A program made the translations under genes and the position numbers. A DNA stretch of 64,000 nucleotides, taken from Octopus vulgaris. Its lineage: Eukaryota. The DNA is taken from positions 84,196,001 through 84,260,000 of the forward strand of contig OX597823.1 in the NCBI GenBank assembly GCA_951406725.2, read 5' to 3'. The notes under the pieces were generated by a model, which worked only from the letters and a program-made list of their open reading frames with translations, searched no databases and was not told where the DNA came from. This document shows positions 1 through 64,000 of this stretch, piece by piece (positions within the stretch are counted from its first letter, which is position 1; every line of letters starts with the position of its first letter).

Positions 1-2084
1 TGTCATTCCCGATATTATTCCAGTTATTGTTATTCTAGATCTTATAACCATTATTGTTTTTGTTGGCATTATTCTTGCTGCTGTTATTCCTTTTGTTATT
101 CTTGACGTTATTCATGTTGTTATTCTTACTATTCTGTTTTTGCTGTTATTCGTGTTGTTGTTGTTGTTGATGTTCCTGATGTTATTCTTATTGTCATTAT
201 TTCTGTTGTTCTTCCTGTTGTTTCTATCCTTATTCCTGATGACGATGATGACAAATGTGAAGTAACGTAATTAAATGCCACAAAACAGTTGGTCCATCCC
301 TTTTCTGATTCTTGTGACGCACTTCACTGAACTTATACCTTTACATCACATCTACCAGATTCTATGAAGCCTGTGAAGTCAACCATGTTAACATCTGAAC
401 TCAGAAATTAAACACTCAAATTATAATGAGCCGTTAAGACTGGTGCTCCACCAGTTATGCCATCCCTGCCTCCACACTTTGTGTGCTAAGATTATGGCTT
501 CAGATTTTGGCCCAAGGCTAGCAATTTTAGGGGTGAGAGTAAGGCATTTATATGGACCCTAAGGCACAACTGATACTTATTTTATTGACCTTGTTAGGAT
601 ACAAGGCTAAGTCAACCTTGGCATAATTTGAACTCAGAATGTAGAAAGAAAGAAAGAGAGAGCTTACTAAATGCTACTCTGCTCCCTCCCAATGCTTTAT
701 TTTGTACGTTAAGACAACACTTTCAAATTTTAGTGCAAAGCCAGCAATTTTAGGGGTTAATAAGTTGTTTACTTGATTCTTGTGCACAGTTGGTACTTAT
801 TTTATCGACCTTGAAAGGATTAAAGGAAAAGTCGACCTTGGCAGAATTTGACTCAGAACATAGAGCTGGGAGAAATGTCACTAAATGTTTTGAGCTGATG
901 GGCGAACGACTCTGCTGGTTCACTGCTGTGAGTGTGTTAAAATATTGAATTTTAGCATAAATGTACACAAGGCCATGAATATGAGATTTTGGGAATGGCT
1001 GATTCAATCAATTGGTACTTTATTTCATCAACCCTAGAAAGATAAAGAGCAAACCTGACTTGGACTGGATTTGAACTCAGAATGTAAAGAGCAACTGCGC
1101 GCTCGTGAGAGAGAGAGAGAAGGAGAGATGTTACTAAATGCCTGGCAGCATTTAGTAATGTTCACCTCTCTGTCACTTTTGTATGATAAAATAATGTAAG
1201 ACAAGTCTCTGATAAGACCATTCCACCACCTTAATTCCAAGAATAAAGATAACTATAATCTGTTAGTTGAAGTCTTCGTTTTATCAGCCGAGATCTTTGG
1301 GAGGCCACATAATTCTGTCGTCTTTCTGCAGGACAATAGCTATATTATAAAGAATTATGAATTAATAATGGTACAAGAAGTACTAATTAAGTTAGTTATT
1401 TCAAAACGGTAATTCTATGTTGTCTAAGTTGACAGTTTTGTTTAGCCTCAAGTTGGCTTTGATTCAAGCAGATTTATAATAATGAGACATTCCAGCCATG
1501 GCTATAGTGTTGGTTTTTTTTCTTTTTTCTGTTTTAATATTTTTGTTGGGGTTTTCAGTTTTATTCAGGACTACATTAGGTGCAGGGATGGCTGTGTGGT
1601 AAGACGCTTGCTTCCCAACTACATGGTTCTGGGTTCAGTCCCACTATGTGGCATCTTTGCCTCGTGTCTTCTACTATAGCCTCAGGCTAACCAAAGCCTC
1701 GTGAGTGGATTTGGTTGATGGAAACTGAAAGAAGCTCATCATGTGTGTGTGTGTGTGTGTGTGTGTGCCTGTGCCTTTCTGTCTGTGTTTGTGACCCCGT
1801 AACTTAGCAGTTTGACAAATAAGTACCTGGTTTCAAAAAGAAGTGGTGGTGGTGGTGGTGGTGGTGGGGTGGGCTCTAGTCATTCATCTAATAGTTTGAG
1901 GCGGTGCCCCAGCATGGTCACAGCCTGTTGACTGAAACAAGTAAAAGATAAAAGATATCCAGTCTCTCCTTCCTATTTCAAAACAATCAGGTGTGAGGGA
2001 TTTGGTTGCTCCCTTGTCGGCATGATATAGGAGCTGTTATTATTGTTGTTTAGCTTCATGTCAACCCTTACTGAGCATATGACA

Positions 2085-2350
2085 GGCATATGGTATAGTG
2101 GTTAAGAGAGCGGGCTACTAGCTGCAAGATTCCTAGTTCGATTCCAGGCAGTGACCTGAATACTACTACTACTACCACCACCACCACCGCCACCACCACC
2201 ACCAACAACAACAACATTGAGGAATGAGAACCCAGGTTTGAAATGTCCCCAAGACACCTGGTGAAGGCTGGAGGGTATATCAGCTGAAACGTGTTAACAA
2301 CAAACAAGATGAGGACAAATATCCGTCAAATGTAAATAATGTAAATAATA
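2085..2350 (+). mobile_element. tRNA-headed element with internal microsatellite and degenerate hammerhead-like core
   Basis: A box TGGTATAGTGG, B box AGTTCGATTCC (2136-2146). CTGGTGA-A-GGCTG(loop)CAGCT-GAAAC-GT at 2258-2292. (TGTAAATAA)2 end. Confidence 0.6.
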
Positions 2351-3138
2351 CTCAACAATTGTTCCTGTGCAGTGCTGACGACTGTTAGTTACTGAGTTTT
2401 TCATGACATACTGTTTATTCTTTTCTGTTACTCTTTTAATTGTTTCAGTCATTTGACTGCGGCCATGCTAAAGCACTGCTTTTAGTCGAACAAACCGACC
2501 CCATGACTTACTCTTTGTAACCCTAGTACTTATTCTATCGGTCTATTTTGCCAAATTGCTAGGTTACGGTCCAAGGCTATAGTAGAATGCACTTGCCCAA
2601 GGTGCCATACAGTGGGACTGAACTCGGAACAGTGCGGTTTGGAAGCAAGCTTCTGACCACACTACATAAATTATTTTATGGATAATTTCATAAAGAAATA
2701 TGATCCAACAGTAATTAGGTAACATCACATCATCAGGTGAGTTGCCTTGATTGCACTAATTTATATATATATATATATATAGGTGGAGGAGTGGCTGTGT
2801 AGTAAGTAGCTTGCTTACCAACCACATGGTTCTGGGTTCAGTCCCTTTGCATGGCACCTTGGGCAAATGTCTTCTACTATGGCTTCGGGCTGACCAAAGA
2901 CTTGTGAGTGGATTTGGTAGATGGAAACTGAAAGAAGCCCATCGTATATATGTATACATATGTGTGTGTGTGTGTGTGTGTGTCTGTGTTTGTTCCCCCA
3001 ACATTGCTTGACAACTGATGCTGGCGTGTTTACATCCCAATAACTTAGCGGTTATGTATATCTATCTGTATATATATATATGTATATCTGTCTATCTCTC
3101 TCTATATATATATCTATCTATTTACATATATATATATA

Positions 3139-3534
3139 CTAGCAGTATCGCCCGGCGTTGCTCGGGTTTGTAAGGGAAATAACTATATAAGCATTTTTAG
3201 AGAGTTATAGCCAAAAAATAGCAAAAAAATGCATTAAAAATTGAAAAAAAATTAAGGTAAATTTTTTTTTAAATCGTTGACACATCGTAAATATTTTTAG
3301 AGAGTTACTTCCCTTATATAAAAGCGAAAAAAATGCATTAAAATGGAAAAATATGATGGTAAATTTTTTTTAAATCGTAGACTCATCGTAGACGCACGCT
3401 AATACCCAGAAGGGCTCGATATGAATCACGACTATAAGATACCCGCTTTTGGTTAAACTGCACCGCAAAATGTGGGAGTAGTTAGGAATCTAAATCGTAG
3501 GAGACAGACACACAACTTCACTCTTATATAAAGA
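3139..3534 (-). mobile_element. Complete 396-bp non-autonomous Helitron
   Basis: Minus strand A|TC 5' end at 3534, subterminal hairpin CCCGAGCAACGCCGGG (3151-3166), CTAG|T 3' end at 3139. No TSD, inserted between A and T. Internal direct repeats. Confidence 0.85.
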
Positions 3535-4744
3535 TGCTTTTTTTTTTTCAGTCATAGAGTTAGATTTATGAAGGTCTTCAGTAGAAAATCCTTCGAATTC
3601 TGACTCGCTGCTTGATATAATGAAATTCGTATCCATTTTTTGTCAGAATTACAAATTTTGAAAACACAATAGGAACAAATTTCGGAAAAAAATCTCCCAT
3701 AATTCACGGAATTAAAATTACACTTCGATTTTTGTACAAAACTGTAGTTGAAGTGTTTACGAAGTATAATACGTGTTTTCACGAATGTACTAAAGAGATT
3801 TGTTCTGATATTCTCATTTAAATATGAATAGGTAAATTCGGGCGGCTTGGTAACGAAAGGGTTAAACGGATGCATACATTTATTAATCTCTTATTATAAT
3901 AACTATATATAAGTGTCGTCTGTTTATACATAAACACTGTTTCATACTGCAATTATATATACATATATCTATATATAATATTATATAATAAAATATATAC
4001 AGAGTAAAATAAAAACCAATTTACCTTTTCTGTCCGTCCGTGTGTCTTTGCAAATGTGTTGGAATGATAAGTGAGTTGTGTTTTGGCGCCTTTTTTAATA
4101 ACAAACACACACGTGTTTGTATGTAGTTGTATGTGTATGTAGTTGTATGTGTATGCGTGTGTGTGAGGAATGACACACACACACTCACGCACGCACACAT
4201 GTACATCAATGCTTTCGGAGTGATATGTTAAAATATTGAGTTTTCTCGAATTTTGTCTTAATTGGTGGTAAAATTGAAAGAAATTTTTTATGGCATCACC
4301 CACTGAAGTACTCTGAAAAATCATGGGTACACTCTAATTGAAGAAATTGTGTGAGGAGTAAATCGTTATGTATTTATTTGTTTCTGTTTGCTGTGTTTTT
4401 TTATTTTTTGAGTAGTGGTTTAAATACTTTCAGTTTAGTCTTCCTCAAATCACTCTGTTGCTATTTACTTTCATTTTATTCGTTGCACACTGTGTGTGTG
4501 CGTTTGCGTGTGGTGTAAACCAGACTAAGAAAAGCATTTGACACACACACCAGAATGTGAGTTTTCTGTAAATTTTGCTTAATTGGAGTTTAAATTTTAA
4601 AAACTGGACCTGGCATGACCCGATGCATTCTACTCTTAAAAATGCTAGGTAAATTGTAATTGAAGAAATCCTATATTGTAGATTTCTATAACTCCCAAAG
4701 GGAGGCAGATAAAATCTGCCTTTTATAATAAGAGATATATATAC

Positions 4745-5088
4745 GCTTTGATATGTTTCGACCAAAGATTGGTCCAGGCCATGTCTAACTTAATAGCACC
4801 ACCTGATAGAATTATCTAAATTCTTTTTATGTAAAGTTTTGTTTATGTTCCATTCAAGTAGTGAGTTCTTGTTGAGTGAGTTGTATCCAGGTATGAGTGG
4901 CTTATCTGGTATTCCTTGAAGAAATTTGTCCAGACTCCTTTTAAAGGTGATGGGATCCTTTTCCTCTTTGATCTGTTTCGGGACAATGTTAAACAAGGCA
5001 GGGTCTGTTGAGGAAAAGAAATTATGTCGCAGTGTACCTATATGTTGTGATCCTGAATTGGGCAGGAGATGTATGGCCCAAGGTCCCA
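4745..5088 (-). mobile_element. 5'-truncated CR1/L2-group LINE remnant (ORF2 C-terminus + 3' UTR)
   Basis: RHNFFSSTDPALFNIVPKQIKEEKDPITFKRSLDKFLQGIPDKP resembles the CR1-group C-terminal pattern R.NFFS......FN.LP......FK..LD.FL. Confidence 0.7.
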
Positions 5089-5176
5089 ATATATATATAT
5101 ATGTATGTATAGCTATCTGTCTATAGATATGTATATCTATCTACTCTATCTCTCTCTGTCTGTCTGTCTCTCTGTG

Positions 5177-5220
<44 letters not shown>

Positions 5221-5315
5221 GATAGATAGATAAGTCGACTGAGTTGCATAATAGTGGTTTTATCTCTAATTCATATTTTATATAGATAGATATATAGATA
5301 TATACATATAGATAG

Positions 5316-5346
<31 letters not shown>

Positions 5347-5429
5347 TAGATATATATCTATATATAAGGTGAGAGCTGGCAGAAACGATAGCACGCTGGG
5401 CAAAATACCATTAAGTTCTGAGTCCAAAA

Positions 5430-5483
5430 TCCGCCGAGGACATATATATATATATATGTATATCTATTTATGTATATATTTTA

Positions 5484-5524
<41 letters not shown>

Positions 5525-6155
5525 ATATCTATCTATATATATTTATATATATGTGTATATCTATATATATCTATATAAAATATGTATTAGAGATAAAACC
5601 ACTATTAGGCAACTCAATCGAATTTTTCCCTTTAAGTTTGGAGCTATACTCCCTAATATTATTATTATATATCTATATATGTATATCTATCTATATGTGT
5701 ATATCTATTTATATGTGTATATCTATATATATGTGTATCTATATATATCTATATATATGTGTATCTATATATATCTATATATGTATGTATCTCTCTATAT
5801 ATATGTATATCTATCTATCTATCTATATATATGTATATCTATCTGTATATATGTATATCTATCTATATATATGTATATCTATCTATCTATATATATGTAT
5901 ATCTATCTATATATATATATGTATATACATATGTATATCTATATATCTCTCTATATGTACATCTATTCATATGTGCATATCTATTTATATGTGTATATCT
6001 ATTTATATGTGTATATCTATATATATGTGTATCTATATATATCTATATATGTATATCTATCTATATATATGTATATCTATCTATATATATATATGTATAT
6101 CTATCTATATATATGTATATCTATATATCTATATATATATATGTATATCTATCTA

Positions 6156-6194
<39 letters not shown>

Positions 6195-6390
6195 ATATCT
6201 ATATGTATATCTATTCATATGTGCATATCTATTTATATGTGCATATATATTTATGTGCATATATATTTATGTGTATATCTATATATATATGTATATCTAT
6301 CTATGTATATGTATATCTATCTATATATATTTATATCTATGTGTGTGTGTATATATATATATGTATATGTGTATATACATTGTATATACA
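5430..6390. repeat. Compound (AT)n/(ATCT)n/(ATGT)n microsatellite
   Basis: Direct inspection. Confidence 0.95.
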
Positions 6391-6484
6391 TTGTAGATCT
6401 TTAGCTGGGCTAAAAAGTCACATTCGATCACAGCACCAGTAACAGCTTCGTGCAATGGCCATACTCGATAACGAAGGGGCAGCC

Positions 6485-6520
<36 letters not shown>
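6388..6520 (+). mobile_element. Extreme 3' end of an RTE/BovB-like LINE with (TAA)n tail
   Basis: [15 protein letters not shown]-stop resembles the C-terminal C2H2-like motif of BovB-type RTEs. Short UTR then (ATA)n. Confidence 0.55.
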
Positions 6521-6523
<3 letters not shown>

Positions 6524-7034
6524 TGTATATATATATATATGTTGCGTGTATATATATATGTGTGTTTCTGTTAAGTATCCCTAGCTTCCACCTCCCAAAT
6601 TTCAACCACTAATTGGAAATCTACCGACAATTGTAGAAGACCCCTTAATTCCAGATTCATCATAAAGCGGGAACAAACTCACTACCGCAAAGTTTTAAAG
6701 GGAGCTAACTCCTCAACCTCCCTACCATACTTATACATCATGTATTTGGAAATTGATTTGGGAGTTTTAGTTCAGAAAGCCTTACTCTATCACTCTACTG
6801 TATGTGTGTGTGTGTTTGTGTGTGTGTGCATGTATGTGTCCTTATATCTATCCATACTATCTCCAGTCTGGTCCAGTTTAAGTGTGTGAATTATATTTTT
6901 ACGCTATAGCTTTCATTTTTACAGCTATATTTCCACATTTAAAAATTAATAAAAATTTATATACATAAATGTATTTAGTGAAATGAATATGAATATATAT
7001 ATATACATATATATAAATGTACTTAGCGAAATGA

Positions 7035-7084
<50 letters not shown>

Positions 7085-7439
7085 TTTTATATGTATGTAT
7101 GTAAAACAACCCAGAAAATGTGTAAAAAAAAGAAATGGAAAAGTCAAAATGAAACCCCACCAAAAAATACAAATTGCTAAGTTACTTTTTAGTAAAAGCA
7201 AAATCGTAATTGTTTGGGAAAGCAAACATATCTACATTGTTTGTTATTATCAATATTATCACTGTTATTATGATTGTTATTGTCATTGCCCTATTCACGA
7301 AGGAATCGGCCCATGGCTATTTGGATGAAGATAATGACTGGTTCGTAAGTTTGCTTTCATTAACTGAAAGATAGTGAAAAGATTCAAATTTCAGTGAAAT
7401 ACAATCCCGGAAACTGTGAAATCTATTATAACAGAAAAT

Positions 7440-7640
7440 AAACAAATAATAACAACAATAATGATAATAATAATAATAGTAATAATAATAATGGTGAGAA
7501 TGGTGATAATAATAGTAATAATAATAATGATGAGAATGATAATAATAATAATAGTAATAATAATAATGATGAGAATGATAATAATGATAATAGTAATAAA
7601 TGATGATAATGATAATAGATAATGATAATAATAATAATGA
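7440..7640. repeat. (AAT)n/(GAT)n microsatellite
   Basis: Direct inspection. Confidence 0.95.
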
Positions 7641-9879
7641 ATAATTCTCTAATGTAGCCGTTCAGTTTTTCCAAACATAATAGCAAAACTCTCAACCATT
7701 TGGTGGGTGGTTGGGTGGTATATGTGTGTGTGGAATCGGAGAACTTTTTCCTTTATATACAGTATTCTTCGTAGTGTTAAGAATTATTTATTTTTCCTGT
7801 CTGTTATTCACTACAATATTATTAACCCAAATTCTCTCCCCCCATCTCGCTCTCTCTCTCTCTCACATCGAAACTCCTTTTAAATAAAAGAACCTTTTTC
7901 AAAACTAACAAACAAACAAAGGTAAAACTATAACAACAACAACAACAACAAAAAGCGAAATAAAAAGGAATGCAAAATAGAAGAGGAGGAAGAGAATAAG
8001 AATAATAATAATAAAGGAGAAATAGATATTGAATCTTTCATGGTTGTTTGTGTATGTGTTTTTTGAAAAAATCTGGTATTTCCATTCTTCTTTTAGAAGC
8101 TGAATGTTTTTGGGATATTCATTCATCAATCTCTGCTGTATAGAATTTCAGGCTGTTTATTTCTCCGAAGCTTTTATTCAATTCCGGCTCTTTATTTCGT
8201 TTCTTCCCTGGCTGTTGTTTTCTAATGGACAGCTTAGCTATTTTTACTGGGTTCCTATGGCTTCTCTGTTCTTGCAAAACACCAGCAGGGGCGATGGTGT
8301 CGGCAGTGTGTGCATGTGTGTGTGTGTGTGTATGTGCATGTCTGTGTTTGTGTGTTGTGTGCGAGGGTGTTTGTCTGGACTTTATCTCCCAACACAAAAC
8401 CAACTGAAATAATATATATCTTGCCTGTATCACTTGCCGTTGGCTCTGGCACCTTTATCTGCTAATTACACAGGCCATTGTGCCTATGTCTGTTTTGTCG
8501 AGGATAAAGAGCCTACAAGGCTGGGTATGGCTTGGCTTGGTGCGCTGCAGTTCGGTGTGGTGTGGCATGGCGTAGTATCGCGAGGTGTGCAGTGAAAGAC
8601 TGGTGACGGCTATGGTGGTGATGGCAGGTGGGTGTCGTTGAAGCGAGGGAGGGTGTGGGGCCGGCATCAATGACGATGGTGGCGGTGGCAGGTGGTGTTG
8701 GTGGGGGGTGATGTGATTTTAAAACACTGTTCTCTATTGCTGTTTCTGAGACTTACGTCTCTCGGTTATCTCAATAGCTCGAGGGGCAATCCAAACGAGA
8801 TGCTGACCTCCCAACTGATAAGTAGTGACTAAATGCAATGATAGAACTTGCTTATTTTGTCATTATATGCCAATACTAGAAAGTGCGTATACGCACGCAC
8901 GTGTGTACACGTGTGCATGTGTGTGTGTGTGTGCTTGCAATGGATTTTTATCTTTGCTCTATTAATCAGCTTAGTCTATTGTTCTCGACACTTGCAGTAT
9001 CGGCAGCACTTTTCGTGCTCCTGGAAAGGAATTCAGTTGAAATCGCGCTTTCGTTTCGATTAAAACTTTGTCCACCATTGTCGTTCAGTTGTTGTGGTTT
9101 CTTCACCACCGCCGCCCCTCACCAGCCCCCCTCTTCCAGCCCCCCATCTCCATCCATCCAGTCATTCATTCATTCATCCGTTCATCCCTCATCAGGCATC
9201 TGCCTTTTTCATCCCGCTTCACCCTCGACTCTCATTAATTCTCTCAACCACACACACACACACACACACACATGTCCTCTGTATAAATAATTCAGATTAG
9301 AACCGTCTAATTAAGATGTTTGCGTTTGTCTCTAATGTGCGCCTGCTCACGCATATGTGTGCATGCTTGCTTGCATGCATGTACACGTGTATTTATATAT
9401 GTATATGCGCGTCTGTGTGTGTGTGTGTGCGTGTGCCTGTGTCACACTTGTTACCAAGACTCGGCAATGAATAGCTGACACAGAAGCCAGCAGTATTTTT
9501 GCTGACATCATTCTACATTGAACGAGAAACCTGCCAATAAGTTATTTGTCACTTAGATGTAATGACCTTTTTCAATTCGAAGACGAGAAAGCAACTGAGA
9601 CAATGCAAAACTAAGATAGATAGTCACACAATTTCTTTATTTATTTCATTATTATTATTATTGTTATTAGTTGTTATTATCATCATTATTGTTGTTGTTT
9701 CTATCTTTTTTTTGTCTTTTTTTTTTACTTCACTAGTCGGTTTTCTTTGCCTCATAACTATTATTGCCATTGTATTATCGGCTGATGAAGTGGTGATGGT
9801 GGTGGTGGTAGTGATGGGGTGGAAGTTTAAAGAGGTGGTGGTGGTGGTGGTGGTGATGGGGTATTGAAACCTCTCAGAA

Positions 9880-10395
9880 TGTGTCTATCTCTGTGTGTGT
9901 CTGTCTGTTTACCTCAATGTGTGTGTGTGTGTGTGTCTGTCTACCTCTCTGTGTGTGTATGTCTGTCTACCTCTGTGTGTGTGTGCGTGTCTGTCTGTCT
10001 GTATGTGTTTGTGTGTCTGTCTCTGTGTCTACCTCTGTGTGTTTGTGTGTCTATCTGTCTACTAGTGTGTGTGTGTATGTATGTGTGTGTGTCTGTCTCT
10101 GTGCCTACATGTGTGTGTGTGAGTGTGTGCGTCTGTCTGTCTGTCTATCTGTAAGTGTGTATGTGTGGTTTGGTGTTTGTTTATGTGTGTGTCTACCAAT
10201 CTTTTTGTAGGCATGTGTATGTCTACCTTTCTGTGTGTATGCATGTGGCTGTGCATGAGTGTGTGTGTCTGTCTGTCTGTCTTAGTGTGTATGTCTGTCT
10301 GTCTATGCATGCGGGTGTGTCTGTCCATATTTGTGTTTGAGTGTGTTTCCCTTTGTATGTATGTGTGTGTCCATCTGTATGTGTGTGCATGCATG
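9880..10395. repeat. (GT)n/(GTCT)n compound repeat
   Basis: Direct inspection. Confidence 0.95.
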
Positions 10396-10919
10396 CTTAT
10401 GCTTAAACTCCTACCACCGGCAACAACCCCCGCCTCCATGACCACCACCACTGATATGATGTTTGCAGTCACCAGTAACTACAATACATTGAATACCTTT
10501 TAAGATTGTTCTACAGAAAAAAAAAGACAAAAAAACACACATCAAAAAAGAAAAAAAATGCAACTAATACTTTACCATGCGGATGAAACTGTGATGAGAA
10601 GAGAAGAGGGTGGGGTTAAAATTGGTGCTTTTTTTTAATATTGTTTTTCTAATTTTTTTTTTTACAAAAATTTAAACTCTATTTAAATTTTTTGATAAAA
10701 AGACAGATTGGCAACAACATAGCTTGTAGGTTCTTGTATTAATTGATTTGAACCTTTTAAAATATTTCATTTGAAAACAAACCGATATTGTATGTTTTTC
10801 TCTGTCTGTCTGCCTCCGTGTCTGTCTGTTTGTCTCTCGTTAGAATTAATCTTGGTGCTGTGAATGACTCTAGATGCTGGTTCAGTTAAATTGGAAAAAA
10901 TTGATAACAGTAACAACAG

Positions 10920-11540
10920 TAAGTCATGATGACGATGACGATAATCCATTCGACTATGGGCGCATGATCTGAAAGTTTTTGATGGAAAAGGCAAGGTAAC
11001 CCAAAAACCTCCACTGGATATGATGTTACGGGTGCTTGGTACCAACATACACACCGGAAAAGGTAATGGATGAAAAGAGGAAGGCAAATATCCTCTGAGA
11101 CTTTGATTTCCAAACAGACAAAGTGTTTGAGCACCAAAGGCCAAATATGGTAACCTATAGCAGGGACAAATAAAAGTGTCTAATGATCGACGTGGCTGTG
11201 CCAAGAGATCAACACATCATCATGCAAGAAAGAGAAAAGGTCGATAAATATGGAGACCTGAGAATTGAGATCGCTAAGATGTGGCAGCTACGAGAGTCAA
11301 CCATAAAGATTATCCTTATTATCATCAGAGCATTTGGTTCAGTACCACCCAATCTGAGAAAAATTCTGAAATCCTTAGATTTAGATGTATTGCAAAAGTC
11401 GGTGTTACTTGGAACTGCACACATATTTCGTAAAGTACAGTCTGTCTAAGGTCCTTGTGACTTGACAAATAGTATAAACCCCTGGTAGATACAATATCTT
11501 CAATCAACAACCTCATGATATTGTATACTTTGTGATGTCT

Positions 11541-11577
<37 letters not shown>

Positions 11578-11595
11578 TAATAATAATAATGATAA
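10920..11595 (+). mobile_element. 5'-truncated R4/Dong-clade LINE remnant (restriction-like endonuclease domain) with (TAA)n tail
   Basis: WYQHTPEKV, DFDFQTDKVFEHQRPN, IDVAVP, EREKVDKYGDLRIEIAKMW, LQKSVLLGTAHIFRKV. In-frame stops upstream. Confidence 0.8.
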
Positions 11596-12270
11596 TCCTT
11601 TCTACTAAAGGCACAGGGTCTGGAATTTTGGGGGAGGGAAAGTAGTCGATTACATTGTCCCCTGTGTGTAACTGCTACTTACTTCATCGACCGCAAAAGG
11701 ATGAAAGGCAAAGTTAACCATGGTGGAATTTGGACTCAGAACATAAAGACAGACAAAATACTGCCAAGCATTTTACCTGGTATTCTAACAATTCTGCCAG
11801 CTCACCACATTATTATTATTATTATTATTAATAATAATAATAATAATCCTTTCTACTATAGGCACAAGGCCTGAAGCTTGGTGGGAGGTGGGGGCCAGTC
11901 AATTAGATTGACCTCAGTATGCAACTGGTACTTAATTTATTGACCCCGAAAAGCTGAAAGGCAAAGTTGACCTCGGTAGAATTTGAACTCAGAATGTAGA
12001 GACAGATGAAATACCGCTAAGCATTTCACCTGGTGTGCTAACGATTCTGCCAACTCAGTAATGTTGATGATGATGATAATCCTTTCTACGATAAACACAA
12101 GGCTTGACATTTTGGTTGGGGGAGAAGAAACGTTGATTACATTGATCCCATTGCTCAGCTGGTACTTAATTCATTGACCCTGAATTTTTTGAACTCGGAA
12201 TGTAGAGATTAATGAAATGCTGCTAAGCATTTTATCTGGTCTGTTAATGATTCTACCAGCTCAACGCATT
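11595..12270 (-). mobile_element. Three tandem SINE family B copies with alternative tail (GCCTTGTGCCTATAGTAGAAAGGATTATT) separated by (TAA)n. Related copies at 497-660, 720-930, 1010-1165, 12730-12940, 20297-20515
   Basis: Head and core match family B, but the 3' ~40 nt differ from the Tx1-type tail. Confidence 0.85.
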
Positions 12271-12277
12271 ATTAATA

Positions 12278-12720
12278 GGCACAGGAGTGGCTGTGTAATA
12301 AGTAGCTTGCTTACCAACCACATGGTTCTGAGTTCAGTCCCACTGCATGGCACCTTGAGCAAGTGTCTTCTACTCTAGCCTCGGGCCGACCAAAGACTTG
12401 TGAGTGGATTTGGTAGACAGAAACTGAAAGAAGCCTGTCGTATATGTATGTATGTATGTGTATATATATATATATATATACACATGTATGTGTGTGTATA
12501 TGTTTTTGGGTGTGTGTGTCCCAACATTGCTTGACAACCAATGCTGGTGTGTTTCCATCTCCGTAACTTAGCAGTTCGACAAAAGAGATTGTTAGAATAA
12601 GTATTGGCTTACAAAGAATAAGTCCTGGGGTTGATTTATTTGACTAAAGGTGGTGCTCCAGCTTGGCCGCAGTTAGAATGACTGAAACAAGTAAAAGAAT
12701 AAAAGAAGAATAAAAGAGTG
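12278..12720 (+). mobile_element. SINE family A, full length
   Basis: Collinear with 60603-61016. Confidence 0.9.
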
Positions 12721-13471
12721 ACGATAATGGTTTCAAAGATTGGTGCCAGGCCTGAAATATCAGGGGACAGGGTCAAGTCGATTACAATGATTCCAGTACT
12801 TGACTGATACTTACTTTATTGACTCCGGAAGGATGAAGGGCAAAGTCATCTTCGGTGGGATTTGAACTCAAAATGTAAGGAGAGACAAAATGCTGCTAAG
12901 CAGTTTGTGCAGCCTGCTAACGGTTCTGTCTGCTTGCCACTTTTTTAAAAATCAGGGCTATGGAGTCGAAACAAAAAATTTCAAACTCACTACCTCATGA
13001 TTGTGAGCCTGACTCTCTAACCACTGAGCCATGTGCCTTCATATATATGTGTCTGAATGTATGTGGCTGTCTTTGTGTCAGTGTTCATCTCTCACCACCA
13101 CTTGACAACCACTGATGGTTTGTTTACGTCCCTTAACAGTTCAGCAGAAAAAGACCAGTAGAATAACAGACCAAAACAACAAAAAATAAATAAAAAAAAA
13201 AGAAGCAGAAAATAAGTCCTAGGGTCAATTCGTTCAGTGAAATCTCTTCAAGGTAGTGCCCCAACATGGCCACTATTCAATGACTGAAACAAGTAAAAAG
13301 ATAAGAGAAATTAGAAATTTCCATTAAAGTTTCATGTTAATTAATGTTCCACACATCAGCTTAATAAGCACAAAATTATTTTATTAAATGCTTCGTTATT
13401 TTCGAAATTAATTGATGTAAAATCCGTGTATTTCAACCAAAATTTAGTAGCAAAAGGGTTGAAAGAAAATG

Positions 13472-13506
<35 letters not shown>

Positions 13507-13761
13507 AATAATAATAATAATGATAATAATAATAATGATAAGCCTGTAGATAAGAGGCCTGTCGATCATGCTTGCTAAATTTACAGTCTTATCTGCCTTT
13601 CAACAAATTTCCAAAGAGACAGTTGTTTAAAAAAGAACAGTAATAATAATGATAATAATAATAATAATAATAATAATAAAACACCTGATGTTGTGAAATG
13701 TGACAAATAGCTATTTATTGTTCAATTTTGTTTAATATACATCCATTTATAAGCAATTTGT

Positions 13762-13861
13762 TATATGTATGTATGTATATATGTGTGTGTGTGTATGTAT
13801 GTGTATATATATACACATAGATGTATATGTATATATATATACACACACAACACATATCTAC

Positions 13862-13912
<51 letters not shown>

Positions 13913-14282
13913 CACACACACATACATGGATATGCATGTATATGTATTTATGTGTATATATGTGTGTGTGTGTATATTTATATATGTGTGTATATGTGTA
14001 TATATATGTCTGTGTATGTGTGTTTATATGTATATATATGTGTGTGTGTGTATGTGTATATCTATATATGTACGTGTGTGTGCATTTACATATATGTATA
14101 TGTGTGTTATATATATATATACGTGTGTGTGCACACGCATATATATGTATAAGTGTATGTGCATAGATATATTTATATCTATCTATATATATATATATAT
14201 ATACATGTGTGTGTATATAATATACCTATATATATGTGTGTATGTATATATATATATATATGTGTGTGTGTGCATGTGTATA
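13762..14282. repeat. (AT)n/(GT)n compound microsatellite
   Basis: Direct inspection. Confidence 0.95.
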
Positions 14283-15412
14283 AAAGTTCAAGATTTCATA
14301 AGTTTGATGGTAAAAAGAAACAGGAGGAAAATTACGGAGTGAACACGAGAGTTCCATTTAATTAGAGATGAATAAGTATACACACCATTATATATATACA
14401 TTTCCTTTTTCATTTCTCTTTTTTTTCTTTTCGACTTAAACATACATTTGCTATCATCACAATGTATATGTGAGAATGAATGAGAGCAGAAGCTGTATAT
14501 ATTAGTACACAGTATATTAGTATATATATATATTAGTGTTAGGCTTTACATGTGATATAAGCAATTCTGAATGTTGTAAAAAAAAAAACTATTTTTCTTG
14601 GTGTAACACTAGTAGTCCTTTTCCTGTGTTCTCAGGCTTTTTAGTTTGTTTAGTATCGCATTCACGCATATACACACGCTATTATCTTTAATAATAGTTA
14701 TAAGTCTTTCTATTTTTATAATAATAATAATAATAATAGTAATAATAATAATGTTTATATGTACATAAATAATTATTAATATACGCGTATGTGTGTATAA
14801 TTGTGATGTTGGACTGCAGAGTCTTTGGCGACATGCAATCTCGGCGAATGTTTTACGAAATAGTTGGAACGGTAAAAGAAATATTAAAATGAAGACTATT
14901 TCTGAGTAGACATGAAATAGCTACGGTGTTTCCATTACTTTGTTATTATTTCTGTCTGTTACTTTGGTAGGATTTCAATGAGAATATATTTCATCCAGTC
15001 TCTTTTTCATGCATATGTACATACATATATATATATATATATATACATACATACACCTGCATGCATGTATGTGTGCATGTATGTGTGTTTGTGTGTGTAT
15101 ATTTATAAAAACACACACACTTGCATTCATAGATGTATGTATATATACACAAATGCATGTATATATGTGTGTATATACATACATATGTATATACACACAC
15201 CAACACACCTGCATATGTGTATATATATATATAGGGGGAGAATTCACGAAAAAAGAAATTATGAAGACAGGTGGTGTAGAAAACAAACAGATGCATTAGT
15301 ACAACGCTCAGGAATTGAAAAAGTCTTTTATGTTTCAAGCCTATGCTCTTCCACAGAAAGGAACACAGAAAGAAACAAGGAGAGAAAAAAATGTGTGTAG
15401 TGGCTACCGATC

Positions 15413-15447
<35 letters not shown>

Positions 15448-16779
15448 GTGTGTGTGTGTGTATACATACACACATTAATACATATATATATACACACAAA
15501 GTTGGAAAGACTCTACACACTGTTGCTGAGTTTCATATAAATGATCATCAGACAGTCATGGCACTACAGTTTTAATCTACGTTTGCTATTTGACTACAGC
15601 TCTTTACCTGCCTTGTTTCACACACGTAAGCTCTCTTGTTTGTGTGTGTGTGTGTGTGGTGCAGGTGTAGCTTTGTGGTTAAGATGTTTACTTCTCAACC
15701 ACAATATACAATCATACATTTCCACCTCATGAGTTTCCTGCTCAATGTTAACTTTGACCTTCATCCTTTTGAGGTTGGTGAATAAATGACCATTCTTCAT
15801 TTCATCCCAGATATTCTTCTCCGTATGTCTCTTCTCATTGTTTTTCTATATAGCTTTTCAAATGTATTGTCTTGTGGACCCCTTATGGCTTGTTTACCCT
15901 AAAATAATTTCGCAGCAAGTTTTGAAAATATGCTGTTATCTTTTATCTTTTCTTGTTTCAATCATTAGATCGGGCCCATGCTGGGGCACAGCCTTGAAGA
16001 AATTTTAGTTGAATGAATCAAACCCAGTACTATTTTTTTTTAAAACCTGATACTTATTCTATTGATCACTTTTGCCAATCCGCTAAGTTACAGGGATGTA
16101 AACACACCAACTAGTTGTCAAGCAGTGGTGGTGGGACAAACATAGGTGCAAAGACACAGATATATATGACAGGCCTCTTTCAGTTTCCCTCTGCCAAATC
16201 CACTCACAAGGCTTTTGGTCAGCCCAGGGCTATAGCAAAGGACACTTGCCCTAGGTGCCATGCAGTGAGATTAAACCAGGGACCATGTGGCTGGGAAGGT
16301 TCTTAGTGCACAGCCATGCCTGATTAATTTATTAACGTGTTCCAAGATGTATAATTTTTCTCAACAAGTTATATACTGCAATGATAAACTCTGGATAATG
16401 AATGATACCTGAATAGTTTTGATCAGAGATGTGTTGGTTCCAACTAAAGCTGATGAGGCCCAATTAGATTGAAGTCTTAATCCTTGGGATGTTAGACATG
16501 TGTGTTCTCTGTTGGCTCATAACAGCAGTGGGTCATAATTATGAACTCAGATGCTTTACCCTTTGGCATTCGGATTGTTCTGTCAAATGTGATGCTAATA
16601 TATTCACATTGTTTTGAATTAATCACACATTGTCTTGTAGCTTCAAGATTTCAATGATGCGTTTGTATATTTTTCGAATATGTGAGAATATGCAAGAGAT
16701 TAGATCTGGTTAGTTTGAACATAAAACAGGTAGAATATTTTGTTACTAATCCAGGTAGAATATTTTGTTACCAATAGTG

Positions 16780-16862
16780 TTGGCGGCTGGCTATGAAACT
16801 CAAACTCACACCTCTGTGATTACACGTCGCGGTTCTCTGAACCAATTAAGCTAAACTGCCCA
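16780..16862 (-). pseudogene. Degenerate tRNA-like sequence (TGT anticodon-like; pseudogene or SINE head)
   Basis: GGCAGTTTAGCTTAATTGGTTCAGAG...TGTAATC..AGGTGTGAGTTTGAGT..GCCA: A box and decayed B box, poor stems. Confidence 0.5.
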
Positions 16863-17019
16863 CACCACAAATTCTTCTGCAAATTTATGATATATAGAAA
16901 TCTTGCTTTATGAGACGCTATCATAAGTTAAATTCAAATTACGATGAACGTAAACAAACAAACAAACAAAGTTTGCTTTAGAAGCATTCAGATATCTTAG
17001 AAAGTTAAAGAAGTTATTT

Positions 17020-17599
17020 TGTATTTGTGTGTATAATGACTAACGCATACATTTCCATAATTCTCAACTGATTTTCACCAAACTTTACACATACATTACT
17101 TATGTCCTGAGGTTGGTCATGCACTATAACATTTTACCCAGAGTTCCTGCATAAATGCACATAGTTTTTTGTATGTAGGATCTTCCATATTTCTTAAATC
17201 TTTTTATAAAAGTGAAAGGATTTTGTTTGTTTATTTCCACCTGCCACAGTCATTAAATTGACTATGAACACTGTAGGTAATACATATCCAATACCAAACA
17301 ATCTTAATCTCCATATTTAAACTGCATCAAACTTTGGCAAGCTTACCTTTACCTATTCTCAGTTACTTGGAAGGTGATTAGAAATATTGTATTTCTAAAT
17401 CTCTCAGAGATTTATACAGTAGCAGCACGATAAAGTGATGGTATGTTGCCAACTTAATATAGCAGTCCCATGAAAGGGAAGAATGCTACTGCTATTTAGC
17501 CCTAGGAAACACTGTTTCTAGTTGGCCATGACACATTTTCTGTGTCCTTATGTTTTCAAAGAGGTGAGATAAGCACCTCGACCTGGCAAAGCCAGCTAA
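17020..17599 (+). mobile_element. Degenerate Helitron-like element
   Basis: AACTGATTTTCACCAAACTTTACAC resembles the 5' region of the 58688 Helitron. Ends in CTGGCAAAGCCAG hairpin + CTAA|T (CTRR). Confidence 0.4.
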
Positions 17600-17600
17600 T

Positions 17601-17805
17601 TATCGAAATCAGAGAATGTATTCTTGTCCGGTACTGAATCTATCCCAAGATTTAATCATTTTGTGCCAGTCACGAGGCCAAACATCCCTGAAAGTTTCAC
17701 CAGAATCCATCCAGCGGTTCTTGAGATATCTTGTCCACGGACAAACATGCAAACAAACAAACACAACTGAAAACAATACCTTTGCCTTTGCTATGGTGGA
17801 GGTAA
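17601..17805 (-). mobile_element. Helentron/DINE-1-like non-autonomous element (HINE), 5' part
   Basis: Minus strand begins TTACCTCCACC...GGCAAAGGTATTGTTTTC (degenerate hairpin), then (TTTG)n and GATATCTCAAGAACCGCTGGATGGATT..TGAAACTTT, the typical HINE layout. Confidence 0.6.
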
Positions 17806-19637
17806 CAACGACAATAGTAATAATAATCATTTAATGTCCGCTTTCCATGCTAGCATGGGTTGGATGATTTGACTGAGGACTGGTGAGGATTGCACCAGAC
17901 TCCAATCTGATCTGGCAGAGTTTCTACATCTGGATGCCCTTCCTAATGCCAACCACTCCGAGAATATAGTGAGTGCTTTTTACATGCCACCAGCATGAGG
18001 GCCAGTCAGGCAGTACTGGCAACGGCCATGCTCAAATGGTGTTTTTTACGTGCCACCTGCACAGGAGCCAGCACCAGTGGGGTTGTCAAGTACTTTGCCA
18101 GACAGCAAACAACAAGAAAAAGAAAAGCTGTCTCAACTAAATGGTGGGGATAGTGTTTGAGAATGTAGGTGGTGGGGCCAGATTTTATGCCAAGGACTAC
18201 CTGAGGTGTCTTGCTATAGAATAGATACATATAGCTATCCTGCGTTTATATAAGGGTAGGTGGTAGTTTTGGGTGAGAGGTAAAATTGCAGTGACTCAGT
18301 ACAAGAGCAAATGCTGTCAAAAGAAGTTAAAAACAAACGAAAAAAAGAACATGGCAGAGAAATTAAAAGAAAATATTGTCTTTTGTCATTCCAAGTCCAA
18401 TTTTTTTCCCCTTGTGCTAAAATATAGTTTAACTAAATTTAATAAAAATATTTTTTCATGAAATGTTAACTTTATTGTTGTCTAACTTAATATTTTCTTA
18501 AACTACTTTCTCATGTATACCACCAGCCTTAGGCAAAAAGGATTAATTCTTTCATGACAACATTGCAAATGAAATACACTGCTTTTATGTGGTTCTACTA
18601 ATTTCAAAATAAAATTATTTAAAAGATTTGGTTTGAGAAGGATTTAGTAAAATAACTAAGCTTTATCATTAAAAGAAAATTTTTTTCCCCATTATTAATC
18701 TGATGTTTGGAACATAACTTAACAAAAGGTTCTTCCATAAAATTTATGACGGCTGCTTTTAATTTAAACATGAAGATTTTTATAAGAGTTGGTTTTGTAT
18801 CAGGGTGCCTGGAGGCAATTTCAGGCAGGTTATTATGAAAAGAGTTAAGATGATTCTTCTAAAGGCACCACACAATAACTCTGTCATAATTATCAACAGA
18901 TTTCTACAGTTTTGCTAAACTAAAAATGTATTTTTGTGTAAAGAATATGAGATTGTTTGGTTGCTTTTACAAGAAACATTGGTTGCAACTGGACATGGAA
19001 GAAAAAATACTTGTGTATGTGGATTCTGTTTCTTTCAATGCAAATCAATTTATTGTCATTGCAAACAACTATAGACGTTCCAGCCATGACCATCATTGTA
19101 TTTTTTCTAAATGTCGTATATACATGTGTGTGTGGGTGTGTATTATGGTTTGGTTTTATGTCAGTCTATAGCGTCATTTAATGTCCACCTTCTATGCTAG
19201 CATGGGTTGGACAGTCTCACAAAAGTCTGCCAGGCAGAAGCCTGCACCAGACTTCTGTGACTGTTTTGGAAGGATTTTTACAGCTGGATGCCCTTCCTAA
19301 CACCAACCCCTCAACAGAGTGATTTAGTGTTTTTTACGTGACACAGGTACAGGTGAGGTCAGTTTTGGCAAGGTCTTTATAGCTGGATGCCCTTCCGAAC
19401 TCCAACTACTTTACAGTGTGGACTGGGTACTTTTAAGTGGCACTGCATTGACAGGGTCACCAAGTACTTGCAAGACAGAAAAAAAAAAGAAAAGAAAAAC
19501 CTTTCAAGAGGGGAGGAGGCATTGGAAGAGGTGATAAAAACAATTTAAAATTAGGGTGAAGAAGTACTCAATACATTTTAATAAAATACATATCATACTG
19601 GTGACTGACTTCAAAGTTTCAATTGTGTATGTGTTTT

Positions 19638-19673
<36 letters not shown>

Positions 19674-22547
19674 CTGTGATGGTGCTGGTGCCATGTAAAA
19701 AGAACTCAATACACTCTGTAAAAGTGGTTGGTACTTCAAAGGGGACCCAAGCCAAAACAGGTGACTGGAGCCTGGTGCGGCCTTCTGACTTGCCAGCTCT
19801 TGTCAAACCATCCAACCTATGCCAGCATGGAAAACTTGTTAAATGAAGACAAAGATGTATTTAGACATGGTTATAGGTGCAAGCATGCTTGTGTGCTTTA
19901 GAAATTAGCTTCACTACCCTGAGGTTTTGGGGTTCAAGCCTACTAAGTGAAATACATGGAACCTTGGACAAGAGTCTTCTTCTGTAGCTTTGAGCCTTGC
20001 TATTGAATTTGATTGAGAAGAGACATGTGTGTGTGTGTGTGTGCATGTATGTTTGTGTGTATTGTCTTGACATCATATGGAGGTGTGTCACCTTCACACA
20101 AGCAATTTCATTAACTTACAATCTTCTATGAAAACATATCTGGCCACATGCAAATCTTACCAAGCTTGGAAACAGGCTGTAGAAAATCTGCCTCAATTAA
20201 TTCCATCTGACCCATATAAGCAAGGAAAAAGCAGGCATTAAAAATGATAATGATGATGGTTAATTATCGTCGTCGTCATGATTATTTAATGTCCCTTAAG
20301 GCAGAAAGCTGGCAGAATTGTTAGCTCAATGGACACAATGCTTAGCGGTATTTTGTCTGCTGCTACATTCTAAGTTCAAATTTCACCGAGGTCGACTTTG
20401 CCTTTCATCCTTTCAGGGCTGATAAATTTAGTAGCAGTGGAACACTGGGATCAATGTAATCGGCTGGTCCCCTCCCCCAAAATTTCAAGCTTTGTGTCTG
20501 CAGCAGAAAGGATTGTTTAATGTCCCTTTTTTCCATACTAACATGGGTCTGATGGCTTGACAAGTAGAGATAAACCTAAGGGCTCTGCTAGATTCTATGT
20601 CTGCTTTGGTATGGTTTTTTTCCTGCTGGATGCCCTTCCTAATGTCAACCACTTAACAGAGTGTACTGGGTGCTTTTTAATCAGCTCTTTCTCTTTTTCT
20701 AATTATGATTTATAAGAAATCTGATATTTTTCAGAAAAAAAATTTGAAGTAGATCTATTCTGTGCCCCGCTCTTTTTCTTTTAGTATACCAATTTGAGTT
20801 TAATGAGCTGTATTGTATAACTTTTAATTAATTACTGTATTGCTAAGATTATATCTAATTTGGAAGAGAGTATTTGTTCTGCTATCACGTCATCATTATT
20901 GAAATAACTGTGCTGTTTTAAAAGTGAAAATAATCCATTATACTATTGGTGCAGGCATGACTGTGTGCTAAACAATTTGCTTCCCAACCATAAGGTTCGG
21001 TGTTCAGGCTCACTGCGTGGCACCTTGGGCAAGTGTCTTCTACTACAGCCTCAGGCTGACCAAAACCTTGTGAGTGGGTTTGGTAGATGGAAACTGAAAG
21101 AAGCCTGGATGTATATATGTGGGTGTGTGTGTCTTTGTGTCTGTGATTTTTATTCACCCCATCACTGCTTGGCAATCGGTATTGGTGTGTTTACGTCCCT
21201 GTAACTTAGCAGTTCAGCACTAGTGACCGATAGAGTAAGTCCTTGGTTTTAAAAAATAAAAATAAATCATGAGGTTGATTTGTTCGACTAAAACTCAAAG
21301 CAGTGCTGTAGCATGGCTGCAGTCAAATGACTAAAACATGTAAAAGAATTTATACATATATATATATATATATATATATCGCATTGTTTAACGTCCGTTT
21401 TCCATGCTGGCATGGGTTGGACGGTTCGACCGGGGTCTGGGAAGCCAGGAGGCTGCACCAGGCTCCAGTCTGATCTGGTTGTGTTTCTACAGCTGGATGC
21501 CCTTCCTAACGCTAACCACTCTGTGGGTGTGGTGGGTGCTTTTTACGTGCCAGGTGAGGCTCGCAACGGTCACAATCGGTTGGTGCTTTTTACGTGCCTT
21601 GGTGGGATTTGAACTCGCGAAGGGAAAGTAATGATGGCGGCGGTTGTGGTGTTTGTGGTGGTAGTTTAATTATTATACTAAAGCCACCTACTTAATACGG
21701 TAATTATAATGCCTACTTTAAAAAATGTTAATTACATTGATAAATAAATCAACAAATTGATTAATTAATTAATTCTTTACGAAAACAAAATATTTATAAT
21801 GGCTCAACTCCAGGGGGTTTCACATAAAAATATAAAACGCGCCGAAAATCTGTTGAAGAATTTTGTTTAATTAACCAAAAGAAAAAGACACCTAAGAGTT
21901 CTCTCCCTTGCACTTGTTATCTTCAACTTACGACTTGAACATAGCGGCAACTGCTCCGTTTTAAGGGCTGGATTCTTTAGACATTCGTCAAGCTAGAAAA
22001 TTTATGGACAGGGATTTTTTTTTAGTTTTGTCAAAGGCATCAGTTTATCTTGAAAATCTTTCGTGAAAAAAAGAACACTTTATTTTTTGTCTTCTCAACA
22101 TTCGATCGCGCGCGCGCGCGCACACACACACGCACACACGCACACACACGCACACACGCACACACGCACACACACACACACACACACTTCAATGGTTCAT
22201 AACGTGCACGTTTTTTTTTTTTTTTTTGAAAATTGTCCCAGAAACAAATCTACCTTCATTTTATAAGGCTTTTAATTTTGTGTGGATGAGGCAACTGAAT
22301 TACACATCATGTATCTTATTTAGAGTAGTAGCAGATGGTGGGTCAAGAATGGACTTTTCAAAATTGTGGTTTGTCTTTAAAGCGTGTGTGCACCTTCATT
22401 ATCGTTACAATACCCACTCTTCACCCTCCTCTCGTTTTTCTGTAAATTTCAACTATAAATATATATATATATATTTCAATCAAAGATGTTATATAGAAGT
22501 ATGTGTTGGTGCCTGATGTGTGAGTTAGTGAGGTAATAATACTTTTA

Positions 22548-22578
<31 letters not shown>

Positions 22579-23468
22579 ATATATATATATATATATATAT
22601 ATAATGAGCTTCTTTCAGTTTCTGTCTGCCAAATGCACTCACAAAGGCTTTGGCTGGCCTCAGGCTATAGTAGAAGACACTTGCCCAAGGTGCCACACAG
22701 TGGGACTGAACCTGCAACCATGTGTGTGTGTCTGTGTTTGTGTGTATGTTTGTTCCCCCCCCCCCACCATCGTTTGACAACTGATGCTAATGTGTTTATG
22801 TCTCCGTAACTTAGTGGTTCGGCAAAAGAGACCGATAGAATAAGTACTAGGCTTACAAAGAATAAGTCCTGAGGTTGAGATCTGTTTGACTAAAGGTGGT
22901 ACTTCAGCATGGCTGCAGCCAAATGACTGAAACAAGTAAAAGAATATATATATTTATATTCTATTTTTCTTTTCAGTCATGTTACTGCAGCCATGCTGGT
23001 GCACCACCTTTAGTCAAACGAACCGACCCCAGGATTTATTCTTTGTAAGCCTGGTATTTATTCTATCAGTCTCTTTTACTGAACTACTTAGTTATGGGTG
23101 TGTAGACAAACCAACACTGGTTGTCAAGCCATGGTGGGGGACATACACAGATGGAAACACACACCTCACAGACACACACACATATGATGGGCTTCTTTCA
23201 GTCTCCATCTACTAAATCCACTGACAAGGCTTTGGTTAGCCTGAGGCAATTTCTGACTTGATAATTAACTCACAGCTGAGAAGGGACCCTAACAAGTGCT
23301 ACAGGTCCAACTCAGAGTAGACCTGGAAACAATATTTCCTAAGAGGTGTGACCACACGTCCTCAAAATCCTGCAACTCTTGGCCCAGAGTCCAACTACCA
23401 AATGCAGTTTAACATCATACCCAGCACTATAAGCAAAATAAATATTAAGACTTAGCAAAAACGTTAAT

Positions 23469-23883
23469 AGGCATAGGAGTGGCTGTGTGGTAAGTAGCTT
23501 GCTTACGAACCACATGGTTCCGGGTTCAGTCCCACTACGTGGCACCTTGGGCAAGTGTCTTCTACTATAGCCTCGGGTTGACCAAAGCCTTGTGAGTGGA
23601 TTTAGTAGATGGAAACTGAAAGAAGCCTGTCATATATGTGTGTGTGTGTGTATATATATATATGTATGTATGTTTGTGTGTCCGTGTTTGTCACCCCCAA
23701 CATCACTTGACAACCGATGCTGGCGTGTTTATGTCCCTGTAACTTAGCATTTCGGCAAAAGAGACCGATAGAATAAGTACTAGGCTTCCAAAGAATAAGT
23801 CCTGGGGTTGATTTGCTTGTCTAAAGGCGGTGCTCCAGCATGGCCACAGTCAAATAACTGAAACAAGTAAAAGAGTAAAGAGT
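23469..23883 (+). mobile_element. SINE family A, full length, 30 nt upstream of the UGGT exon
   Basis: Collinear with 60603-61016. Confidence 0.9.
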
Positions 23884-23913
23884 ATATTTTTGCTTTTTTT
23901 TTTTTATTTACAG

Positions 23914-23986
23914 CTACAAGATTCTCTTCTTGGATGTGTTATTCCCATTGAATGTGAAGAAAATCATATTTGTTGATGCTGATCAG
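23914..23986 (+). CDS. UGGT: Single internal exon of UDP-glucose:glycoprotein glucosyltransferase (GT24 catalytic domain, DxD-containing segment)
   Basis: Poly-T tract + tttacag acceptor at 23913 and cag|gtaagt donor at 23986/23987. Translates (phase-2 start) to [24 protein letters not shown], matching the conserved UGGT motif [14 protein letters not shown]..KxIFVDADQ. Confidence 0.92.
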
Positions 23987-24189
23987 GTAAGTTCATCTGA
24001 TGTAGCCCTCACCTTCTTTGTTGCCTTCTTTGTTTCTCTTTTGTTCTGTGTAGTCATGCATGGTAATACATTTGTGTTTTCGCTCCAAAGGCTTGATATT
24101 TCATTTCTCTATTGTAATAGCTATTGATGTTTAATGTTTGTGAGGCATACCACATGTGGCGGTTCAACAGCATGTCCCTTCTCATATAT

Positions 24190-24585
24190 AAGCGATGTGA
24201 CTGTGTGGTTAAGAAACTTGCTTCCCAAACATGTGGGCTTGGGTTCAGTCCCACTGTGTGGGACCTTAGGCAAGTGACTTCCAGTGTAGCCCCAGTCCAG
24301 CCAAAGCCTTATGTGTGAATTTAGTAGTGGAAACTGAAAGAAACCTCTTGTGTGTGGATGTGTGTACCCTTTGTCTTGAAATCATGTGATAATTGTAAAT
24401 GAGCATCATCATCTTGCAAATGGTGTTGTTTCCAGTCTTCTATGAAAAGCATGAAGAAATATGACCTTGTTTGGAAAAAGATGAGGGTCGACGCCATGAA
24501 GGGCATCTGACTGTAGAAAAATCTGCCTCGACAAATTCCATGTGATCTACGCAAGCATGGAATGGTAGACATACAAATGATACTG
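24190..24585 (+). mobile_element. SINE with family A head and RTE-derived 3' tail. Similar copies at ~19876-20260 and 24850-25090
   Basis: Head matches family A to GGAAACTGAAAGAA, then a different body ending GAAGGGCATCTGACTGTAGAAA...GCAAGCATGGAA..GAC, as in the RTE 3' UTR. Confidence 0.7.
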
Positions 24586-24791
24586 ATATATATATTTATC
24601 AAAATATGACCACATGTGAATCGTTGGCGATTTTTTTTTTTTTTTTTTCCCCCCCTCTGTCTTCCTTTTCTATTGGACTTTCCTCTGTCTCCTGTTTCTG
24701 AAGAAGAGCTTTGCTCGTAACATAAAACCATCTTTCTTTCCTTCCCTGACTGTCTGCTAATACTTTGCATGTACCACATCCTCACGTTGTG

Positions 24792-24829
<38 letters not shown>

Positions 24830-25271
24830 GTGTGTGTGTATTCATTCACATATGTTTGTGTCTGTCTCTTTGTCTTGACATTGTGTGATGTTTGTAACTG
24901 AATGTCGGTGTCATCCAAGTGGTGCCACTCAATTCCAATATTCTGTGAGAATATGTCTGGCTGTGGAGAAATATTACCCTGCATGAAAATAGGAAAGGGT
25001 TGGCCGCCCTGGAAGGGTATCTGATTGTAGAATATCTCCTTCAGTAAACTCCATCTAACCCATGGAAAAGTGAACATTACAAATGATGGCAATGGCCTGC
25101 ATGCATACATACATACACACATGTGCACACTCACAGGTGAGCACATAAGTGCAAAACAAAGCAGGAAAAATAGTACTCGAATACCAAAGGTAGAGCTATG
25201 TACTTTTTATTAAAGCTGCAAAATTATCACAGAACTGTTACTCAGAGTTTCATGTTCTCAACATTTATATA

Positions 25272-25493
25272 CAGGGTGGCCCAAAAGTAGGTTTACAGCT
25301 ATCACGTAGGCGCTTTAAATTTCTGTTAAAACATTTTATTACATTTAAATTTCTATCTTACAAACTGACAAAATTAACTAAATTAGCATAGAATAATGGT
25401 TTCCTATCTTTTTGTAATTAAGATCTAAACTGTTAATATGTGAATGCAAAAGAGATTGTTGAATAACTGTAACCCTACTTTTGACCCACCCTG
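25272..25493. mobile_element. Tc1/mariner-type MITE, 222 bp
   Basis: TA on both sides. Imperfect ~30-bp TIRs CAGGGTGGCCCAAAAGTAGGTTTACAG / CTGTAACCCTACTTTTGACCCACCCTG. Confidence 0.9.
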
Positions 25494-25739
25494 TAAGTAT
25501 ATATCATCTGAACATGCTTTACTACACATCAATCACTACAGTTGTTTCAACACCTCATCACTGCGTGTTCATTACTGAACGTTACATATATTATAAACAG
25601 CATTGCACTAAGTAAATAGTGATATATGCACCTCTTCAGGTGAGCGGAGTTAGATTATATTTTGATTTTCCACATTTTATACCTAGATCGACCCTTGTCA
25701 GCATGGAAAACAGACATTAAGTGATGATGATGGTGGTGG

Positions 25740-25767
25740 CATATATATATATATATGAGTGTATATG

Positions 25768-25838
<71 letters not shown>

Positions 25839-25891
25839 GTATATATGTGTGTATATATATGTGTGTGTGTATATATATATATGTATATATT

Positions 25892-25924
<33 letters not shown>

Positions 25925-26083
25925 TTGTGTGTGTATATATATATGTGTGTGTGTGTGTATATATATATGTATATATGTGTGTATATATATATATGTGTGT
26001 GTGTGTATGTATATATTTGTGTATATATGTGTATATGTATATATGTGTGTGTGTATATATATATATATATGAGTGTATATGTA

Positions 26084-26118
<35 letters not shown>

Positions 26119-26131
26119 GAGTGTATGTGTA

Positions 26132-26187
<56 letters not shown>

Positions 26188-26222
26188 TGTATGTGTATAT
26201 ATCTACATTCATACATGTGTGT
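25740..26222. repeat. (GT)n/(AT)n compound microsatellite
   Basis: Direct inspection. Confidence 0.95.
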
Positions 26223-26572
26223 AATGAAGTGCACCCATCAGTATAATTTTGCTATTAAAGTGTCTGTTGTTGTAATTTGATGAGCGTACATTTATATTAA
26301 TTTCTATTATTAATCCCTTGAGAGCAGCCATAATGAGATGCTAATTAATCTATCTGTCATTCAGTCTTTGATTACCGAAGACCTCACACAACGTGCTGTA
26401 ATGGTTTCTTCATTTCATCCTTTCAAATTGTAATTATTCGATAGCAAGTATTTAAATGGCAGCTGATTTGTGTCAGAAAGACAGGGAACAGGTTAAGGGG
26501 TCTGGACGGACATTTTGTTTTGGGTTTATTTTATTTACAAATATTTAAGATTTTGCATTTTGTGGAAGTGCT

Positions 26573-26895
26573 GGTGTGTGGCTTAGTGGTTAGGGTTTTC
26601 GGCACATGGTTGTAGGCTCATGAGTTCGATTCCTGGTGATGTATTGTGTCCTTGAGTGAGACGCTTTATTTCACGGTGCTCCAGTCCATTCAGCTAGCAA
26701 AAATTGAGTTGTACATGTATTTCAAAGGGCCGGTCTTGTCACATTCTGTGTCTTACTGAATATCCCTGAGGACTACATTAAGGGCATGCATGTCTGTGTA
26801 GTACTCGACCACCTACACGTTAATTTCACAAGCAGCTTGTTCCATCGATTGATTCAGTTGGAACCCTTGTCATCGTAATTGATAGGGTACCAATC
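26573..26895 (+). mobile_element. SINE family C (tRNA head + GTCCTTGAG..CACTTTATTTCAC..CTCCAGTCCACTCAGCT). Related copies at ~45608-45830(+), 48141-48462(+), 40870-41107(-), 31640-31820(+)
   Basis: A box TGGCTTAGTGG, B box GAGTTCGATTCC. Body shared with 48141-48462. Confidence 0.8.
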
Positions 26896-27072
26896 AAAGA
26901 AGACTCCAGAAGTCAATCCTCATCAAACTGGCCTATAGTAATTAAAAAAAGTACAAAACAAAAAAAAACCCATTTAATCCTTTTGATACAAACCTGTCTG
27001 GTATCACCCTTGGTTTATGGTACCATCTTCTTATTTTAAAGAGATCAGTTCATCAAACGGTCTTAGAAATAC

Positions 27073-27304
27073 GTATTTCTTTACTACCCACAAGGGGCTA
27101 AGCACAGAGGGGATAAACAAGGACAGATAAATGGATTAAGTCAATTACATCGACCCCAGTGCGTAACTGGTACTTAATTTATCGACCCTGAAAGGATGAA
27201 AAGCAAAGTCTACGTAGGCGGAATTTGAACTCAGAACATAACGGCAGACGAAATACCTCTAAGCATTTTGCCCGGCGTGCTAATGTTTCTGCCAGCTCAC
27301 CACC
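27073..27304 (-). mobile_element. SINE family B with Tx1-type tail
   Basis: Same structure. 9-bp direct repeat TAGAAATAC at 27064-27072 and 27305-27313. Confidence 0.88.
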
Positions 27305-27707
27305 TAGAAATACCAGCCAGGCTGAGATCACCGTCGGGTCTACGATAGAAGCTACCTGTTTTAACCTATTGACCTCCACCTGTACCACTGGTGGTTCATT
27401 GCAGTCTACACACACCCACCATATGCACCACTGGTGGTACATTTTCATAATTTGAGAAAACATTTTGATGATGATGATTTTATTCTGTATCTTCAAAGGT
27501 ATTTAAATATAATGCATATTAAATATTAAAGTTTAACCCTTTGGTATTTAAACTGACCATATCTGGCCCAAATATTCTACCTGTTTTCTGTTCAAACTGG
27601 CCAGACTTGGCCTTTCACATCAGCCCTGTAACATCTTTCTAAAAATTAAGTTACCTCATCAAAATCTCAAACTTACAAGATAATGCAAGATTAATGCAAA
27701 CATATAT

Positions 27708-28122
27708 AGGTGCAGGAGTGGCTGTGTGGTGAGTAGCTTGCTTACCAACCACATGGTTCTGGGTTCATTTCCATTGTGTGGCACCTTGGGCAAATGTCTT
27801 CTACTATAGCCTCAGGCTGACCAAAGCCTTGTGAGTGGATTTGTTAAGATGGAAACCGAAAGAAGCCTGTCACATATATGTATGTATGTATGTATATATA
27901 TATGTATGTATGTATATGTTTGTGTGTCTGTGTTTGTTCCCCCAACATCGCTTGACAACCAATGCTGGTGTGCTTATGTCCCTGTAACTTAGCAGTTCGG
28001 CTAAAGAGACCGATAGAATAAGTACTAGGCTTACAAAGACTAAGTCCTGGGGTCGATTTGCTTGACTAAAGGCGGTGCTCCAGCATGGCCACAGTCAAAT
28101 GACTGAAACAAATAAAAGAGTA
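27708..28122 (+). mobile_element. SINE family A, full length
   Basis: Collinear with 60603-61016. Confidence 0.9.
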
Positions 28123-28674
28123 AATTAATTGAGCAACACACTGTATTTCAACAAAAATAAGGTAACAAAATGGTTGACATTTCAACTGTGATAATACAGC
28201 AAGTTGATGTCTCAGACAGCCTTAGTCTTCCATTAATAAATTTTTTTTTCAACAAAGGTAAGGTGTCATTGGAGTGATATTTGGCTGCTATTTCGAGCAA
28301 GTTGAGTGACTTCATATAAGTGGTTTCATTGTTGGTTCAAATCTAACCGAATGAATCTATTTTATTGTTGTTGTTGTTGTTGTTGTTATTCCCCAGATTA
28401 GCTCTGATTGAAGAAGTCTGTGATCAAGGCCTTCCATTTGTGACCATGCCATCTTGATTTTAGCAGACACAGTTCATCTAGGTGTACAATTATCTAATGT
28501 TCTCATGTATCCTTGTTTTTTTTTTTTTAGTTATTTTATTGAAAAAAAATAGAGAATGCTGGGTGAGATCTGAAGGACATTTGTCTGCTCTTTCTAGTTA
28601 ATTGAATGGCTGTGTGGCAGCGCTATCTTTAGCTTAAAAGAATAACTTTCTAAAATGTAGTCTGTCTTTCTTTG

Positions 28675-29046
28675 ATACTCCCTTTCTCCCTCTCTTTTTC
28701 TCCCTCTGAATGTCTCTCTTCCCTCTCAATGTCTCTCACCCTCTCACTCCCTCCAAATGTTTTTCTCTTTCTTTCTCTCCCTCTCAGTGTCTCTTTGTCT
28801 CCTTCTAAATGTCTCTCCTTTCTCTCCCTCTAAATATATCCCCCTCTCTCACTCTCTATGAGTATATTTCTCTCTCTTGCCCTCTCTCACTTTCTCTCTC
28901 TCCCTTGCCCCCTCTCACTTTCTCTCTCTCTCTCCCTTGCCCCCTCTCACTTTCTCTCTCTCTCTCCCTCTCTCTCACCTTCTCTCAATATTTTACGCTC
29001 TGTATATCTCTCTCTCTCTTGCCCTCCTCTCTCTCTCTCTCTTGCC

Positions 29047-29087
<41 letters not shown>

Positions 29088-29143
29088 ATTTCACGCTCAG
29101 TATATTTCTCTCTTGCCCTCCCCTTCTCCTCTCCCTCTCTCTC
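28675..29143. repeat. (CT)n polypyrimidine tract with CTTGCCC subunits
   Basis: Direct inspection. Confidence 0.95.
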
Positions 29144-29578
29144 AAATTATTGAATATCAGGTGAAAAAAAAACATCAAATTTTCTTTTTATCGTTTATTT
29201 AAACATTTATTACCAATTTGTTGATATATTTTTATCAATTATTTTGAAAAATTTATAATTTTCATTTTCTTTATTTTAATTTCTATATTTTTTTTTTTTC
29301 TGGCGATGATAAAACTCTGGTTACAAATATCTTCGTTTTTATTAGAAATATTATCTTTGCAGATTTCTATTTTACTTCGTATGATAAATTTTCTGTTTTT
29401 TTTTTTTTTTCTTTTTTTTTTTTGATTTTCATTTTACTTTTTTAAGTTTTGAAATTTCAATTCCCCCCTCCCCCATCTTTGTCTTTTTTTTTTTAAATAC
29501 AAAATCAAAACAAAATTGTTCTCTTGCTTTTCTTTTTTGAGAGAAAGAAAATTGTTTTTACTAAATCTCTGTTACTAA

Positions 29579-29611
<33 letters not shown>

Positions 29612-29874
29612 TCGTATTCTCTATGTTTATATGTGGATATATATATATACATGTGGATGTGTATGTGAGTTTTTGTTTGTGTGGACATAAGTATATGTCA
29701 GCATTTATGTGGACGTGTGTACGTCTCATATATATGTGTGTGTCTGTGTGTGAGCTTTTATGTGTGTATATGAGGGTTTTTTTGTGTGCGTTTTTGTGTG
29801 CGACTATATATGAATGTTTGTGTGTGTGTGTATTTTTGTGGATATGTCAATATTTGTGTATGTTTGTCTATGTG

Positions 29875-29912
<38 letters not shown>

Positions 29913-30251
29913 AGTCTTTCTCTGTGTATGTATATATGTGTATGTGTGTGTCACTTTTTGTGTATGCGGGTGCATATATGTATATGCCAGTATTTGTGCG
30001 TGTGTCTGTATGTGTGTGTCAGAGTATGCTTTTACTCTTTCACATGTTTGTCATTTGACTGCGGCTAGGCTGGAGCACCGCCTTTGGTCGAAAAAATCGA
30101 CCCCAGGACTTATTCTTTGTAAGCTTAGTACTTATTCTGTCAGTCTTTTTTGCTGAACCGCTAAGTTCCGGGAATGTAAACACACCAACATTAGTTGTCA
30201 ACCAATGGTGGGGAGGGGACAAGCATAGACACACAAATACACACCTACATG

Positions 30252-30291
<40 letters not shown>

Positions 30292-30502
30292 ATCATCGTT
30301 TAACATCCGTTTTCCATGCTGGCATGGGTTGGATGATATATATATATATATATATGATGGGCTTCCTTCAGTTTCCATTTACCAAATCCACTCATAAGGT
30401 TTTGGTCGGGTCAAGGCTATTGGAGAACACACTTACCCAAGGTGCCACTCAGTGGGACTGAACCCTGAACCATGTAGTTGGATAGCAAGCCTTTTACCTG
30501 TA

Positions 30503-30550
<48 letters not shown>

Positions 30551-31909
30551 CACACACCCAACGGGCTTCTTTCAGTTTCTGTCTACCTAATCCACCCATA
30601 GTGTTTTGGTCAGCCCGAGGCTGTAGTAGACGACACTTACCCCAGGTGCCACGCAATGGAACTGAACCTGGGACCATGTGGTTGGGAAGGAAGCTTCGTA
30701 CCACGCAGCCACAGCCATGTATTTGTGTGTTTGTCTCTAGGTGCCCGTATTGCCCCCTTATGTTCGTCTCTGGTTTTGTGTGTGTGTGTAGAGCAAGACT
30801 GCATGTGTGTATGTTCATAGGTGAATTTGTGTCCCTCATGTTTTGTGTATGTATATGTTAATGTGTGTGTGGCTGTCTATTCTCTGTGGCCTGGGGCGTG
30901 TCTGTGTGTATGTATGTGTGTGGCTCTGTGAATTTGTGTCTTGTCTCCCTGCATGAGGTTCACTATAGACTGTATCCTTATATATTTAAGTAAATATTTT
31001 GTATTTATGTGGTTTTGCATCAGTGTAGTTGTGTGTATGTGTGTGTGTATCTCTGCAGCTGTGTAAGTTTTTGCTTATCTTTATTATTATCATTATTATT
31101 ATCATCATTATTATTATTATTGTGTGTGTGTCTGGCTGTATGCAAGTGTGTATGCATATAGCTCTATATTTCTACATGTATGTTTTGCTTAGTCTTTGCA
31201 CATGTCTGTATGTCTGAGAAGCTGTATAGATTTTTGTGTATACATAAATATAAACACACACACACACACACACATTCACATACATACTTATATACATACA
31301 TACACATATGTATTATTAGAATAGTAGAGGTGGCATGAATTTGGTGCTGTATTTCTGTGTATAAGTGTTGCTGTGTGTATATATTTTACTGTATGTAGAT
31401 TTCTCTGTGTATTTGTGTATGTGAATATATATGTGTGTGTATGTATGTATCTATATATGTGTGTATCTATGTGTGTCTATGTGTGTGTATATATGTGTGT
31501 GTATATGTGTGTGTGTATATGTGTGTGTTTATATGTGTGTGTTTATATATGTCTGTGTGTGTATGTATATATATGTCAGTTACTTTGAAGAGTATTTGTG
31601 CATGTTTCTCTGTATCTGTATACATAGATTCCTGGGCCAGGTGATGTGCTGTGTTCTGGAACAAAACACTTAATTTTGCATTGCTTCAATCCACTCACTT
31701 GGTGATAGCAAGTAATCCTGTGGGGGACTGGCATCCCATCCAGGAGGTAACACAGTATCACAGAATTCACCATAGAATCCACTATATCGACCTCATGAGC
31801 CTATGGCTTCGGAATGACGTTGATCTTTCGTCCCTTTTAAACATAAAATCACATACTTACTAACTATGTGTGTCACAATCAGAATCTCAATCAAATCAAA
31901 ATTAAAAAT

Positions 31910-32270
31910 GGAAATTGTAGTTGTTGCCGATGTCAGTGCCACCTGACTGGCCCCCGTGCTGGTGGCACGCAATAAGCACCATTCATGCGTGAGTTGTTGC
32001 CAGTGTTGCCTGACGGGCTCCCTGTAGCATGTAAAGAGCACCATCTGAACGTGGCTGATGCCAGTGCCACCTGACTGGCTCCCATGCCAGTGGCACGTAA
32101 AAAGTACCCACTACACTCTCAGAGTGGTTGGCATTAGGAAGGGCACCCAGCTGTAGAAACATTACCAGATCAGACTGGAGCCTTGTGCAGCCTCCTGGCT
32201 TGCCAGTCCCCGGTTAAACCGCCCAACCCATGCCAGCATGGAAAACGGCATTAAACAATGATGATGATAT
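31910..32270 (+). mobile_element. RTE 3' UTR fragment with (GAT)n tail. Further copies at ~17826-18070(-), 19170-19480(-), 19680-19850(+), 20510-20680(-), 21385-21600(-), 32780-32990(-), 33200-33456(+), 36820-36980(+), 41478-41703(-), 42652-42925(-), 63555-63710(+)
   Basis: Recurrent GTGGTTGGCGTTAGGAAGGGCATCCAGCTGTAGAAAC...CCAACCCATGCYAGCATGGAAA..GACGTTAAACGATGATG. The upstream GCCAGTGCC..TGGCACGTAAAAGCACC units also occur in the 3' UTR of the 45850 RTE. Confidence 0.8.
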
Positions 32271-32297
32271 ATATATGTGTGTGTGTGTATATATATA

Positions 32298-32332
<35 letters not shown>

Positions 32333-34115
32333 TATCTAATAAACACTACATATGTATATGTGAATGGTTTTGCTATACGGTGCAGGGTTTTACTATCCTC
32401 TAAATAATAATAATGGTATTTATATTAGCCTAAAGCTTATAGCGATCACCATGCAATGACTAAGGAAAATAGTCTCATAATGGGGCATGTAAGCCCTTGG
32501 CAGGAAAACGTAGGCTTTCTTATCTGTGTAGGATATGTATATATCTATATTGTTTAATAAACACAATATATATTTTACATGTGTTGAGAGCATACCAGTT
32601 AATATTTTATAACATGTCTGGTGTCCCAGCACAATCTTCAGGCACTGCCTGCATAGCATGATTTTTTTTTTTTCACCTAGTTTGTTATGCTGGCAGTCTC
32701 TGAAGATTGTGCTGGGACATCAGATGTGTTATTCAATACTGTTTAGCTTGCTCTCATTACATGAAACTAATAGTAACACATCATCATCATGGTTTAACAT
32801 CCACCTTCTGTGCTAGTGTGGGTTGGATGGTTTCACAAGATCTGGCCAGGCTGAAGCCTGCACCAGACTTCTGTGACTGTTTTGGCAGGATTTTTACACC
32901 TGGTTGCCCTTCCGAACAACAGCTACTTTACAGTGTGGATTGGGTGCTTTTAAGTGGCACCTGCACTCACAGGGTCACCAAGTACTTGCAAGATAAAAAA
33001 ACACAGAGCAAAAAAAAGACATATATTGCATTTATTAATTAATATTTATCCCTCACCAAATGAAGTACTTTTTTTTTTGTTGATCTAACCATCATGGAAC
33101 AGTACATTATATATATATATATTTATTTATTCACACACACCACACATTGGTGTATGTATATACAGGATAATCTATATGGATACAGACACATACACTCTTG
33201 GCTTCTGTGCGGGTGGCACGTAAAACGCACCATCCGAACATGGCCGATGCCCGCGCCGCCTTGATTGGCTTCTGTGCCGGTGGCACATAAAAAGCACCCA
33301 CTACACTCACGGAGTTGGTGGCGTTAGGAAGGGCATCCAGCTGTAGAAACACTGCCAGATCAGACTGGAGCCTGGTGTAGCCTCCTGGCTTCCCAGACCC
33401 CGGTTGAACCGTCCAACCCATGCTAGCACGGAAAACAGACGTTAAACGATGATGATGTATATGCATAGAGGGCAGACTACACACATACAGGGCAATCTAT
33501 TTTGATATATAGACACACACATACCCTTATACATACACACACATTGAGTCTAGAAGTACATACAAAAATATACAACATAAACACACAGAAATACACACAA
33601 TCAAGTATTTATACAGAAACATGAAAATATACAGATAAACACATATATAGCATAACATGGATAGACACACACATGCATATACAGTATACCGTGTGCATAA
33701 TCATATATAGTAACAGGATACATCATTGGGAACAATTTATATACACACAGACATATACACAAGAAAATGGAAACACATACACACACACACACAAGAAAAT
33801 GGAAACACATACACACACACAAAAGTATGTATAGAATGATAAGACCTGTCTAAGTATTAGATGTGTGTATTTATTTATGTTACTGCCTGTATGTATACCT
33901 GTGTAATATATTGTAAATAATAATGATGATGATATTAATAATAATGGTGATGATAATAATATTGGTAATGATAATATTAGCAATAATAGTAATAACAAAA
34001 ATGATGAAAATATATCAAATAATGTAGATGAAATGACCCAAAATAGATCAGTAACATATTAACACACACAAACATACATACATATATGTATATACACATA
34101 CACACACGTTTGTAT

Positions 34116-34185
<70 letters not shown>

Positions 34186-34780
34186 TATATTTTACATATA
34201 TTTTTCTGTAATACATACATATGTATATATTGGGACATGCATTTGGTAACTAACTTGGTGCATTAGAACTTGTGGTCCTCCTTCATTTCCTGTTGCTGTA
34301 TAAGAATATTAAAAAGCGAAAGAGAGAGTGTGTAGCTGCTGCCTTCAAAAAGCTGCCATATTTCTCAAGATGTCATCTTATGAACAGTTATCAGGGAAGG
34401 GAGATGTCCATTTGAATTACAATATTAACATGTTGGCAATCAATGTTTGGCAAAGAGAATCATCTGTTATTTGAATATAAGTTTTATCAACTGTCCGGCT
34501 TTCAAGACAATTTTTCTATTTATTCCTTCCTTACACACTTAAGGAAGGAATAAGAGAAAAAAAAAATATTTAGAAAATAAGAAAAAAAAATAGATGCTAC
34601 ACTGCTGGGATTCTCAGAATATTATGGTAAGTGTGTGTGTGTGTGTACTCAATAGCCAAGGGCTGTTGTAGAAAACATTTGCCCAATATTCTGCGTAGAG
34701 GGACCAAACCCGAAACCACTACAAAGTGAACTTCTTAACCACATAGCCATGCCTCCTTCTATTACAGAGTTCTTTATGGA

Positions 34781-34889
34781 ATCTAGGTTCCTCAAGTGGT
34801 CACCCAGTTAAGTACTAACTAGACTGGATGTTGCTTAACTTTGGGGATCAGATAAGAACCGGTGCTTTTGGCATGATATGGTTGTGAGC
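34781..34889 (-). pseudogene. Degenerate 5S rRNA copy (pseudogene or 5S-derived SINE head)
   Basis: Minus strand GCTCACAACCATATCATGCCAAAAGCACCGGTTCTTATCTGATCCCCAAAGTTAAGCAACATCCAGTCTAGTTAGTACTTAACTGGGTGACC is collinear with metazoan 5S rRNA (box A AGTTAAGC, TTAGTACTT, box C TGGGTGACC), with many CpG-type changes and no intact 3' end. Confidence 0.85.
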
Positions 34890-35127
34890 AATTCATCTAA
34901 TGCAGTCTGTTTAACCCCTTAGCACTCAGATTAGCCTGTCAAATGTAATGCTTATCAATTCACATTGTTTTGAATTAATCATGCATTATCTTATCAGAGA
35001 TTTTGACAATGTGATTATTCATTTATACAGTGACATAGCAGGGTATGTGAGAAAGGCTGGATCTGGCTATTTTGATCATAAAGAACATAGAGCATTTGGG
35101 CTGGATATGGCTGGTTTACCCTTTTAA

Positions 35128-35347
35128 CCCTTTCATTACTGTATTTATTTTGAGATACTCTCCGTTTCTTTCAATTACTTTAAATATAAACAAAGTATTT
35201 AGTAAAATAACTTGGTTATCATTCAGCTAGTGTTAGGAACATAAATTGTGACGAAGGTTTGATGGAAGATTTTAATTCAAAACTTATGAAAACAAGACTT
35301 TGTACACAGAGCCAGAGCCGGTTTCAACCGAGTTGGTAATGAAAGGG
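35128..35347. mobile_element. piggyBac-type MITE (family P1, opposite orientation to the 48964 copy)
   Basis: TTAA / TTCA flanks. 12-bp TIR CCCTTTCATTAC / GTAATGAAAGGG. Interior is reverse-complementary to 48964-49185. Confidence 0.85.
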
Positions 35348-35994
35348 TTCACTTGTAAAATGGCCATGTCCAACCCAAATAGTCTGCTTGTTTTATGTTC
35401 ACACTGGCCAGATCTTGCCTATTACACCTACCCTGCAGTGTCATTCTAAAACTAATCACATCATTGGAATTTTGACACTATGAGATAGTGCATTATTAAT
35501 TGAAAACAATGGGAATACATAAGCATTATGTGTGAGAGAATAATCCAAATGCTAAAGGGTTAAGCAATTTCATAACAATACATCTTAATTTAACTTGTTT
35601 CCTGATTTCATAATAATTCTTGTTCACACTGTGTAACGTCATAGTCTAGATTCTCACCTTAGATATAGTACAGTCTGTCTTTTGTTGTCTCACTGGTACT
35701 TTTCAGGTGAGTAATTCAAGATGATTAATGCAACATGTTAAGATAATTTCCCAACAATAGATCTTAATTTAACTGGTTTTCCAATTCAGTAACAATTTTA
35801 GATCACTAAATGTAGCATCACAATTAGCAAGTGGGCAATGCAACTCTGATTTCTGGGATCTTTTCATTGTTTGTGTTCATAGTACCTCTATTTTTGCTGT
35901 AATAATGACCCCTCTTCATAGAGCACCATTGCATTTGGCTCTACATTTTAGGAATATATCAAAGAGTGCTAGGGCATTACTCTGTGTGTATCTC

Positions 35995-36400
35995 TTTTAC
36001 TTGTTTCACTCATTTGACTGCAGCCATGCTGGAGCACTGCCTTTAGTTGAGCAAATCGACCCCAGGACTTATTCTTTATAGGCCGAGTACTTATTCTATC
36101 GGTCTCTTTTGCCGAACCGATAAGTTACAGGGACGTAAACACACCAGCATCGGTTGTCAAACAATGTTGGGGGGGACAAACACAGACACACAAACATATA
36201 CACATATATATTTATATATATATATATATATATACACATGACAGGCTTCTTTCAGTTTCCCTCTACCAAATCCACTCACAAGGCTTTGGTCAAGCCGAGG
36301 CTATAGTAGAAGACACTTGCCCAAGGTACCACGCAGTGAGACTGAACCTGGAACCATGTGGTTGGTTAGCAAGCTACTTACCACACAGCCATTCCTGCGC
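35995..36400 (-). mobile_element. SINE family A, full length
   Basis: Reverse complement of the family A consensus. Confidence 0.9.
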
Positions 36401-37046
36401 CTTTGTGTGTGTGTATTTTTACCACGTATATGCTTTCTCATTAGTAAAACTTTCCTGTATATATGCTTAAATGTATTTGTTTTCTCAAATAAATGGCACT
36501 TCATCTTTAAAGCTCTGATGAAGTTATGAGGTGTTACTCAGGCACTCAACTATGGGTCCACTGCATCTTATAGCAGAAACTGCTGTAAGCCAATGAAGTT
36601 CATAAGATAATCATTTGTTCCTTTTGTCATTTCTTTCCTTATATTATCTGGATGCATAGATTGCCACGACTCTCTGTTGCTATGGGAAACATTGGTCATC
36701 ATTTTTGGCAGGTTGGTGGGATTGCAGCTTATGGCATCACAATTCTGCTCGATATAGGTCTTGGCCTGTCCTCCCGTGCTAGCCCTTCCTTGAATGGGCT
36801 CCCATAAATGAACTTACATAAAAGCACCCATTATACTCTTGAAGTGGTTGGCGTTAAGGCCATCCAGCTGTAGAGACCATGCCAAACCAGACTGAAGTGC
36901 TGCCCCTCAGCTTACCAGCCCTGTTCAAAACGTCAAACCCATGCCACCATGGACAGTGGTTGTTAAATGATGATGATGGACAGATGGATAGACAGAGAGA
37001 TAGATCATCATTTCACCATCGTCATTATTTAATATATATGTATATA

Positions 37047-37207
37047 GGCACTGGAGTGGCTGCGTGGTAAGTAGCTTGCTTCTAACCACATGGTTCCAGG
37101 TTCAGTTCCACTGCATGGCACCTTGGGCAAGTGTCTTCTACTATAGCCACGGGCCGAACAAAGCCTTGTGAGTGGATTTGGTAGACAGAAATGGAAAGAA
37201 GCCCGTC

Positions 37208-37251
<44 letters not shown>

Positions 37252-37450
37252 TTGTGTGTCTCTGTTTCTTCCCCCCACCATCGCTTGACAATTGATGTTG
37301 GTGTGTTTATGTTCCTGTAACATAGCGGTTCGGCAAACGAGACCGATAGAATAAGTATTAGGCTTTCAAAGAACAAGGCCTGGGGTCTATTTGTTCGACT
37401 AAAGGCAGTGCTCCAGCATGGCCACAGTGAAATGACTGAAACAAATAAAA

Positions 37451-37452
<2 letters not shown>
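37047..37452 (+). mobile_element. SINE family A, full length
   Basis: Collinear with 60603-61016. Confidence 0.9.
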
Positions 37453-37500
<48 letters not shown>

Positions 37501-38058
37501 ATATATATATACATACATACATACACACACACACACTAGCTGATACATACATATATACTAGCAGACACATACACACACAGACACTCACACACACAAATCA
37601 CCACATGATTCTATTATACAAACGGAATTATTTCCACTAAATTTCGCTGAGACAAAACCAGTTACAGACGTTCTGCCTGCTTACAAGGGATACAGTTCCC
37701 CTACTTCCCTTCCTCTGGTTTTGTTTGTCTTTTGCTTCATCTTAGTTTGTTTTTGTTTTTATTTGTTTATTTTTGTTTCCTTTTACTTTGATGGGCAAGA
37801 AAAGCCAGTCTCTTTTATATAATGGTACCAGGTGTCATCCATATTGTGGCTCTTCATTTCTAACTTGAAGATCTTCAGCAATATGTTTGTGTGTGTGTGT
37901 GTCTTTGCTTCTACGCTAAGCACTTGGCACTAGGACTCTCTCTCACCTTCTCCTCCCACCACCACCACCACCACCACCACATGATATCCCTGTCTCTCCC
38001 TCCTTCCCTCACTTCATCATCTCACAATCATTTTGTTTCTGTCTTTGGCCCTAACATA

Positions 38059-38097
<39 letters not shown>

Positions 38098-38794
38098 TTC
38101 TGTCTCTTTCTCAGCTCAGTGTACATGTGTGTGTGTGTATTGGGAAATGCATGTGGTCTGTATGTGTGAGTGTGTGTGTGTGTATATATATTCCTTTTCA
38201 TTCTCTGATTTCATGTCTGTTTCTTCTAAGTTAGCATGAATGAGATAAACCTGTGTGTCTATATACATGTGTGTGTGACATGTATATATGTATGTGCATA
38301 TATGTATGTATGTAAAGTAGTATTTTTATGTATAGCATGGAAAACGGACGCTAAACGATGATGATGATGATGATGATGATATATATGTAAATTTGTATAT
38401 GCATATATATATGAATGTAAATTTCTATATATATATAAGTGTATGTGTACATATGTATGTTTTCAAATATATATATATATATGCCTATATATGTACATCT
38501 TTATATATATATATGCCTATATATGTACATCTTTATATATAAATTATACATATTCCTGTATATGTACATCTTTATATATAAATTATACATATTCCTGTAT
38601 ATGTACATATATGCATATATATGTACATGTATGTGTATGTATGCACACACACATACATATACATGTACCCACTTGCACATCACATTCACACGTGTGTGTG
38701 TGTGTGTGTGAGAGTGTGTGTGTTCCAATATTTTCTTGTCTCATCATATTTTCAGTAATATCTCCATCACATCTCATCACTGCCTGACTCTTGG

Positions 38795-38837
<43 letters not shown>

Positions 38838-39167
38838 CTTTCTTCTCCTTTCTTTATTTCTTTCTCCTTCTCTTCACTTTCTCTCTGGCCGAAATAGGTT
38901 TCCTTCTTAGAGAGAGAGAGAGAAGTGAATGAGTGGGGCAAGACAAGTGTGTGCGGTGGGGCGTAGGGGCAGGTAGGGACAAGGGCAGAGTGGAGGGTTT
39001 TGGTGCAAACTTTGCTTTCTTGATTCAAAGCAGCTGTTATTTAGTTTAATGATGGACCACCATCACCACACCACCATCAGCAGCAATGACAACAATAGCA
39101 AGAAGACCTATAATGGCAACATGACACAAGGCCTCAATGGTGCGGACTTATGCATGTGTGTGTGTGT

Positions 39168-39575
39168 CTGGTGGTGGTGGTGGTGGTGTTGGTGTTAATG
39201 ACCATTTTTGTGGCAATGATGGCAGTGTCAGTGGTGGTGGTGGTGGTGGGTGGTGGTGACGCAGCTGGTGGCAATATTGATGACGGTAGTACTGGTATGG
39301 GAGTGGGGTTTGACAATGAGGGGTGTTGAAGTAGTGATGATGGTGGTGGTGGTGGTGACAGTTATAGTGGTGATGGTCATGGTGATGGTGTGGTGGGTGG
39401 TGGTAGTAGTAGTGGTAGTGGTATTAGTGGTGGTGGTATTAGTAGTGGTGGTGGTGGTATTAGTAGTGGTGGTAGTGGTATTATTAGTAGTAGCAGTATT
39501 AGTAGTAGTGGTAGTAGTGGTGGTGGTGGTAGTAGAAGTAGTAGTAGTGGTAGTTGTGGTAGTGGCAGTGGTGAT
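39168..39575. repeat. (GGT)n/(AGT)n trinucleotide tract
   Basis: Direct inspection. Confidence 0.95.
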
Positions 39576-40344
39576 GAGAAGAGGAGCTAGTGGCGGAATT
39601 GCTTTTGAAGAAGGCGAAGGAGTCGGTTGTCGTAAAGGTGGTGGTGATGATGTTGGAGGTGACTGAGGCTGTAGTAAGGACATGAAGAGGTGCATCAGCA
39701 GCAGGAGCCACAAGAGAACAAGGGGGGTGGTGGGGAGGATCTCCATGAAAGCGGAGGTGTGCAGTTGTCTCCAAGGTCACGATTATCCATACAGCTAAAG
39801 AACACTAGAGGTTGACATTGTTAACTTACGTCTGCCAGAGAGTATCTCACACTATTTCTCTCTCTCCCGCTCTCTCTCTTTTGCTCGCTCTACCTCTCTC
39901 TGCACCCAGCACCGTTTTTTTTCCCCTACCCTAATCCCCACTCCCTGTTTTTTCCAAAACACCTTCATCTATCTCATCATTGGCAATTTGAAGAGCTGGA
40001 TTTCCTGCTTTGCAGCCTCCGACGCCACCCCTGCTAGTGTCTCTGCTGTCGACAGGGCTCTTGAGAAAGACCTCCGCTACATCCATCCGCACATTCTGGG
40101 TCCACTAACGAGATTAATACCAATCTTATTTGTTAGGTTAATTTTAGAAAGTCCTCTCACTCTTGCACTGTCGACATGGCGCTATACCGACTGCGTGTGT
40201 CTGTTGGTTTTCTTTAGCTTTCTCCTTCTGTGTATATGTTTGTGCACAAGTGGGTGTGTGTGTGTGTGTGTGTTTATATATATATATATAATGTACGTTA
40301 TGTATATATATGTGTATATGTATATATCTATCTATCTATCTATC

Positions 40345-40378
<34 letters not shown>

Positions 40379-41703
40379 ATGTATGTAACATATGTATAAT
40401 TGTATACACATACATAAACGTACAGATATATATGCATGTATGTGTGTATTCTCATATGGGTGTGTATGTGTGTATACGTATATATCATACTTACAAATAT
40501 ACATATACACGCACATGTATGTATATGTATGTATGTGTATATGTATGTATATATATATACACACACACATATACACACACGTCTGTATGTATATATATAT
40601 ATACACATATATATATGTGTGTATATATATACACACACACACATATTTGTGTGTGTGTGTTAGTGTGTGTGTATATTACACCAACATAGGCTCTCTTGCC
40701 TCAAACTGTGACATCACCATCTATAGCTGAACCGCAGTCATATTACTTTTAACTCTGCATAATTTTCTAATGGCATTCATACTACCACACACAAACACAC
40801 ACACACGTATGTCTGTATCTGTTGTTGTCATATATATATATACCACTGGTCCCCCTGGGTTCCTTTGCATTGTTGTACTTTTCAAATGATGCCACCCAGC
40901 TGGCTAGGCAGGCAAGCCAACATCATCCCCCTGCAACGGAACACCTTTCCATTACAGGGTTACTCTATTATAGCTGAATGGACTTGAGCAATGTGAAATG
41001 AAGGGCTTTTGCTCAAGAGCATAATGTACTACCAGTCTAGGAATTTGAACACAAAAGCATGATCTTTCAGTCATGAGTGCAACACTCTAACCACTAGGTC
41101 TTGCACCTGATATATATGTGTGTGTGTGTGTGTGTGTGTCTATATGTGTATGTATATATGTGTGTGTATATATAGGTGTGTATGTATATATGTGTATGTA
41201 TATATGTGTGTGTATATATAGGTATATTTGTATATATGTGTGTGTATGTCTATGTGTGTGTATATGTGTGTTTATATATATATATATATATATATGCGTG
41301 TATATATATGTATGTGTGTATATATATGTATGTGTGTATATATATGTATGTGTGTATATATATGTATGTGGGTGTGTATATATATGTGTGTTTATATGTA
41401 TATGCATGTGTATATATGTGTGTGTATATATATGTATGTGGGTGTATATATATGTGTGTGTTTGTGTGTATATATTATCATCATCATTGTTTAACGTCCG
41501 TTTTCCATGCTAGCATGGGTTGGACAGTTTGACCTGGGAAGCCAGGAGTCTGCACCAGGATCCAGTCTGATCTGGCAGTGTTTCTACAGTTGGATGCCCT
41601 TCCTAACACCAACCACTCCGTGAGTGTAGTGGGTGCTTTTTACATGCCACCGGCACAGGGGCCAGTGGAGGCTGGCAAACGGCCACGATTGGTTGGTGCT
41701 TTT

Positions 41704-42230
41704 AAATAGTTTAGCATATTTAGAGTTTTTGAAGTTTTCATTAATTATCATTCTAATGGATCTAATAAAGTTATATTTTAAACGTCTGGCCAAAGGGATT
41801 ATAATCCAAGTAGTATTATTGTTGTTTGCTTTATTAAAAGATTGGGTGGTGTTTAGAAGGTCAGCTATTCTCATACAAGGTATTGGTTCCTTTTTTGTTA
41901 TTTTATTCCCTTCCTTATTAATTTGAGTGCTATGGTTATGCTTGTTATTGAAGTAATTTGGCATGCTTAGATTATTCTTAGTTTTTTCTGTTTATTGGCT
42001 GAATGTTCCTATTCTTATCTTTAATTATACAGTTGTGGTCTTGTCAGTACTCTTAGGTTTATTTATATTAGTATGGTTAGGAAAGTGGTAATTACTAAAA
42101 TTTATTTTACTCTTTTCCTTAGTAAAATTTCAGTTATGGTTCTCATATTGGTTGTGCTTTTTAGTATGGTTATTTTAGTGATGATTGTCCTGTTTTTTGT
42201 TGATGTTATGTTTTATCCCAAGCCCTCAAG
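41704..42230 (-). mobile_element. Possible Penelope-like ORF remnant (RT to GIY-YIG linker region)
   Basis: N/K-rich frame containing TTWIIIPLARRLKYNFIRSIRMIINENFKNSKYAKLF, loosely like the PLE pattern IIWFNPPFS..V.TNIG..F..LIDKHF...KIFN. No catalytic motif seen. Confidence 0.35.
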
Positions 42231-42938
42231 GACAAGAGGAAAGACTGCACTATGAAGCTTCTGAACAAACTCAAGCTTCCCCTCCAACTGAACATGCTTT
42301 AGCTTTTCTCAGACAAGTAAAATTTCTGCCAGGGTGAGGTGATGAACACACAACAACTGTTGGCTTGCTGTGTCCCCAAAACATGTACCAAGAGATAAAA
42401 AGGAAACATCCAATCAACATCAGGGTGTTTAGGGTGATCACTAGTGATGGCAACGTTATTCCTCCATTCATCGGTTTATTCACCACACCTTGTATATAGA
42501 GAAATAGATATGTATATATATCTGTGTTCTCCCCTCCCCATCACCTCTTGACAGTTGGTATTGGTGCATTTATGTACTTGTAATTAGCAGTTCAGCCAAT
42601 GAGACTGATAGAATAAGTACTAGGCTTAAAGGGAATTAGTCCCAGGTTAACTTCATCATCATCATCATCATTTAATGTATGCTTTCCATGCTAGCATGGG
42701 TTGGACGATTTGACTCAGATCTGGCGAACCAGATGGCTGCACCAGACTCCAATCTGATCTGGCAGAGTTTCTACTGCTGGATGCTCTTCCTAACACCAAC
42801 CACTCCGTGAGTGTACTGGGTGCTTTTACATGCCACCGGCACGAGGGCCAGTCAGGCGGTACTAGCAACGGCCATGCTCAAATGGTGGGGTTTTTTTATG
42901 TGCCACCTGCACAGGAGCCAGTCCTAAAAACCCTTTAA

Positions 42939-43159
42939 CCCTTTAGTATTCAGATTACACTGTTAAATGTAATATATTTTTTATTCAAATTGTTTTGAAT
43001 TCATCAAGCATTATCTTATAGCTTTGAGGTTTCAATGATGTGATTGTTTATTTTTAGAATGGCATTGTAGGTTAGATGTGAAAGGCTAGATATGGCCAGT
43101 TTGAATATAAAACATATAGAATATTTGAGCTGGATATGGCCGGTTTAAACACTAAAGGG
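42939..43159. mobile_element. piggyBac-type MITE (family P2). Partial copies at ~16558-16745, 27537-27700, 34915-35120, 35350-35559
   Basis: TTAA on both sides. TIR CCCTTTAGT / ACTAAAGGG. Shared interior TCAAATGTAATGC..CACATTGTTTTGAATTAATCA. Confidence 0.85.
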
Positions 43160-43719
43160 TTAAGGCAGTGCTCCAGCAAAGGTGTGGAACAAGTAAAGGG
43201 TTAAGGCAGTGCTCCAGTCAAAGGTGTGGAACAAGTAATAGAATACATATATACACGTGATGGGATTTTGTCAGCCCAGGGTTATAGTAGATGACACACT
43301 GTGGGACTGAACTTGGAACCATATCATTGGAAAGCATACTTCTTACCACACAGCTACAATTGCACCAATATACGTGTGTGTGTGTGTGTGCACTCGTGCA
43401 CATTTGTGCATGCATGCGTACATCATATGTATTTAGTCATGCATGTGCACACGCAACTGTACGTAAGGAGGTTTGTGACTTTCCATGAAGCAATCAAATA
43501 ATTATTTATTAATTATCCCCTATCAAACCTGTGGGTTAATGATTATACCAATCAAATTATGGATTGCTTTTGTGTGTTTGTGTGAATGTCATATAATTTG
43601 ATTTCATTGCAGACATGTATTGCATACACCTGATCAGGCGAAAGAGACTTGCACACATATGCAAACATATTTCTATGCATGCATCTTACTAATGCACACA
43701 TACAAGTGTGCGTGCATGT

Positions 43720-43812
43720 TTGTATTTATATATATGTATATTTTGTGTATATATATATATATATATTTGTATTTATATATATATGTATATCTAATATACA
43801 TATATATATTTG

Positions 43813-43863
<51 letters not shown>

Positions 43864-43873
43864 ATATTTAAGA

Positions 43874-43906
<33 letters not shown>

Positions 43907-44369
43907 ATATATGTATATTTAATATATATATATTTGTAATTATATATATGGATATTTTTTATATGTATGTACATATATATATATTTCTATTCATATATAT
44001 ATGGATATTTTATATATATGTATATATATATATATTGATAGTTTATATATATATGTGTATATATATGTATTTATATATATGGATATTTTATATATGTGTG
44101 TGTATATATATGTATTTATATATATGGATATTTTATATGTGTGCATATATATGTATTTATATATATGGATATTTTATATATGTGTGTATATATATGTATA
44201 TATATATATATGGATATTATGTATGTATACATATATTTGTATTCATATATATATTTATTTATTTTTTATATACATACATTTTATCTATATATATTTATAT
44301 AATTTATATATATATACATTTTATCTATATATATATTTATAAATTTTTATATATACATTTTATCTATTC

Positions 44370-44405
<36 letters not shown>

Positions 44406-44560
44406 GTATATATATTTCCATGTATGCATTTTTATATTTTCATATATAGTTATATATTCATTTCTATATATTTATATATATATATATGTATTTTTATATA
44501 TACATTTTCTTATATATTTATGCACGCACTCTGAAATGTATGTATATGTGTATTATTATC
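43720..44560. repeat. (AT)n-rich minisatellite with ATGGATATTTT subunit
   Basis: Direct inspection. Confidence 0.95.
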
Positions 44561-45249
44561 TGTAAGTGTGTGTAAATGGAGTCATGAAGTCACATATACG
44601 TGCATTTTGCTTATTGAGAACATGCAACACGCATACCAGTAATTGTAGAATTATTGGCAGCTGGAACTATCTTAATTTATTAATAAATACATTGGTCACA
44701 CTTTTTGTGAGTTTCATGATTAGCAATAATTACCTCTGCTCTATATAAGAAAACACTAGCACATGCTCATGTATTTATGCATATATGTGCATGCATGTGA
44801 TCCAAAACTGGCTTCCTATTGTCCGTGATGTTCATTATTCATGCATGACCATTAATAATCTGTATACTATACTTATTGTGAACTGGTGAATTTAATCAGT
44901 TTATTGATGATGAACCCCTAATCACAATTTTCTCTGTCCTAAATTGCTTCCTTCGTCAGCAGTATCACAATCATTTCAGTTTTATATTGTATGGTTGTCT
45001 AATTGGTTAAGAAATTCGCTTCTCTACTTTGAATGTCTTGGGGTCGATCGTATTTCGCTGTACCTTCGGCAACGTGTCTTTCACCAATGGCATAGTTTTT
45101 AATCCATCCATGCCATGCACATGGAATTAGATAGGAATTGCTGAAACCTAAGATTAACTTAACCTAAAGATTAGCTTAAATTACCTGTGATCCAAAGCTC
45201 TGCTTTGTGATGTACACATAACAATAGTATACATTATATGTGTGTATAT

Positions 45250-45585
45250 ATCATCATTGTCCACTTCTCATGTTCGCATGGGTTCCATGGCTTGACTGGA
45301 TCTGGTAAGCTGAAGGGCTGCACTGGGCTCTATTGTTTGTTCTGGCATGGTTTCTATGGCTGGATGCTGTTCCTAACACCAACCACTCCAAGACTGCAAT
45401 GGGTGCTTTTTACATGCCACTTATGTGTCACTGGCATTGGCCACAACTACAATTTCACTTGGTTTGGTGAGTCTTCTCAAGCACTGCATATCACCAAAGG
45501 TCTTGGTCACTTGTCATCACCTCTGTGAGGCCCAACATTTGAAAATCATGCTTCACCACCTCGTCTTATGTCTTCTTGGGTCTAT
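45250..45585 (-). mobile_element. Inverted short copy of the same RTE 3' end
   Basis: 45515-45585 is reverse-complementary to ~46217-46290 and is followed by the RTE 3' UTR motif. Confidence 0.7.
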
Positions 45586-45849
45586 ATAAATATATGTGTA
45601 TTTCTGAAGGTGCATGGCTTAGTGGTTAGGGGTGTTACACTTATGTTCTAGTGATCAAGGTTTTGATTTTCAGATTGGCTGCACATTGTGTTCTTGAGCA
45701 AAACACTTCATTTCACATTACTCCAGGCCACTCAGCTGTAAAATGATGGCCCTACAATGGAATTGCCTTCCTATCAGGGGCAATATTGGCCTGCTCACCT
45801 AGCCAAAGGGGTGGCATCATTCAAAAGCTAAACTGAGAATAAGAATAGC

Positions 45850-46640
45850 CTGGGCAAGATTCTGAGAGCTTCTATCTCTGCTGGTAACAAAGAGCCTCTA
45901 GGTCAGAATGAAAGGTAGACTGTATGACACGTGTGTGAACAGCCATGCTACTTGGCAGTGAATCATGGGCCATGACTGTTGAGGACATGTTTAGGCTCGA
46001 AAGAAATGAAGCTAGTATGCTCTGCTGGATTTGTAATGTCCGTGTGCATACACAACAGAGTGTAAGAACCCTGAGAGAAACGTTGAACATAAGAAGCATC
46101 AGATGTGGTATGCAAGAGAGATGACTGTGCTGGTATGATCATGTGTTGCGTATGGATGAGGACAGCTGTGTGAAAAAGTGTCACACCCTAGCAGTAGAGG
46201 GAACCTGTGGAAGAGGTAGACCCAGGAAGACCTGGGATGAGGTGGTGAGGCACGACCTTCGAACATTGGGCCTCACAGAGGTGATGATGAGTGACCAACA
46301 CCTTTGGGGATATGCTCTGCTTGAAAAGACCTGGCAAGCCAAGTGAGACCATAACTGTGGCTTATGCCAGTGTAGCATAACTAGCCTATTTAAGAGTACC
46401 CTTCAATCCTTGGGCAATAAACTGTGCTGGAGAAGACCTGTTTGAGTCAAGTGAAATCATTGTTGTGGCCAATGCCAGTACCGCTTGACTGGTACCCGTG
46501 CCAGTGGCATGTTAAGAGCACCATTCGAGCATGGTTGTGGCTAGTGCTGCCTGATTAGCTCTTGTGCCGGTGGCATGTAAAAAGCACCGTTCAAGCATGG
46601 GTCAATACCAGTACTGCCAAATCAATGCCAGTACGACTCA
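45850..46640 (+). mobile_element. 5'-truncated RTE-clade LINE remnant (RT C-terminal region + repetitive 3' UTR)
   Basis: KGRLYDTCV, AMLLGSESW, RLERNEASML.WI, WYDHVLRMDE, VEG..GRGRPRKTW..VV..DL, with in-frame stops. Confidence 0.85.
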
Positions 46641-46692
46641 AATCTGGCAGGTGCCAGAGACTTAAGCTAAAAGCATTATATAAATATATATA

Positions 46693-46728
<36 letters not shown>

Positions 46729-48963
46729 TATACTTATATATGACAAGCTTTTTCCAGTTTCTGCCTACCGAATCCACTCACAAGTCTTTAGTTGGCCCAA
46801 GGCTGTTTGAGAAGAGACCTGACCACGCAGTGAGACTGAAACCAGAATTATGTGGTTGGGAAGCAAGCTTCTTACCACACAGCCACACCTATGAAAAAAA
46901 AAAAAATAAATAAATAAAAAGCCTGTCAGTATTTCAAATTCTTGAAATTTCTAAATTTAAGCAGATTGTTGGCAGTGATTTGGAAGTTCCAGAGTTAGAA
47001 AGATAAAATAAATAGGAATAAATGTTTATTTTATGTTTGTCGAAGATATTTCAGAGTTATATGGCCTTAAGACTGTTGCGTTTTTAAACCTCATGAGCAA
47101 AGTATATTTCTGAGTTTTGGGAGATGTTTTTGAGGAATTTTTCACTTGTAATCTTATTGGTGTTTTTTTTTGGAAAAGGAAGAAAGTGAGGTTTCTGATG
47201 TTGATAAAATAAATTTGTTCTTCCATCTGTCCTCCCTACCATTGGCAGGTGAGTTTGAAATTAAATTACACTGGAAGCAATATAGTTTTACATGGGGAAA
47301 AAAAATCATAGGCACACATGTGAGTATTCATACATATACACACGCATACGTAACCGCATGTGCCTATATGCACACATACTTACACACACTTACCCACATG
47401 CATCTGTGTGTTTGTGTGTATGTGTGTGTGTGGTATATATATATTTCTCTGGTTTAATTTTTTTTTAATTTGTCACCAGTTGGGTAAGAGCTTGTTTCTA
47501 GCCCAGAAGCAAAGCACTTTCATTGAAATTAAGGTAACATCAATGGGTGTTGGTGGGAGTCATATGTGTGTGTGTGTATGTTTGTGTGTATATAAAGTAT
47601 ATATGTATGTATGCGCTGAACCATGTTTGCATGTACTCTTTTATCTCTTTTACTTGCTTCAGTCATTAGGCCACGGCCAAGCTGGGGCACTGCCTTGAAT
47701 TTTTAGTTGAAGGAATCAGCCCCAGGACTTATTTTTGAAGCCTGGTACTTATTCTATCGGTCTCTTTTGCCAAACCACTGAGTTACGGGGATGTAAACAC
47801 ACCAACACTGCTTGTCAAGCAGTGATGGGGGGTGGGACAAACACAGACACAAAGACACACATACATAGATACACATGCACACACACACACACATATGAAT
47901 ATGATGGGTTTCTTTCAGTTTCCACCTACCAAATCCACTCACAAGGCTTATTTGGCTTGAGGCTATAGTAGAAGACACTTGCCCTGGATGCCATGAAATG
48001 GGACTGAACCCAGAACCGTGTGGTTGGGAAGCAAGCCTCTTATCATGTAGCCACTCCTTTGCACCTAAAGTTTCTGCACATTTCGTTTATGGGTGTTGAC
48101 AAAGATGTGATCATGAATGGTAAATCTGTAAGGTTTTTTTAGGCATGTGGCTCAGTGGTTAAGATATTCGGCTAATGATCTTAACATCATGAGTTCAGGT
48201 CCCATCGGCATGTATCCTTGAGAAAGACATTATTTTCATGTTGCCTGTGTCCACTCAGCTGGCTAAAATGAGCTGTGTCTGTAATTCAAAGGGCCAGCCC
48301 TCTTACATTCTGTGTCATAGTGAATCTCTCAGAGAATGTCATGGGTACACGTGTCTGTGGGTCTGTGGAGTGCTCAGCTGATTGCTCATAAATTGCACAA
48401 GCAGGCTGTTCTGTTGATCAGATCGACTTGAACACTCGTCATCTAAGCGATGGAATGCCAGTTTATCATCATCATCACTGTTTAACATCCGCCTTCCATG
48501 CTGGCATAGGTGGGACATGAAAACATGACTATATGTATATATTTAATACATGTTAAACTTAAGGAATGTTTTACACATTTTGACAGTGCCTATGAAGGGG
48601 ATGGATTGTAGCTGTAATCTAATTAGGTGTGTCCGTTTTGGTTTTGTGAAGCTCACTTTCTCAAGAGTGGCACTGAAGCAATTAGTTAGATGTCTAAATG
48701 TTCCAATTATATTTTGCAGAAGTATTAATGCTTTAAATTCTTGTAGTGATTACATTTACCCACCATGCCACATGTTGTATCAATCCCCAGAACATGTGGC
48801 AAGTTAGGCAACAAAATATATTAACGTTTTTGTAATCCCCAACCATGTACTACTATGCTAGCAGTGTACTTGAACCCTTTCTTTATATTTCTAAGTAAAA
48901 CACACTCCTTATGAGTTTCAATTAAATTCTAAAATCACCAGAAGTTTAGAATGGTTTCATTAA

Positions 48964-49185
48964 CCCTTTTGTTACCAACCCTGGCTGAATCCGGCTCTGG
49001 CTCTGAAGTACAAATGTCTTGTTTCCATAAGTTTTGAATTAAAATCTTCCACCATACGTTAGTCACAATTTATGCTCCTAACACTAGCTGAATGATAGCT
49101 AAGTTATTTTACTAAATTCTTTGTTATGTTTAAAGTAATTGAAAGAAATACAGAGCATCTCGACAGAAATATGGTAACAAAAGGG
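48964..49185. mobile_element. piggyBac-type MITE (family P1)
   Basis: TTAA on both sides. Perfect 14-bp TIR CCCTTTTGTTACCA / TGGTAACAAAAGGG. Confidence 0.9.
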
Positions 49186-49940
49186 TTAAACAATTGTAAC
49201 TATTTTATTTATCGACATAGTAACGTGGTTTTTGGAACACAATTGAAGAAAAGATTCTTAATCAATTCTCTTGCATAACTTTTGTCTCAAAGTGACTCTT
49301 ATTACAGGTAAATACATGTAAACCACAAGCTGTCTTTTTTTTTTCTCAGTTTCTTTACTCTCTGTGTAATGGTTTGTTTCCATAGTGATCACTTCAAACA
49401 AGCTTACATTTACATGATTTCTCCTGAAATCTGTAAAAAAAGACTGAAACAAGTAAAAGAGAGAGAGTATGTGACATCTCAGACACGAAATTTAACAAAT
49501 CCAGTGCTGGCTATAATTTCTATAGAAAATCTGAAGAGATAAACTTAACAAGTGATTTAATAGCACTGCTAACACAGTAGTACACAGCATTGGCTTATAA
49601 AAGCGTTTAATATACTTTAATAGTATATTATGGGTGCATAATGAAATATCATGGGCCTACAGGTCTTTAATATTTATCTTTTACCTGTTTCAGTCATTAG
49701 ACTGTGGCCATGCTGGGGTGCCGGACTTGATGACTTTTTAATCAAACAAATCATCCCTAATACTTATTTCTTTAAACCTTGTACTTATTTTATTGAATCT
49801 TTTTTTGTTGAACCACTAAGTTACAGGGATGTAAACACACCAACACCTGTTTTCAAGTGGTGGTGGTGGTGGGAAACAAACACAGAAGCAAATACATACG
49901 CACACTTAGATAATTATACAACAGGTTTCTTGTAGTTTCC

Positions 49941-50171
49941 TATTTCTTTACTGCCCACAAGGGACTACACACAGAGGAGACAAAGAAGGACAGACAAATG
50001 GATTAAGTCGATTATATTGACCCCAGTGTGTAACTGGTACTTATTTAATCGACCCCGAAACGATGAAAGGCAAAGTCGACCTCGGCGGAATTTGAACTCA
50101 GAACATAGCAGCAGACGAAATACTGCTAAGCATTTCGCCTGGCGTGCTAACGTTTCTGCCAGCTTGTCACC
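49941..50171 (-). mobile_element. SINE family B with Tx1-type tail, nested in a family A SINE
   Basis: tRNA-like head (AGCTGGCAGAAACGTTAGCACGCC...GAGTTCAAATTCC), core GTCGACTTTGCCTTTCATC..GGGGTCGAT..AAGTACCAG. 14-bp TSD TTCTTGTAGTTTCC at 49927-49940 and 50172-50185. Confidence 0.9.
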
Positions 50172-51530
50172 TTCTTGTAGTTTCCATCTACCAAATCCAT
50201 TCACAAGGCTTTAGTTGGCCCAAAGCTATAATAAAAACAAAGTACCACACAGTGGGACTGAACCCGGAACCATGTGGTTGGGAAGCAAGCTTGTTACCAC
50301 ACAACTACACCTGCACCTATATATGTATATACATTTCTTCCTACTCTTAATTTGTGACTGTGAATAATAATAATAATGATAATAATAATAATAATAATAA
50401 AAAAGAGAATAGTGTGGAAATAAGTGACTCACTAGTAATTAAAATCGTTATGGGAAAACATCATTTTGTTTTGGCTGTCTTGTTTTGTAGATTTTGGTTT
50501 ATTTATCATTTAACAGAAAATAATTAAATAAATTTACAAAAATGTTTTTAAATTTTAAAAAGAATTTGCAAAACAAAAAGAAAAGAAAATTCTTCCCTCA
50601 TTGGGTGTTGATTCCTTTTGAGACACTAATGAGATATTGGTGATGATGGAGAGACATTTCCCTGCATCCTGATATCAAGACTCTACTGTAAACACTCGGT
50701 ATTGTTATCTTAAACTCTTTACTCTCTTCTAATTGTTACCATTCTTACCATTCTGTGTTTATTCAGACTGTTTACTGATAAGACATGAGAATCAGCAAAT
50801 ATGATAGCATAACACTTTGGCAAGAATAGAACATGTCGTTTTAATTAAGTCACTTATTGACATTATGGTTAAGATTTCTTTTTTTTTTTTTTTTTTTTTT
50901 AGCATTAACTAAGTCCCCGTTGTGTTTGTAGTCTTCCCTTTGTCTCTACTGAAACTCTTTGTAACAGCAAAAGATAGTTAGATTGATTCACCCCACCAAC
51001 CCATCCCTTCCACCATCTATGTTTACGATCCCCTCCTTTTCTCTCTCTCTCTCTCTCCTTGCACTAGATCCATAAGCAGATATTTCCATTCTGTACTAAT
51101 TATGCTTTTAGTGTTTCTTTCTGCAGAAAATACAGTTAAGCTTGCAATAAAATACACAAGCTTCGATAAGATATTCTTTTCTGAGCCAATGAAGGAGGCT
51201 CTTACATGGCCTCCTAACCTGGTAGAAATAGCTGAGAAAATTTCCTTCACAATACACTTATGCATAGGGATCCTCAACCATTTTCTACCTGCAGAGCAGA
51301 TCCCTTTGATTCCTCTTTTATTCTACTGGACCCCCATAGACATTTGATGTTTTAAAAAACAAATTCCATTATAGGCACAGACGTGGCTGTGTGGTTAGAA
51401 GCTTGCTTCCCAACCTAATGGTTCTGGGTTCGGTCCCACTTAGTGGGACCTTTGGGCAAGTCTCTTCTACTATAGCCTCAGACCAAACCAAAGCTTTGTG
51501 AGTGGATTTGCTTCACAGAAACTGAAAGAA

Positions 51531-51792
51531 ACTATAAAATTGACAGAAACTATAAAGGTGGTGGGTAAGCTGGTAGAAACATTTGCATGCCGGGCGAAAT
51601 GCTTAGTAGTATTTCGCCTGCCGTTATGTTCTGAGTTCAAATTTCACTGAGGTCGACTTTGCCTTTCATCCTTTCAGGGTCGATAAATTAAGTACCAGTT
51701 ATTCACTGGGGTCAATGTAATCGACTTAATTCCTTTGTCTGTCCTTGTTTGTCCCCTCTAAGTTTTATTCCCCTGTGAGCAATAAGGAAATA
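51531..51792 (+). mobile_element. SINE family B with Tx1-type tail, nested in a family A SINE
   Basis: Same structure. 14-bp TSD AGAAACTGAAAGAA at 51517-51530 and 51793-51806. Extra nucleotides at the 5' junction. Confidence 0.88.
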
Positions 51793-53123
51793 AGAAACTG
51801 AAAGAAGCCTTTCTGGATAGATGTGTGTGTGTGTCTTTGTGTGGTTGGTAAGTAAGCTACTTACCACACAGCTACTCCAGTGCCTATATTTAGGAAATTT
51901 TCAAATGTAAACAAACAACTATGAATGACACACAGTTCATGTGATTAGAAATTTAACGTTTAAATTTTAGCTAGTATTGAACGTTAAAATGCTACTAAAG
52001 CATCAAATTTATTTGAAAAAAAATATGTATTATATTTATATAGGTTTATGTGAAGAAGGTAGAAAGACAGATGTAGCTTATTGTGAGTGGTGTAATATAC
52101 AAAAATTATATTGGGAAATGTAAATGAAGATTGATGAATAACATTGGTGTTATTTTGGAATTAAATTAGTTAGGATATAATTTCCGGTGTTTGAAGCAAA
52201 AATATTTTGTATTTAAAATATAAGGTGCAGAAAAACTATATAATACTCACTTACAAAATGTTGCTAAATGCTAGAGAAATTGAAAACGGTTACAAGATAA
52301 ATTCCTTAGGATTGTTTCTAACAATCCCTTACACTAATATTGTTTCCTCAAATTCTGTGTATATATATATATATATATATATACTAGCATTAAAGACCTG
52401 GCGTTGCCGGGTCATAGTGCTAGTGCATGTATATACGTGTATATATATGTGTACATATTACATGTACATCTATATATATACATCTACACATAAAATACAA
52501 AATACAAAGTTATATCTTGATATCACTAGTGATAACAATACTCAAAATATATAACAGACTGCAATTGTTAGCCCGTCTCTTGTAATTTCGATCAATTGTA
52601 TCTTGTCCTCCCTCTTGTATAGAAGTGTGGCTACAATGCAGCCTACCTCTACTTCTGGGGGAAAGGGGGGGGGCATTTAAAATTTTTTTCCGGACGTCCT
52701 ACGTCCCAGATATAAAGGTAAGAATAAAATATTTCCACTTTGCAAGTTCGAGTCGAGTACTCCCTTGCACGCTCCATTGACTCGAACCTTGCTTCTATTG
52801 TGGCAAATTTACCGCCTCTGATTAGATACCTTTCATAGTCCCACCAAGACACTTTTCGAAGGTGCTTTCCTCCATATTGTTTTATTATTACCCACAAGGG
52901 GCGAACACAGATGGGACAATACATTCTGATGATGGGGTCAGACAAACGAATGGGTTTTTACAATAAATCGGGTTTAAAAATTTTCATGAATAACAATAAA
53001 TGGACAAAAATCGAGTGATAGGACAGACCGGAAGACATTACGGGTGGAGTGGGTGCGGGTTTAGCTCGGACCCCACGAGCCCCGCCTCCCCACTGATACT
53101 TTTGGTTGCACTTGGTATTACAT

Positions 53124-56100
53124 TTATGTTGTAACTTTCATTCGCAACTTCCGTGCTACATCCTTCCATCGTTCTTCATACGCTCTCCTAGTCAGGCATA
53201 TTCTCTCCAGCCCTATCTTCCTTTTCAGGTGAAAGATGAAATAATTCATCAAACCAGGGCCGGAGATGAACTTGCCTGACTGTAAACCTTTCATTCTCGT
53301 CTTCCATATCACCTCTTTCGCGATTGCTACTACAACGAGAAAACGAAACTTACCTTCATTCACGAGGAAATCCGGTGGGTCAATTTTTGTAATCGACTCA
53401 GTCGACAGCTGTACTCTTCGTGTACCTGACAACAGGTGTTCGGCATAAACCCACACCTCAGACACGTCCGGACAATGAACAATCGCGTGCGGGACGGTTT
53501 CCCTATCCCGCCCGCATCTTGGACATATCGGACTGTCTTGGCCACCGTGCCTTGCGAGTTTATCCCGAACAGGTAGAGCTCCTCTGTAGCATTGCCATGC
53601 CAGAGACTTCTGGAAGTTGTCCAGTGTCCTTGGCTCGAACGTACGTCGGAACAGACTGGCCAGCTGATTATCGTCGAGACCTAGGGTTTCCCCCAAGGTA
53701 TCTTCACATTCCGCCTCTACCAACCCTCTATAGAAGAAAGTGGTGGAACCCCCACCGCAGGCGTTGCCCGAGCGACGGAATAGCAGGAGAGCCTTGCGAC
53801 ACTCCGTGTACCAAGTACCAAGTTTCGATCTACGATTCAGCCAGGTTTCCCATCCACCGAAACTAGTGAACTTGGGAAACATCAGTTTTGCTAGCGAAGA
53901 CCACACCCGTTCACCATCCAGGTAGAGCCACAGATGTCTTAACCTCAGCGCATGTCTGCGCATCATCAGCCAAGGCATCCCTAGCCCACCCTTTAACGGT
54001 TGTTGACAGCAAGTAGAGCGTTTCACAAGTGGTTTCCCGCCCTTCCACAAGAAGTAGAAGAGCTGTCTTTCCAACTTGATCAACCACGAATCAGGGCAAG
54101 GAACGACGGAAAGGCGGTAGGTGATAACCGATGCGATAAACACATTGGCCACCTCCGCCCTCCCTTTCAGGGATAGCCACCGCCAAGACCAGGTCTTGGC
54201 TACTGCAGCCACCTTGCTCGTTACCTCGCCCCAATTCTTCTCTATTTGGAGGTCTGGACCGAACCAGACCCCTAGCAGTTTAATCGGACCCTCCGTCCAA
54301 CGTCCCACGACGCTGTCAGGAGGCATCGACTTGCCTCTCCAGGTGCCGAGTTGCAAGCCGACTGACTTTTCGCGATTAACTTTTGCTCCTGTCACCGTCT
54401 CGTACACCTCTATGGCCTTGCCTACTTTACATAGGTGGTCCATTTCGGTTACGATGATGGTGATGTCATCCGCGTACGCTGACACTGATTTTCCATTACC
54501 TGGCTGTCTCGGGATGCCGCTCAGTTTTCGCAGTAATGGCTCAAGAGCCATCACGTACAAAAGCGGGGAGAGCGGACACCCTTGACGAACCGAGCGTTTG
54601 ATTTTGAACGGCTTCGACAAGAAGCCGTTCACCCGAACTACCGAGTCGATGTTATCATAAATTTCGATAATCCACCTGAGGAATCCAAGGCTCAGCCCGA
54701 ACTGTGCCAGGGCAGATACCAGGTAACGATGGTCGACCCTATCAAAAGCTTTAGATTGGTCTAAATGGACCAGTGCCCCACCCTTGCCAGAATCACTATT
54801 AAACCCCTCTATAGTGTACCGCATTAGATGGAGATTATCCTGAATGGATCTGCCCGGAACGGCACATGTCTGTGCCCCTCCGATCAGACCATCCGCGACA
54901 CGCGCCAATCTTTTCGATAACACTTTGGCCAAAATCTTCAACTCTGTGTTTAGCAGAGTGATGGGCCTGAAATTATCAATGCACTCCCCCTTGCTCGGGT
55001 CCTTTCTGACGAGAGTCACTACTCCCCGGCGCACAGATCTGGGTATAAGCCCGTTCTGCTGCCAGTTCGCGTAGACCTCCGCCAGTAGGTGCCCGAACAA
55101 GTCTGGCATACTCTTATATAACTCATAGGGTAGACCATCCAAACCCGGCGCCTTGCCCGCGCCGCAGTCCGCCATTGCCTCAACCACCTCCTCAGGCGTG
55201 ATTGGCCCTTCACAGCCCTCCGCATCTCGCCCCGATAAGCGCGGCAGACCGTCGAGTAGGTCCGTAAAGGCCCTCCTCCTATCCAGTCCGCCGCACTCAC
55301 CGAAAAGCTGAGCGAAGTGCTCCTGAAAGGCCTCACACATCTCCTCGGGTTCGTTTATCAACTCACCTTGTTGGTTCGTCAAAGATCGAATCGTGGCATC
55401 GTTACCATGCTGAGCTTCCACCACTCGGGCCCATCTCACGGCGTTGATTCCTTCACATCCCATATGACGGATTCTAGCCCTGACAATGCAGCCCATGTGT
55501 TTGGCCTCGAGGTGCTGGTTTAACACCAGTCTCTTGGCCGCCACCTGAGCCGCAGAGCCAGTTTTCATGGCTTCCTCTAATTCCTTAACTAGAGTAGTTT
55601 CCCTTCTAGCCTCTCTAGCCACTACTCCTATGCTATATCTAATAGACTCAAACTTGATGGCTCGTTTGAGGGCGTACCACCATTTGTTATTAATGATGGT
55701 ACCAGATAGTGCCCTCTGAATTATATTCCTAATCCGGTCTTTGTACTCCTTAATCGCCAAAAGGGACGTATTAAGTTTCCAGTAACCGGATCCTCTATTT
55801 TTAACCTTATCTATGTCAAGCTTACAAGTGACCATTTTATGATCACTGTAGCTGATCGGGTAAAACTGTGGACACTTAGCTATTTTACTGTCTACTTTTC
55901 TAATTAGTATTCTATCTAGATACGACCTGGAAGATCCGTCGCTGTTTGACCATGTCCACAATGGAGCGTTCGGAAATTCCAGCCTATAAGGATCTGCTAG
56001 CTCAAAGCGGCTTAGCAGTTCCATGAAGCCACTGTTGCCTTTTCTATCTGGACACGAGCCAACATAATCTACATCCGCTTTGCAAATTGTGTTAAAGTCT

Positions 56101-56519
56101 CCTAGCACCACTAATGAATGCGAAGTACCAAGAAAGTTTTCTAGTTCACGAAAATAATCACTTTGCCCTGTATGGTTGGGTGCGTAAATTGCAACCAGTC
56201 TGATAACTTTACCATTACTGAACGTCAAATCCATGACGACCAGCCTACCTTCTGGATCTGCAAAAATTAACTTTTTCTCAGAAACCCGGTTTCTTTTTAA
56301 TAGGACCAACACCCCACTCCCGCCTGTAGGACTGCCAGGAGAGAAAAAACTCTCGTAGCCGTCAAACAGCGGGAGTAGACCTCTTGGCCCCTCTAGCCGG
56401 GTTTCTGTAGCAACAATAACATCTAAATTACGCGACCTGATATCATGCAGGAAGCGACCTTGCTTCCAGCCTGCTCCCAGGCCGCGCACATTTAAACAAC
56501 CAACATAAATGTAATCCAT
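53124..56519 (-). CDS. Tx1-type ORF2 polyprotein (AP endonuclease, reverse transcriptase, C-terminal CCHC zinc finger), 1131 aa, uninterrupted
   Basis: APE motifs LNVRGL, ATET, IYAPN, GDFN, YLDRI, SDH. Tx1/L1-typical GYWKLNTSLL. RT motifs KAPGLDGL, FRPITLLNTELKIL, LDQSKAFDRVDH, RQGCPLSPLLY, YADD. Finger CPRC-x8-H-x4-C. Confidence 0.95.
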   Translation of the reverse strand: MDYIYVGCLNVRGLGAGWKQGRFLHDIRSRNLDVIVATETRLEGPRGLLPLFDGYESFFSPGSPTGGSGVLVLLKRNRVSEKKLIFADPEGRLVVMDLTFSNGKVIRLVAIYAPNHTGQSDYFRELENFLGTSHSLVVLGDFNTICKADVDYVGSCPDRKGNSGFMELLSRFELADPYRLEFPNAPLWTWSNSDGSSRSYLDRILIRKVDSKIAKCPQFYPISYSDHKMVTCKLDIDKVKNRGSGYWKLNTSLLAIKEYKDRIRNIIQRALSGTIINNKWWYALKRAIKFESIRYSIGVVAREARRETTLVKELEEAMKTGSAAQVAAKRLVLNQHLEAKHMGCIVRARIRHMGCEGINAVRWARVVEAQHGNDATIRSLTNQQGELINEPEEMCEAFQEHFAQLFGECGGLDRRRAFTDLLDGLPRLSGRDAEGCEGPITPEEVVEAMADCGAGKAPGLDGLPYELYKSMPDLFGHLLAEVYANWQQNGLIPRSVRRGVVTLVRKDPSKGECIDNFRPITLLNTELKILAKVLSKRLARVADGLIGGAQTCAVPGRSIQDNLHLMRYTIEGFNSDSGKGGALVHLDQSKAFDRVDHRYLVSALAQFGLSLGFLRWIIEIYDNIDSVVRVNGFLSKPFKIKRSVRQGCPLSPLLYVMALEPLLRKLSGIPRQPGNGKSVSAYADDITIIVTEMDHLCKVGKAIEVYETVTGAKVNREKSVGLQLGTWRGKSMPPDSVVGRWTEGPIKLLGVWFGPDLQIEKNWGEVTSKVAAVAKTWSWRWLSLKGRAEVANVFIASVITYRLSVVPCPDSWLIKLERQLFYFLWKGGKPLVKRSTCCQQPLKGGLGMPWLMMRRHALRLRHLWLYLDGERVWSSLAKLMFPKFTSFGGWETWLNRRSKLGTWYTECRKALLLFRRSGNACGGGSTTFFYRGLVEAECEDTLGETLGLDDNQLASLFRRTFEPRTLDNFQKSLAWQCYRGALPVRDKLARHGGQDSPICPRCGRDRETVPHAIVHCPDVSEVWVYAEHLLSGTRRVQLSTESITKIDPPDFLVNEGKFRFLVVVAIAKEVIWKTRMKGLQSGKFISGPGLMNYFIFHLKRKIGLERICLTRRAYEERWKDVARKLRMKVTT

Positions 56520-56528
56520 TACTTACCT

Positions 56529-57906
56529 TTATATCAGTGGTTCGGTTTTTTCTTCTTCTTCCTTCTCTTTTTCTGGGCCTCGTGGGGGAGTCTGACGTAG
56601 GCCCTCGAATATATGTGGAGATGTTACATCCAACCTAAGTGGGCCCACGTCATGGAAGAAATCTGACTTTATCCGCCCGTAATCCTTCCGGTCTATTTTG
56701 TAAATTGCAAAGTCATTTTTTTTCTCTACTCTCTTCACATTGGCCATGGCTGCCAACACGTTTCCGAGTCTGCTATTTGATGCTTTTACGGCCATATATG
56801 AGTTTATTGACTCTTTTTTCTTTTTAAAATTACTCTGGGAGGGGTGGTTTCCGTTTTTCTTTTTTTTTTTCCGATAATTTTTGCCCACCCCTCCTCATTT
56901 ATCTTTTCCTCGCTCTTTTTTTCCTCCGCCGCTGGTTCTGCTGTTACCATCACCTCCACACCTTCAGTCTTCCCTTCTGGGCCGTCTGACGCTGCTTCTG
57001 GTGACACATTGTCTTCTTTTCCTTTTGGCTTAGGTGCTTCCTGCGGTTTGGGTTGGGGCTGGCATTCCGCCCTTACATGCCCCTTCTTACCGCAGCCGAA
57101 GCACCTCGGCTTTCTGCCCTCTACGAAGACTGTGACTCTTTCATCTTCGCTTATCCTAAGAGTCTCTGGGATCTCTTCCAGGGTTTGTACTTCTGCTTGT
57201 ATGGCTATTATTATCTTTTGCCCTTTCCAGAATTCTTCTTCTTCTACGGTGGCCTGGAGGATGTTTATTTTTTCCTCCAGGCCTACCATAACTGCTGCCA
57301 CTAGGACTTCGGCATCCGCTTCTGGCGGGATGTTGTTCATAGTGATTTTGGAAGTTCTCTTGCCTTTATACAGGGGTAGGAGAACAATATCCTCCGTTTT
57401 TATGGGTTCCATGGATAGCTTCTTCGCTACCTCCTCTGACGTGAATCTCACCTCCACTGTGCCGTATTTCTTCCCTCGATTGATATACGTAATTTTGTCC
57501 ATTATTGGTTTTAAGCAGTTTTCAATCTTTTTCTCCTCTATTTTTTGGATTGCTCTGTTTGTTATACTGAATGTCTTATAGATTATTCTCCTATTCGAAA
57601 TATCCTCCTGTATTTTGGCGTTTGAAGCCACGGTTACTTCTGTGCCCTCTTTTGACACACAGTCTGCATGTTTTCCCAGGTTGTCCACGTTAATTTTTTT
57701 AATTTTCTTCCCAGCCACTTCAGCGAATTTTTTTGCTGGAGTTGATGCTGGTACTGGTTTTACCATTTTCTTGGGCGACGCCGCCTCTTTTTCTTCGGCG
57801 ACAGCGCCTCTTTTTTTCTTGGCGACAACGCCTCTTTTTTTCTTGGCGACAACGCCGGGTATTCCTCCTCGCTCGTCACGGGTGAATAAGTGATGGGGGA
57901 CTCCAT
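56529..57906 (-). CDS. Tx1-type ORF1 (gag-like nucleic-acid-binding protein), split by two single-base frameshifts in A runs
   Basis: Zinc knuckle CFGCGKKGHVRAEC in ORF 56804..57928. The ATG at 57906 (MESPITYSP...) and the overlapping ORF 56529..56888 each join by a -1 shift, giving ~459 aa that ends 9 nt before the ORF2 ATG. Confidence 0.8.
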
Positions 57907-58699
57907 TTTGAACAAATGGCTTTAACAAGCCTTTGGTAATCTAAATTGATTGTAGTTTTCCCCCACTGAGGGGGGAACACCAACGCGAAGTCTTCGCGCG
58001 AAGGTTGACTTCGTCCGTTAGACAACAATGGACAAAAAAAGGTAGCCCAACAGTATATAATAACAGAGATAAGTAGTATGAGAGCAAAAATATATATCAA
58101 CTTACTAATAACGCAATAAATTGATTTCCGCCATGTGTTCAAATCTTCTTTTTTCTCTACATTTTATACTTTATAGACAATAGTCTTTTCTTTAATTTAA
58201 TTTTCTATTATTCATCTGGACTATTCCATTTCTGCATGCTAATTTTATTTTTAATTTATTCCCATTCATGTGAAACCACTTATTCAAGTTCAAATCATTG
58301 ATGCAATTTTATACCAATTGCTATTTTTACTTTTGTTATGTTACGATTATATTATACTTTAGTTTGATTTTAATTATTACTTACTACATATAATTCAATT
58401 GTTATTATTATTTTTATTGTTAAAGTGAAAGTATCTGACATAAAATAGAGAAACGTTTTTGTTTCACTTTTAACACATAATACTGAAATATTGGAGAAGA
58501 TATGATATTACTATGGACTCGCTCTAGGCAAGAAGTTGAACATTTTTTGCCCATGAAACTACATGGACCCTAAGTAAGGCTTGTGTAAAATTTGAATGGA
58601 ATTGGTTGTGTAGTTCTCAAGTTTTAGGGAAACACACAGACAGACAGACAGACACAGACACACATTCTCAGTTTTATATATATAAAGATATATATATAT

Positions 58700-59124
58700 A
58701 TATAGACACACACATATAGGAGAGGAAAAAATAAGACATAAGGCTAAATTGAAAGTAAATTAGTAAAAATGGGTGTATGAAAAATTAAAAAAGAAAAAAA
58801 AATCAAACAGCTTTCATTGCAAGGTAAATTTTCAAGATTTGGAGGGGGAAATTTTTTTTTAAAATTGAGGAAGGGGAAAATAGAAATTCACAATGTTTTT
58901 TTTTCAAAAAAATAATAATACATATATAGAAAAATTAATAAATAAGTATACCAATACATTGTAGAGTCTTTATGCTTTTGGAGTTCAATATTAGTCCATG
59001 GAAAAACTTCTTTGGAAAAACTTAAAGAGAATAACAAGCCTCATAATGCAAAATTTTTACTTTTCAAAAATTCCAATTCTAAAGGGTTGAAACAAACCCA
59101 AGCAACACTGGGCAATACTGCTAG
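58700..59124 (+). mobile_element. Helitron fragment with recognisable 3' terminus
   Basis: CAAACCCAAGCAACACTGGGCAATACTGCTAG|T at 59093-59125 closely matches the 3' end of the 3139-3534 element. 5' end not identified. Confidence 0.55.
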
Positions 59125-59199
59125 TATATATAGTTCATTGCTAAACCTCGCTAAGATAAATATTTCAATTACCTGAAAATTGGCCATGAAACAATTGTA

Positions 59200-59455
59200 G
59201 GCTTATGTTTTTCATTGTTTGATTTGCCTAATAGTGGTTTTATCTCTAATTTAATATAATATATATATATATGAAGAATAAAAAGTTTTGAATGGTACAA
59301 CAATGCACTATAATACACCTGTTGTAATTTAGTAATATTTCGGAATAAAATTCCTTCTTCAGATATTCTTAGATGGAGTCGCTGCAATAATAGCATTCAA
59401 AACTTTTTATTCTTTACAAACAATACAAAATGCTTCCAGCGAACTACAATACTCT
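59200..59455 (-). mobile_element. Penelope-like LTR fragment with minimal hammerhead core
   Basis: CTGAAGA-A-GGAA(TTTTA)TTCC-GAAATATT at 59362-59333. Motif TTAGAGATAAAACCACTATTA also at ~5248-5269(-) and 5586-5607(+). Confidence 0.5.
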
Positions 59456-59506
<51 letters not shown>

Positions 59507-59824
59507 TGAGAGAGGCTGTAATGAAGATAAACATAAGCTTAACTTTGTTTATGTGTGTTACTATTCCCATATCAGTTCAATTCCTGATAGCGCAAGCCTT
59601 GTCCTGGACTGAGAATTTTGAGTTTATGTTCAAATCCTTTTGAGCAGCACTATGTGTTTACTGTACCCAGTTCCTGCCTATTGTCTGTATGACAATAGGA
59701 CTGTTGCATGTATGAATGTATGTATGTGTATGTATATATATATATATATATATATATCCACACACATATACACACACACACACACACATGCATATATGTG
59801 GATCTGTTTGCGTGTATGTATGTA

Positions 59825-60260
59825 TTAAGTCGGTGCCAAAATAATTGCATTTCTTATTTATTATTTTAAACTTTGGTCCTTTTTTGTTTTTGTGTGTGGG
59901 ATGGAAATATTCATGTAATACTACTGCTTTGAAGAACAAATCTCAGTCTGTTGATTTATGGTAATAGCGGCACTTTCATTGTTTATTTTGGTTTATTTTC
60001 GGTTGTCAATTTTTAGATGGTGGTGGAAAGAAAACAGATTTCAGCAATATATTTGAAGAGTTTAAAATGGAATGATAATCAGAGAAAACTGCTTGCAATA
60101 TTAAGCAAGTGGAGTGTCAGCATTTGTACAGCTAAATGCTGGTTCCAAAACTTATTATGCAGTTGTAACGAGACCCTTAAATGATACAGAAACTTCATGG
60201 ATGACCCATCAGCAAGCAGTTGAGGGCCATTATTGTGATTGAATCCATACAAAATAAGTT
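59825..60260 (+). mobile_element. Decayed mariner element (left TIR + transposase N-terminal HTH remnant)
   Basis: TA|TTAAGTCGGTGCCAAAATAATTGC resembles Hsmar1-type TIR. Broken frames give IFEEFKM, EKTACNIKQV, TAKCWFQN, QLRAII. Confidence 0.7.
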
Positions 60261-60602
60261 GGATTTTTTTCTCTTTTAATTTTTGTGTTTTTCAGTCATT
60301 AGCCTGCAGCCATGCTGAGGTACCATCTTGAAAGAATAAACACACATAAACATACCAATACTGGTTACCAAGCAGTGGTAGTGGACAAAGAGACATGCAC
60401 ACACACACACACAATAAGCTTCTTTCAGTTTCTGCCTGCAAAAACCACACACAAGGTTTTTGGTCAGCTCAAGGCTATAATAGAAGACACTTGCCCAAAG
60501 TGCTACACATTGGGACTGAACCCAGGACCATGCGTTTGAAAAGAAAGCTTCTTACCATGTAGCCATGCCTGTGCCTATGTATATATATATATATGTATAT
60601 AT

Positions 60603-61016
60603 AGGCGCAGGAGTGGCTGTGTGGTAAGTAGTTTGTTTACCAACCATATGGTTCCGGGTTCAGTCCTACTGCGTGGCACCTTGGGCAAGTGTCTTCTGCT
60701 ATAGCCCTGGGCCGACCAATGCCTTGTGAGTGGATTTGGTAGACGGAAACTGAAAGAAGCCTGTCGTATATATGTATATATATATGTATATGTATGTGTG
60801 TGTTTGTGTGTCTGTGTTTGTCCTCCTAGCATTGCTTGACAACCGATGCTGGTGTGTTTACGTCCCTGTAACTTAGCGGTTCGGCAAAAGAGACCGATAG
60901 AATAAGTACTGGGCTTACAAAGAATAAGTCTCGGGGTCGATTTGCTCGACTATAGGCGGTGCTCCAGCATGGCCGTAGTCAAATGACTGAAACAAGTAAA
61001 AGAGTAAAAGAGAGAG
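60603..61016 (+). mobile_element. SINE family A (tRNA head, CORE-like CCTTGGGCAAGT segment, internal microsatellite, ...GACTGAAACAAGTAAAAGA tail), best-preserved copy
   Basis: A box TGGCTGTGTGG, B-box-like GGTTCAGTCC. More than 15 copies in the window, e.g. 1579-1956(+), 2430-2665(-), 2782-3052(+), 15940-16322(-), 20948-21350(+), 30030-30720(-), 47635-48060(-), 60290-60577(-). Resembles octopus OR-type CORE-SINEs (from memory). Confidence 0.9.
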
Positions 61017-61653
61017 AGAGTATATATGTATATATGTGTGTATATATAAATATATATGTATATATGTGTGTATATATAAATATATATGTATGTATGTGTG
61101 TATATATAAATATATATGTATATATGTGTGTATATATAAATATATATGTATGTATATGTGTGTATATATTAATATATATATGTCTGTATATGTGTGTGTA
61201 TATATTAATATATATATGTATGTATATATGTGTATATATATAAATATATATATGTATATATATATATGTGTGTGTGTGTGTATAGACATGTATATGCATA
61301 TATGTGTGTATATAAGTATATATAAGTATATATCTGTATATATATGCGTGTATATATGAATCAGTTTTGGGGATTTGGAAATTCTATTGCAGACAGAATA
61401 AATCCCTATGTTTGTTCTTTTGACATCATGTGTAGATTCTAATGGTTAGTATTTTAATCAATAAGAGCAGGTCTGCATTGAAACATATTGTTTTAAAGCT
61501 TATTGCACAAGATTGCAATTTTCTCTTCAACCTGACATGACACACGCTTACACACACACACACACATACACACGTCTGTTTCCTTGGATAAGTACATTTA
61601 ATATATTATGAGTATGTGTTTATAAACAGGATAGAGCGATAGATACAAATGTA

Positions 61654-61684
<31 letters not shown>

Positions 61685-62018
61685 TGACGTGATATTACAC
61701 ACACTCACATGTTGATTCACCTAGATAAACAGATAGTGTGTATGTGTACATATATGCACACACACTGTGTTACCCATGTAACCACTGGAAAACTTCACAC
61801 ACACACACACATATATGTATATATGTATATATATATATAATGATTTACATACATATATATATGTGTATCTCTATGCATATATAAAACATGTACGTACATT
61901 CATATGTAACACACACACACGCACATTGTTTTCCAACCAGTGCTATTATTTTTCTTTTGTTTTGGTATTCTTTTAATGTTTTTTTTCTCCCCAACCTATA
62001 ACGTGTGTATATGTGTGC

Positions 62019-62056
<38 letters not shown>

Positions 62057-62629
62057 TTACATACACACACACATTGTCAATTATACTTTCTATATTGTTT
62101 TATACTTGGTTTGATCTCACCTATTGTTTATTGTTCTTAATAAGCTTCATCTCACTTCAATCCATTAACATTTCTTTCTGTTTTTTTGTTTGTGAAGTTT
62201 GTGAAGATTAATTTAACCAGCTTGTTAAAAAAAATATTTTTGTTGTTCTCTGCACGACAGTTCGTGTGACACCAGTTTCATGTCCACGTACTCCGCACAA
62301 TGGCTTCTGTGCATGCTTTCTAAACGACGACAATGGAACTGAAATTTTATAACTAGATTCAACTTGTCAAAAAACCATGCTTCATTGAGTCCATGATTGA
62401 TTGATTTGTAGTTATCTGTCCCTATCTTGTCTGTGTGTGTTCTGTTTGTGTCGCTGGTCCTTGTCTTTTCCTACTCCCGTCCTTTCAGTCGAGGATCTAT
62501 TGACAGGCTCCATTGTTTTCTCACTTTGCAGATGGCACAGGTGTTATTAACATATTCACGTAGTTTTATCATGCTTCTTGTTTTTCCGCGTTAACCATCA
62601 TAATTCTTTCTGTATTGTTTATGCTTACA

Positions 62630-62706
62630 AACACACAACAGGATGATTCAAACACTCTCACTCACTCACACGCACACACAAGGATGATTCAAGCACATAC
62701 CAAATG

Positions 62707-62761
<55 letters not shown>

Positions 62762-63152
62762 CTCTCTCTGTCACACACACACACACACATAGCATTTCTT
62801 TCTTCCTCTCACACACACACACATAGCAATTCTCTTTCCCTCACACACACACACACGTACTGATTCTCCACACACACACTTCAATTCGCCAAACATACAC
62901 AGTGATTCTCTCTCTCTCTCTCACACACACATAACAATTCTCTCTCTCTCTTTCACACACACACACATAGCAATTCTTTTTCCCTCACACACACACACAC
63001 ACTGATTCACCACACGTACACAGTGATTCTCTCTCTCCTTCTCACATACACACAGTACATCTCTTTCTCACACACACAATCAAGGTGATTTGTACACGCA
63101 CACATACACGGTGATTCATGTTCATTCACACACACACACACACACACTCTCT
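62630..63152. repeat. Higher-order repeat of TGATTC/CAATTC-(TC)n-(AC)n units
   Basis: Direct inspection. Confidence 0.9.
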
Positions 63153-63520
63153 GGGTGTTTGTCCTCCACCATCACTTGTTAGTTTGTTTCCATCTCTCTA
63201 ACCTAGTGGTCCAACAAAAGAGACCAATAAAATAAGTACCTGGCTGAAATAATAAGCGCTGGGGCCAATTTGTTTGACTAAACACTTCACTGACTAAAAC
63301 GAGTAAAAGTTTTGAGGTGTACATTATTTGTGGGTTAACAAAGCTACCAGTGAGTTCATGTATAAAGATTCTAGATATGAAACTATTGGTAACCTTGTTA
63401 ACCTGCAAATAAACGAGTATTTATACCTAAATGCAGTATTGAGCTTTCAGTCTCACTGTTCGATATTAGCATGTGTGTGTTTGTTTGTGTGTCTTCACAC
63501 ACATGCACGCACATACTCTT

Positions 63521-63554
<34 letters not shown>

Positions 63555-64000
63555 GGGTGGTTGGTGTTAGGAAGGGCAACCAGCTGTAAAAACCCTGTCG
63601 ATACAAACTGTGAAATTTGGTGCAGTCTCCTGTCCAGCCAGCCCCTGTCAAACCATCCAACCCATTCCAGCATGGCAAACAGACATTAAATGATGACGAT
63701 GATGATGATATATAATAATGGGAAATAAATGATCTTTTGAATACATTTAATACATACATTTCAGACCATTATGCAATGGACAGAAATGAAGTAATCTGTT
63801 ACACATCATCTTCCTCAGTTAAAACATGTTTTTGTATGCATGCGTGTACATTCATTTGTTTTGTGTTTCTGTCTGTTAATTTTTATCATATTAATATTTC
63901 AATATGCCTTTCCTGTCACTAACCCTTAATAAGGGTTCTCTTATTTCATGTATTGGGAAACGTGAAGTGAGCAGATTATTTGTTGACAGGCTCATGACAT

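Follow-up and report, generated by a model that had tools for sequence, protein, structure and literature searches.

Two copies of a short interspersed element, SINE B, lie inside two different copies of a second element, SINE A, within the window (the whole 64,000-nucleotide stretch of Octopus vulgaris DNA that was analysed), and this arrangement raises the question of whether one SINE inserts site-specifically into another and uses it as a safe harbour, as the preliminary description had proposed.

SINE B Insertions in the Window

The two nested insertions, the third SINE B copy and the neighbouring elements are listed in Table 1. As had been described, both B copies are flanked by 14-nt target site duplications (TSDs), both are in the sense orientation relative to their hosts, and each TSD carries the variants of its own host. 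The first locus reads on the minus strand as A head (50317-50186), TSD, B, TSD and A tail ending at ~49673, and the second on the plus strand as A head (51374-51516), TSD, a 30-nt piece, B and TSD. The final AA of the first TSD could equally be the usual 5' AA of SINE B. Since the two hosts are 71% alike and the two inserts 87% alike, the nested loci did not arise from each other by local duplication. The third copy occupies an unrelated site, as previously noted, with a 10-nt TSD (GGTATTTCTA/CGTATTTCTA) that begins GGTATTT.

Table 1. Coordinates of the SINE, LINE and Helitron-like features in the window.
Feature	Position	Strand	Basis or remark
SINE A copy 1 (host), interrupted by B copy 1	49673..50317	-	tRNA-like head, microsatellite, ~240-nt tail; blastn against intact A copies of the window
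SINE B copy 1, C-type tail, 231 nt	49941..50171	-	sequence comparison
Insertion 1, 5' TSD copy, GGAAACTACAAGAA	50172..50185	-	sequence
Insertion 1, 3' TSD copy	49927..49940	-	sequence
SINE A copy 2 (host), interrupted by B copy 2	51374..51841	+	blastn; inverted A head adjoins at 51842-51884
Insertion 2, 5' TSD copy, AGAAACTGAAAGAA, favoured AG variant	51517..51530	+	sequence
Extra 5'-junction bases, 30 nt	51531..51560	+	partly repeat the target; seen in the sequence
SINE B copy 2, C-type tail	~51561..51792	+	sequence comparison
Insertion 2, 3' TSD copy	51793..51806	+	sequence
SINE B copy 3, T-type tail, GGTATTT-class target	27074..27304	-	TSD 27305-27314 / 27064-27073
Non-autonomous Helitron-like host, ~1.05 kb, split by LINE	52384..58688	-	window and 12 empty copies
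Young full-length L1/Tx1-type LINE, 5,247 nt	52878..58124	-	3' end homologous to the B tail
LINE ORF2, open frame of 1,132 aa	53124..56522	-	APE endonuclease, RT and zf-RVT (Pfam)
LINE ORF1 frame, 378 aa stop to stop	56804..57940	-	0 Pfam hits
LINE TSD, 5' copy, 12 nt (ACATGGCGGAAA)	58125..58136	-	locus comparison
LINE TSD, 3' copy, 12 nt (ATATGGAGGAAA)	52866..52877	-	locus comparison

Both SINEs presumably resemble known octopus SINEs. The head of SINE B displays motifs like the A and B boxes by eye only, with no tRNA reported by ARAGORN or Rfam, and the scans with these two tools returned nothing relevant at the nested locus. The repeat search of the window was dominated by microsatellites. 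In the genome of 2.8 Gb, two nested copies among three would be expected in ~3-13 of ~43,800 windows at a rate of 0.5-1%, if each window held three copies. The pair in this window is a fluctuation, and the genome-wide use of the site is still far above chance.

Genome-Wide Frequency of SINE B at the A Site

The tail pattern of SINE B occurs 128,967 times in the genome, and the A site was found within 30 nt behind the tail in 504 of these (0.4%) by pattern search. Because about half of the B tails lie inside multimers according to hand counts, this corresponds to ~0.8% of terminal ends. The counts use exact sequence anchors and are thus underestimates, and the unfiltered loci agree with them: the A site was used by 0/29 of the other best matches to B copy 3 and by 1/30 unfiltered B loci. 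Other positions of SINE A are used as well, namely the head (206), the middle (22) and the antisense strand (153, mostly in the (TA)n tract), and the four A windows tested together contain 885 of the 128,967 tails. The listed samples were drawn from the first contigs only. According to the accessible text of PMC4494074, an element is considered target-specific when more than 20% of its flanks lie in one target repeat; SINE B in SINE A falls below this share, although a fixed nick, TSDs and independent insertions were all observed. SINE B lacks site specificity; its copies are dispersed across the genome, with short target preferences.

A Single-Nucleotide Hotspot in SINE A

The A site is nevertheless a real single-nucleotide hotspot without family-level specificity. 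An identical junction base was observed in 98/100 listed A-site insertions. Among the 70 A-site loci inspected, which include 30 of the 89 GG junctions and 40 AG junctions, 54 exhibit a TSD in A context of ~8-21 nt with varied 5' truncations and with the host variants in both TSD copies, whereas 3/70 were false TSD calls and 13/70 had no TSD. Separate insertions at one recurrent position with TSDs, as had been claimed from the window, are thereby confirmed across the genome.

The preliminary description had set the site preference against an even spread along A, and independence against a single clade of nested copies; the insertions instead cluster at one nick, and the nested inserts, with a likeness of 0.836 against 0.836 for free B, do not form a subclade. 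The median likeness of host A copies was 0.655 for nested A and 0.791 for free A. The diversity of the hosts and the inserts, as varied as free B, argue against an A-B-A composite. The comparison of hosts with inserts was run as pairwise likeness, and it supports independence and led to the rejection of composite amplification. Spread of such a composite by duplication is the least credible of the explanations considered: segmental duplicates do account for 4/40 AG loci, but the loci differ in TSD length, in 5' truncation and in their host variants, and none of the 1,431 host pairs is more than 95% alike.

The hotspot depends on a host variant. The AGAAAC variant was observed in 82/98 filled sites versus 14/100 empty sites, and in 14/50 empty A sites of a 600-kb sample; the variant-bias test was run on 83:15, of which 82/98 is the recount. 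The consensus A site is disfavoured ~30-fold in odds. AG-variant A sites, which number 32,584 by pattern count and ~65,000 by sample extrapolation, are filled in ~0.6-1.3% of cases, compared with ~0.05% for GG sites and ~0.05% for other AGAAAC hexamers, so that the excess of the A site over other AGAAAC sites is 10-25-fold. The AGAAAC sites of a third repeat appear similarly hot (4/100 listed, on ~47,000 sites, with a wide error). The A of the variant is also present in the 5' TSD copy at 29/29 AG loci with a called TSD, and no G-to-A overwrite was detected among these 29 loci. Nor does template slippage account for the AG junction: it predicts three A's between T and G, where two are observed. 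The enrichment of the A site therefore held as a hotspot at one nucleotide far above chance, but not as a substantial share of insertions, which stays under 1% of B ends.

These observations bear directly on the proposal that B is carried by a sequence-specific Tx1 endonuclease into A, which would serve as its safe harbour. The single-nick hotspot, the independent sense insertions and the precedent of SINEU and Tx1-Mar (accessible text of PMC4494074) speak in its favour; the small share of tails at the site and in the four A windows, the use of other A positions, the disfavoured GGAAAC form of the consensus, and the A site behind 0/189 listed LINE tails make it very improbable. Family-level site specificity of B for A is refuted. 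The claim that one SINE uses another as a safe harbour accordingly fails for B in A, and the idea instead suits the neighbouring LINE and its Helitron-like host.

Tail Types, Multimers and Matching Targets

SINE B occurs in arrays built of units 1-231, 47-231 and 15-231, where unit 47 begins GGTATT and unit 15 begins AGAAAC, and its tails fall into a T-type (GGGT..) and a C-type (GGGC..). In 72 multimers, of which some loci were chosen for AGAAAC and none for tail type, unit 47 came next after 100/117 T-type tails and unit 15 after none, while behind C-type tails stood unit 15 in 13 cases, unit 47 in 9 and the array end in 38. In a separate listing, ~12 of ~60 unit-15 junctions had T tails, compared with 78% T genome-wide. 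Whole multimers are enclosed by one TSD, which indicates that read-through RNAs existed and were copied.

The target starts differ between the tail types in the same manner, those of T-type ends being mostly GG(TAT) and those of C-type ends AG(AA), TATA or AATA. By hand counts, a GG start was observed at 24/39 T-type versus 10/82 C-type terminal ends (p=4e-8), and an AG start at 0/39 versus 13/82; these lists exclude the canonical A site and are not usable for site frequency. C-type tails make up 84/98 of the listed A-site insertions. Within the same host, the A head served as a control, where T-type tails were observed at 11/13 GG/GA starts versus 12/83 AG starts (p=9e-7). The AGAAAC targets outside A and B continue with AT in 7/23 cases against a background of 8% (p=0.002, post hoc), which is compatible with G-T wobble to the RNA AGAAACGU.

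The Neighbouring LINE and Its Helitron-Like Host

A young LINE lies 1.1 kb from a nested SINE B, whose final ~36-60 nt match the LINE 3' end (36 nt at 86%); a sister LINE ends TAAAGAAATA, identical to the end of B. This 3'-end homology makes B a LINE-tailed SINE and bears out the earlier statement that its tail is common to an APE-type L1/Tx1-like LINE. Folding of the LINE and SINE 3' ends yielded no single structure in common. The LINE has the two-ORF layout expected of a putative Tx1 element, with an APE endonuclease, RT and a C-terminal zinc motif in ORF2. Its endonuclease is closest to L1 EN among solved structures, and nearly all of the 96 homologues retrieved carry no clade name.

Helitrons are characterized by a 5' TC, a 3' CTAG with a hairpin just before the end, and insertion between A and T. 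The host of the LINE has a 5' TC and a 3' hairpin with CTAG and is inserted between A and T; among its 12 empty copies, the hairpin-CTAG/T end is present in most and the A/TC start in several. The exact empty target site of the LINE occurs 353 times.

Many copies of the window LINE are 99-100% identical. Among the best 29 copies, 21 enter the same host behind ACATGGAGGAAA (one of them the window copy), 3 are head-to-tail tandems and 5 lie elsewhere. The LINE tail has 205 matches in total, and 85 of the 189 listed stand directly at the host site, in a list that mixes several families with differing downstream sequences. At 20 whole loci, the LINE copies are 98.9-99.8% identical and their hosts 86-96% (mean 91.5%) alike, and the 12-nt TSD recurs; the LINE borders the left half of the host at 4 of these loci, and at 14 it borders the 3' end of a LINE from either of two sister families whose tails are related. 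The sister families, one of which has 24 copies by pattern search, are stacked in tandem at the host site. More than 20% of the flanks of the window LINE thus lie in one target repeat, independently of host amplification, and the LINE very probably inserts site-specifically into the Helitron-like repeat.

SINE B is rarely found at this target: ACAYGG was detected directly behind 2/101,678 B tails. It follows that either the partner of B was a different, older relative, or more than the protein determines the target.

Origin of the Hotspot

The hotspot is most readily explained by a loosely specific L1/Tx1-type enzyme whose priming is favoured at sites where the nicked strand can base-pair with read-through RNA; this reading is judged probable, with considerable room for doubt. 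ORF2 would bind the LINE-derived B tail and nick DNA with weak preference, and reverse transcription would begin just past the tail, where the read-through RNA could anneal to the freed strand; at TATA targets, pairing would involve the ATA of the tail itself. Old A copies, in which CGGAAAC has decayed to CAGAAAC, would offer the AGAAAC match ~33,000-65,000 times, and so many matches would lead to hundreds of separate insertions, all in the sense orientation, at a single nick. Several observations weigh against pairing: the direct test for RNA-templated junction bases, given below, is weak; no G-to-A overwrite was detected at the 29 AG loci; the 6-mer match leaves the whole hotspot not fully explained, given the excess of the A site over other AGAAAC sites; the multimer junctions could result from an enzyme preference rather than cause target choice; and the window LINE is ~99-100% conserved, versus B copies that are ~84-93% alike.

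The next explanation relies on the enzyme only, and is possible but on the whole unlikely: two related endonucleases, or two periods with GGTAT versus AGAAAC/TATA preference, would have moved the T- and C-type B copies, and the multimers would be self-insertions at matching internal sites. It agrees with the existence of several LINE families that have this tail yet different downstream sequences, with a weak target profile common to the insertions (no G at -1 in 34; T at +3 in 29/34), and with the main role of the endonuclease in target choice described in the accessible text of PMC4494074. The test for RNA-templated junction bases also leaves room for it, as the strict form gave 6 vs 4 (p=0.75), and the looser form, in which some TSD calls are probably false, gave 18 vs 4 (p=0.004), or 11 vs 4 after pruning by eye. 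Against it, T and C tails co-occur within single multimer insertions, where T tails typically sit inside and C tails at the end, and the terminal units of multimers still divide by type, with a GG start in 11/15 T versus 2/16 C; moreover, the site-specific sister LINEs, including the one that ends like B, do not hand their target to B.

Homing added to pairing is improbable. Here, B copies nested in AG-variant A would act as sources whose RNA reads into A and pairs extensively with other A copies, which would explain the excess at A over other AGAAAC sites; in addition, of the 13 loci that lack a TSD call, 6 contain B and the right half of A, with the left half undetected. However, no flanking TSD was found around the three such composites inspected, the third repeat seems as hot, TG follows AGAAAC in 1/23 non-A targets, and a nested subclade is lacking.

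Beyond the hotspot itself, read-through pairing may be extended to the whole LINE lineage, a reading we put forward as speculation that is more likely wrong than right: the read-through RNA would be an inherited guide, and one loose enzyme would take its target from the sequence behind the source tail, with GGTATT or AGAAAC directing the SINE subtypes and ACATGGAGGAAA in the Helitron directing the LINE and its stacked sisters. If so, nesting would confer and switch site specificity without a change in the protein.

Significance and Comparison with Known Systems

SINE B offers a natural, high-count test of RNA-DNA pairing versus endonuclease in non-LTR targeting: a single SINE carries two types of tail, its events number in the tens of thousands, and both types can be compared within one host. 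The neighbouring LINE, an apparently very young APE-type element with an open frame at one 12-nt Helitron-like site, lends itself readily to assays of specificity. A SINE driven by Tx1 and nested in a repeat, nested single-base hotspots and Tx1 elements in DNA transposons are already known. The literature search, within the accessible texts, found no report on where these SINEs insert or on a Tx1-type LINE that targets Helitrons, and hence no earlier mention of a Helitron-like host class for Tx1-type elements; Repbase, Dfam and SINEBase entries and the supplements of a recent octopus repeat annotation may bear on novelty. The 2026 octopus repeat annotation (PMC13282606) describes 13 recently active L1-Tx1 families, and a term search of its accessible text returned neither "target" nor "nested". 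Octopus tRNA-derived SINEs OK, OR1 and OR2 were described by Ohshima and Okada (1994), as cited in the accessible texts of PMC4758252 and PMC4824008.

The closest precedent is SINEU and Tx1-Mar of crocodilians (Kojima 2015, PMC4494074), where, in the accessible text, Mariner-N4 flanks 13-90% of SINEU copies and the LINE has the same target. Both cases involve a SINE moved by Tx1-type machinery and nested in another repeat, tandem stacking, and independence recognized by truncated copies; in contrast to SINEU, B is present at the A site in less than 1% of its ends and lacks the target of the LINE. Human nested transposable elements, such as Alu into Alu, also exhibit single-base hotspots without specificity (Levy et al. 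2010, PMC2836564, in the accessible text), and the hotspot in A resembles them in being single-position, orientation-biased, located in high-copy hosts and without family-level specificity, whereas it differs in its dependence on a host variant and on the tail subtype of the inserting SINE.

Pairing between RNA and target at priming has been described for the L1 snap-velcro model, SART1, R1Bm and AfroSINE/RTE tails (PMC3649969, PMC7265360 and PMC6007223, in their accessible texts). As in those systems, bases at or behind the RNA 3' end would pair with the nicked strand and bias the targets; unlike them, the pairing bases of B appear to be drawn from the next multimer unit, with two or three target classes per family.

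With regard to the LINE, Tx1L in Tx1D, Tx1-Mar in Mariner-N4 and Tx1-9_AMi in Harbinger are the known counterparts, and the hosts of Tx1 elements include piggyBac, Mariner and Harbinger, while a term search for Helitron in the accessible text returned no occurrence (PMC4494074). The window LINE resembles these elements in its insertion at one position of a non-autonomous DNA transposon, its fixed TSD and its stacked copies, and it differs from them in that its host has Helitron termini.

Insertions at the SINE A and LINE target sites

The 5.8S rRNA copy at locus L031 is joined to the final ~30 nt of the tail of SINE B, and this fusion is located, with a TSD, at the A site, the hotspot for SINE B within the host SINE A; the insertion is a template-switch chimera. 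The tail of host copy 2 of SINE A is cut off by an inverted A head. The 12-nt site in the Helitron-like repeat harbors stacked sister LINE families as well as the window LINE.

Related SINE and LINE families

Antisense B insertions were observed within another B-type copy at L015, L020 and L268, all three at a common GGTACTT site, and a SINE related to B through positions 1-166 forms composites behind B, joined at position 15. In every unit of the C27 and C58 arrays the LINE tail is followed by one identical downstream sequence, and these arrays probably represent a further LINE family arranged in tandem. Among the matches listed for the LINE tail, ATTCCAGTC.. and GATACTCAAA.. were additional recurrent sequences 3' of it, which suggests more families, each with its own target.

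Coordinates of the repeats and insertions
Feature	Location	Strand	Details
L1/Tx1-type LINE, young, open-frame	window 52878-58124	-	site-specific insertion
Helitron-like repeat, ~1.05-kb	window 52384-58688		host of the LINE
Inverted SINE A head	window 51842-51884	-	immediately 3' of host copy 2
SINE with B positions 1-166	window 537-1082, 11644-12940, 20306-20465		tail different from B's
5.8S rRNA copy	L031:1541-1699		Rfam RF00002, 89 bits
Satellite-like B array	G000:C7:9618538-9621388		~14 units of 184 nt (B 47-231), head-to-tail
Tandem array, ~5.29-kb period	G000:C27:32952343-32984125		from LINE-tail matches listed
Tandem array, ~5.29-kb period	G000:C58:24600-45763		from LINE-tail matches listed

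What the first reader, a model, noticed from the sequence alone, without database searches (positions are those of the whole stretch)
52384..58688. Near-complete Tx1 retrotransposon enclosed by Helitron termini
Seen: a Helitron 3' end (hairpin + CTAG|T, 52384) and 5' end (A|TC, 58688) on the same strand bracket the ~5.2-kb Tx1, and I find no perfect TSD around the LINE. Known: Xenopus Tx1L inserts specifically into the DNA transposon Tx1D, and Helitrons capture cargo. Inference: either Tx1 targeting of a Helitron family, or a composite able to spread the LINE by rolling-circle transposition.
Basis: partly seen in the sequence, partly recalled or inferred. Interest (0 to 1): 0.7.

Follow-up and report, generated by a model that had tools for sequence, protein, structure and literature searches.

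The report
Octopus LINE nested inside Helitron cargo
A nearly intact 5.2-kb copy-and-paste retrotransposon sits, with its own near-perfect 10-base target duplication, in the middle of a decayed gene fragment of an older relative that lies between two rolling-circle-transposon-like ends, which is likely ordinary three-layer nesting rather than a new hybrid mobile element.

Summary
The parts are real. On the minus strand there is a Helitron-like 5' end (A|TC, 58688) and 3' end (19-nt hairpin, CTAG|T, 52384) around a 5,249-bp L1-group LINE with an intact ORF2. The closest named ORF1 relatives are Octopus proteins. (1) The LINE has a 10-bp target-site duplication with one mismatch (58125-58134 / 52866-52875). 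(2) It did not land in Helitron terminal sequence: it splits a decayed ORF1 fragment of another L1/Tx1-like family, which runs on in register across the junction. The best of 610 tested breakpoints fall within 3 nt of the duplication. So the LINE most likely arrived by its own retrotransposition into a roughly 1.05-kb non-autonomous Helitron that already held a LINE fragment. One copy cannot show targeting or joint mobility, and no genome or read data were obtained. Tx1 families that prefer DNA transposons are known (piggyBac, Mariner, Harbinger); I found no report of a Helitron target in my searches. Side lead: the LINE's 3' tail matches the tails of 3 of 3 SINE copies in the window that keep a tail.

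The parts
58689..58704 (.). Host (TA)n run outside the Helitron-like 5' end
   Evidence: sequence
58425..58688 (-). Helitron-like 5' terminal segment: TC start, AT-rich leader, (GTCT)n tract; inner boundary approximate
   Evidence: (resembles the 5' end of the 3139-3534 element; 4 of 1000 shuffles as good)
58197..58424 (-). AT-rich stretch, unassigned
   Evidence: no convincing ORF1 match
58135..58196 (-). Decayed ORF1 of an older L1/Tx1-like family, upstream half
   Evidence: found without any joining as best blastx hit of this flank, P0197 71-89, 58% over 19 aa, E 0.033 among 152 proteins
58125..58134 (-). Target-site duplication, copy at the LINE 5' end (ATGGCGGAAA)
52876..58124 (-). Younger L1-group (Tx1-like) LINE, 5,249 bp, apparently full length
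56529..57912 (-). ORF1 with CCHC knuckle; frame changes near 57790-57805 and 56840-56870, both at A-runs (decay or assembly error)
53124..56519 (-). ORF2, 1131 aa from Met, uninterrupted: APE endonuclease, reverse transcriptase, zf-RVT
   Evidence: RVT_1 E 1.4e-30, Exo_endo_phos 1.5e-13, zf-RVT 1.4e-8; human L1 ORF2p E 1e-64
52876..53123 (-). 3' UTR ending in a short TAA/A-rich tail; 52880-52919 resembles the tails of the window's SINE
52866..52875 (-). Target-site duplication, copy at the LINE 3' end (ATGGAGGAAA); also the first codons of the remnant's downstream half
52581..52865 (-). Decayed ORF1 of the older family, downstream half
   Evidence: blastx E 8e-11 to P0047; E 1e-11 to P0198
52414..52580 (-). 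AT-rich and microsatellite-like stretch, unassigned
52384..52413 (-). Helitron-like 3' end: 19-nt hairpin 11 nt from the end, CTAG|T
   Evidence: resembles the 3' end of the 3139-3534 element; 0 of 1000 shuffles as good
52360..52383 (.). Host (TA)12 run outside the Helitron-like 3' end
   Evidence: sequence

Best explanation
A 5,249-bp L1/Tx1-like LINE flanked by a 9-of-10 direct repeat splits a decayed ORF1 fragment of an older LINE family that lies between two Helitron-like ends, likely because it retrotransposed by chance into a roughly 1.05-kb non-autonomous Helitron that already held that fragment. Order of events: (1) a non-autonomous Helitron with about 0.36 kb of old ORF1 inside (captured by read-through or filler repair, or left over from an older insertion; inferred) sat in a (TA)n run; (2) the fragment decayed (shown: 2 stops, 3 frame changes, 36% identity to the octopus protein P0046); (3) the younger LINE inserted by target-primed reverse transcription and duplicated 10 bp (duplication and interruption shown, mechanism inferred from established L1 biology). 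The 6.3-kb unit would be a possible substrate for a RepHel transposase in trans, but nothing shows that it has moved.
For: Duplication at both LINE boundaries: this 10-mer occurs with at most 1 mismatch at 7 of 127,980 window positions, the two copies included; about 4e-4 expected within 11 positions of the predicted breakpoint. Remnant continuity: with a profile of four ORF1 relatives the upstream half scores above 300 of 300 and 300 of 300 shuffles and 2372 of 2372 other window sites, and the top three of 610 breakpoints are 58137, 58134, 58135. With a profile that leaves out the window's own ORF1 (47 rows): 0 of 500, 0 of 500, 0 of 2372, same top three breakpoints. Spacing from IKEK to CL is 30 residues in the remnant, P0046 and P0197. 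Remnant scores 101 against 18-27 for 15 shuffles; no ORF2 piece in the empty-site model. The ends match both ends of a compact 396-bp element at 3139-3534. The ends are 1,046 nt apart once the LINE is removed, about 0.02-0.03 by chance at the window's density of such 5' ends. No other GC-rich hairpin plus CTRR|T lies between them. O. vulgaris has 80 L1-Tx1 families (56 Mb) and 84 Helitron families (28.6 Mb, 1.02%), with 421 recent L1-Tx1 insertions (PMC13282606, passages and supplement rows), so chance nesting is expected.
Against: Single copy; no genome, no reads. The duplication has one mismatch in an element whose ORF2 is intact. The upstream half of the remnant is only about 20 codons and includes a stop and a frame change; weaker nulls were seen with narrower profiles (2 of 120 shuffles; 5 of 300 for the octopus-only profile; 4 and 7 of 300 and 18 of 2372 sites for P0051 alone, whose best breakpoint was elsewhere, at 58409). 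The pairing estimate uses patterns written after the fact and rises to 0.14-0.18 at the present 6.3-kb distance. The target does not read like the TTTT/AA site of mammalian L1 (recalled), which leaves room for sequence preference. The microsatellite-like stretch next to the 3' hairpin looks like ordinary host DNA.
Confidence: 0.6

Rival explanations
1. The two Helitron-like ends are separate insertions (an orphan 5' part and an orphan 3' end) that happen to bracket host DNA holding an old LINE remnant; the LINE inserted into that remnant and no single Helitron ever existed.
For: About 0.75 kb of the 1.05-kb empty-site model is LINE remnant, AT-rich or microsatellite-like DNA. Two of the 4 matching 5' ends in the window have no matching 3' end by my pattern. 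Both ends lie in (TA)n runs, which are common (80 runs).
Against: Same strand, correct order, 1,046 nt apart before the LINE, no competing terminator between them, and both resemble the paired ends of the 3139-3534 element.
Confidence: 0.2
2. The LINE family is sequence-specific and its target is this ORF1 segment, either in copies of the older LINE family or in Helitron-borne copies of the fragment.
For: Tx1 families often prefer other mobile elements: Tx1D (piggyBac), Mariner-N4_AMi, Harbinger, LTR elements (PMC4494074, passages and section 15). The tree places the RT loosely with a coral protein named TX1 (support 89). Three O. vulgaris gene models on three contigs join the N-terminus of a related ORF1 to the same HTH-containing, transposase-like sequence, a possible sign of recurrent nesting by a sister family.
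Against: One insertion only. Tx1 clade membership is not established against curated references. The SINE that shares the LINE's tail is dispersed in the window, with no ORF1 remnant found near its copies.
Confidence: 0.13
3. The whole 6.3-kb unit was copied here by rolling-circle transposition from another locus, so the Helitron spreads a full-length LINE.
For: Both ends are intact and sit at an A|T junction in a (TA)n run. Helraiser needs the 5' end, uses the hairpin as terminator and can carry extra DNA; its consensus is 5,296 bp (PMC4778049, passages).
Against: No second composite is known; the duplication shows the LINE entered by its own route, and nothing more is needed to explain one locus.
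Confidence: 0.07

Closest known systems
Tx1-clade LINEs that prefer DNA transposons: Xenopus Tx1 in Tx1D (piggyBac), crocodilian Tx1-Mar in Mariner-N4_AMi, Tx1-9_AMi in Harbinger (PMC4494074; passages and section 15 read)
   Same: Two-ORF APE-type LINE lying inside a non-autonomous DNA transposon, with a duplication; a SINE may share its machinery.
   Different: Those are family-wide preferences shown over many copies. Here there is one copy, the host element is Helitron-like, and the bases actually hit belong to an old LINE ORF1 fragment.
Non-autonomous Helitrons with acquired internal DNA (Helraiser model, PMC4778049; insect Hel1, PMC6544945; maize nested Helitrons, PMC3288121; passages read)
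   Same: 5' TC, 3' CTAG, a 19-nt palindrome 11 nt from the end (as in Helraiser), A|T junctions, no coding capacity, foreign DNA inside.
   Different: Family status (joined ends in many copies, empty sites) is untested; the inner DNA is a retroelement fragment later hit by a second retroelement.
Human LINE-1 ORF2p (PDB 8sxt and others)
   Same: APE-RT layout, E 1e-64 over residues 3-865, against E 5e-26 for the best R2 protein.
   Different: Different ORF1 (CCHC knuckle), no long poly(A), target unlike TTTT/AA (recalled consensus).

Membership tests
Non-autonomous Helitron (TC...CTRR type) | 5' TC after a host A | tested here: met
   58688; weak alone because it lies in a (TA)n run
Non-autonomous Helitron (TC...CTRR type) | 3' CTRR before a host T, with a 16-20-nt hairpin about 11 nt upstream | tested here: met
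Non-autonomous Helitron (TC...CTRR type) | No target duplication at the outer ends | tested here: inconclusive
   both flanks are (TA)n, so a short duplication could not be seen
Non-autonomous Helitron (TC...CTRR type) | Both ends joined in multiple copies; empty A|T sites | not testable with these tools
   no genome held; no read data obtained; collection scans found no octopus copies
Autonomous Helitron | RepHel transposase | tested here: not met
   the only long frames are the LINE's; the empty-site model is 1,046 nt
Helentron / DINE-1 type (PMC4067079, passages) | Insertion at TT, with T-rich ends | tested here: not met
   A|TC and CTAG|T junctions
Helentron / DINE-1 type (PMC4067079, passages) | Subterminal inverted repeats | tested here: inconclusive
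   only (TA)n-based pairs between the ends among the 25 longest of 240 inverted pairs shown
L1 group non-LTR retrotransposon | ORF2 with N-terminal APE, RT and C-terminal zinc motif | tested here: met
L1 group non-LTR retrotransposon | Upstream ORF1 and a target-site duplication | tested here: met
   ORF1 with CCHC (E 0.058 alone; 5 of 5 alignment members at E up to 1, best 6e-5); duplication 9 of 10
Tx1 clade | RT groups with curated Tx1 elements | tested here: inconclusive
   quick tree of 37 rows (8 of 44 hits left out for short RT coverage): a 7-row group with a coral protein named TX1, support 89, unstarred; no curated Tx1 in the set. ORF1 features near ZCCHC3-type RNA-binding clusters at 0.90, a lead only
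Tx1 clade | Target preference (over 20% of flanks in one repeat, PMC4494074) | not testable with these tools
   one copy only

The most novel reading that the evidence does not exclude
An octopus Tx1 family homes in on a piece of an older LINE's ORF1 that a Helitron family has captured and multiplied, so the Helitron breeds landing sites, can copy the loaded 6.3-kb unit by rolling circle, and the same LINE family drives the genome's common SINE.
Probability: 0.08. Interest if true: 0.6.

Novelty: new member of a known kind. Interest (0 to 1): 0.22.

Why it matters
As read here it is a clean, datable three-layer nest and little more. If the family proved target-specific, it would add a Helitron-borne LINE fragment to the list of Tx1 targets and give an APE endonuclease with a defined site. 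If composites recur, it would show a DNA route for multiplying full-length LINEs. The shared SINE tail names a testable candidate partner for an abundant octopus SINE; I did not find such a partner named in two searches or in the passages read, but Repbase and Dfam entries and subscription papers were not searchable.

Tried and rejected
No whole genome is held. Laying reads gave no result, so copy number, empty alleles and junctions stay open. The run search listed 24 rows, 20 holding part of 51500-59400, 11 holding half or more of its words, in 9 studies; no RNA holder listed. The LINE is 66% of that stretch, so the larger shares must include LINE words, but unlaid shares cannot tell which copies. 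Metagenome scan with ORF2: 1 distant locus of 71 candidate stretches, 25% identity. A 25-nt pattern from the 5' segment: 0 hits in prokaryote genomes. A 15-nt pattern: 70 viral loci; the best blastn match was 44 nt at 82% and the 5 loci inspected had unrelated context, taken as chance. No further copy of the LINE, the remnant or the 5' segment in the window. Rfam: 1 hit in the window, a 5S-like piece far away; no tRNA genes. The idea that 58124-57910 is a second LINE's 3' tail was rejected: 71 of 1000 shuffles scored as well against the 3' UTR, 97-650 of 1000 against SINE tails. No special RNA fold in the shared tail (z -0.59 and -1.0). Profile comparison of ORF1 with the fish protein P0007 was weak (probability 2.3%). 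The careful tree did not finish; the quick tree is used. Look-ups of earlier findings by place and sequence were blank. Literature searches gave no listing that reports a Tx1 family targeting Helitrons or a Helitron spreading a full LINE; only listings and the named passages were seen.

Full report
Source. The closest named relatives of ORF1 are Octopus proteins: O. sinensis P0045, 93% over half of the query, and P0046, 66%; O. vulgaris P0047, 65%. The window is therefore octopus DNA by inference. No whole genome is held and no read data were obtained, so everything below rests on one locus plus protein relatives.

The ends. On the minus strand 58688 begins TC after an A, followed by an AT-rich leader and a (GTCT)n tract. 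At the other side a 19-nt imperfect palindrome (52413-52395) ends 11 nt before the terminal CTAG|T at 52384. That is the spacing given for Helraiser (PMC4778049, passages). The 51-nt end folds better than 200 of 200 shuffles. A broader scan for GC-rich hairpins before CTRR|T gave 7 hits in the window against 0-4 in 6 shuffles, so the generic motif alone is only mildly special. More telling is a compact 396-bp element at 3139-3534 with the same kind of ends: its 3' end matches ours better than 1000 of 1000 shuffles and its 5' end better than 996 of 1000, while the sequences diverge further in. It also fixes the orientation, since our palindrome has a CTAG on both strands. The window has 2 such 3' ends and 4 such 5' ends. 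Both outer junctions lie in (TA)n runs.

The LINE. ORF2 is open for 1131 aa from the Met at 56519 and carries APE, RT and zf-RVT domains. Its best solved relative is human L1 ORF2p (E 1e-64; R2 proteins 5e-26 or weaker). ORF1 matches P0046 in three frames, with changes near 57800 and 56850 at A-runs. A quick RT tree of 37 rows puts it in a 7-row group with a coral protein named TX1 at support 89, without curated references. L1 group is met; Tx1 clade is plausible but not shown.

Directly after the LINE's short tail lies a frameshifted piece similar to ORF1 but from another family (blastx E 8e-11 to P0047; E 1e-11 to P0198). A 10-bp repeat with one mismatch lies at 52866-52875 and 58125-58134. 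Removing the LINE and one copy of that repeat gives a 1,046-nt element in which the old ORF1 aligns from 58196 across the junction to 52581: 44 identities in 122 columns to P0046, 2 stops, 3 frame changes, score 101 against 18-27 for 15 shuffles, and no ORF2 piece. The upstream half was tested on its own. With the four-sequence profile it beat 300 of 300 shuffles of each of two kinds and 2372 of 2372 other sites, and the best of 610 breakpoints were 58137, 58134 and 58135. A profile of 47 rows without the window's ORF1 gave 0 of 500, 0 of 500, 0 of 2372 and the same three breakpoints. Narrower profiles were weaker: 2 of 120 shuffles, 5 of 300, and for P0051 alone 4 and 7 of 300, 18 of 2372 sites, with a best breakpoint elsewhere. 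Unjoined, the 5' flank's best hit among 152 relatives is the expected segment of P0197 (58% over 19 aa, E 0.033). So two independent lines, the repeat and the reading frame, give the same boundary. The chance of such a repeat within 11 positions is about 4e-4.

Mechanism. Shown: the duplication, the interrupted remnant, its decay, the two ends. Inferred: the LINE entered by target-primed reverse transcription, after the remnant was in place. Inferred with less certainty: the two ends are one non-autonomous Helitron (1,046 nt apart before the LINE, about 0.02-0.03 by chance from patterns written after the fact; no competing terminator between them). An ORF1-only fragment without ORF2 or tail is not what 5'-truncating retrotransposition leaves (established L1 biology, recalled), which fits capture by the Helitron or later deletion. 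Capture of internal DNA is described for insect and maize Helitrons (PMC6544945, PMC3288121; passages). With 80 L1-Tx1 families and about 1% of the O. vulgaris genome in Helitrons (PMC13282606; passages and two supplement rows), chance nesting needs no special cause. I put this at 0.6, unrelated ends at 0.2, targeting at 0.13 and joint mobility at 0.07.

Comparison. Tx1 preference for other mobile elements is known: Tx1D, Mariner-N4_AMi, Harbinger and LTR elements (PMC4494074; passages and section 15; its supplements not seen), and transposons are listed among targets in PMC4640811 (passages). That paper also tested hitchhiking against independent insertion using truncated copies, which is the test needed here. 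Searches listed nothing on a Helitron target or on Helitrons spreading full LINEs; the library lacks Repbase reports and most subscription papers. Two earlier scan notes from other genomes describe LINEs hitting fixed sites in other LINEs; they are unchecked leads.

Side lead. The LINE's last 40 nt before the tail match the 3' tails of the window's common SINE: 83% over 41 nt, E 5e-6 in the window, and the only non-SINE hit; 0 of 1000 shuffles for each of the 3 copies that keep a tail, of 13 hits to the SINE. Shared tails are the usual sign of a SINE-LINE partnership (PMC4824008, passages). That this repeat is a SINE rests on its look and on recall, not on a library hit.

Verdict. Real, well-resolved nest; new member of known kinds; interest 0.22. 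The novel reading needs other copies and is not excluded.

Noticed in passing
window 52880-52919 against 27072-27130, 49941-49997, 51735-51792: The LINE's 3' end matches the 3' tail of the window's common SINE-like repeat (83% over 41 nt; 0 of 1000 shuffles for each of 3 copies); candidate SINE-LINE partnership.
   Followed up: partly
window 3139-3534, minus strand: Complete 396-bp non-autonomous Helitron-like element with TC start, short GTCT tract, hairpin and CTAG|T; same end style as the finding.
   Followed up: partly
window 3887 (+) and 4735 (-): Two more Helitron-like 5' ends facing each other, with no matching 3' end by my pattern.
   Followed up: no
proteins P0052, P0053, P0054 (O. 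vulgaris gene models, three contigs): All three join the first about 34 residues of a related ORF1 model (P0047) to the same HTH-containing, transposase-like sequence; could reflect recurrent nesting of a sister LINE family with a Tc1/mariner-like element, or a gene-model artefact.
   Followed up: partly
window 57945-58000, minus strand: Two adjacent GC-rich hairpins in the LINE's 5' leader (z -2.91, 2 of 200 shuffles); possible promoter or RNA signal.
   Followed up: partly
window 57766-57860: Three to four tandem 23-24-bp units in the 5' part of ORF1, next to a frame change.
   Followed up: no
window 34780-34880, minus strand: 5S rRNA-like piece above Rfam's threshold (47.4 bits); pseudogene or head of a 5S-derived SINE.
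   Followed up: no
window near 21473 (+), 32165 (-), 33360 (-): Three copies of a repeat with a GC-rich hairpin that tripped the Helitron 3'-end scan; likely another interspersed repeat.
   Followed up: no
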